Source: a virus (taxonomy: Duplodnaviria > Caudoviricetes). From it: DNA of 36,124 bases. Positions 1-36,124 of the stretch are shown here, piece by piece. Under the pieces are notes generated by a model. That model saw only the letters and a list, made by a program, of their open reading frames with translations. It was not told the origin of the DNA and made no database searches. The stretch is taken from the IMG/VR virus record IMGVR_UViG_3300027804_000127, positions 1 to 36,124 of that record; one strand, given 5' to 3'. Positions within the stretch are counted from its first letter, which is position 1; each line of letters begins with the position of its first letter. Both the position numbers and the translations under genes were made by a program.

Positions 1-1346
1 GTATGGCCATAACTATATTCTGTGCTTGTTGGATAGAATTTAGTGCTAAATCTAGCTTTAACATCGCCTAAATTCTTTTCATCAGGAACTAATCCTGTCA
101 AACTCATCGTTCTATCCCCATTGCCTATCTCTACTGGTCCTGACTCAGCAAACAATGTCTGACCATCATAAGCAAAACCAACCTCATGCTCATAAACATA
201 GCCATCAGTTGATACCATAATTGGATTAGCAAAGATGCCACGATCTGTACCGCAAGTACGTGCCAAAGTGCCAATAGCCCAATGATTCTCACGATAGTTA
301 TAAGAAACATAGGAATCTACTTCAGTAGAGGTAGAACTTGGGTAGAACCACCAGATCTCACCATAGGTGGAATTATGGACACAATATACTTTTGATTGCT
401 GTGCAGTATTAATGTTACTAAACACATAATCTGACACATCTGATGCCAATGGCTTTACAAAACCATCATATATCCAGAAGCCTGATCCAGACATCCAAAT
501 ACAGGCATTGTCAGTAGCAGCCACCGATTGTTTAGAAATAACTCCACAACCAGAGCCTACACGCTCAAAACTGTAGATAAAGGGTGGGCCAATGTATGTG
601 GCAGTATGCACATCAACATCAGTAAACAAGATAGTAGCTCCACGAATGCGTTTAGCGCATTGCAAAGAACCAACTGTAGTTAACTCAAAGTCACCAGCTT
701 GGTTGGTGGCAGCAGGAGTCCATACAGTATTGTTTTCTTGGTCACACCATTGAACTTTACGAGGATTGCCACCCGCACCAAGTGCAAATAGGAATCGTTC
801 TTGAGTAACAATTAAACCAGTGCAACTAGTTGGTGCGTTAGTAATGGCAACAGCATCATTGGCAGTATTTAATTGCCATTCAAGTAACTTACCATCCTTT
901 GATGAGCAAGCAACCAGATACTCGCCCCAAGTGTCCATACTCCAAGTAGTAGCAGGGGTGTTTGATCCTAAGTCAGGTCTAGCAACGCCATAGGCATAAC
1001 TTCCATAAACTCCATAACCATAACCAATCTTTACTACAGCATCTGCATCTCCAACAGTAAATGATGTTGGAGTAATGTCTGTCAAAGTACCTGCTTCATT
1101 CATTGAATAAAGCTTGGAATGCGTACCAATTCCAATTCTACGATTGCCAGTATTGTCTTTCCAGTTAATCAATCCCCTAGCCATGCCAGTTAATTGACTA
1201 GTAGAACGCTTACGCCATCCACCTACTGGACGAATAGTATTTTCGTACCAACGTACCAAATTTGATCCGTTCCAACGCCCTTTAGACTGATATTCAGTCC
1301 CATTTTTGTATACGCCTGGAGGAATTTGTAGTGGAATGTATGCCAT
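1..1346 (-). CDS. Tail nozzle / packaged-DNA stabilisation protein (tail tubular B, P22 gp10-like), 5' part; continues across the junction to 35865
   Basis: Not in the ORF track because it runs off the end. ATG at 1346 reads MAYIPLQIPPGVYKNGTEYQSKGRWNGSNLVRW...WSMDTWGEYLVAC...; it is in frame with the 35865..36101 ORF through the repeat, giving ~491 aa. Beta-rich and positioned just before the ejection proteins. Confidence 0.75.
   Translation of the reverse strand, partial: MAYIPLQIPPGVYKNGTEYQSKGRWNGSNLVRWYENTIRPVGGWRKRSTSQLTGMARGLINWKDNTGNRRIGIGTHSKLYSMNEAGTLTDITPTSFTVGDADAVVKIGYGYGVYGSYAYGVARPDLGSNTPATTWSMDTWGEYLVACSSKDGKLLEWQLNTANDAVAITNAPTSCTGLIVTQERFLFALGAGGNPRKVQWCDQENNTVWTPAATNQAGDFELTTVGSLQCAKRIRGATILFTDVDVHTATYIGPPFIYSFERVGSGCGVISKQSVAATDNACIWMSGSGFWIYDGFVKPLASDVSDYVFSNINTAQQSKVYCVHNSTYGEIWWFYPSSTSTEVDSYVSYNYRENHWAIGTLARTCGTDRGIFANPIMVSTDGYVYEHEVGFAYDGQTLFAESGPVEIGNGDRTMSLTGLVPDEKNLGDVKARFSTKFYPTSTEYSYGH
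5..130. repeat. Terminal direct repeat, copy 1 (circular assembly overlap)
   Basis: Bases 5-130 are identical to 35999-36124 (126 bp). The first 4 bases also match the far end apart from a 1-G indel (gtatggcc vs gtatgggcc). Confidence 0.95.
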
Positions 1347-1355
1347 ATCTGCATT

Positions 1356-2012
1356 CTATAGCGTAGGTAGGTTAGACACAAAGCTTATTGTAGCAATTAC
1401 AGATGGAATTGATGGTCTAGTTGGTGTTGAACTCGCAACGTAATGTTCAATATATGCCCCAACGTCACTTGTTCTCCAGACAATCTGAACATAATCATTT
1501 GCATTTAAATCAACAAAGAAATTTAAAGCACAAATAGTATGAAATGGATCTCCTGCGGATTTTCTTGGAGCTAACCCATATCTACTGTTAGATTTGTCTA
1601 TATTTGTGCCATTTTTTCTAAACCAAATGTCTATATCTTGAGAATTATTGGTTGTATTTACTAATTGCATAGAAAACTGAATGTTATAAATTCCTGAGTC
1701 TGTAACATTAAGTCTTGAGCTGTTTGATAAAGTGACCCCATTTGCGAAATCAGTTGTATCAAAAGTTATAGGGTAAGCAGTCGTTGTGTTGGCAGCAATC
1801 TGATCTGTTCCATCTTGAAAAGCCCCGTAAGGATTATTCAAGTACTTGCCACCCCTTGGGCCAATGACAGACTGTATTGAATTGACTAACTTGGTAAAAA
1901 ACAACCTCAAAAGTCCATTGTTTTGATTCTGTAGACTTTGAGAATAGACAATTCCAGATGTACCCAAAGAAGGTATCGCAGGTATGTCCAACTGTTGCTT
2001 TACATTAGCCAT
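1356..2012 (-). CDS. Tail spike/needle-like protein with C-terminal C1q/TNF-like beta-sandwich
   Basis: 218 aa: N-terminal helix (LLRLFFTKLVNSI) then GIYNIQFSMQL...WFRKNG...LNANDYVQI pattern; tail module context. Confidence 0.55.
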   Translation of the reverse strand: MANVKQQLDIPAIPSLGTSGIVYSQSLQNQNNGLLRLFFTKLVNSIQSVIGPRGGKYLNNPYGAFQDGTDQIAANTTTAYPITFDTTDFANGVTLSNSSRLNVTDSGIYNIQFSMQLVNTTNNSQDIDIWFRKNGTNIDKSNSRYGLAPRKSAGDPFHTICALNFFVDLNANDYVQIVWRTSDVGAYIEHYVASSTPTRPSIPSVIATISFVSNLPTL

Positions 2013-2248
2013 TACTTTTTAAGCCAAGTCTGCCAAATAGCACCAGCCGCCATAACTAGACCACCTATCCATAGAATAGGCTTTGCTAAAGAAGCAACCC
2101 AACCAAGAACTTTAAAAGCCCCGTCAAGGGCATCAATAGCCTCTACAAGACCCTTTGTATTGTTGTCAATGCGATCTACCTTACCTTCTACGGCAATCAG
2201 TCGCTCATATATTTGCTCATGGCTTACATCTGACATTTTAATACTCAA
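2012..2248 (-). CDS. Small coiled-coil protein with C-terminal transmembrane helix (holin-like)
   Basis: 78 aa: heptad N-terminus, hydrophobic ILWIGGLVMAAGAIW, basic C-terminus. Confidence 0.5.
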   Translation of the reverse strand: MSIKMSDVSHEQIYERLIAVEGKVDRIDNNTKGLVEAIDALDGAFKVLGWVASLAKPILWIGGLVMAAGAIWQTWLKK

Positions 2249-2888
2249 TCAAAATTATGCCACCAGCGCCTGACGCTGGCGTACCGCCATAAGCTCCACC
2301 ACCACCAGAACCATAAGCACGGCCTGCTGTTGCAGAGCCTCCAATAGTGCCCGTCCCGCCGCCACCCCAAAAAGAAGCTCCACCACTAGTTCCAAACCTC
2401 ATAGCAGTGCCTTCAGCATTGTCTGTAGCCCCAATTCCATCACCACCAAATATATTGATATCACCGCCAGAAGCAGATCCACCATTTTGACCTGCACCAT
2501 TAATGCCGCCACCACCGCCACCACCAGTTACAGTAGTAGAGCTATTCACAAACGATGAATCTCCACCCGGATTGCCATTATTACCAGCAGTACCACCAGT
2601 ACCACCAGTACCAATAGTAATAGTTGCTGTACTTCCAGATAATGTTACATATTTGATAGCAGTACCAGCAGCGCCACCGCCTTGACCGCCATAAGCCCCA
2701 TTACCACGTCCACCGCCACCACCTGCTCCAGTAACAGTCACTTTACATTTAGAAACACCTGCGGGGATAGTCCATGTGCCAGATGAAGTAAATGTAGCAA
2801 TTCGGAAGAATCCAGTGTCTATAAATGCTGTAGTTTGTGTGGTTGTATCTGGAAATGTAATTCCAGTTGATACTAGTTTTGTAGCCAT
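2238..2888 (-). CDS. Glycine-rich tail fibre/tip protein
   Basis: 216 aa with TFTSSGTWTIPAGV...GAGGGGG...YGSGGGG...GIILIEY, typical of phage glycine-rich domains. Confidence 0.7.
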   Translation of the reverse strand: MATKLVSTGITFPDTTTQTTAFIDTGFFRIATFTSSGTWTIPAGVSKCKVTVTGAGGGGGRGNGAYGGQGGGAAGTAIKYVTLSGSTATITIGTGGTGGTAGNNGNPGGDSSFVNSSTTVTGGGGGGGINGAGQNGGSASGGDINIFGGDGIGATDNAEGTAMRFGTSGGASFWGGGGTGTIGGSATAGRAYGSGGGGAYGGTPASGAGGIILIEY

Positions 2889-2900
2889 TTTAATCTGTCC

Positions 2901-3305
2901 TTATGGTGTGTCATTAGAGCTAATATCGCTAAGTGTCTTAAACACTCCTGCACTTGTCATGCTTGCAATAGTAGTAGCCCCATACTTAAATATTAATTTA
3001 CCGCCTGACTCTTCAATAGAAAAGTTAGTGGTTGTAACTTTTGTAACATTTGCCCATGAGGTATTTGTACCATCAGTTGTTAAAAACTTGGCTGAATTAC
3101 TTGTTTGACTAGGCGCTAGAGCATTAAAAGATGCAGTAGCCGTAGCCTGTCCAGTGCCACCTTTGTTAAGTTTAAGTACTGGACCAGTATCAAACAAAGC
3201 ATCAATTGTGTCTAGATCAGTATTAATCTTGGTTCCCCAAGAGTCTGTAGATGCGCCTACCTCTGGTTTGGTAAGACTTAGGTTGGTGGTTGTGGTATCA
3301 GCCAT
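2901..3305 (-). CDS. Tail fibre proximal/anchor protein
   Basis: 134 aa; [36 protein letters not shown]-terminus and GGTG fibre motif; GAGG RBS. Confidence 0.65.
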
Positions 3306-3314
3306 AATTACCTC

Positions 3315-3749
3315 TTAATTAATTGTTGTCCAAGATTCGGACACATCATTTACAGTTGTCCAAGTTTCACTTGTATCAGCTATATTTTCCCACTTTTTGG
3401 CTCCTGATGCTTGAATACTTGAACTACTAGATATAGCTGCTGAAAAAGCTAATATAGAACCAGCATTTGCAGTAACAGAGCTTTCAGGGAAAATAATAAT
3501 TATTGTGTCTCTAATCGTTACGCCAGATGCCGTAATGCTAGAAACAGAATCAACATTTGCGCCAGATGTTCTAGTTAGAAAAGCATTTAGCTCTACAGTT
3601 GATGTAGAAGAAACTAAAGCACTGGATGTTCCGACATAAATTGCACTTGCACTTACTGCAGACTCTGCTGAAATATTTGCAGACGCTTCAACAGGCCCAC
3701 CAGCTAGTGATGAAAAAGGCGCTTCTGAAAAAGTTGTATAGCCAAACAT
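3315..3749 (-). CDS. Ser/Ala-rich virion structural protein
   Basis: 144 aa; MFGYTTFSEAPFSSL start, S/A repeats, W-x-T-rich end; tail module. Confidence 0.55.
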   Translation of the reverse strand: MFGYTTFSEAPFSSLAGGPVEASANISAESAVSASAIYVGTSSALVSSTSTVELNAFLTRTSGANVDSVSSITASGVTIRDTIIIIFPESSVTANAGSILAFSAAISSSSSIQASGAKKWENIADTSETWTTVNDVSESWTTIN

Positions 3750-3783
3750 TTAATTCTTTATAATTGCTGTTGAAGTTTCTCGG

Positions 3784-4173
3784 TCAAGAATCAAATGATT
3801 GGCTATTAACATTTGGTTGGGTATCAATTATTGGAGGCACAATAAACGTGCAAAGTTCTTCGTCCCATACCCCAAGAGGATCACCATACAACGCCCACTC
3901 TGCCTTTACCGCATCTTGTTTTACCGTTTTTTCTTCTTGCGTCATTTGGCGAACATGATGGACATCGGTAAACCCATCACCGCTTTGCTCGTAAGTCACA
4001 CCTTCATAAACTTCGTATGTGCCAATCTCTGGAATTTCAACGCGAACAAAACGTGCAAAATTTGATGGTAAGTTTGTTGTATCAATGTCGGGAAATGCTT
4101 GTCTAACGTTCTCACCCAACATTGGATGCTCGTATGGTTGGCCGTCTTTTATTTTAATATAAAGTTCCATCAT
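3784..4173 (-). CDS. Putative tail fibre assembly/chaperone protein
   Basis: 129 aa acidic protein directly after the Gly-rich fibre gene (ATGA overlap); WDEELCTFIVP end. Confidence 0.45.
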   Translation of the reverse strand: MMELYIKIKDGQPYEHPMLGENVRQAFPDIDTTNLPSNFARFVRVEIPEIGTYEVYEGVTYEQSGDGFTDVHHVRQMTQEEKTVKQDAVKAEWALYGDPLGVWDEELCTFIVPPIIDTQPNVNSQSFDS

Positions 4174-5321
4174 AAGTCTCCTGTATTAGTGGATGGGAAC
4201 GCTCGGTTAAAACCCCAAATAATGCGAACTGCACCAACGCCCCCTGCACCAGACTGATCTCTGTATTGCAGACAACCGCCACCGCCACCATAAGCGCCCC
4301 CCTGACAAGTAGTGTTTCCAAGGAATCCATCAGAACCGCCTGAACCGCCTTGTCCAGCGCCAGTTCCATTAGGACTGTTGTAAGCCGGTTCGTTAGTGCC
4401 ATAACCGCCCTGCCCACTGCTACCTTGACCAAGAATTCCTACACCACCACCACCGCCACCTGCGGCTTGATCGCCAACACTATACATACCGCCAGCGCCA
4501 CCGCCACCGCCTGATCCACTTCCACCAGCACGATCATTAATAGATGTTGAATTACCTCCAGAACCAGAATAGCCGCCTGCGCCACCACCGCCTTGAGTAC
4601 TACCATTTTGAGAGCCGCCATAACCACCACTTCCACCGCCATCACCAGAGTAGCTACCACCGGGGTACTTTCCTGAACCATTTGCTGTGTTACTTCCACC
4701 ATATCCATACACAGCAGTTGAAAACCTACTTTCGCCACCCGCTTGGCCTGTGTAACCTGAACTAAGACTGCCAGCACCACCAGCACCTACAACAACTGTG
4801 TACCCACTACCGGGTGTGACTGAGATATTATTTTTCCAACCCAAGCCACCAGCACCGCCACCGCCAGAGTTTGAGCTTCTGCGACCACTTGCACCGCCAC
4901 CAACAGCGACAACGCTAACAGACGTAACGCCAGCAGGCGCAGTCCATGTGTAAGTTCCCGCTGTTGTGTAAGCCTGTTGGCTAGATACTGGTGATGTTGT
5001 TATGCTATTACTTGCGGCACTTGCGGCACTTTGACCAATTGCATTTGTTGCTTTAACAGTAAATGTGTAACTTGTCCCGGCAGATAAACCAGAAACAGTA
5101 ATTGTTCCTGAACCCGCTTGCGCCAATGTTCCAGTAATACCCCCTGGCGATGATGTTGCTGTATAAAGCGTAATAGCAGAACCGCCATTACTTGCGGGCG
5201 CTGTATAAGCAACAGTCGCTGTAGTTGTTCCAGTAGCCGTGGCCGTTCCAATAGTAGGCGCACCGGGGACAGTTGTAAATCCCCGTTGATTTGCAAAAAC
5301 TGAAATAAGTGCGCCACTCAT
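4170..5321 (-). CDS. Tail fibre protein: fibronectin type III domain plus glycine-rich domain
   Basis: VPGAPT...[15 protein letters not shown]...[21 protein letters not shown] is an FN3 signature, followed by [15 protein letters not shown] and a poly-Gly region. Confidence 0.8.
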
Positions 5322-6463
5322 GTTAATGCACTTCCGCTAATTAACCATGTTGTTGAAGTCAGCTTCAATGCTGTTGCTGAACCATACTGAGCCAAAGTTC
5401 TTGTGCCTGTTGTGCCGTCTTTTGCCAAATACATTGTGTCTGTTGTTATAGCAATACTAATTGAAGTTGTTGACATATTTACAAATGTAATTGCTGTACC
5501 AATTGGATATGCAACAGATCCATTTGCAGGTATTGTGTATGTTGCAGCACCTGCACCTGAAGCATGATAAATGTGTTTACCAGAATCAGCCAACACCATT
5601 GTGTAGTTGCCAGTCTGTGCATTCTGTGGAATATTTTTAAATCCAACAGAATCAGTACCATCTGCAGTACAGTTTGTTAAATTGCCTGATGTGGGAGTAC
5701 CCAAAATTGGTGTTACTAATGTAGGAGAATTGGCAAATACATTAGCGCCAGTACCAGTTTCATCTGTTAAAGCAGCAGCCAAATTAGAGCTTGATGGTGT
5801 AGCTAGAAATGTTGCAACACCTGTTCCAAGACCTGAAACACCTGTACTAATAGGCAAACCAGTCGCATTTGTCAAAGTGCCACTAGATGGTGTTCCAAGA
5901 GCAGGAGTAACCAATGTTGGACTATTTGCAAATACTAAAGCGCCAGTACCAGTTTCATCAGAAACAGCAGATGCTAAATTGGCAGAGCTTGGTGTCGCTA
6001 AGAAAGTTGCTACACCAGTACCGAGGCCACTTACACCAGTAGAAATTGGAAGACCAGTAGCATTGGTTAAAGTGCCACTTGTGGGTGTACCAAGTGCAGG
6101 TGTAGTTAGTGTTGGACTTGTTAAAGTCTTGTTTGTCAGAGTTTGAGTTGCATCAATCAATACTGCTTTTTCAGCAGGGTATGTGACAAATACATCTTTA
6201 GATCCTGACGCAAAAGATACTTTCGTATCACTATTGCTAGACTGCAAAACAGTAGTTCTAGCAAGCGTCAGACCATCGCCAGATAGCGTGCCAAGGCCAA
6301 CTTCGTAATCAGAACCTAGTGCAACGGCATAGTAAGTTGTATTACTATTACCGACACCAGCAGAAAATGTTTGAAAACCACTTACCGCACCACCAAGTGC
6401 AAAATCACTTGTGCCTGTTGTGGTAGTAGTTTCCTTTACCCGATCAGCAAGTACAAGTGCCAT
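5318..6463 (-). CDS. Tail fibre protein with internal 65-aa repeats
   Basis: 381 aa, Thr/Gly/Ser-rich; [18 protein letters not shown] start, [13 protein letters not shown] motif, C-terminal YPIGTAITF...TTWLISG domain. Confidence 0.75.
5672..6118 (-). repeat. Intragenic tandem repeat, 195-bp period, ~2.3 copies
   Basis: SPTL(T/V)TP(A/I)LGTP(T/S)SG(T/N)LTN units start at 6118, 5923 and 5728. Confidence 0.9.
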
Positions 6464-6465
6464 GA

Positions 6466-6858
6466 TTAACTCAATGTAATGTCTAAATCACCTGCAGGGA
6501 TACGGAAAATATCACCTGTATCAATAGTTTTGCTAGTGGTTAAATCTGCCCATGCCAATAGGTTGCCAGAAGTAGAGGCATCAAAGATACCTACTGCAAC
6601 AATGGTTCCCCAAGAGGCAGTAGCTGCAGCGAACTCAACTGCCGCACTATTTGTCGCCAATGTAGTAGTACCGCTTACAGTAAATGCCACTGAAACTCGT
6701 GCATAAGCATTGCCAGAGACTTGAGTGCCACCACCCGCATCAGTAGGTGCAGCAGTATACAAACCAACATACAAAGTTGTTGCAGGTGTATACGTAGTGT
6801 TAGTAAAAGCGTGTTTTAGAAGTTTGTCTTCTAAATAATCTGAGAATGAACCTGCCAT
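6466..6858 (-). CDS. Tail-associated structural protein
   Basis: 130 aa; [10 protein letters not shown]...[10 protein letters not shown]...YARVSV...[12 protein letters not shown]...GDLDITL, a common virion family. Confidence 0.6.
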
Positions 6859-6861
6859 TTT

Positions 6862-7482
6862 TTACCCCAAAGATCGGGCACGAACAATAGGAGTAGAAGC
6901 AACAGAAGCCCTTTGATCTGCTACTTCCATGTCGCCCAAGGAGTTTGTATACAACGTACTCCATGTAGCAAGACGCTCATCATCTTTCAAATATGGAGTT
7001 GCCTCAAGCAATGCACCATATAAGTACAAGTCTGGGGCATAAGCTAGAAGCCAGTTGCTTGTGTTTGAATCACTCAACGCAGGAATCTTACCATAGTATG
7101 TAAGTTCTCCTGTATATCCAGTATCAGGAGTTGGAATCACTTGAATTTGAGTGCCAATAATTGTATAGAACAGTGGCTTACCAACTGTAATATATTGGTT
7201 TGCAGAGCCATAGTCACCTTGATTTTGCGTGACATACTGCAAATACGTAATTGGGTTTGTATTCAGTTGAAACTCTTTGGCCTGTAAAAAATCAGCAGGA
7301 AAGGCAAAATACTGAGTATCTAAAGTGGCAGTAGCCCTCTTTACCATCTGGCGAACACGCAATTTACGATTAAATTTTGCTTCTGCCAAAGTAATAAATG
7401 AAGGAATAATTGAAGTCAGGTCATCCCGATTTAGGTAATCAGCAATCGTTGTCTTCAGTCCACTAAAGGTGTCAAGTGCCAT
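6862..7482 (-). CDS. Head-tail adaptor (tail tubular protein A-like)
   Basis: 206 aa; LKTTIADYLNRDDL...FITLAEAKFNRKLR...NWLLAYAPDLYLYGALLEA; located after the capsid genes. Confidence 0.7.
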   Translation of the reverse strand: MALDTFSGLKTTIADYLNRDDLTSIIPSFITLAEAKFNRKLRVRQMVKRATATLDTQYFAFPADFLQAKEFQLNTNPITYLQYVTQNQGDYGSANQYITVGKPLFYTIIGTQIQVIPTPDTGYTGELTYYGKIPALSDSNTSNWLLAYAPDLYLYGALLEATPYLKDDERLATWSTLYTNSLGDMEVADQRASVASTPIVRARSLG

Positions 7483-8137
7483 TTTCTACATCCCTACACA
7501 TTAATGTGTGTTCATGTTTGTACTCAAATGTGCCAATATGATGGATCTGTTTTGACAGATCTTGGTCAACAAATGTTTTATGTCCGTTCTGGGCGGCTCT
7601 ACGGCAAAACCACACATCTTCACCAATGTAGTCTTCCGCAGCAGGAACCCAAGGGATAGCAAACCAAGGATATTCCATAGATTTGTAGACTTCGGATTTA
7701 ACGAGCATTACACCCATTCCGCAGTAGTCTACTTCAACAAGTCCTGTTGAATCGTCCTCAGTATATACCCGATTGATAAAAGTTGCATCCATATCTGGGG
7801 TATTTTTTTTCACCGCAATCGGCTCAGTAGGGAATCTACGCTTGGCATAGTTTCCACAGACAATACCTGTGTCATGGGCTAATAATCGGATAATAGAATC
7901 CTTTGGGAAGCGCATATCGCTATCTAGCCATAGGGTATGCGTACATTCTGCCTCAATAGCATCCCTAGCCAAGTCCTGACGTTGTGCTGACAACAAAGTG
8001 CCAGAGCTAGTGTAGATCACTACTTTGTGATTTGTTGTACCTACAGTAAACCCAACTAGCCTCGCTAAATCAAAAGCAAATCCAGAGTTAACAAAATCCC
8101 GTGTTGGAACCAAAATTCCAATGGTCTTACTATCCAT
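7472..8137 (-). CDS. GT-A fold (family 2-like) glycosyltransferase
   Basis: IGILVPT N-terminal strand, R-x-x-L helix, HTLWLDSD (DxD), GMGVMLVK, GEDVWFC (ED motif), H-x-G. Confidence 0.8.
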   Translation of the reverse strand: MDSKTIGILVPTRDFVNSGFAFDLARLVGFTVGTTNHKVVIYTSSGTLLSAQRQDLARDAIEAECTHTLWLDSDMRFPKDSIIRLLAHDTGIVCGNYAKRRFPTEPIAVKKNTPDMDATFINRVYTEDDSTGLVEVDYCGMGVMLVKSEVYKSMEYPWFAIPWVPAAEDYIGEDVWFCRRAAQNGHKTFVDQDLSKQIHHIGTFEYKHEHTLMCRDVENGT

Positions 8138-8451
8138 TAAACTTCTCCAGGTCTTGTGCGAAATGCACGATTATCAGGGTCATTGAGCCATCGTTTCATG
8201 TAGGCTTGATCGTCAAGCTTACCTTCTGCTTTCATTTGATAATACAAAGCCATAGGAATAGATGCAACATGGTGCATATCACCCTTCCAATTAGCCTTCT
8301 CATCAAACGAATTAAATCGTTCTTTGTTTGCTTCTACTACATTTGTAGCATCAATAATTGTCTGAATGGTTGCCTCATCTTTTTCAGCATCGTAATGCCA
8401 AACTTTCTGAGTCCCCATCTCTAGGTTTGTATCAAAGATTTTTGTAGTCAT
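8137..8451 (-). CDS. Conserved head-module hypothetical protein
   Basis: 104 aa; HHVASIP...KRWLNDPDNRAFRT; immediately after the capsid gene. Confidence 0.6.
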   Translation of the reverse strand: MTTKIFDTNLEMGTQKVWHYDAEKDEATIQTIIDATNVVEANKERFNSFDEKANWKGDMHHVASIPMALYYQMKAEGKLDDQAYMKRWLNDPDNRAFRTRPGEV

Positions 8452-8480
8452 AAAAAAAAGGGTGGGTTATTAGCCCACCC
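8452..8480 (-). terminator. Rho-independent terminator after the major capsid gene
   Basis: Minus strand reads GGGTGGG-ctaataa-CCCACCC-T8. Confidence 0.85.
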
Positions 8481-8493
8481 CTTTGTCTTCAGA

Positions 8494-9474
8494 TTAGGTC
8501 TGAATTGTTGAGTTCAGGTCATAGACAGCGCCATGAGCCTTCTCGTTCTTGATCTTCAAGCCCCACTCACACAAGAGCATACGCTTCTCGGCATCACCTG
8601 TCTTAGCCAGTTCAACTGTCTGGAAGGGACGCAGATAGCAAACACTTGCGTACTCAGGATCAAGCACAAAAACATCACGCTCACGTTGGAACCTGTTGGC
8701 AACAATGCTCACGTTTCCGAAATCTGAAACATAAACATCAGCAGCGCCAATGATGGTTGAAGGTTTAGCGCTTGTAACATGGAAACGCTGTGCAGCAATA
8801 CCAGCCATCTTAGACAAGTTCTGCTTGTTAACAGGACCAGCCATAACGATAGATGGTGAGCCACCTTCTGTCCACACCTTCTGAATCACATCCTTCAGCA
8901 ATGCTTCGCTGAATGAACGCAAGTTAGTTGTTGTAGCATCAGTACGAGCCGCATCAGGGATAGTGGTATATGAAGGATCAGAACCACCAGAACCTTCGCT
9001 AGTATTGGTCTTCAAGAAGGCCAACAAAGCGCCTGATTTACGGGCAGATGACGTAGAACCAGCGGCAGCAGCTTGGTTAGCCAACATTGTTGACTCCATG
9101 TCACGCTTAATTTCCGCAGATTTTTTAGCCATTTGGTAACTCAGCTCAGAGCGACGACCTGCCTTGTCAACCGCTTCCAATGTACCAGCAATGATTACGT
9201 CCTTACGGCTAATCTGGGTGTAGTTACCCAAACGAACTGTAGCTGTAACTGCTGTGAAAGAGGTGATGTCATCGCCCTCGATCTGTGCATTAGTTGTGAT
9301 TGCAGCAGCCAAATCATCAGTCTGCCATTCAAAGAAAGTGTTGGTGACGTTCTCACGGCCAACATTAGACATGAATGGAGTCTCTTCTGGAGAGATCTGA
9401 TAAATGACGTTTGAAAGATCTTCCCTAACACCCTTTGCGTCAAAGCGGGTGTAGGTGTTTGTAATAGCAGCCAT
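8494..9474 (-). CDS. Major capsid protein (HK97 fold, SU10/DUF5309-like)
   Basis: 326 aa; REDLSNVIYQISPEETPF...FEWQTDDL...GNYTQI...ELAKTGDAEKRML.CEWGL; follows the scaffold, has an AAGGA RBS and a downstream terminator. Confidence 0.9.
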   Translation of the reverse strand: MAAITNTYTRFDAKGVREDLSNVIYQISPEETPFMSNVGRENVTNTFFEWQTDDLAAAITTNAQIEGDDITSFTAVTATVRLGNYTQISRKDVIIAGTLEAVDKAGRRSELSYQMAKKSAEIKRDMESTMLANQAAAAGSTSSARKSGALLAFLKTNTSEGSGGSDPSYTTIPDAARTDATTTNLRSFSEALLKDVIQKVWTEGGSPSIVMAGPVNKQNLSKMAGIAAQRFHVTSAKPSTIIGAADVYVSDFGNVSIVANRFQRERDVFVLDPEYASVCYLRPFQTVELAKTGDAEKRMLLCEWGLKIKNEKAHGAVYDLNSTIQT

Positions 9475-9483
9475 GTTAATTCC

Positions 9484-10470
9484 TTAAATAAATTTCTCGA
9501 AAAGGGATGCGGCATCTTTGACGCTTCCAGTTTGTGCAAGACGCTTTTTTGCGTTATTTAAATCACTCGACTTAGAACTCACGCTACCTGCTGAACCAGG
9601 ACTGACCATCTTCGGGGCTTTTTTAATCTTTGCTTGGAATTCTGGACGTTTACTCATCATCTGGTCATACTTCCACGCCTTGTGGAGTGCAAGTAATGCC
9701 CGTGAATCTGTAATGCCGTTCAGTTCCTGCTCTGAAAAACCTAAATTCTGACCATATTCCATTAAAGCTTTGCCTTCTGCCTTGGCTTTTTCAGGAGAAC
9801 TCCATTCTGGAATTTTCTCTTTCAACCGAGACACCTCGGTAGCCATGACTTGTTGCAAAGTCTTTTGTAGTTCAGCTTGACGCATTTGATTAATACGCTG
9901 TTGCTCTGCTTGTACCGCATATACTTGTTGTTGCCTACGCTGATGTGATGTCCATTGACGGGCATACTCAGTTGGGTCTTCAACTTCTAAACGATTCCAA
10001 TCAGGCTCTGGCGGCTCAAACTCTTGCAGTTTTTGCTGTAATTGTCCTAATATCTGAGAGTATTGTTCACGCTCTCCACGTACTTGCTGAAACTCAGACT
10101 CGACTAATTTGCGCTCTTCTGCCAGTTTCTGCGTTTTCCGTGTGTAGTCAGCTTCACGTTGATAACCTCGGATAAGTTCATCCTTTGGGACTTCGATTTC
10201 TTTGCCATCAACTTTGACAACAAACTTCTCATCCCTAGGAGCTTCTTCTTCGTACTCTCCGTCTTCGCCTTCTACTTCTTCGGAAGATTCCTCTGTTTCA
10301 TCTTGCGTCTCCGCAGATTCCACTTCCTCAGACTCAGATTCGGGTTGCCCCTCCTCTGGTTGCGCCTCTGCACCAGTGTCAACACCCTCTTGGCTGTCTA
10401 GCATAGTAGCAAAGCTTTGCGCTGCTTGGTTTACTGTAATCGAACCGACTGCGTTTGCGTTATCGGACAT
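9484..10470 (-). CDS. Capsid scaffolding protein
   Basis: Acidic N-terminus, VKVDGKEIEV..DEL..GYQREADYTRKTQ, coiled coil, C-terminal RLAQTGSVKDAA; lies between portal and capsid. Confidence 0.85.
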   Translation of the reverse strand: MSDNANAVGSITVNQAAQSFATMLDSQEGVDTGAEAQPEEGQPESESEEVESAETQDETEESSEEVEGEDGEYEEEAPRDEKFVVKVDGKEIEVPKDELIRGYQREADYTRKTQKLAEERKLVESEFQQVRGEREQYSQILGQLQQKLQEFEPPEPDWNRLEVEDPTEYARQWTSHQRRQQQVYAVQAEQQRINQMRQAELQKTLQQVMATEVSRLKEKIPEWSSPEKAKAEGKALMEYGQNLGFSEQELNGITDSRALLALHKAWKYDQMMSKRPEFQAKIKKAPKMVSPGSAGSVSSKSSDLNNAKKRLAQTGSVKDAASLFEKFI

Positions 10471-10491
10471 ATTTACCTCTTAGTTTAACAA

Positions 10492-10764
10492 TCATTTGTT
10501 TGGGGGTCTTCCCCGTCTACGTACAAGGGCAACTTCTGCCATCTTGCCTGTATCCATGACAGAGCGTAGTTTTGCTCTCAGAATATCAACTGTCGTCAGA
10601 AGCAAGTAAGCTTGCTCTCTAACTGGTCCTTCCATTAACTTGGAAGAACGAATCTCACGATAACAGTCATCTTCTATTCGCTTAAGCATCTCATTAAGGA
10701 GTTCATCCTCAAGAAGTAACTTTGCTCTGTCTCCTCTTGCGAGGTTAATTTCTAGATCGTCCAT
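10492..10764 (-). CDS. Small helical head-module protein with C-terminal AT-hook-like motif
   Basis: 90 aa between portal and scaffold; ends RRRGRPPNK. Confidence 0.6.
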   Translation of the reverse strand: MDDLEINLARGDRAKLLLEDELLNEMLKRIEDDCYREIRSSKLMEGPVREQAYLLLTTVDILRAKLRSVMDTGKMAEVALVRRRGRPPNK

Positions 10765-12918
10765 TTACATCATTGGTTGGGGCTGTTGAGGGACTTGCGT
10801 CTGATTCATTGCAGCCTGTTGACGGATTAATTCTCGGTCTGTATTCATTGCGGCATTTATTTCTGCGCTTTGAATTTGTACACCATATTTCAATTCTAGC
10901 TCATATCTACGCAAAATACCATCTTGTTCAATTTTATCTCTCTCACGATCATCATCCATAATCATTTTCTGACGCTGCAAATCCAATTCAGCGGCTTTCT
11001 TTTCAATATCAGCCTGAATTGATTGAGCTTGGACTTGAGCAAGCACTTCCTCTGGAGATAGCTTTGGTGGGGGTGGTTCTGGCAATTGGAAGTCAACAGG
11101 CAACTGGTTAAAGTAATTCTGAGAATCCTTGATCGATGCCAACTGAAGCAGCTTAGTTAATGTGTTTGTGTACTGTGGCAAAGAAACAATAGGATTATTA
11201 GGTCCTGTTTCTTTAATCAGCATTTCCTGACGCATTGCTACTTGGTTCAAAATATTAATTCTGTCTTCAAGAGTGCCATCACCTACGCCCACATTAACTA
11301 TTACATCCATCTTGGCATCCCAAGAACGGGGGTCAATTGGCACGAATGTATTACGCAAACGAACCATACGGGCTTTATCTTGATTCTCAATAACGAGCTT
11401 CAAAATACCAGTAAACAACTTACGTAAACCAGTTTCAGCAAAGGTACGAGCAATCATCTCAATGTGCTGATGGGCGGCATTAACTGTTGCGGATACTGCG
11501 GCCTTGGTAGTGCTTTGCAATGCGTCTGCATCTAAACCTGCTGCTGCCTTAGAAATGCCTGTACGGGTCTGTTTAATGTCATCCAAGTAGTCAAGCATTG
11601 GGAACGCTGCCTGACCAACAAATGGAGTAGTGAATGGCTGAACCATGCCTGGCGCTCTCATACGAATCACAGCACCAACTTCAGTATTCAGCACATCATC
11701 CATGTTGGCTTGACCCTCAACAATCGCTGTGCGAGGGTTAATAGCTTGAGCCAAAGAGTCTAGGATGCCACGTTGGACACTTGATTTGATGCGCTGAATA
11801 TCCATGACCACATCAGCAGGACACATACCAAAAAAGGTATGGGGTTCTGGATCAGGGCAAAAGTCAGCAAACTGTCGTTCAGCAACAATCTCATTACGCA
11901 TTACTTTATTGCCAGTGCCAACTGTGCAAATTCTACGCATCTCAGCAATGCCATCGCCATCAAAGTCTACCTTTAAGTAGCCTTCAATGTATAAAACACT
12001 CTTGCTTGATGGATCGCCATTGTTTGCAGTACTGATAACGGCAAACGGGTTACGGGCGGTATATTCTTCATTGTTGTCAAAGTCATTGCCATTACCTGCA
12101 ACTTCAACCATTTCATCATAGTCATAGCCCATTGCGACTAGATCGGAAACAGTCTTCATAGTCCTGTGGCCTACAAAAGTAGCCTCATCAATGGACTTTG
12201 CTCTGCGGTCAATCAAGAACTCTTCAGGTGGCAGAGCTTCAATCTTTACCTTGCCAGATTTTATTCTACGCTTGATCTCCACATCGTACATCATGGGAGG
12301 TGGAATCATAATGCCTTGGGCATCATTCATTGGCTGAGTGCCAGGAACTGGATACTCACGTACGGCAGAAATCTCAATGTCTGGGTCTTGAGTCAAGAAC
12401 ATCATTGTCTGCTCATCAAGCATAGAGAAAGACTCTGCTTTTACTTCTACAGACTCATCCCACCAGTACTTAACAATACCTACCTTGCGTACCAAAGCAT
12501 CTTTAAATGCCGAATGCAGAATCTTAAAACCTTGGTTATCACGCTTGAAAATAAAGTCTACATAGTCTGTAGCTTGTTCAGCAGACTGAACATCTTCTGG
12601 TCCTTGGGGTGCAAACTCAACCACACGTTCTGGGCCAAAGAAAATACGCATCAGGCTTGGCAGAATGCCTTGTACAGTATCCCGAACATCCATTGACACT
12701 ACTTGTGAGCGACCATCTTCTTCGTTACCAAAGGGTAGGCCATAGTAGTATTCAGTAGCCAATGCTCGGTTGTGACCAATGTCATCATCAATGAAAGAAA
12801 TTGCGTCATAAATTTCAGCAGAAACAACGCCTTGAAGCTCTTCTTCAGACATTACCTCATCTTCTTGCATCTCGCCTTGCAAGGTTTCAGCCATCAACAT
12901 TGGGTTTTCTTGTTTCAT
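10765..12918 (-). CDS. Portal protein (P22/SU10-like)
   Basis: 717 aa; YYYG.PFGNE..GRSQVVS.DVRDTV...AEQATDYV...GIVKYWWD...PPEEF; C-terminal Gln-rich helical barrel. Confidence 0.9.
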   Translation of the reverse strand: MKQENPMLMAETLQGEMQEDEVMSEEELQGVVSAEIYDAISFIDDDIGHNRALATEYYYGLPFGNEEDGRSQVVSMDVRDTVQGILPSLMRIFFGPERVVEFAPQGPEDVQSAEQATDYVDFIFKRDNQGFKILHSAFKDALVRKVGIVKYWWDESVEVKAESFSMLDEQTMMFLTQDPDIEISAVREYPVPGTQPMNDAQGIMIPPPMMYDVEIKRRIKSGKVKIEALPPEEFLIDRRAKSIDEATFVGHRTMKTVSDLVAMGYDYDEMVEVAGNGNDFDNNEEYTARNPFAVISTANNGDPSSKSVLYIEGYLKVDFDGDGIAEMRRICTVGTGNKVMRNEIVAERQFADFCPDPEPHTFFGMCPADVVMDIQRIKSSVQRGILDSLAQAINPRTAIVEGQANMDDVLNTEVGAVIRMRAPGMVQPFTTPFVGQAAFPMLDYLDDIKQTRTGISKAAAGLDADALQSTTKAAVSATVNAAHQHIEMIARTFAETGLRKLFTGILKLVIENQDKARMVRLRNTFVPIDPRSWDAKMDVIVNVGVGDGTLEDRINILNQVAMRQEMLIKETGPNNPIVSLPQYTNTLTKLLQLASIKDSQNYFNQLPVDFQLPEPPPPKLSPEEVLAQVQAQSIQADIEKKAAELDLQRQKMIMDDDRERDKIEQDGILRRYELELKYGVQIQSAEINAAMNTDRELIRQQAAMNQTQVPQQPQPMM

Positions 12919-12927
12919 TTTTATTCC

Positions 12928-13320
12928 TTATCGTGAGCCAATGTAGGGAAGAAGTCCTTGTGATGCGCCACCATAGCCTTGGAGTAGTGATGGGATGCCA
13001 CCAACATAATTGCTACCCATACCACCACCCATACGAAATTGTTGAGGAGCCATCATTTGCTCATCTTGTTGACCTTGGGGGCTAAAAGCATATTTGTATG
13101 CGCCTGACAACATATCGCCAGCAGTAGCATTGGGGGTTGTCATAGTGTTATAGGCTTGCATTGTTGGTGCAATAGCTTGGTTGCCCATCCCACCAATAGT
13201 GCTTCCTAAACTTTCCATCGCAGTTGGAGGAGCCATACCGCCAGAGGCAACTGCTTCCGACATACCTGCTTCAGCAGTAGGTAAAAAAGATTCCATTAAT
13301 GCAGCTAAAAAGGCTTCCAT
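12928..13320 (-). CDS. Low-complexity Met/Gly/Ala/Gln-rich hypothetical protein
   Basis: 130-aa ORF in the operon; GAGG lies upstream within the previous gene. Confidence 0.55.
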   Translation of the reverse strand: MEAFLAALMESFLPTAEAGMSEAVASGGMAPPTAMESLGSTIGGMGNQAIAPTMQAYNTMTTPNATAGDMLSGAYKYAFSPQGQQDEQMMAPQQFRMGGGMGSNYVGGIPSLLQGYGGASQGLLPYIGSR

Positions 13321-13770
13321 TTAATCTTCCTCATCTTCCATATCGTATTCAGTCTTAGCCATCATCAACATATTCTGCTGATTCTTGGTCATCTTCTTGG
13401 TTATTGGGCCACCAGATAGCCATGCTGAACAAGTACGTGCGCCAGCACACTTAAAGTCAAACAACTCGCAATAACCAAGATTTGCCGCACCTTGGACATC
13501 TTTAGCAAAGCCATCAGTTTCTTCATCAATACCTTTCAGAATGCAGTCAAGCATTTCAGGGGTTTGGATAAAGGCAGCGCAGTTACCGCAACGCATCTCT
13601 TGAACTTCATCAATAGATACTGACCACATATCAGCTAGGTTCTGCCAGTACTCTTCGTTATCTTCTTCTGGGTTAGCAGGACCATAGTCAACATTCTTGA
13701 TCGCCCAATTACGATTCTTTAAGTTGAACTTAATGTCATAGGTTGCGGTTGGGCAGTTCATAGTTACCAT
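13321..13770 (-). CDS. Cys-rich metal-binding protein, HiPIP-like motif
   Basis: RCGNCAAF-...-GYCELFDFKCAGARTCSAW. The HiPIP resemblance is recognised by eye only. Confidence 0.55.
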   Translation of the reverse strand: MVTMNCPTATYDIKFNLKNRNWAIKNVDYGPANPEEDNEEYWQNLADMWSVSIDEVQEMRCGNCAAFIQTPEMLDCILKGIDEETDGFAKDVQGAANLGYCELFDFKCAGARTCSAWLSGGPITKKMTKNQQNMLMMAKTEYDMEDEED

Positions 13771-14015
13771 TTAACCTTATTTGCCCAGAACGCTGCACTC
13801 ATCTTGCCTTTGGCAATATTCTGAGCATGACGGGCTTTAAATGCTTCGTTTCTTTTAGATCCATCGGGACTACCAGAAACACCTTGTTGACCAAAGCGAA
13901 TTAACTTCACATCGTCACCAGACTTAGCCAATACAGCATGGCTTTTCTTTGGGTGGTTAGGAGTTTTCTTTGGCTTGTTGTAGCCAGAGAACTCTTCTGA
14001 ACCACGCTTAATCAT
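13764..14015 (-). CDS. Small basic hypothetical protein
   Basis: 83 aa, Lys-rich; KLIRFGQQG...FKARH...SAAFWANKVKW. Confidence 0.7.
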   Translation of the reverse strand: MIKRGSEEFSGYNKPKKTPNHPKKSHAVLAKSGDDVKLIRFGQQGVSGSPDGSKRNEAFKARHAQNIAKGKMSAAFWANKVKW

Positions 14016-14158
14016 TTCTTTTTAGCAGTCTTAGCCGCTTGCTTAAAGTCTTTAGCAGTAGGAGCGCCTTTAGTGCCAGGCTTGCGCATCTTTTCTTTAG
14101 AGCCAGCTTTAATTCGTTCTTGTTTGGCATTGATATTGGCATATAAACCTTGTTTCAT
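14012..14158 (-). CDS. Small highly basic protein (48 aa, not in ORF track)
   Basis: MKQGLYANINAKQERIKAGSKEKMRKPGTKGAPTAKDFKQAAKTAKKK; ATGA overlaps at both ends. Confidence 0.75.
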   Translation of the reverse strand: MKQGLYANINAKQERIKAGSKEKMRKPGTKGAPTAKDFKQAAKTAKKK

Positions 14159-14475
14159 AGTAACTCCGTAACGCTGATTGTTGAACCAGTAACTGTTGCG
14201 TCTTTAATAAGAGCAATCTTGTCACCAGAGGCAACGGCAAATATCTCGCTAGTATTTGCTGGAATCAGCATACTGGTAGTGACAGTTGCGGTTGGAGCAG
14301 ATCCAAACGAAACATAACAATGACCTAAAGAGCAAGCTACCCGAACATGGGTTGTACTTGCGGCAAAAGCAGTACTGGCGGCAGTTGTATTACCTGCGGC
14401 AATTACTTGACTAGTTCCAATCCTAAAAACATTAGGAATGGTATTTCCATTGTTATCTCTTGTTAAGAAAGCCAT
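14155..14475 (-). CDS. Small beta-rich virion-like protein (possible head decoration)
   Basis: 106 aa, Thr/Ala-rich, ends TISVTELL; AAGGAG RBS. Confidence 0.55.
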   Translation of the reverse strand: MAFLTRDNNGNTIPNVFRIGTSQVIAAGNTTAASTAFAASTTHVRVACSLGHCYVSFGSAPTATVTTSMLIPANTSEIFAVASGDKIALIKDATVTGSTISVTELL

Positions 14476-14489
14476 GATTACTCCTTAGT

Positions 14490-14675
14490 TTATTTCTTAC
14501 TGCGGTTAGTAGCAGTTCTACCACCACGTTTGGGCATAGAACGGGACTCGCTCATTGCGATAGCGACTGCTTGGTCACGGGATTTAACCTTGTCACCAGA
14601 GGAAGACTTGAGCTTGCCTCGCTTGTATTCGCCCATTACCTTGCCAATTTTCTTGGCTGCATCATCCATTTTCAT
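14490..14675 (-). CDS. Small basic protein (resembles DUF6496-type proteins)
   Basis: KVMGEYKRGKLKSSSGDKVKSRDQAVAIAMSE; AGGAG RBS. Family name is from recollection. Confidence 0.6.
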   Translation of the reverse strand: MKMDDAAKKIGKVMGEYKRGKLKSSSGDKVKSRDQAVAIAMSESRSMPKRGGRTATNRSKK

Positions 14676-14720
14676 AGGGATCTCCTAAAAGGTTTGTCAA
14701 TACTACCATATTGTGTTAAT

Positions 14721-14752
14721 AAAAAAAAGAGCTACTTTTTTAGGGTAGCTCT
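14721..14752 (-). terminator. Rho-independent terminator after terL
   Basis: Minus strand reads AGAGCTAC-cctaaaaaa-GTAGCTCT followed by a T-run. Confidence 0.75.
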
Positions 14753-14768
14753 AAAATGGCAACGGCAA

Positions 14769-16175
14769 TCAGACCAAGCCTCGGATCAACCTTTTGATCG
14801 GCTTACCCCAAGAAAGGTTAGACCCCCAAGAGATGGTGGCGGCATCTGAGGCAAATGTCAAGACAAATGCGTCAGCCATGTCAGGAGATTTAAGTCCCCT
14901 ACGTCTAATATCATCTTTGGATTCAATCTTTATCTTGCCGTTGGATGTAAAGGTGTACCTTACAGTCGCCAGTTCAGCAATGAAGTCTTCGTTATTGGGT
15001 ATCTTACAGTCACGTTTTTCAAGCCAAGCCTTGGTTTTATGCCAGAGTTCTGCTCTCAGGTTGAGATACGTGCCGCCCATAGCGGGGCTTTCGGACACAT
15101 TAATCCCACGACAGGGCAACTTTAGTTCTCTTAGTCGGTCAACAACACCTGCTCCTAGGCCAATAGAGTCAACCAGAATCTCTGCGGGTCTACTCTTGTG
15201 GTCACAGGCTTCGTATTGGGCGACTACTGCACCTGTTAACTGCATCAGATCCAAGTTCCTCCACCTCTCAAGAGTGTGTACAACATTAGACTGACGTTTA
15301 CATAGAACTGAAGAGTCGGAGCCAAAACGTGCCACATCGAGTCCCCAAATGATCGGAGCATCTTCATAAGCTCTTGTGTCCCTGTGTTTGGCAGACTCAA
15401 GTAGTTCCATAGGGATAATCGTGTCATCATCGCTTCTTGGAAACTCACCCAGAACCCTGATCCTGTAAGCGTTACTTTCCTCGCCATAGCGAGATTTCAT
15501 GTCTTCTACGTACTCTTTACTCACCCTAGTAGAGTCAATACAGGATACTCTCTTAGTCCACCACTCATCTTTGAGCCGATTATGGGTGTCAAAGAAGAAG
15601 CCAGAACTACGTACAGGGTTGCCCAACAGGATGGTTAAAGCGTTGTGGCCTGACATAGAACCAGCAGCAGCCTCGAATACTGCCTCTGGGACACCAGAAG
15701 CCTCATCCGCAACCAACATGACGTTCTCAGAGTGGACACCTTGGAGGGCTTCGGGCTGTTCAGCACGAGAAGTCCTTGCAGAGATGAACGCCTCGGTAGC
15801 GGAAGCCTTTAGCTCGATTCTCTCTTGTTTGACATCGAGTAGGTCCTGAATCGGTTGGGGTAGTTCTTTAACCCACCTTTTAAGCTCGGCAAACAAAGCA
15901 TCATAAAGTTGGGCAGAAGTAGGGGCAGTGACCACTACCTTTACGGGATACCTGGTCAACAAGAACCATAGCATTGCCCAAGAAGCGGTGGTTGACTTTC
16001 CCACTCCGTGACCAGAACGGATGGAGATCTTTCGCTCACCAGAGGCCACAGCGTTCAGAAAGTCTTGTTGCCAATCATCAGGCTCTACCCCTAAGACCTC
16101 TTTAACGAACAGAACAGGGTCATTCCTGTATAGGGTAATAAACTGGATAAACGGGTTATGTGCCATTGTTTTCAA
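14769..16175 (-). CDS. terL: Terminase large subunit
   Basis: Walker A RSGHGVGKS, Walker B LVADEASG, coupling motif GNP, nuclease GLDVARFGSD and SPDMADA. The start may be 16166. Confidence 0.95.
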   Translation of the reverse strand: MKTMAHNPFIQFITLYRNDPVLFVKEVLGVEPDDWQQDFLNAVASGERKISIRSGHGVGKSTTASWAMLWFLLTRYPVKVVVTAPTSAQLYDALFAELKRWVKELPQPIQDLLDVKQERIELKASATEAFISARTSRAEQPEALQGVHSENVMLVADEASGVPEAVFEAAAGSMSGHNALTILLGNPVRSSGFFFDTHNRLKDEWWTKRVSCIDSTRVSKEYVEDMKSRYGEESNAYRIRVLGEFPRSDDDTIIPMELLESAKHRDTRAYEDAPIIWGLDVARFGSDSSVLCKRQSNVVHTLERWRNLDLMQLTGAVVAQYEACDHKSRPAEILVDSIGLGAGVVDRLRELKLPCRGINVSESPAMGGTYLNLRAELWHKTKAWLEKRDCKIPNNEDFIAELATVRYTFTSNGKIKIESKDDIRRRGLKSPDMADAFVLTFASDAATISWGSNLSWGKPIKRLIRGLV

Positions 16176-16602
16176 TCACAACATCAGCCTTACCCATGTG
16201 TTTAAGAGCTTGGAGGTGTAGATCACCCAAAGAGATATTGACTTGGGTCTTAGCGGTGTCACCATAGTTCTCAGGATCAAGCTTAGAAGCCATCCACTTC
16301 CTTGTATCGACTTGGAGTCTGGCTTTGTTAACTCCACTGTTACTTGTCTCATCTGCTTGGTCAGCAATGTCTAAAGCCTCTTCTGCCAGTTTCTCAGCCT
16401 TTAGCTTCCTAGCAGCGAGTACCGCATCTCTACGCTCATCAGTATGGTTGATCCAGAAAGAAAGCATGGGCCTAGAACACTCTATGAACTCAGCCAAGCG
16501 TCCTATGGTCATTCCTTGGCTAATGTGAGCTGTTACGAATTCTATCCCTCCAAGCTCTTCTATCTTCTTCTCCAACGCTCTCCTCATAGGAAATCCTGCC
16601 AT
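16156..16602 (-). CDS. terS: Terminase small subunit (Sf6 gp1-like)
   Basis: N-terminal HTH-like region; LAEEALDIAD...VNKARLQVDTRKWMASKL.P..YGD; directly upstream of terL; AGGAG RBS. Confidence 0.85.
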   Translation of the reverse strand: MAGFPMRRALEKKIEELGGIEFVTAHISQGMTIGRLAEFIECSRPMLSFWINHTDERRDAVLAARKLKAEKLAEEALDIADQADETSNSGVNKARLQVDTRKWMASKLDPENYGDTAKTQVNISLGDLHLQALKHMGKADVVIENNGT

Positions 16603-16768
16603 ATCTTCTCCTTGATTTAATGGTTACAAATTCTAAACTATAAAAAAATTTTTTGGAGGGTTCTTTTGTGGTTGCAGGGAGGGGGTAGGGGGGTCTTAGC
16701 TTTGATTGTTGATTCGATGTGTGTAGATGTCCCCTGTCACAGCGCCCCCTCCGATTTACACAAGGGGG

Positions 16769-16856
16769 GGGTAAACCCTTACTGGTAAACCCTACCCTTA
16801 CGTACTAACCCTAATAGGGTAAACCCTTAGGTAGAAACCCTATGAGGGTAAACCCT
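16769..16856. repeat. Tandem array of (A)GGGTAAACCCT palindromic sites
   Basis: Full or near-full copies at 16769, 16784, 16816 and 16845; half-copies at 16807 and 16835. ACCCT cores at 16775, 16789, 16808, 16823, 16837 and 16852. Confidence 0.9.
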
Positions 16857-16875
16857 ACTGTCTATCCATACAGTA
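16856..16875. promoter_or_regulatory. LexA (SOS) box
   Basis: TACTGTCTATCCATACAGTA vs the consensus TACTG(TA)5CAGTA; both 5-bp arms are perfect with N10 spacing. Confidence 0.85.
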
Positions 16876-16890
16876 CCTGGTGCAAACGCA

Positions 16891-16909
16891 AATGAGAATG
16901 ATTCGCATT
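16891..16909. promoter_or_regulatory. Fur-type box
   Basis: AATGAGAATGATTCGCATT is a 9-1-9 inverted repeat with one mismatch, matching the AATGATAATNATTATCATT form of the Fur site. Confidence 0.7.
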
Positions 16910-17178
16910 CGCATCTTGTCTCATGTGTGCAAGGGGATAGCTTGTGCCAATGTGCAAAGAGCTTCTAATTAGGTTTCTAGGTCTATGCTTATCAATGCTC
17001 TTATCTTGTCTCTATCCCTTGTCTACCCTATATGCTCACCTTATCTATCCCTTATGACATTAGAAGCCCTTGTGCTGGGTTATCCCTTTCTTTTCTTTTC
17101 TTAATTGTAGCTACAAAATCAAACTGAGAACCTATGTTCTAAGGGTTTCTACTGATAGGGTTTTGGAGGGGTCAATAG

Positions 17179-17191
17179 AATCAACAACTTG
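17179..17191 (+). promoter_or_regulatory. IHF consensus site
   Basis: AATCAACAACTTG is an exact match to WATCAANNNNTTR. Confidence 0.6.
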
Positions 17192-17197
17192 CGAGAG

Positions 17198-17214
17198 TTG
17201 GCACGATTCTTTTA
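17198..17214 (+). promoter_or_regulatory. sigma54-like -24 element with degenerate -12
   Basis: TTGGCACGATTCTTTTA vs TGGCACG-N4-TTGC: the -24 and TT match, but the GC at -12 is missing. Confidence 0.4.
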
Positions 17215-17278
17215 TGCTCTATATGTGAGAGGGTAGATTTTTACTCTCTCTCTTATCAACTCTTAATAGGTGTCAACA

Positions 17279-17488
17279 ATGAGAAATTATCCAAACATTG
17301 AACGATCGGCCTTTCGTAAAGGTGAATATGTGGGCTATTGTGAGGGCAAAGTCTATCGGATAAGCAAAACTAATAGCAGCTTTGGTACATGGTTTGCCCA
17401 TGATCGGGATAACTATAACGATCAAATTTTTGCTTTTGGCCTTGAGTCTATGTCTATCAAATTGCAAGCAAAAGAGGTGACGGCATGA
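17279..17488 (+). CDS. Early hypothetical protein
   Basis: MRNYPNIERSAFRKGEYVGY...; TAGGTG RBS before the ATG at 17279; ATGA coupling to the next gene. Confidence 0.7.
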   Translation: MRNYPNIERSAFRKGEYVGYCEGKVYRISKTNSSFGTWFAHDRDNYNDQIFAFGLESMSIKLQAKEVTA

Positions 17489-17682
17489 GGTTCGCATTTA
17501 TTCCTAAAGGTCAATACAAAATCGGTCAAGTCATTAAGGTGCAAGGGCGATCAATGCGTGTTGAAAGTTACACACATACAGGCCGTAACCTTATTGCTTG
17601 CACATTAGACGGCTCTCCAAAGTTTGAGCGCATCGCTTGCATTTGCACAGATTCTCCCGCTATTGAGGGAATCACAGCATGA
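17485..17682 (+). CDS. Early hypothetical protein
   Basis: 65 aa; GAGGTG RBS; ATGA overlaps. Confidence 0.7.
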   Translation: MRFAFIPKGQYKIGQVIKVQGRSMRVESYTHTGRNLIACTLDGSPKFERIACICTDSPAIEGITA

Positions 17683-17774
17683 AAAACGATTTTTTAGACT
17701 ATCTAGCAGCCATTGTGATTGGCCTTGCGCTTTGCGTAGGGTTATTGCATTATTTTGATGTCCTGGTTAAGTAA
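17679..17774 (+). CDS. 31-aa single-TM early peptide (not in ORF track)
   Basis: MKNDFLDYLAAIVIGLALCVGLLHYFDVLVK; GAGGGA RBS; ATGA overlap. Confidence 0.65.
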   Translation: MKNDFLDYLAAIVIGLALCVGLLHYFDVLVK

Positions 17775-17797
17775 ACACATTTTTTAATAGGTGAAAT

Positions 17798-18127
17798 ATG
17801 ACAATAGAAACTGAAACACGATTGCAAGATCAAGTGGAACACATTGCACACACAATAACTGACGGCTTTGGCGATGAGGTTAACTTAGACGATGAGCCGA
17901 TGAGTGCTTTTGACTATTTAACTGACGCTTTAGACATTGAATATATTGTTAACGGCAAACGTGAATACTTAGGCGCAAGGGTTTTAGTGGCCTTTGGCGG
18001 CCCAAATATATGGGTTAACACACGTACAAAAAAAGTTGAGGGTTTTTGGTGGGGTGAATACGCCAAAGCATCTTTTGATGACGGCATTGGCCTTAATGAC
18101 GCCCTTGAAACTCTTTGGAATTGCTAA
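17798..18127 (+). CDS. Acidic early hypothetical protein
   Basis: 109 aa; TAGGTG RBS; YLGARVLVAFGGPNIWVNT motif; about 21 D/E vs 8 K/R. Confidence 0.8.
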   Translation: MTIETETRLQDQVEHIAHTITDGFGDEVNLDDEPMSAFDYLTDALDIEYIVNGKREYLGARVLVAFGGPNIWVNTRTKKVEGFWWGEYAKASFDDGIGLNDALETLWNC

Positions 18128-18128
18128 A

Positions 18129-18377
18129 ATGACTACTAGAAAACCCAAAACCCCTAAAGTACACCCAAAGATCATCAATGAGTTTATGATTTATGAGGGC
18201 ATTAATGACATAAATAGCGTTTTCGGTGCTTTAACTGTACTTGACGCATATATTCAAGGCGATAAGTTTCAAAAATACGCTGCAAGCATGGCAATAGATA
18301 GCATTCGATCTACTTTATGCGCTGGAACGGGAATAATTGAGGAATGGCTGGAAATTGAGGAGGAGGTGAAACCATGA
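18129..18377 (+). CDS. Early hypothetical protein
   Basis: 82 aa from MTTRKPKTPK; the track start at 17994 overlaps the previous gene and is unlikely. Confidence 0.65.
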   Translation: MTTRKPKTPKVHPKIINEFMIYEGINDINSVFGALTVLDAYIQGDKFQKYAASMAIDSIRSTLCAGTGIIEEWLEIEEEVKP

Positions 18378-18550
18378 AAATTGGCAATATTGTTGCTTAT
18401 GATTGCGATCCAGCATTATTGGGGGAAATAATCAAAATTTCAGTTTGTACCATAAACTGTAAAACCTTTTTGACAATCAAACCCTTTGACAATACTGATT
18501 GGGTTTATAAATACAAATGCGAAGTTTGGCTGCTGGCCGATAACCTTTAA
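18374..18550 (+). CDS. 58-aa early hypothetical protein, SH3/KOW-like start (not in ORF track)
   Basis: MKIGNIVAYDCDPALLGEIIKI...VWLLADNL; AGGAGGTG RBS; ATGA overlap. Confidence 0.7.
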   Translation: MKIGNIVAYDCDPALLGEIIKISVCTINCKTFLTIKPFDNTDWVYKYKCEVWLLADNL

Positions 18551-18566
18551 AGCATTTCCATAAATT

Positions 18567-18591
18567 CCCGCCCTAAAAAGCGGGTTTTTTT
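18567..18591 (+). terminator. Rho-independent terminator ending the early cassette
   Basis: CCCGC-cctaaaaa-GCGGG-T7. Confidence 0.8.
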
Positions 18592-18604
18592 GAAAGTGTT
18601 TGCG

Positions 18605-18816
18605 AAGTGAGTGCTTACTTTGTCAAGATCAATTTAAACGGCTTACAATGCGTTTTTATTGTTTAAGCATAGTAGCTATGCACTAAGCAAGAAAACGGCT
18701 TAAAACGGGTTTTAATGGCTTTCTAGGCACATCGTTGCAAAGTGTTTCCCGTGATGGTTTAACTTTAGGTGAAGTGAGTGCCAACTTACATGATTTTGTG
18801 AAGTGAGTACTAACTA
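18605..18816. repeat. Three 16-bp imperfect palindromes AAGTGAGT-(G/A)C..ACT(T/A)
   Basis: AAGTGAGTGCTTACTT (18605), AAGTGAGTGCCAACTT (18772), AAGTGAGTACTAACTA (18801). Confidence 0.85.
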
Positions 18817-18827
18817 ACAGCAATCTA

Positions 18828-18839
18828 AGGGTAAACCCT
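18828..18839. promoter_or_regulatory. Additional AGGGTAAACCCT site
   Basis: Exact 12-bp match to the copies at 16816 and 16845. Confidence 0.75.
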
Positions 18840-18932
18840 AAAAATGTGGGTTGTACAAAAAAGTGGCATTTACTTTTTACAAAACACGATTAACCAATTT
18901 TTGGAAACTCAAAGTTTTTGAAAGTTTGGAAA

Positions 18933-19217
18933 TTAGAAAGCATTTTCATTTTCGGGTGGATTTTCTAGCAATCTCTTAATCGTATTATTAAGTGCGTCAA
19001 TCTCATCCATTTTCTTAATATGCCACATTCTCTTTTGACCATGCCAACCTAATATCGAATTAGTATGGCAGTCTTGACATAATGCTATGCAAGTATATTG
19101 AAGACCTTGTTTGTAATGGTGGGCTTCTGATGGTCCTGATTTATCACAAACTGAACAGGGAAGCATTTTCACCCTTGCTAGGTGGAATCTTTCCTTGTTG
19201 TTCAGCTTGTTGTTCAT
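18933..19217 (-). CDS. HNH-superfamily Zn-binding protein (Ref/DUF968-like)
   Basis: LPCSVC...EAHH...IALCQDCH...GWHG. Confidence 0.7.
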   Translation of the reverse strand: MNNKLNNKERFHLARVKMLPCSVCDKSGPSEAHHYKQGLQYTCIALCQDCHTNSILGWHGQKRMWHIKKMDEIDALNNTIKRLLENPPENENAF

Positions 19218-19540
19218 TGGGTTGCCCTGATTTCCATTCTGGCTGAGTACTGGTTAGTTCTCCAGACTTCGATCCTTGCTTGGGCAGCGGTCATCAACCA
19301 CCGATACTTCTCTTCTTTTTCCACGGCAGCTCTTATGCCTTCAAGAACTTCTATGTACTCAGAATGGGCATAAGCGTAGGTTTCTTGTTTACCCAGAACT
19401 TCCGTCCCTGCCTGGCTCATCAGGTGAGCCTTCTTGGACTTTCGGAACTCCTCCAAGTACAGGCGCTCCGACTTCGCTTGGGCGTACAAGGGTGCGGTGT
19501 CGATCAAATACTGAATTGCTTTGTCGGGGCTGCTCTCCAT
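19214..19540 (-). CDS. Helical hypothetical protein
   Basis: 108 aa; GGAG RBS; YAQAKSERLYLEEFRKS...ARIEVWRT. Confidence 0.7.
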   Translation of the reverse strand: MESSPDKAIQYLIDTAPLYAQAKSERLYLEEFRKSKKAHLMSQAGTEVLGKQETYAYAHSEYIEVLEGIRAAVEKEEKYRWLMTAAQARIEVWRTNQYSARMEIRATQ

Positions 19541-19715
19541 GAATTAATCTCCAATGCTTTTCTGCTAAACGTCTTATTCCCTCGGACAAGGAACCATTCC
19601 CTGCCAAGGTCAATGCTTGCTCATGGATAGGCGCTACCCTTGCTCGGATAGTCCTACCCTCTTCACTGATCTTCTTGCGACCAGCGCCTTTTCTTGAACC
19701 GCCACGTTGTTTCAT
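19389..19715 (-). CDS. Putative ribbon-helix-helix DNA-binding protein with basic RGG.R.GAGRK arm
   Basis: RGGSRKGAGRKK then TIRARV (strand), PIHEQALTLA (helix), GNGSLSEGIRRL (helix). The C-terminal ~50 aa overlap the next gene and may be non-functional. Confidence 0.6.
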   Translation of the reverse strand: MKQRGGSRKGAGRKKISEEGRTIRARVAPIHEQALTLAGNGSLSEGIRRLAEKHWRLIHGEQPRQSNSVFDRHRTLVRPSEVGAPVLGGVPKVQEGSPDEPGRDGSSG

Positions 19716-19738
19716 GGCTTGAATTATATGCTACAAAA

Positions 19739-20260
19739 TCAATTCTTAATAGCTTTTAGTACAAACCTGATGTCATCGTCTTCTTCTTGGAAGACAGTTT
19801 TAAAGTCTGCTTTGTAGATATTCCTAAAGTCGGACATGGGTGTTCTGCCTACCTGCCTCTTGTACTCATCTTGGGATAGGAACACCAGTTGTTCAAGCTG
19901 CATGATTCTTGTATGGCTTGGATCACCATAAGCCCAGACTGAACTTCTGGAGGGACAAGTCGCAAGGAAATGACCATTTGGCTTGAGAAGTCGCCAGAAT
20001 TCTGAGAACTGAGCAAAGAATAGTTTGTAGTCACCTTGCTGCCCAAGATGTTCTAGCACTTGGTAGGCATGGATTTCATCAAACTCGTTGTCGGGGAATG
20101 GCAATGGCAGAACCATTAAGTCCCACACCACAGTAGGATTGTGGTCAACGTTGTAGTCTAAAGTGGTTAAGTTATCAAAACCAGTTGTTCTATCTGTTGC
20201 CATCTTTTTGGTGTGGTTAGATCCACAACCAATTAAAAGTTCTTTTTTTTGTTTAGTCAT
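19739..20260 (-). CDS. Class I SAM-dependent methyltransferase-fold protein (Methyltransf_11-like)
   Basis: LLIGCG, TTLD, DL..LPLPFPDNEFDEI....VLEHL, WRLLKPNG, DPSH. Confidence 0.85.
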   Translation of the reverse strand: MTKQKKELLIGCGSNHTKKMATDRTTGFDNLTTLDYNVDHNPTVVWDLMVLPLPFPDNEFDEIHAYQVLEHLGQQGDYKLFFAQFSEFWRLLKPNGHFLATCPSRSSVWAYGDPSHTRIMQLEQLVFLSQDEYKRQVGRTPMSDFRNIYKADFKTVFQEEDDDIRFVLKAIKN

Positions 20261-20490
20261 ACGTCTTCTGTTTTGTAATTAAGCTTGTGATACTGAAACC
20301 GCATGGCTCCCTCCATCTCTAGCTCTTTGAACTGCTCATCAGAAAGAAGGCCAATGACATCACGCCCCTCAAACCAAATCTCTCTAATGGATTCGTTATA
20401 GGTTGAGTCTTGGTCTTGCTCGTATTCGTAAACGACTGTTACGACTTCGCTACCTGCACCTACTGTTGTGTCAAATTCCCATGTGTTCAT
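20257..20490 (-). CDS. Acidic hypothetical protein
   Basis: 77 aa; AGGAG RBS; apparently has its own upstream promoter region. Confidence 0.7.
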   Translation of the reverse strand: MNTWEFDTTVGAGSEVVTVVYEYEQDQDSTYNESIREIWFEGRDVIGLLSDEQFKELEMEGAMRFQYHKLNYKTEDV

Positions 20491-20548
20491 AATTAACTCC
20501 TGTTTAAAATTAAATCTTACCTAATTGTTTGTGTAATACCATAGGGAC

Positions 20549-20815
20549 TTACCCTAATGTCTGAATCATTCTTAATGCGGCTTCTGAGTTGTCAATCCTC
20601 GCTAAAGTACCACCAGCCCAATTCTCAAAAAAGTCTGTTTGTAGCTTGGTAAACTTCTTTTTAGAGTTTGTTTTAATCTCTACCAAAAAGGTGTGACCCT
20701 TGTATCCAACGAGCAGATCAACTGGCAAACCAATAATCCAGACGTAAGCGCCAGCAGCCCTTAGTGCAGATACAATTTGCTCTTGGTTGGCATCAACTCT
20801 GGCGGCATATCTCAT
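20549..20815 (-). CDS. VRR-NUC-like PD-(D/E)xK nuclease / resolvase
   Basis: RVDANQEQIV.ALR..G...PVDLLVGYKGHTFLVEIK...T..Q..F...W.G. Confidence 0.8.
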   Translation of the reverse strand: MRYAARVDANQEQIVSALRAAGAYVWIIGLPVDLLVGYKGHTFLVEIKTNSKKKFTKLQTDFFENWAGGTLARIDNSEAALRMIQTLG

Positions 20816-21024
20816 AAAAGAGTCCCATCTTTGATTCGGTTCATATATTCCCTTATCCTGTCTCTAGCACCTATGCCATAGATTCTTTCGGCTCTCTCAA
20901 GCCTAGCCCGAATGAGATCACGATTTTTACTTCCTTCCCAATTGCGATAGAGTTCCCTAGCTTCTGCTTGCTCTAGGATTACTCTATCGCTTGGGCCTTC
21001 AATATTACGTCTGCTCCAAGTCAC
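20812..21024 (-). CDS. Hypothetical protein
   Basis: 70 aa in the operon; ATGA coupling to the nuclease gene. Confidence 0.6.
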   Translation of the reverse strand: MTWSRRNIEGPSDRVILEQAEARELYRNWEGSKNRDLIRARLERAERIYGIGARDRIREYMNRIKDGTLL

Positions 21025-21118
21025 CAGTTAGCTCCAATGCAATATTGATAAGACGTACGGGATATGGTACGCCTTCCTTAACTCTGTCTAGCAGTCTCAT
21101 GGCTTCAAAGTAGTTCAA
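21005..21118 (-). CDS. 37-aa hypothetical protein (not in ORF track)
   Basis: TTG start; MNYFEAMRLLDRVKEGVPYPVRLINIALELTGDLEQT; fills the gap in the operon. Confidence 0.5.
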   Translation of the reverse strand: MNYFEAMRLLDRVKEGVPYPVRLINIALELTGDLEQT

Positions 21119-21335
21119 ACTTGCCCCCATATTCTGCCCAACGAACTGCTTTGTTTGCCAAAAATAACGCCTCTGCACAAGTTAGTTTAGATGAACGAAC
21201 ATAAATTTCGTCATCTCTATAACCAATAATGATTACGTCTGTTAGATCACCTTCTTCGGCATCTACCAACGCAGAAGCAAGAGCCTGTTCTGCTGTCATA
21301 TTTGTGCTTGGCGGCAATCGTAATAAGTTACTCAT
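21105..21335 (-). CDS. Hypothetical protein
   Basis: MSNLLRLPPSTNMTAEQAL...; AAGGA RBS favours a start at 21335. Confidence 0.65.
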   Translation of the reverse strand: MSNLLRLPPSTNMTAEQALASALVDAEEGDLTDVIIIGYRDDEIYVRSSKLTCAEALFLANKAVRWAEYGGKFELL

Positions 21336-21454
21336 ATTTTTTCCTTCATATCCCACCAAGCATCAACTGCTTTTTTAACACTATCTCTGTCTAATCCTTT
21401 TTCCCAAAGATATTTCATAATTAATGCAATTTGCAATGTTTCGTATGTGGTCAT
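21332..21454 (-). CDS. 40-aa hypothetical protein (not in ORF track)
   Basis: MTTYETLQIALIMKYLWEKGLDRDSVKKAVDAWWDMKEKI; ATGA overlaps at both ends. Confidence 0.6.
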   Translation of the reverse strand: MTTYETLQIALIMKYLWEKGLDRDSVKKAVDAWWDMKEKI

Positions 21455-22248
21455 GCACTTTTCCTTAACTGAGCCATCTTTGCTAAAACTTCTAGCGGAA
21501 TAGGAACTGCTTTTTTCGCATCTTCTGCAATCTTCAGCAAAGCAGGGTCAGGCTCATTACTTGGCGCAACAGTGAGCCTTACTTTGTCGGCAGGGTTTGG
21601 CTTAACAATCCATTCTGCTTTCAAACCTTGGCTGCTACGATTGCACCATTCAATCAAGAACTGTTCTAATGTCCAACCTAGTTTTTTGGCTTCAACTATT
21701 GCTCCATCAAGAACTGTTTTAGTAATCGGGGCTTTCTTGCTCTTACGCAAAGTAACCCAATCATCCCAAACTTGCTGAGAAACATCTAAAGGACAAGCAA
21801 CGATAGTTGCGCTATCTTTCTTTTTAGAAGGTGAAGATGTAGATGAAGATGAAGGGGTTGATTTTTGTTTATCCTCTTGGATAACCTTATGGTTAACCTT
21901 CAAGTTAGGATTGCCACCCAATTTACCACCTTCTGAACGCTTTTGTCTTAATTCTTCATCACGAATCATGCGTCTTGAAAATATTGCACCATTGTCAACA
22001 TCATAGACACCAGACTCTTGAAGTTCGTGCAACCAACCCTGAACAACCTCTAATGGTTCACCAACCATACGAGCAAGGTTTGATGGAAGGATAACCTTGT
22101 CAGCAACCTTTAAATATCCATAAGGCGAACCTTCGTGCATAAAGCAAATCATGTCGATCCACAATCCTCTAGCACCTGTTGAGCATGAACGCAATGCAGT
22201 GTCACGCAACCAATCACTTGGGTAAAATTGAAAAGATGGACGTTTCAT
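21451..22248 (-). CDS. Replication initiator (lambda O analogue; YdaU/DUF1376-like N-terminus, DnaT/DnaD-like C-terminus)
   Basis: PSFQFYPSDWL.D...ARGLWIDM...SRRMIRD..LRQKRSEGGKLGG, a Ser-rich linker, then WDDWVTLRKSKKAP.T. Confidence 0.7.
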   Translation of the reverse strand: MKRPSFQFYPSDWLRDTALRSCSTGARGLWIDMICFMHEGSPYGYLKVADKVILPSNLARMVGEPLEVVQGWLHELQESGVYDVDNGAIFSRRMIRDEELRQKRSEGGKLGGNPNLKVNHKVIQEDKQKSTPSSSSTSSPSKKKDSATIVACPLDVSQQVWDDWVTLRKSKKAPITKTVLDGAIVEAKKLGWTLEQFLIEWCNRSSQGLKAEWIVKPNPADKVRLTVAPSNEPDPALLKIAEDAKKAVPIPLEVLAKMAQLRKSA

Positions 22249-22670
22249 TTGCCCACCTCATCTAGCCACTTCCAATAATCATTAGTTAACTCTTGACCTT
22301 TAAGGAACAAAAATTTATGTAACTGGAATTCAGGCTTTAAATTCATGCCAACAAATCCACCAACTAAGTATGAAATTTCTTCTTTGTTGTATGGGCCATC
22401 AATTGGCAATCTAGACATTACCTCAAAAAATAAATCAACTTCTTTTTGATGTTCATTTTTATGGCAACTCCAACACAATACTGTGTATTGTTTTAATGTG
22501 TAATCCCAAGGCTCTTTGCCTTTCGCATACATTTTGTGATGAACATGAAGTGTTGATTCGTTGTCGCCACATAACTGGCAAGTAAAATCATTATGTTCAA
22601 GAACCTCAAGACGTTTTTTCTGCCATAGAGGGTGTAATAGCTTTTCAGCATAAGTAGTTTTTTTGTGCAT
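22245..22670 (-). CDS. HNH-domain protein
   Basis: P.WQKKRLEVL...FTCQLCG....LHVHH..Y.....PWDY...LCWSCH..EH. GGAG RBS favours the ATG at 22670. Confidence 0.8.
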   Translation of the reverse strand: MHKKTTYAEKLLHPLWQKKRLEVLEHNDFTCQLCGDNESTLHVHHKMYAKGKEPWDYTLKQYTVLCWSCHKNEHQKEVDLFFEVMSRLPIDGPYNKEEISYLVGGFVGMNLKPEFQLHKFLFLKGQELTNDYWKWLDEVGK

Positions 22671-22697
22671 GGCACTTCTCCGCAAATCTCCCAGAAA

Positions 22698-22762
22698 GAA
22701 ACTGCGGCAGGAGGGGAGTTCTCTCTTCGGTGGGGTAGCTACCCCCCACCTAGCCGTGTTTC
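22698..22762 (-). ncRNA. Candidate structured RNA (multi-branch, C4-like layout)
   Basis: Outer pairs GAAAC/GTTTC and CGGC(t)AG/CTGCCG enclose a GGTGGGG..CCCCACC hairpin and a second weaker hairpin. An extended -10 (TGATACAAT) lies just upstream on the minus strand. Confidence 0.5.
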
Positions 22763-22773
22763 AAAACATTGTA

Positions 22774-23142
22774 TCAAATAAATTGATTGTTGGTAATTTC
22801 GTTTGTTGGTTGTCTTCCAAACAATCTGACAGCTTGGGAGTTCATAGAAGCATATTCAGCTTTAGTGAAGATGCCTTTAGCGTTCCTGATGTCAAACGGG
22901 TTTAGTCGGCAACGTGGCTCATCCTTGATAACTTCTTGAGCCTGAATCATGTGTGGCGCTAAAGTGTACTGAGAAACCCATGAACGGCCCATCTTAACTT
23001 TTTCAATTGTTATTTTCTTCTTGTAGCGCATTTTTGTGCAACAAGCTGCAATAGATAGTCTAGGTATGCCAGTCAAGTCCTCCAATTGGTAGGATGTTAG
23101 CGGTCCATTTTGCAGACATCTGATAACGGCTTCTTGGGTCAT
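22774..23142 (-). CDS. Winged-HTH protein
   Basis: VIRCLQNGPLTSYQLEDLTGIPRLSIAACCTKM... Confidence 0.65.
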   Translation of the reverse strand: MTQEAVIRCLQNGPLTSYQLEDLTGIPRLSIAACCTKMRYKKKITIEKVKMGRSWVSQYTLAPHMIQAQEVIKDEPRCRLNPFDIRNAKGIFTKAEYASMNSQAVRLFGRQPTNEITNNQFI

Positions 23143-23318
23143 TTGTAAAGGTTCTCCAGGTTAATTGTTCGGTTTAGATGGAGTTCTAGCGTTCTGGCAA
23201 GCAAAGCTGTTACAGCCGCATCGAAGTCCTCTGGTTCGGTTGTATAAGCATCTGCCATTGCTTGAGAGTACCCAAGCAAGGCTTCAGCGCATCTTTTTTC
23301 AAGTATTTCAGTTTTCAT
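23139..23318 (-). CDS. 59-aa helical protein, first gene of the leftward operon (not in ORF track)
   Basis: MKTEILEKRCAEALLGYSQAMADAY...NLENLYK; ATGA coupling; a -10-like TAGGCT lies 6 nt before the ATG. Confidence 0.65.
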   Translation of the reverse strand: MKTEILEKRCAEALLGYSQAMADAYTTEPEDFDAAVTALLARTLELHLNRTINLENLYK

Positions 23319-23450
23319 AGGAGTAGCCTACCATGATAAAAAAGTTGCGTAAATTAGGGAAAACCCCTATGTAAATTTAGGAATCCATGTGGCACATTAT
23401 CGGTGTGGGCAACAAAAAACCCACATTTTAATAAACTAACAGGAGTGAAT
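23319..23450. promoter_or_regulatory. Divergent promoter region
   Basis: Strand switch; contains TAGGGAAAACCCCTA and the repeated GTAAATT(T)AGG. Confidence 0.65.
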
Positions 23451-23633
23451 ATGAAGACATTGTTTGAACAGTACAGAGATCAATTTGCAGACATTCCGTA
23501 CTGCTGTTATTGCCTAGAGCCACAGGGCGAGAAATGGCATTGTTGCCAAGAAAACCACTTTATCGAGTTTAAAGACTTAGATATTGAGGATCAAAAATTT
23601 ATCATAGATTCTGAATTAGACGAAAATACTTAA
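23451..23633 (+). CDS. Small Cys-rich (Zn-binding?) protein
   Basis: AGGAG RBS before the ATG at 23451; YCCYC...HCCQENHF. Confidence 0.7.
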   Translation: MKTLFEQYRDQFADIPYCCYCLEPQGEKWHCCQENHFIEFKDLDIEDQKFIIDSELDENT

Positions 23634-23642
23634 GGAAATATC

Positions 23643-24260
23643 ATGGGTGTACATAAAAAACTGATGGAAGCAAGGATTGCCTTGCAAGCGGCTCCACTTA
23701 AAAAGTCAGGCCACAACAAGTTTGCAGGGTATCAATACTTTGAACTTGGAGACTTTTTGCCTACAATTAACACAATCTTTCACAAGTTGGGTTTATGTAG
23801 CGTAATCTCTTTTGATAAAGATTTAGCTACCATGTGTATCACAGATACAGACGATGGCTCTCAGATCGTTCTGACAAGCCCTATGGCAGAAGCTAACCTA
23901 AAGGGTTGCCACCCCATACAAAATTTGGGCGCTGTGGAGACTTACACTCGCAGGTACTTATATGTATCAGCCCTGGAGATTTGTGAGCATGATGCGCTAG
24001 ATTCTTCTCCTCCAGTAAGAGAAGAGAAGCAAGCCCCTGTGATTACACCAACGCAAGGTGCAATGGATAGCATTCCAGAAGATGAACAGAATTATCTCAG
24101 AGAGTTGGCAATGGAGTTGATTGCTATCTGTGAGAAGGAAGAACCTAAGACAGCTTGGGTAAAGTTGGAATCAGAGAACCTAGATAGCGAACAAAAAGTC
24201 GCTCTATGGACTTTGCTTCCTAGTAAAGTAAGAAGTGCATTAAAGAATGCGAAAGGTTAA
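23643..24260 (+). CDS. erf: ERF-family single-strand annealing protein
   Basis: KKSGHNKFAGYQYFELGDFLP...QNLGAVETYTRRY...D, the ERF G..TY.RRY signature. Confidence 0.85.
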   Translation: MGVHKKLMEARIALQAAPLKKSGHNKFAGYQYFELGDFLPTINTIFHKLGLCSVISFDKDLATMCITDTDDGSQIVLTSPMAEANLKGCHPIQNLGAVETYTRRYLYVSALEICEHDALDSSPPVREEKQAPVITPTQGAMDSIPEDEQNYLRELAMELIAICEKEEPKTAWVKLESENLDSEQKVALWTLLPSKVRSALKNAKG

Positions 24261-24261
24261 T

Positions 24262-24762
24262 ATGGAAATCTGCCAACAGTTGCTACAAGAAACTTTTTCT
24301 TATGCAGAAGGGAATTTAATCTGGAAGCAACCAACTGGCAGACGAATCTCTGTTGGTCAAATTGCAGGAAGAGTTTGCCATGAATACAAAAGTATAGGCT
24401 TTATGGGCAAAGAATATATGGCGCATAGGCTTATTTTTATGTTTCATCATGGATATTTCCCACCAGAAGTTGACCATATAGACGGCAACAAATTAAACAA
24501 TCGCATTGAAAATTTAAGACCTGCAACACACGCAGAAAATCTTAGGAATCAAAGGCTAAGAGTTTGCAATACTAGTGGTGTTAAAAATGTTGCATGGGCA
24601 AAACGAAAACAAAGATGGAGGGTGCGAATAACAGTAGATGGCAAAGATAAGCATATTGGATATTTTAAAGATCGTGATTTAGCAGATTTGGTAGCAATAG
24701 AAGCGTGTGATCTGCATCACAAACAATTTTCTTCATATAAAGGAGTGTTACATGGACAATAA
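24262..24762 (+). CDS. HNH endonuclease with AP2-like domain (homing-type)
   Basis: AHRLIF...[24 protein letters not shown]...NTSGVKNV.W....RWRVRI....KHIGYF. Confidence 0.9.
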
Positions 24763-25009
24763 TCGACAGGTAAGGGACAACAGTGGCGTACTTTTTCGCA
24801 ACGACAAAAAAGAAATACCAAACCACCCCGATTACAAGGGAAACATCACAGTAAATGGTCAGGACTTTTGGCTATCTGCTTGGATCAAAGAGGGTAAAGG
24901 TGGCAAGTTTATGGGCTTGGCATTGTCTCCAAAGGATCAACAAGCTCCACAAAAAGCAAAACCCAAGAGTTCAGGCTTTGATGATATGCCTGATGACATC
25001 CCTTTTTGA
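24752..25009 (+). CDS. SSB-like protein (short OB-type fold, acidic DDIPF tail)
   Basis: [10 protein letters not shown]....PDYKG.ITVNG..FWLSAW..., ends DDMPDDIPF; AAGGAG RBS before 24752. Confidence 0.75.
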
Positions 25010-25023
25010 GTTAATATAACCAC

Positions 25024-25079
25024 GGGGGGAGAGCTGTGCAAAGGATTTTCCTAGCTTGCAGACGAGCAGTTTTCCCTCC
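25024..25079 (+). ncRNA. Candidate structured RNA element
   Basis: 13-bp outer stem GGGGGGAGAGCTG/CAGTTTTCCCTCC with three G-U pairs, enclosing TGCAA/TTGCA and AGGA-ttt-TCCT. Confidence 0.5.
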
Positions 25080-25094
25080 ACCTAATAGGAGTTA

Positions 25095-25436
25095 ATGATG
25101 AGTTTACTAACGAGCGTGTATTTTAAAGATACCTTTAACAGACTCTTTGGTTCAGAGCCAAAGATGATGGTCAGGACCACAGATCCAGATACAAGCATGG
25201 ATGCTGCTGAGAAGGTTGACTCAACAACACTTGAGCAACAGGTCTATGAAGTTATAGCCAAGTATCCAAATGGATGTATCTCAGACGAGATACTTGAACA
25301 CTTCCCAGACAGAGGTGTTCAAACAATTTCACCACGTTATGCACCTTTGATCCGCAAAGGATTAATTGAAGATACTGGTGAAAGACGCAAATCAAGTACA
25401 GGCCATTCTCAACGTGTTTTGAAAGCAATTAAATGA
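25095..25436 (+). CDS. Winged-HTH protein
   Basis: R.TDPDTS.DAA...VYEVI...GCISDEI...ISPRYAPL..KGLIEDTGERR...G..QRV. Confidence 0.7.
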   Translation: MMSLLTSVYFKDTFNRLFGSEPKMMVRTTDPDTSMDAAEKVDSTTLEQQVYEVIAKYPNGCISDEILEHFPDRGVQTISPRYAPLIRKGLIEDTGERRKSSTGHSQRVLKAIK

Positions 25437-25615
25437 TAGAAAAACCCCCATATTCAAAGATCAGTTATCCATCTATGCCAAACAAAGATTTCAAATGGGA
25501 ATCAGGTTCGGATGTCCAAGCCATTTGGAGAAAGCATGGATGGACTCCACCCTCAGAAAAAATGCTTCCACCACCACCTGAGAAATATCAAGAGCCGTTA
25601 AGGAGAGTTAGATGA
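25433..25615 (+). CDS. Hypothetical protein
   Basis: 60 aa; ATGA overlaps; DVQAIWRKHGWTPPSE. Confidence 0.65.
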   Translation: MIEKPPYSKISYPSMPNKDFKWESGSDVQAIWRKHGWTPPSEKMLPPPPEKYQEPLRRVR

Positions 25616-25917
25616 GTTACGCTGCAGTTGAAATCAAGATAATCCAATGGGCAGAAGCCCGAAAGATTATTCCAAACAGTACACCAGACGTTCAGCTTTT
25701 AAAAGCAATGTCAGAGATGGGAGAACTAGCAGATGCCACGATTAAAAATGACAGGGAAGCTATTGTGGATGCTGTTGGTGATGTCATGGTCTGTCTTATC
25801 AATTACTGCGCTCTACAGGACATTCATCTGGTAGACTGCATGGAAGTTGCATACGATCAGATCAAGAATCGTAGGGGTACTCTTTTGCCTAATGGAGTCT
25901 TCCAGAAGGAAATATGA
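25612..25917 (+). CDS. MazG-like NTP pyrophosphohydrolase
   Basis: QLLKAMSEMGELADA...IVDAVGDVMVCL...AYDQIKNRRG....G.F.KE. Confidence 0.85.
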   Translation: MSYAAVEIKIIQWAEARKIIPNSTPDVQLLKAMSEMGELADATIKNDREAIVDAVGDVMVCLINYCALQDIHLVDCMEVAYDQIKNRRGTLLPNGVFQKEI

Positions 25918-26123
25918 CCATGAAATTTGAAATGGAATTTGGTATTTTCAATGACAAACTAGTTATTGAAACAAGTGACTTTGACATCATAAAGATATTC
26001 CAAGAGTTTGTTATGTTCCAAGAGGCTTATGGGTGGGCGGTTAACTATAAAGCAGTTGATCCTGATGATGAAATTAAAGAAGAAATCCCGCCATTTGCGT
26101 TAGACACTTACGAGCCTTTGTAA
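25914..26123 (+). CDS. Acidic hypothetical protein
   Basis: 69 aa; ATGA overlap; AAGGA RBS. Confidence 0.6.
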   Translation: MTMKFEMEFGIFNDKLVIETSDFDIIKIFQEFVMFQEAYGWAVNYKAVDPDDEIKEEIPPFALDTYEPL

Positions 26124-26124
26124 G

Positions 26125-26268
26125 CTACTTTGCCAGTAGGTAAAGACCTACATTTGAGAAAGCATAACCCGCATAGACAATAGCCATGTGTGGGTTATCT
26201 TTCAATAGCTGTTCACCAGCAATGTAGGCATAAATTGCCCCCGTCAAGATGATTAGCCAAGCACTCAA
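26125..26268 (-). CDS. 47-aa two-helix membrane peptide (not in ORF track)
   Basis: TTG start overlapping the phosphoesterase stop; MSAWLIILTGAIYAYIAGEQLLKDNPHMAIVYAGYAFSNVGLYLLAK. Confidence 0.6.
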   Translation of the reverse strand: MSAWLIILTGAIYAYIAGEQLLKDNPHMAIVYAGYAFSNVGLYLLAK

Positions 26269-27251
26269 AATGCACCTACATCAATCACTTCGCCCCTAAA
26301 TTGAATCATGTCTTCGTCAAACTTGTGGACGAGTTCAGGCCATAAAAGCTGACCATTGAAGAAGTTTAGCACCGCAAACCCTGATCTGTGATTATTTGGG
26401 TTTATCTCAGCATAAGTAAATTGTGGGCCATCAGTCTCGGCTAAAGTTCCCGTATCTACCCCGTACCGAACCCCGTTGTAGTCAGAAAAAGGTGTAACTT
26501 TTAAAGAATGTAAATGTCCAGTAACCACCGACACACCAGCGTTCACAGTATTGTTATGTGTGGCATGGACTCCACCCTTATATCGGTGCTTGATGATGAC
26601 ATCTTCAGTAGGCCATACTGCCCAACAAAAGTCCCAATCTGGGATATGGTCTGTCAACTTAAACCCCTGAACTTCTTTAAACTGAGGTGCGTGTTGGGCT
26701 AATCTATTGCCAAACCGAATATCGTGATTTCCCCATGTAAACAAGAGCTTTACATTGTGTCTGGCAGCTTTAGCGGCTTCCTCTATCTCATCTAGCGCAC
26801 CCTGACAAGCCTTTAATTCTTGAATGACAGAAGTCTGAGGTTGGTCAGTTACATCATGGCGAGATATAGACGCTCCATCGAAAGCATCTCCGTTACATAT
26901 CACCGCCTTGGGTTTGAACTGTTCTATAGCCCATAGAAGCCCTTTAAAGGCAGTTGTACGTTGACCAGGTATAAAGTGGGCATCTGAGAACACAATTACA
27001 CACCCGTCCAGCATCCCAAGTTCTATTTGTTTTAAAGGAGAGAAAGATTTAGGCTTGTTTTTATCGTATTTAACACCACGATGGTCAATTGCGGGAAGTG
27101 CCATGTTGTATTGTTTTTCAATCCACCTTCTGCGAAGATGAGTTGCTCTAACACTTATTCCAAGATGCTCTGCTACTCTTGTTGCAGATTGAAGTTGACC
27201 CCATAGTTGGATAAACTCGGTATCAGTACACGTTTCGTTATGTCCACTCAT
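26265..27251 (-). CDS. Calcineurin-like metallophosphoesterase with N-terminal HTH
   Basis: SDAH, NGDAFD, GNHD, H, GHLH motifs; N-terminal SATRVAEHLGISVRA. Confidence 0.85.
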   Translation of the reverse strand: MSGHNETCTDTEFIQLWGQLQSATRVAEHLGISVRATHLRRRWIEKQYNMALPAIDHRGVKYDKNKPKSFSPLKQIELGMLDGCVIVFSDAHFIPGQRTTAFKGLLWAIEQFKPKAVICNGDAFDGASISRHDVTDQPQTSVIQELKACQGALDEIEEAAKAARHNVKLLFTWGNHDIRFGNRLAQHAPQFKEVQGFKLTDHIPDWDFCWAVWPTEDVIIKHRYKGGVHATHNNTVNAGVSVVTGHLHSLKVTPFSDYNGVRYGVDTGTLAETDGPQFTYAEINPNNHRSGFAVLNFFNGQLLWPELVHKFDEDMIQFRGEVIDVGAF

Positions 27252-27613
27252 CAGGAATCCTTAGATAATAACTTTTCTAGTAGATTGATGACCCTATGTT
27301 CTTGCATTTCAACCTCATCTTGAGATGATTTTGGGTCTTGTGCCACAGTCATTAAATCGTGCAGAAACACATGAAGCAACTCATGTAAAGCAGTCTGATC
27401 CAGAGACTCAGGTGTGATCTTCTCAGCACCAAAATCACCTAGTCTGTAAGTAGCCAATCGAGCAGAAGTATTAAACTCAACAGAAGCCATAGCAGCCTTT
27501 GCTGGTTTACTTCCTTTTTCAATTCTCCAATCCCCCAGACTAAGCACTTGTTGCCACTTTTTGACACTTTGTGCAAAGAATTTTGTATCTTCTGGCGTAG
27601 GAATGTTAGGCAT
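27251..27613 (-). CDS. Small HExxH (zincin-like) protein
   Basis: WQQVLSLGDWRI...TALHELLHV...QEHRV. Confidence 0.65.
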   Translation of the reverse strand: MPNIPTPEDTKFFAQSVKKWQQVLSLGDWRIEKGSKPAKAAMASVEFNTSARLATYRLGDFGAEKITPESLDQTALHELLHVFLHDLMTVAQDPKSSQDEVEMQEHRVINLLEKLLSKDS

Positions 27614-27648
27614 TTCAACACCTTATACAGTATTTATGACAATTATAT

Positions 27649-28245
27649 TTAACTTGTTAAAACTTCAAGTGCATGATTTATATGTTTAATGCGGTCTTCA
27701 AGGCCAATAAAACCGCCATTTATCTTCTTAGTCATGGTTTTAAAATCACGCACATCAGCAAATTGGTTGAGCTTGTGAGTGTCCCAAAACCACCCTGCTG
27801 TGAGGGCAGCGTACTGAGGAGTAGCCACCAAATCAGGCTCCATAATGAAGTCAACACCTAGTGCCTGACCTGCATGATGGTAGTTCGCAGAGCCTGTCAA
27901 CTGAATACATCCTCGGCCTCGGAAACGCCATCCATCCCCTGAAGCCTCATCCCTGTTGCCCATACGAGAGCTATAAACAGTATTGGCAATCAATTTAGGA
28001 TTACGAGCGCAAGCTTGTGCTTTGGCAGCATCAAAGCGTTTAGGCCATAACTTCTGCAAAGCTTCTGCACGATAGTTTAAATTCTCTTCAAGAATCCTAA
28101 AGTTGCCACACTCATGCCCACATTGACCAATAAATGCCGCTTGGCGAACTGGCGTATCAATGTTGAAACGATCAAAAGTAGCGTTCAGAGCATCTACCCA
28201 TTGATTACCAATATGTAATCTAGCTAATTGTTCACTTGTTACCAT
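27649..28245 (-). CDS. Endolysin, glycoside hydrolase family 19
   Basis: AAFIGQCGHEC..F..LEENLNY...GDGWRFRGRGCIQLTG..NY...AGWFW...TKKINGG..GL.DR. Confidence 0.92.
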   Translation of the reverse strand: MVTSEQLARLHIGNQWVDALNATFDRFNIDTPVRQAAFIGQCGHECGNFRILEENLNYRAEALQKLWPKRFDAAKAQACARNPKLIANTVYSSRMGNRDEASGDGWRFRGRGCIQLTGSANYHHAGQALGVDFIMEPDLVATPQYAALTAGWFWDTHKLNQFADVRDFKTMTKKINGGFIGLEDRIKHINHALEVLTS

Positions 28246-28729
28246 TTAGCAAATCTCTCATCTGGTTGTACGAGTCTACGCAAGCGTTCAAAGCGACAGT
28301 ATTCTTATCACCTTGAGCGACTATTTCTGCGATGGCATCGATGGTTGCTCTTTCGGCATCAGAAGGTTCATTAGCCTGTCTGTCAGGTTGGCTGGTTGCT
28401 TTTGGATCTGCGCTGGTAGAGGCGGTACTTGTGGGGGTTTGTAAGTTACTTGGGGGGCAGAGGCGCAACTTGCCAGCACGATTGGCAACAGCAAGAGCAG
28501 AAGTTTTTTTGTTGATAGCATCATTGGCTTCCTGAAGTTTGGCAGATTGTTGAGAAAGTTTTTCAGTCATGTTTTGCTCGATCTGACGAGCTTCTTCATT
28601 CTTTTTGGCAATGGCAATCTTCATGTCGTTATCACGCTCTAGCCATCCATAGTGGTGGCCTACTTGGTATGTACCAAAGAGAGATACCATCACACCCACT
28701 ATCAACCAAGGTAAAGGTATAGGTAACAT
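28232..28729 (-). CDS. Inner-membrane spanin (Rz-like)
   Basis: N-terminal TM, coiled coil, AGKLRL, and a C-terminal GD....LNAC..SY; adjacent to the endolysin. Confidence 0.8.
   Translation of the reverse strand: MLPIPLPWLIVGVMVSLFGTYQVGHHYGWLERDNDMKIAIAKKNEEARQIEQNMTEKLSQQSAKLQEANDAINKKTSALAVANRAGKLRLCPPSNLQTPTSTASTSADPKATSQPDRQANEPSDAERATIDAIAEIVAQGDKNTVALNACVDSYNQMRDLLNGNK
28321..28524 (-). CDS. Outer-membrane spanin lipoprotein (Rz1-like) embedded in the i-spanin gene
   Basis: MMLSTKKLLLLLLPIVLAS-C lipobox, Pro-rich mature region, AGGAAG RBS; alternate frame fully inside Rz. Confidence 0.8.
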   Translation of the reverse strand: MMLSTKKLLLLLLPIVLASCASAPQVTYKPPQVPPLPAQIQKQPANLTDRLMNLLMPKEQPSMPSQK

Positions 28730-29274
28730 TATTCAGCCTCTTTTCTTGCCATTGCCATGTGTTCACGCTCTTCAAAATCTTCCAAGTAATCTGGAGGAGT
28801 AGTTGGAGGTGGTCCAGGTGTCCATGATTCATCTAACTCAGGGTTCTTCCAAACAGGCATTGCACCAAATGGTTGACTAGGCAAACCATACGCAGACTGC
28901 GGAGGGGCATAGGAAGAGTTAAAACCGCCCTGAGAGCCTCCATATCCCATTGGTTGACACATTGGTTGCGTTGGAGGATTAAACGCTCTAGCGGCAGTAG
29001 ACATAGCCCGTTTACCAATAACACCACCGATACCACCCACGATCAACAGAACAATGTCGTTCAGCATCTTGGTATAGGCTTGGTCAATCGGAGCCATGCT
29101 CTTGATAGGCTGAGTCACAAAGGTGACAGAATACAGTAAAGCAGCAACAATGAACATGAGAATAAGCGTGACTGCAATCACAACAAACCCCCAAATCCTT
29201 ACCTCAATCTCTTCAGTTGTTAGGCTTGTTTTCTGGTTGGACATCATTGATTTTTTTCTCCAAGATTGGGGCAA
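28729..29274 (-). CDS. Two-TM membrane protein with Pro-rich tail (holin candidate)
   Basis: TM1 IWGFVVIAVTLILMFIVAALLYSV, TM2 IVLLIVGGIGGVIG; the true start is probably MMSNQ near 29247. Confidence 0.6.
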   Translation of the reverse strand: MPQSWRKKSMMSNQKTSLTTEEIEVRIWGFVVIAVTLILMFIVAALLYSVTFVTQPIKSMAPIDQAYTKMLNDIVLLIVGGIGGVIGKRAMSTAARAFNPPTQPMCQPMGYGGSQGGFNSSYAPPQSAYGLPSQPFGAMPVWKNPELDESWTPGPPPTTPPDYLEDFEEREHMAMARKEAE

Positions 29275-29416
29275 CTAAGTACTCAGGGCAAGTCTGAGTG
29301 AATTGGCATCTAGGTTTTTGACATTGTTCAGCATGGAAATTGTCTGGGTTTTGGCAAAAATAGCGATATTTCTCATCACAACCAGTTAGCAGTAAAAGAA
29401 GCAATAAATATCTCAT
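29213..29416 (-). CDS. Cys-rich lipoprotein
   Basis: MRYLLLLLLLTG-C lipobox; four more Cys (YRYFCQNP..F...QCQKPRCQFTQTCPEYL). Confidence 0.8.
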   Translation of the reverse strand: MRYLLLLLLLTGCDEKYRYFCQNPDNFHAEQCQKPRCQFTQTCPEYLVAPILEKKINDVQPENKPNN

Positions 29417-29568
29417 TTGCCAAGTCCAATCTTTCCAAGTAGAAGATTAACAATTCTGTCTGACAGATCATCAGGAAGAAACTTTAGAAAACCCAAGAAA
29501 TAAAGTGCCACTAACCCGTAAACGAATATTTTTAAGCACAAATCAAAGGTTTTCTGGTACTCATTCAC
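29413..29568 (-). CDS. 51-aa single-TM protein (not in ORF track)
   Basis: GTG start; MNEYQKTFDLCLKIFVYGLVALYFLGFLKFLPDDLSDRIVNLLLGKIGLGK; GTGA and ATGA overlaps. Confidence 0.7.
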   Translation of the reverse strand: MNEYQKTFDLCLKIFVYGLVALYFLGFLKFLPDDLSDRIVNLLLGKIGLGK

Positions 29569-30062
29569 CGACCACACCTTCTAGTTGCTTCACAGAATGT
29601 CATCAGCTCATTCACACCGACAAACACTAAAAAACAAACAAAGAAAATGCCACCAATGAGAAGTCCCATTTCTAGTTGTTCTTGCTCTTTCTGCTTGGCT
29701 GCTTTCTCTGCTTTCTTTAATGCGCTTATCTCTTTAGCATCTGCCAAGTCCATCTCTGCTTGACGAGCTTTAATCTTGTTCCAAACGTCAATCTTGCCTG
29801 TTTGCATGAAGAGCATCTTTAACTCTTCTTCAAACGCTCTGGCTTGCTCTAGTGCCATCTCAATCTGTAAAGCTGTTCCCATATTGGAACCTTTTCCAGA
29901 CTGCTTGGCTTGAAGCATAGCCTTGGTAGCAGTTGACTTGGCATCGAAAAGTTTGCCAATCATTGGCGCAAGTGAGCCTAGGTCATTGGCAACATTAGCT
30001 GCCTTTTTGACCATGCTGATTGCTGACTGTATGCCAGCTAGAGCTGTTATAGGATCAATCAT
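29565..30062 (-). CDS. Coiled-coil protein with C-terminal TM
   Basis: MIDPITALAGI...EEELKMLF..TGK.DVW.KI...GLLIGGIFFVCFLVFVGV. Confidence 0.75.
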   Translation of the reverse strand: MIDPITALAGIQSAISMVKKAANVANDLGSLAPMIGKLFDAKSTATKAMLQAKQSGKGSNMGTALQIEMALEQARAFEEELKMLFMQTGKIDVWNKIKARQAEMDLADAKEISALKKAEKAAKQKEQEQLEMGLLIGGIFFVCFLVFVGVNELMTFCEATRRCGR

Positions 30063-30211
30063 TTTTTTTCAACCTTTTGCCACTCAAGGCATACTACCTT
30101 TCGGTTGTAAACATCACCTGTCCATGCCCACCTGACACAACGATATTCAGTTTTGTCTTTACTAGATGCCACCAATGTAAACAACATTGATGACATTAGT
30201 AACCATTTCAC
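30059..30211 (-). CDS. 50-aa secreted-type peptide with a Cys pair (not in ORF track)
   Basis: MKWLLMSSMLFTLVASSKDKTEYRCVRWAWTGDVYNRKVVCLEWQKVEKK; GTGA and ATGA overlaps. Confidence 0.65.
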   Translation of the reverse strand: MKWLLMSSMLFTLVASSKDKTEYRCVRWAWTGDVYNRKVVCLEWQKVEKK

Positions 30212-30300
30212 GGGAAAGCCCAAATTATTATGTAACTACAAAACACAATAAGACAAACTAGAAAGAATGCCGTAACAAATGCTAGGGCAAAGTCTTTCAT
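30208..30300 (-). CDS. 30-aa hydrophobic peptide (not in ORF track)
   Basis: MKDFALAFVTAFFLVCLIVFCSYIIIWAFP; starts 1 nt after the upstream stop. Confidence 0.55.
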   Translation of the reverse strand: MKDFALAFVTAFFLVCLIVFCSYIIIWAFP

Positions 30301-30301
30301 G

Positions 30302-32503
30302 TTATCTAGGCAATAAGAAGCGATCAGCATCAAACTGAGGTATCTGACCTAATCCATAATTAGTCATGGGATCAGATGTGATTCTGTTTAACAGACCTGG
30401 TGCTTGCGGTTGCGAACTAGGCAACATATTACGTTGGAACATTGGAGATACTGCAACAGAACGCAATGTGGGTCTTGTAGCGGCACTCACCATAAGTGCA
30501 GGATTTCCAGATGCCGCACTAGCGATACCTGCGGTTCCAATGTCTAATGGACTGAAGCCTGGAACACTTCCAATTCTTGCTACATTTTGGAAAGCACTTG
30601 GATATGCGCCTGCGGCATTTGCCAAAGTTTGTAGTTCAGCAGGAACAATCTTTCCTTTTCTAGCAAGCGTTCCCAAATCAGCACCAGATACATTTCCAGT
30701 AGTTGCATTCAAAGCTTTTTCAATGGTGTAGCTTTTAGCAATATCCTCACGAGCTTGCTTAAAGTTCTTCATCACATCAGGTTGATTAAAGTTTGTTAAG
30801 TTACGCTCTGCAAGGGCTTCTAGTTGTTTAGCAGCAAATTTTTGCGCTCTACCAAGATCTTTATCTCTAGCATTAGCAAGAGGTGATGAATTTGTTTGTG
30901 CGCTATCTCTAAGTCGTTTGATAGACTCAACCAACTCATCCCCATTGAAGTTAATTTGCTTTAAATTATTCAACAGATTTAATTCTGCGGATACATCTAA
31001 AGCTTTCATGTTTTGCAGTCTAGCTGTTTCTTTATTGAGATCTGCAAAAAACTGTTTATCTGCATAATAAGTGGGGTTAGCTCTTAAGGCATCGTATGCC
31101 AAACCTTTTTCAGCTCTAAATTGTTGCAATACTTGTGGTGTAATTTCAACATCAGGACCCAACTTTAAAGCTTTACGAGCTTGTTCATTAACCAATTGCT
31201 GATTCTTAACGGAAGCAATCTGGCTTGTCTGTTGTTTACCAGAAATACCCTCAATAATTCTGTTTAACATTGAAGGATTAACTTGTGTCGGAGGCAATGT
31301 AGCGCCTTCAGCAATAGCACGTTCAGCAACCAATTGAGCCTGTGTTAACTTAGCTGGCGCTCTGGGTGTAGTTACCGCACTAACAGTAGCAGTTGGCAAT
31401 GTCATTAATGCACCAGCAACAGTTTCATTTGCTAGTTGCAAAGGATTAATAGTGCCAGTATCTGCCGCTTGTGCAGCAGCAGAAGTTAATCCAGCAGTAG
31501 TCGATCCAGTTAAAACATTTTGAGATAAAGCAGCAGTTCTTGGAGCTATCTGTGTAAGAGCAGTAGGTGTACCCGCAACAATGGATTTCTGTAAAGCGCC
31601 AGGCAACAACAAATTAGTAGGATCAAGCAAACCAGTACCCATACCACCAACAAGAAGCCCTGGACGCTCTGTAGCCACCTTATAAGTGCCTTTTAGAATG
31701 TCGCTTATGGATGGAGTTGGTTGGGCAACAGGTTGTGGTTTATTACGATCTATGCCAAGGTATTCATCAGATAACCCAAGCGCACTTAAACCACCCTTAA
31801 TGCCTTGAGACATCAAATTAGCCGTGCCAGAGATTAACTGTCCAGTAGTAGTCTTGCCACGCAAAACATCTAATGGGTTAAAGCTTGCAGCAACGTCTTG
31901 TTGAAACTGAGTTCTTGGCTGAAATGCTTGTTGTCTAACACTCTGCATGAATTCAGCAGGACTAGGTGTGGCTTGTGTTTGTTGTACTCGTTGTTGAACT
32001 TGTTTTTGTGAACCAGTAAACGGCACAAAATCATCAGTTTCTACAGTTTGAGTAGGCGCTTGAGTTGCTGTACCTTGTCCGAAAGGAACAAACTCGTCAT
32101 CAGTTGTAGATTTAGACATAAAGTTTTGAACCTTTTGTACATAATTTTGAGTCTCTTTAAATGGAGGAATACCGCCATACTTTTGAACATTCCCAGGACC
32201 AGCGTTATAAGCCGCCATGACCAAACTAGGATCTTCAAACTGTTGTGATAATTGGCTTAGATATTTAACACCACCTCGGATGTTATCTTTCCAATCCATT
32301 CTGTTAACACCTAAATCTTTGGCAGTAGCGCCCATTAACTGCATTGGCCCATAGGCACGATCACCAGTTTTAGTTTTAGGTCCAATGGCATTAAAAATAC
32401 CTTGTGACTCTGTATCAACTACGCCTTGAACCAATGAAAGAGGAACACCTTGGCGCTCTGCCTCTTGAGCAGCAAAAGCAAAGATTTCGTCTTTAGTCGC
32501 CAT
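30302..32503 (-). CDS. Ejection/internal virion protein with N-terminal SLT lytic transglycosylase domain
   Basis: VVDTES (catalytic Glu), GPMQLM..TA, AAYNAGPGNV..YGGIPPF.ETQNYV; long helical remainder. Confidence 0.88.
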   Translation of the reverse strand: MATKDEIFAFAAQEAERQGVPLSLVQGVVDTESQGIFNAIGPKTKTGDRAYGPMQLMGATAKDLGVNRMDWKDNIRGGVKYLSQLSQQFEDPSLVMAAYNAGPGNVQKYGGIPPFKETQNYVQKVQNFMSKSTTDDEFVPFGQGTATQAPTQTVETDDFVPFTGSQKQVQQRVQQTQATPSPAEFMQSVRQQAFQPRTQFQQDVAASFNPLDVLRGKTTTGQLISGTANLMSQGIKGGLSALGLSDEYLGIDRNKPQPVAQPTPSISDILKGTYKVATERPGLLVGGMGTGLLDPTNLLLPGALQKSIVAGTPTALTQIAPRTAALSQNVLTGSTTAGLTSAAAQAADTGTINPLQLANETVAGALMTLPTATVSAVTTPRAPAKLTQAQLVAERAIAEGATLPPTQVNPSMLNRIIEGISGKQQTSQIASVKNQQLVNEQARKALKLGPDVEITPQVLQQFRAEKGLAYDALRANPTYYADKQFFADLNKETARLQNMKALDVSAELNLLNNLKQINFNGDELVESIKRLRDSAQTNSSPLANARDKDLGRAQKFAAKQLEALAERNLTNFNQPDVMKNFKQAREDIAKSYTIEKALNATTGNVSGADLGTLARKGKIVPAELQTLANAAGAYPSAFQNVARIGSVPGFSPLDIGTAGIASAASGNPALMVSAATRPTLRSVAVSPMFQRNMLPSSQPQAPGLLNRITSDPMTNYGLGQIPQFDADRFLLPR

Positions 32504-34080
32504 TATTGACCTACTGTATATGTAGAACCATCAGGCTTCTTAATCAGGATAGCACCAGTTGACTTACTACGTCCCACTGTAAAGCCAGATGGCATTACTG
32601 GAGTTCCTTGTGACCCGCCTTGTTGCCAAGAAGAAATTTGCTCATTAAGGAACTGATTAACTTTTGGATGGTTATACAAACGTGGGTTATCAGGAGAGTT
32701 AGCCCATGCCGTATAAACAGCTTTAGGATCACCAGTATAGGCATCAATGAATCTCTGACGAGCATCATCTTTATCTGCGGCAGCAATCTCCAATGCAGAA
32801 ACATACTTGGTAACAAACTTAGGATCAGTTACACCAGTAGTCGCCTTATCAACGATGCCGCCCTCAAACGCATTGGCGTTACCCTTAATATTGCTCAAGC
32901 CTTTTAAAACACCTTCAGAACGTGTTTTGTTCAGCAAGTTAACATTACCAACTAATGAGTCAAATTTATCGCCAACACCAGGTATAGCTCTCATGTAAGC
33001 CGCACCAGTACTGAAAAACTCCGTCAGTTTATTCGGATCAAGTTGTTCAGCAGCGTTATATAAATATTCAGCAGAAGTCTTACGATCATTAACTGTTAAT
33101 GCGGCATCAAGAGCAGTCTTGGTAAACTCATTGTACCGATTAGACGTTGCAAGATTAACTGCTTCTTGAGCAGGAGAAATCTTAGCCACTCCGCCACTAG
33201 GTGCGCCACCACCTACACCACCAGTTCCACCAGTAGTTGGACGCTGAGTAAGAAGAGAAGACCTAGGGACAAAATATGTTTTCCCATCTGCGCCAACAAC
33301 TTGTTCAACTTGACCTGCGGCTTGTCCAACAGCTTCAGCGGCTTTTATAGAAGTTAAAGCTTCTGTAGAACCAGGTATAGCCATCTGCTGAATTGCACCA
33401 GTAGGTCCAACCCCAAGCATAGTATTGGCAGACACTTCAGGCTTCTGAGTCATCAACTGAGACATCATGTAGTTCTGCACAGGATTAGCCGCATACTGTC
33501 CTGTAGCAAGATTTAGTTGTTGTTGAATACCATCTTTTGAAGTTGGGACTGAGCCAACAACATTTCCACTTGCATCAACACGAAGATCGCCTACAAACTT
33601 AGGCTGCATAGCAGTTAAGGTTTCACGAATCTGTGGTTGTGCAGGGTTTCCTGCCAAACGTAATGACTCAGTTAATGCTTTTTGATAGTCAATTGGTTGA
33701 TTAATTAACTGTGGTTCAACTCGGCCTAATGGTGCGCCTAGTTTGTTTGCCAAGGCATATGGACTAGATAAGTCTGGCTCTCTACCCAAAGTCGCATTCA
33801 ATGCCCTTCTACCTGCTTGTTGTTCAGTAGGAGCATATTTGCTTGTAAAGGCTGCTAATTCATCTTGCTGACGTTGAGCAATTTGAGAATCACGAATCAT
33901 CTTCTGCATACTTAATGAAGTAGATGGAATATCCATTGCAGACTTAAAGCCGATGCCAGGATCACCACTTAGCAAACTACCCAACAAGAATTGTTGAGTG
34001 GCTTGCTTTTGCATTGCTTCTTTATCAGCAGCAGACAAGCCCGTCAATGCGGCATCAGATAACAACCCAATATTAAACAT
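32503..34080 (-). CDS. Ejection/internal virion protein
   Basis: 525 aa, Ala/Gly/Gln-rich and helical; middle gene of a three-gene set; AAGGAG RBS. Confidence 0.65.
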   Translation of the reverse strand: MFNIGLLSDAALTGLSAADKEAMQKQATQQFLLGSLLSGDPGIGFKSAMDIPSTSLSMQKMIRDSQIAQRQQDELAAFTSKYAPTEQQAGRRALNATLGREPDLSSPYALANKLGAPLGRVEPQLINQPIDYQKALTESLRLAGNPAQPQIRETLTAMQPKFVGDLRVDASGNVVGSVPTSKDGIQQQLNLATGQYAANPVQNYMMSQLMTQKPEVSANTMLGVGPTGAIQQMAIPGSTEALTSIKAAEAVGQAAGQVEQVVGADGKTYFVPRSSLLTQRPTTGGTGGVGGGAPSGGVAKISPAQEAVNLATSNRYNEFTKTALDAALTVNDRKTSAEYLYNAAEQLDPNKLTEFFSTGAAYMRAIPGVGDKFDSLVGNVNLLNKTRSEGVLKGLSNIKGNANAFEGGIVDKATTGVTDPKFVTKYVSALEIAAADKDDARQRFIDAYTGDPKAVYTAWANSPDNPRLYNHPKVNQFLNEQISSWQQGGSQGTPVMPSGFTVGRSKSTGAILIKKPDGSTYTVGQ

Positions 34081-34089
34081 ATAAACTCC

Positions 34090-35385
34090 TTAACCAATAC
34101 CTAACAAGCCAAGCAAACCTTGTCTTGATGTGGATGTAGATGTTTGACCAGAACCACCACCAGGATTGATACCCAATGCTTGATTGAGAATTTGTTGTTG
34201 TTCCAAAGGAAGATTGCGGATTGCATCCAACTGTTGTTGAGTAAATCCTTGACGCAAAGCACCTTGATCTGCCAAAGCTTGATTTGCCGCAATACCAGAA
34301 CTTGTAAATGCAGTACCAGCATTTGCCATTTGATTGGCGGCAGCTATTGACTGTTGATTTGCAGTTAAACCAGCACCTTGATTAGCAAGACTTGCTTGTA
34401 ATGCACGATCTACATTAGATAGACCCGCTTGCTGATACAAGTTTGCTTGTTGAGCAGCACGAGCATTTTGAGCCGCTTGATTAGCCAAAGCAACTTGTTG
34501 AGCATTTTGCGTATTAAGAGTGCCAGTGGATAAGTCAATACCTTGATTAGCCAAAGCCGCACGTAAAGCCGCATCTTGATTAGCCAAACCAAACTGACCT
34601 GCAAGTTGTAAAGACTGTTGAGTAACGCCAATGTCTTTAGCTTGGTTAAGTTGAGAGGCTTGCATCGCACGAGCCAAATCAGCTTCAGAAAGTCTAGAGG
34701 CGGCATCAAATGCAGCCGCATTTTGTTGGGCAATCAACCTAGCAGCATTCTCGCCATAAGCACGATTAGTTTCTGCTTCTGCCACGCCCTGACGAGAACC
34801 GCCAAAAGCTCTAGCCGCAGTAGCTTGCGCAGCAGTACGTTGTTGTTCAAGTTGTCTAGAACGCTCTAAATCAGCCAAACTTACATCTGTTACTGCTTTT
34901 GTATAAGGATTTAGATAGTCTTGAATATTTTGATTCAAGAATGATCCTGCTGTTACATCACGAATATTACCTGCGGCTTTAGGAGCAATTGACCCTAATG
35001 CTTCTGTTGCAACCTGTGCGCCAGTAACACCTGCGGCATTCACATCACGAACACTTGTTCTTGCTAGTTGCGCTGCTTGCGCTAATGCGGCAGGATCAAC
35101 AACTGCGCCACCAAAAGTACCAGCAGTAACTGTTTGAGGCTTATATTGTGCTGCAGTGTTTGCCACGCCATAAGCACCTCTAAGCGCATTAAATCCTTCA
35201 CTACCAGGGCTTGCAAAACTGGCAATATTTCCCATTGCAGCATTTTGCTCTGGAGTAAATCCTGCAAATTGACGAGCCTGTAAACCACCTGCAGTAGTTT
35301 TTGCACTTCCGTAGTTTTCTAAAAATAGATCACGAAGTGCAGGATCTAACTGTTGCTGACTTGAGCTTCCACCACCTAGAGACAT
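34090..35385 (-). CDS. Ejection/pilot protein (P22 gp7-like position)
   Basis: Start MSLGGGSSSQ at 35385 (AAGGGG RBS); Ala/Gln-rich; AFGGSRQGVAEA motif; C-terminal GLLGLLGIG. Confidence 0.7.
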   Translation of the reverse strand: MSLGGGSSSQQQLDPALRDLFLENYGSAKTTAGGLQARQFAGFTPEQNAAMGNIASFASPGSEGFNALRGAYGVANTAAQYKPQTVTAGTFGGAVVDPAALAQAAQLARTSVRDVNAAGVTGAQVATEALGSIAPKAAGNIRDVTAGSFLNQNIQDYLNPYTKAVTDVSLADLERSRQLEQQRTAAQATAARAFGGSRQGVAEAETNRAYGENAARLIAQQNAAAFDAASRLSEADLARAMQASQLNQAKDIGVTQQSLQLAGQFGLANQDAALRAALANQGIDLSTGTLNTQNAQQVALANQAAQNARAAQQANLYQQAGLSNVDRALQASLANQGAGLTANQQSIAAANQMANAGTAFTSSGIAANQALADQGALRQGFTQQQLDAIRNLPLEQQQILNQALGINPGGGSGQTSTSTSRQGLLGLLGIG

Positions 35386-35386
35386 A

Positions 35387-35857
35387 TTATTCCCCTTGTA
35401 TCCATTTAATTGCATCATCATGTGAAGTAAAGTACCTCCACATTTCCGTACTAGTTTCCCTCATTGCTTCTTTTCCTCTAAGCAATAAGACTATCATTGG
35501 AGCTATTTGTAATGAAATAATACGCAATGTGAGCGCATAGGCTCTGTCGTTGGTATTACCATTTTCAAGTTCTACAGAGTCTTGCCAAGCATTTATACTC
35601 TGAATCACTAAAGGCATTAAAAAAGCCCTATTTTGATTAAAGAACTCATTTGTAGGTAGCGTCACCAAAGCGTTCCAAAAGACAGCATCTATCTCTTTAC
35701 GACTAGGCTCTTTATCTTTATCTACTAAGTCATCCCATAACTCAGCAATACTTGATAAAGCAACTAAAAAGTCTACAGCACTCTGGTTGCCACCAAACCA
35801 TTCTAACAGTTTGGCATTTCTTATTTCACGCCAATTCTCAGAATCATGTTCAATCAT
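35387..35857 (-). CDS. All-helical protein with DDxxD motif (isoprenoid synthase-like?)
   Basis: 156 aa; helix ending ELWDDLVDKD. The gene is solid; the function is inferred. Confidence 0.5.
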   Translation of the reverse strand: MIEHDSENWREIRNAKLLEWFGGNQSAVDFLVALSSIAELWDDLVDKDKEPSRKEIDAVFWNALVTLPTNEFFNQNRAFLMPLVIQSINAWQDSVELENGNTNDRAYALTLRIISLQIAPMIVLLLRGKEAMRETSTEMWRYFTSHDDAIKWIQGE

Positions 35858-35864
35858 AATATAT

Positions 35865-36124
35865 TTAACGCAAACTACCTAGTTTTCCATCAAATCTAAT
35901 GGTTCCAACTCGCCAATCAGATAGGGTATTTCCTTCTATCTTGACTGCAATTTGTCTACCGCTAATTCTCACAGAAGTGGGATTAACCATTGTGTATGGG
36001 CCATAACTATATTCTGTGCTTGTTGGATAGAATTTAGTGCTAAATCTAGCTTTAACATCGCCTAAATTCTTTTCATCAGGAACTAATCCTGTCAAACTCA
36101 TCGTTCTATCCCCATTGCCTATCT
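35865..36124 (-). CDS. 3' part of the tail nozzle gene that starts at 1346
   Basis: In frame through the terminal overlap; ends ...SVRISGRQIAVKIEG..SDWRVGTIRFDGKLGSLR. Confidence 0.75.
   Translation of the reverse strand, partial: IGNGDRTMSLTGLVPDEKNLGDVKARFSTKFYPTSTEYSYGPYTMVNPTSVRISGRQIAVKIEGNTLSDWRVGTIRFDGKLGSLR
35999..36124. repeat. Terminal direct repeat, copy 2
   Basis: Identical to 5-130. Confidence 0.95.

Follow-up and report, generated by a model that had tools for sequence, protein, structure and literature searches.

Host LexA controls switches of the temperate phages 186 (tum), GIL01, and CTXphi, in which the LexA boxes overlap a defined promoter, and in phages T7 and P22, the DNA end that is packaged last enters the cell first. 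A literature search for terminal arrays of host-protein sites comparable to the one described here found only the DnaA boxes of T5. The left terminal repeat of T5 includes non-coding DNA that enters first and contains clustered DnaA sites with spacers of helical turns, the role of which is unproven (bioRxiv 10.1101/866236); the accessible part of that paper makes no mention of LexA, Fur, or SlmA. The SlmA-binding site is the 12-bp palindrome GTRAGYRCTYAC (PMC3020112, PMC3573117), and according to the parts of these papers available, SlmA sites in E. coli reportedly lie outside promoters (PMC3020112), and a multicopy plasmid with two such sites blocks cell division there in a manner that is lethal and depends on SlmA (PMC3573117). 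Finally, Sinorhizobium phage phiM5 (MF074189.1) has an annotated 357-bp direct terminal repeat (DTR) before terL, which ends 12 bp outside a GCCCCC..GGGGGGG hairpin.

Here, we analyzed a window of 36,124 nucleotides, the 36-kb genome of a common freshwater phage (Caudoviricetes) that is uncultured. Similar to the T5 injection stop signal, the phage has non-coding DNA in a predicted terminal repeat with clustered host-protein sites and helical-turn spacing. However, the T5 repeat is ~10 kb and has a fixed order of sites several kb from the end, while the repeat predicted here is ~0.5 kb and has an array at its tip with freely swapped modules; also unlike in T5, the loci of this clade show no recorded DnaA boxes near the array. 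T5 injection proceeds in two steps, with a pause in entry that ends through the action of pre-early proteins. As for SlmA nucleoid-occlusion sites, as far as these are described in the available parts of the two papers (PMC3020112, PMC3573117), the phage has an exact GTRAGYRCTYAC at 18607 and tandem copies on a multicopy replicon, but here the sites are on phage DNA, clustered, and mixed with operators for other proteins, and binding by a betaproteobacterial SlmA is predicted. The phage shares with phiM5 a related large terminase subunit (TerL; 56% identity), a repeat directly upstream of terL, and a C-run/G-run hairpin at the end of the repeat, but the phiM5 repeat is mostly an open reading frame (ORF) in which we saw by eye no array of R (the repeat described below), LexA, Fur, or SlmA sites. 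As in 186, GIL01, and CTXphi, a site for a host repressor is present without a phage gene for this repressor; unlike in these phages, the LexA box is optional and lies 260-410 bp from any start codon, and neither an integrase nor a repressor was found in the window.

As stated in an earlier note on this DNA, the two largest gaps in the gene list are at 16603-17278 (676 bp) and 18551-18932 (382 bp); its description of the genome as otherwise gap-free does not hold because the next gaps are 260 and 239 bp. Between the two large gaps and beside the gene for the small terminase subunit, terS (16156..16602, minus strand; phrog_1482, Pfam Sf6_terminase), which is followed by the TerL gene (14769..16175, minus strand), lies the cassette of six small genes described in that note, all on the plus strand. 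They encode proteins of 69 aa (17279..17488), 65 aa (17485..17682), 31 aa (hydrophobic; 17679..17774), 109 aa (acidic; 17798..18127), 82 aa (18129..18377), and 58 aa (18374..18550) with homologs in 4, 3, 15, 4, 15, and 9 of 19 cassettes, respectively. None of the six has a match in PHROG or a meaningful match in Pfam, and the 109-aa protein, the one compared with the Atlas, matched only unnamed viral clusters. The cassette ends with an intrinsic terminator-like hairpin (18567..18591, plus strand), which has an equivalent in relatives. The PHROG/Pfam annotation of the window includes no gene for LexA, Fur, an R-binding protein, or SlmA, as the earlier note had stated for LexA and Fur, and no recognizable repressor, integrase, or late activator. 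A suspected likeness of the protein encoded at 19530-19715 to a small protein of the second clade (see below) gave no alignment.

Beside terS, the first gap has a back-to-back row made up of six GGGTAAACCCT-type units followed by one LexA box and one Fur box. The units, hereafter R units (AGGGTAAACCCT type), begin at 16768, 16782, 16801, 16816, 16830, and 16845 (span 16768..16856) and are predicted sites of a promoter-binding protein of Burkholderiales; the previous count of six holds if two degenerate units are included. All five exact matches to GGTAAACCCT in the window lie inside the two large gaps (4 and 1), and at ≤1 mismatch there are 6 matches compared to 1.71 expected, a number reached in 0 of 100 shuffles. 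The LexA box (20-mer, 16856..16875) adjoins the last R unit, and the Fur box (19-mer, 16891..16909) follows 15 bp later, both in the arrangement reported before. Each of these two sequences is unique in the genome, with 0.025 expected per simulated genome, while matches to a bare CTGT-N8-ACAG in the window are at chance level (46 of 100 shuffles). Relatives contain 58 distinct CTG-N10-CAG variants of the LexA box, and the arms CTGT-N8-ACAG stay fixed over these 58 spacer variants. Both boxes are far from start codons, as previously claimed, with centers at 264 and 413 bp (LexA) and 298 and 379 bp (Fur) from the flanking starts, and no consensus promoter overlapping the array was found in the window. 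The array is bounded on the left by a C-run/G-run hairpin (16742..16771), which is kept in relatives and has its counterpart just inside the phiM5 DTR end, and on the right by a GTCTCA..GCGCA-type element (16916..16932), which many relatives also have in their second cluster. Closer to terS, an A/T tract (16642-16654) and a G-run (16677-16694) are kept in relatives and are candidate elements of a packaging signal (16642..16694).

The region between the array and the cassette is constrained in length. Of 26 variants of the block from the boundary to the promoter, 20 measure 374-376 bp and the other 6 measure 363-365 bp, while the array itself is variable in length. The block includes a length-locked spacer (16933..17104) with purine-rich repeats of roughly 11-bp periodicity on the minus strand. 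The TTGTAGCTACAA palindrome, listed in the earlier note among sites for host proteins, is present but lies within a longer motif, TGTRGCYACA with flanking AAATCAA (17105..17122), which is repeated at 19730-19742 before a small gene; this motif is probably a site of the phage itself, and the status as a host site is unsupported. A −10-like hexamer follows this motif on the minus strand and is not conserved in relatives. The early promoter region (17142..17225, plus strand) contains two R-like half sites (17142-17163), an IHF-like 13-mer (17179-17191), and TGGCAC (17199-17204). The proposed IHF site WATCAANNNNTTR is an exact match; however, the genome has 5 such matches compared to 2.3 expected (maximum of 5 in 40 simulations), and the site is replaced or missing in some relatives. 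The proposed sigma54 promoter (TGGCAC-N5-TTGC) was rejected: TGGCAC is conserved, but there is no match to the full element at ≤1 mismatch at this place, and the −12 slot has TTGC neither here nor in any of the 17 promoter variants scored (19 rows, of which 2 gene-internal ones were set aside).

The second gap contains three AAGTGAGT units and one AGGGTAAACCCT unit, as noted before. The AAGTGAGT palindromes, to which no name had been given, match the published SlmA-binding consensus: one is exact (18607..18618), and the others have two (18774..18785) and one (18803..18814) mismatches. Our first guess, an ordinary TetR operator, was dropped, as no adjacent TetR pattern was found. Among 60 relatives, the second gap has an exact SlmA site in 47 and a site with ≤1 mismatch in 59, and the R unit (18828..18839) is present in 58. 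Tandem SlmA-type sites occur in ~290 viral stretches compared to 0 for a G/C-swapped control. Outside the two clusters, an R-like site with one mismatch (23356..23367) lies in the divergent promoter gap at 23143-23402.

Contig depth suggests that the first array lies in a terminal repeat. In three runs from two studies, contig depth was ~2-fold higher over about 16,650-17,190, upstream of the terminase genes, than in the flanks. Based on contigs only and summed over all strains, depth was 415-489 over 16633-17164 compared to 210-255 on both flanks in run X1, possibly the source sample, while in runs X2 and X3, which are from one study, it was 10-11.3 and 8.6-10.3 in the repeat compared to 5.8-6.4 and 4.2-6.3 in the flanks; runs X4 and X5 were too mixed to read. 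Together with the phiM5 DTR, these data predict a direct terminal repeat of about 450-550 bp at approximately 16730..17190, with the left end between ~16650 and ~16735 and the right end at ~17170-17200. Two observations fit less well: in X2, two pieces of terS that lie beyond the proposed repeat match its depth (10.5 and 12.2), and in X1, the piece at 16633-16812 reaches 415, more than expected if the left end were at 16730. The contig ends of relatives scatter over the region and mark no terminus. RNA runs contained only a fraction of 0.06-0.11 of the sequence words. Because contig depth doubles and the phiM5 repeat ends beside a hairpin resembling that bounding the array, the array is likely located at the tip of the repeat.

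The clusters recur in relatives with their content shuffled, as the earlier note had proposed to check. Across 149 loci, we identified 96 distinct arrays with 45 architectures, and module order varies; that R is present in every array is partly a search effect, as an R match was required. In the set of 52 relatives found via terS, arrays of 74-188 bp contain LexA boxes in 34, Fur boxes in 35, SlmA-type sites in 12, and TATGC-N7-GCATA, which we take to be LysR-like, in 25. LexA is missing in 18 of the 52, Fur in 17, and both in 3, while some arrays have up to three LexA boxes; in nine arrays, the R/LexA block gives way to three SlmA-type sites, and some relatives have an extra gene between the array and terS. 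The LexA module comes and goes independently of the terminase tree: its presence on the terS/terL tree requires 14 changes compared to 15.2 after shuffling, and 146 of 500 shuffles are as low. In a second clade (L255, L267, L302, L325, and L329), R, LexA, and Fur sites lie against a G-run just before terS, and its TerL shares only a 61-aa stretch of 30% identity with that of the window. Judged by these motif matches, both the array and its position are shared with a lineage whose terminase is dissimilar. More broadly, a G/C run lies within 200 bp of 19 of 50 clusters of tandem SlmA sites compared to 1 of 150 control windows, and TerL is encoded next to 6 of the 14 clusters with scannable ORFs; a G/C run is missing at 31 of the 50 clusters, and tail-fiber genes follow 2 of the 14. 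The distant relative L085 has the hairpin and no such array.

The R, LexA, and Fur motifs are all enriched in genomes of Burkholderiales, to which a Polynucleobacter-labeled metagenome-assembled genome, itself without an exact AGGGTAAACCCT, served only as an entry point; a TerL search of bacterial genome contigs for the host gave only two loci. In the host family richest in R sites, R has 848 matches compared to 123 for the control, a selected sample because the family was chosen based on the three matches in its genome G006, and one genome of this family (G177) goes in the opposite direction. Across Burkholderiales, the exact R 12-mer is modestly enriched (27 of 151 genomes), and a degenerate form has 262 matches compared to 107 for the control by hand tally. 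Host R sites are mostly intergenic and often just before a TATAAT. These matches point to a widespread, unnamed regulator in Burkholderiales. R bears a resemblance to NarL-type sites; a NarL/GerE-type response regulator encoded beside one host R site was rejected as the binder, as its matches, found in 40 of 151 genomes, were of only 33-43% and showed no relation to the R counts. The LexA motif (CTGT-N8-ACAG type) is present in 50 of 61 host genomes compared to 6 with the control; recA is downstream in 1 of 12 loci, and most other loci have no assigned neighbor. The 19-bp Fur palindrome has 138 matches in 60 of 81 genomes at ≤2 mismatches compared to 9 for the control, and its neighbors include FTR1, TonB (three), TonB-dependent receptors (two), binding proteins, and heme uptake genes. 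No host site found comes as close to the palindromic consensus as the phage Fur box, and an exact match is present in 0 of 101 host genomes. A host origin of TATGC-N7-GCATA is unsupported because its count in hosts is below that of its control (14 of 81 genomes). In 45 of 61 genomes of Burkholderiales, SlmA scored above the cut-off of its family, and in the R-rich family it was found in 15 of 51 genomes; the 14-bp SlmA-type pattern matches in 18 of 201 host genomes, not above its reversed control, and the 16-bp pattern is likewise not clearly above.

The best explanation, which we favor tentatively and at somewhat less than an even chance, is that 16768-16932 carries a generic coat of host proteins on the predicted first-injected end, with a physical role rather than one in reading signals. 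The row of sites would lie just inside one end of the repeat, and this end would, by analogy to T7 and P22, be packaged last and enter first. Host proteins could then bind the row and coat the incoming DNA tip, and binding may stop the entered end from slipping back or mask that end until host RNA polymerase, starting at the early promoter 270 bp further in, transcribes the mini-genes and pulls more of the DNA into the cell. For such a role, any tight binder of sufficient abundance would serve, which would explain the mutual replacement of LexA, Fur, SlmA, and R sites, and the second cluster beyond the cassette terminator, with its SlmA-type sites, may have its own job. The position of the array, the exchange of sites, the length-locked flank beside a variable array, and the recurrence elsewhere would count for a coat, as does the location of SlmA sites outside promoters in E. 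coli, as far as reported in the available part of that paper (PMC3020112). Against it, a terminal repeat is simply free, doubled non-coding space that suits any cis-acting function, and L085, the 31 SlmA-site clusters without a G/C run, and the 2 followed by tail-fiber genes also speak against a coat. The first option of the earlier note, a landing pad or shield, fits the likely position at the genome end, but plain nuclease shielding is doubtful because, according to the available part of a published study (bioRxiv 142224), RecBCD forces its way through tandem arrays of tightly bound proteins and displaces them; moreover, a free end of ~35 bp would remain outside the array.

Alternatively, the SlmA-type sites could be the working part, with replicated SlmA-loaded sites blocking FtsZ rings and division in a takeover by DNA only, a reading that we consider unlikely but that can coexist with a coat if it concerns the second cluster. 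The near-universal sites in relatives, the ~290 viral stretches with tandem sites, the presence of SlmA in most of the Burkholderiales genomes, and the lethal two-site plasmid support it, but the available part of that study reports SlmA at ~4-fold the native level in this test (PMC3573117), SlmA was found in fewer than a third of the genomes of the R-rich family, the 14-bp pattern is not above its control in hosts, and LexA and R sites, which have no action on FtsZ, take the place of SlmA sites in the end array. It is similarly doubtful that the array controls transcription, with host repressors acting as a block or insulator against transcription that runs leftward into terS and the late genes or reads through the concatemer junction, until these repressors are outnumbered through replication or released by stress. 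LexA, Fur, and R bind promoters in hosts, R recurs close to the early promoter as well as in the 23143-23402 gap, the phage has no recognized repressor, integrase, or late activator, and the −10-like hexamer is on the minus strand. However, this hexamer is not conserved, no consensus promoter overlaps the array, an extra gene separates it from terS in some relatives, and because LexA and Fur are each absent in about a third of the 52 near-identical relatives, there is no shared stress signal.

These absences, together with the incomplete sigma54 element, also weaken two further options of the earlier note, a decoy for host repressors and the integration of damage, iron, and nitrogen status. 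A decoy, in which copies of the array soak up LexA and Fur and turn on SOS and iron-uptake genes, would profit from the near-consensus Fur site, the dose doubled by the repeat, and the extra LexA boxes in some relatives; it is very unlikely given that the window has a single LexA and a single Fur site, that 3 of 52 relatives have neither, and that a decoy does not need the fixed place that the array has. A packaging timer or aid, in which host proteins on the array hide the cut site or halt the machinery there so that terminase cuts only after replication or, when a genome ends, at the right place, seems quite unlikely. Host control of pac cleavage in phage P1 is a precedent, the array adjoins the hairpin that marks the repeat end in phiM5, G-runs precede terminases in other lineages, and the neighboring block is held to whole helical turns; against this proposed reading, terminase would be a late product anyway, and L085 has the hairpin without an array. 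It is highly improbable that R and AAGTGAGT serve proteins of the phage itself, either TerS or a small regulator, and that the matches to LexA and Fur are coincidental: short repeats flank phage termini generally and our search for the host binder of R named none, but host genomes have R, LexA, and Fur motifs in excess of controls, the LexA arms are kept across spacer variants, and the same motifs lie beside dissimilar terminases.

Returning to a coat of host proteins, these phages provide a natural swap experiment in which modules of the LexA, Fur, SlmA, and R types are traded at a single position among near-identical genomes, and this exchange speaks for a physical role over the reading of a signal. 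The locus touches old questions, i.e., how phage DNA ends survive, how entry is completed, and what the host-protein sites of T5 do. The 170-bp element can be tested on a plasmid in E. coli, and the SlmA match provides a test case for a division block by DNA only. It is conceivable, though we hold this as less probable than not by a clear distance, that many unrelated freshwater phages cap their DNA ends with host proteins on swappable operators, with any tight binder serving and SlmA modules doubling as a gene-free division stop once the genome is copied; this would be a general cis-encoded device for entry and takeover.

The two gaps flanking the cassette of six mini-genes are, as the earlier note had stated, the largest non-coding stretches in the gene list (676 bp at 16603-17278 and 382 bp at 18551-18932; the next are 260 and 239 bp), and all five exact copies of GGTAAACCCT in the genome lie inside them. 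The LexA and Fur boxes proposed for the first gap, where they adjoin six copies of a repeated unit (R), held up: the predicted LexA 20-mer and Fur 19-mer each occur once in the genome, with 0.025 expected for each; the bare LexA core by itself is at chance level. The proposed sigma54 promoter did not, since the element has a −24 half only, with TTGC in the −12 slot in 0 of 17 promoter variants (two gene-internal rows were left out). The IHF site matches the consensus exactly, but such matches are not above chance. The TTGTAGCTACAA palindrome is part of a longer motif with a second copy at 19730 and is more likely a site of the phage's own. A small basic protein without a Pfam match is encoded within 19530-19742, starting 14 bp past the second GCTACAAAATCAA motif copy and 7 bp past TATAAT, and its gene is a candidate for leaderless, self-regulated expression. 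In the second gap, the AAGTGAGT units fit the SlmA site rule GTRAGYRCTYAC in the accessible text of Tonthat et al. (PMC3020112), one exactly, one with 1 mismatch, and one with 2. Among 60 variants of this gap, 59 carry an SlmA-type site with at most 1 mismatch (47 exact) and 58 an R site. At 18630-18725 and 18855-18935, inverted repeats and A/T tracts in phase are conserved and suggest bent DNA.

The complete virus record (36,124 bp), from a phage present in freshwater metagenomes, encodes portal, scaffold, major head, Sf6-type TerS and TerL, an O-like replication protein, Erf, SSB, and lysis proteins. In agreement with the claim that the regulators are not phage-encoded, comparison of 60 proteins with PHROGs and 30 with Pfam recognised none as an integrase, a repressor, LexA, Fur, IHF, or a sigma factor. 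The motifs point to Burkholderiales as the likely host group, and the host test set comprised genomes from the order to which a Polynucleobacter-labelled MAG belongs; one unpublished genome (G028) is counted in the order-wide tallies, but no claim depends on it alone. R, written as AGGGWWWHCCCT, had 848 forward matches versus 123 for the reversed control and was higher forward in 93 of 101 genomes of one family, which was picked because one member genome had R matches; across the order, the counts were 262 versus 107 (151 genomes; tallied by hand). The Fur motif had 138 matches, adjoining iron-uptake genes, in 60 of 81 genomes versus 9 for the control, and the LexA 20-mer pattern occurred in 50 of 61 genomes versus 6 with the control, with recA downstream at 1 of 12 host LexA loci. 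A protein above the SlmA family cut-off is present in 45 of 61 genomes across the order but, within the R-rich family, in 15 of 51, and SlmA-type patterns in hosts were not clearly above reversed controls. At 32 host loci, R was mostly intergenic, several times immediately 5' of TATAAT, and the search of host genomes for its binder assigned none. At six of the host loci, very small genes are preceded by tandem R sites at 23-35 bp spacing, often with TATAAT directly downstream of the site; these loci apparently belong to an undescribed regulon.

To compare relatives, we took the array as extending from a conserved C-run/G-run hairpin to a GTCTCA boundary. The 149 loci gave site clusters with shuffled content, 96 distinct arrays in 45 architectures; LexA is over-counted in this set because part of the loci were retrieved by the LexA pattern. 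In the set retrieved by terS only (64 of 81 loci complete enough), the 52 distinct arrays measure 74-188 bp and contain LexA in 34, Fur in 35, SlmA-type sites in 12, and a TATGC-N7-GCATA module in 25, with 3 lacking both LexA and Fur. On a terS/terL tree with rough bootstrap, LexA presence required 14 changes versus 15.2 for shuffled labels (146 of 500 as low) and is no more clustered than these. The LexA arms are kept across 58 spacer variants. By contrast, the block that begins at the boundary and takes in the early promoter, although divergent in sequence, falls into two length classes one helical turn apart (374-376 bp in 20 of 26 variants and 363-365 bp in 6). In 8 of the 96 arrays, a module AGTTATGATTTATAAC takes Fur's place at the right end. 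Out of 206 terS relatives in viral contigs, the 80 best, with 93-100% identity, were retrieved; cassettes span 1.5-3.4 kb, and each mini-gene of the window is present in 3-15 of 19. Five relatives and others carry an extra gene of ~660-750 bp between terS and the conserved block.

The array lies at a predicted genome end. In contigs matching the window exactly, depth, which sums strains, doubles across the array and spacer in three metagenome runs: along the region it reads 210/217, then 415 and 489, then 255 in X1 (possibly the source sample); 6.4, then 11.3 and 10.0, then 5.9 in X2; and 8.6 and 10.3, then 6.3 and 4.2 in X3, which is from the same study as X2 (X4 and X5 were unreadable). Counter to a terminal repeat, the X2 terS pieces are deep as well (10.5 and 12.2). 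Independent support comes from phiM5, by TerL (56%) the nearest isolate whose host is named: the 357-bp direct terminal repeat annotated in it lies upstream of terL and ends 12 bp outside a similar hairpin. By analogy, the end would lie near 16730, leaving ~35 bp before the first R unit, although the depth in X1 points to a position as much as 80 bp to the left of this. With the early genes on the array side and terminase opposite, packaging would finish, and entry begin, at the array-side end, by analogy with T7 and P22. In one relative (L129; one contig, possibly chimeric), unrelated sequence joins the hairpin C-run directly, within ~10 bp of the predicted end.

The R+LexA pattern occurs in 89 viral stretches; among the 86 examined, every terS match is 84-100% identical to that of the window, the remaining flanks being too short for comparison. 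The Fur pattern was found at 131 loci, with ~310 estimated, and brought out a second clade in which R, LexA, and Fur sites sit next to a G-run directly before a different terS (its TerL aligns with that of the window over only 61 residues, at 30%). Tandem SlmA-type sites occur in ~290 viral stretches versus 0 for a letter-swapped control; the 121 retrieved formed 50 clusters, 19 of which have a G/C run within 200 bp versus 1 of 150 control windows. The gene after the run, in 14 clusters with scannable ORFs, is TerL in 6 and tail fibre in 2. L085, a distant relative (TerL 74%), has the hairpin without the array; at 640-800, its terS lies across the hairpin on the other side, with DnaA-type boxes in the array's stead. 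In L217 (positions 1-560), a phage-like contig in a bacterial assembly (G064:C117), an early gene follows a start region that carries 11-bp-spaced TGTCA repeats, presumably pho-box-like, as well as SlmA-type sites, DnaA-type boxes, and two complete sigma54-type sites. Five other phage loci have TGCACCAAA-type palindromes, which we take to be NtrC-like, among SlmA-type sites, and six 100-120-kb phage contigs cluster Fur, LexA, and DnaA-type sites in a layout resembling T5's repeat regions.

The array of predicted host-protein sites is real. A physical job appears to fit it better than signal reading, because place is fixed, content and length are free, and packing is dense; the relatives share no stress input, which disfavours the integration of damage, iron, and nitrogen status proposed earlier, and SlmA is reported, in the accessible text, not to act through promoters (PMC3020112). 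On the favoured but tentative reading, host proteins would coat the leading end of the phage DNA, and this coat may hold or mask the end until early transcription begins. The landing pad of the earlier note fits the predicted first-entering end, but plain exonuclease shielding is doubtful because RecBCD evicts tandem protein arrays, as far as the available text of bioRxiv 142224 describes.

With low probability, the SlmA sites may act separately by blocking division after phage replication, as two such sites on a multicopy plasmid do in E. coli at ~4x SlmA, according to the accessible part of PMC3573117. Much the same low probability attaches to a transcription roadblock or copy-number timer, a packaging timer seems less probable still, and a decoy for LexA and Fur slightly less probable than that.

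In the searchable open-access literature, we found no description of the R motif, of phage-borne SlmA sites, or of termini with exchangeable operator arrays. Among described systems, the putative leading-end coat comes closest to the injection-stop region of T5, which has DnaA boxes; the accessible text on that region mentions no LexA, Fur, or SlmA (bioRxiv 866236). A region of host-protein sites is of a kind known from T5, and the array described here differs in its sites.
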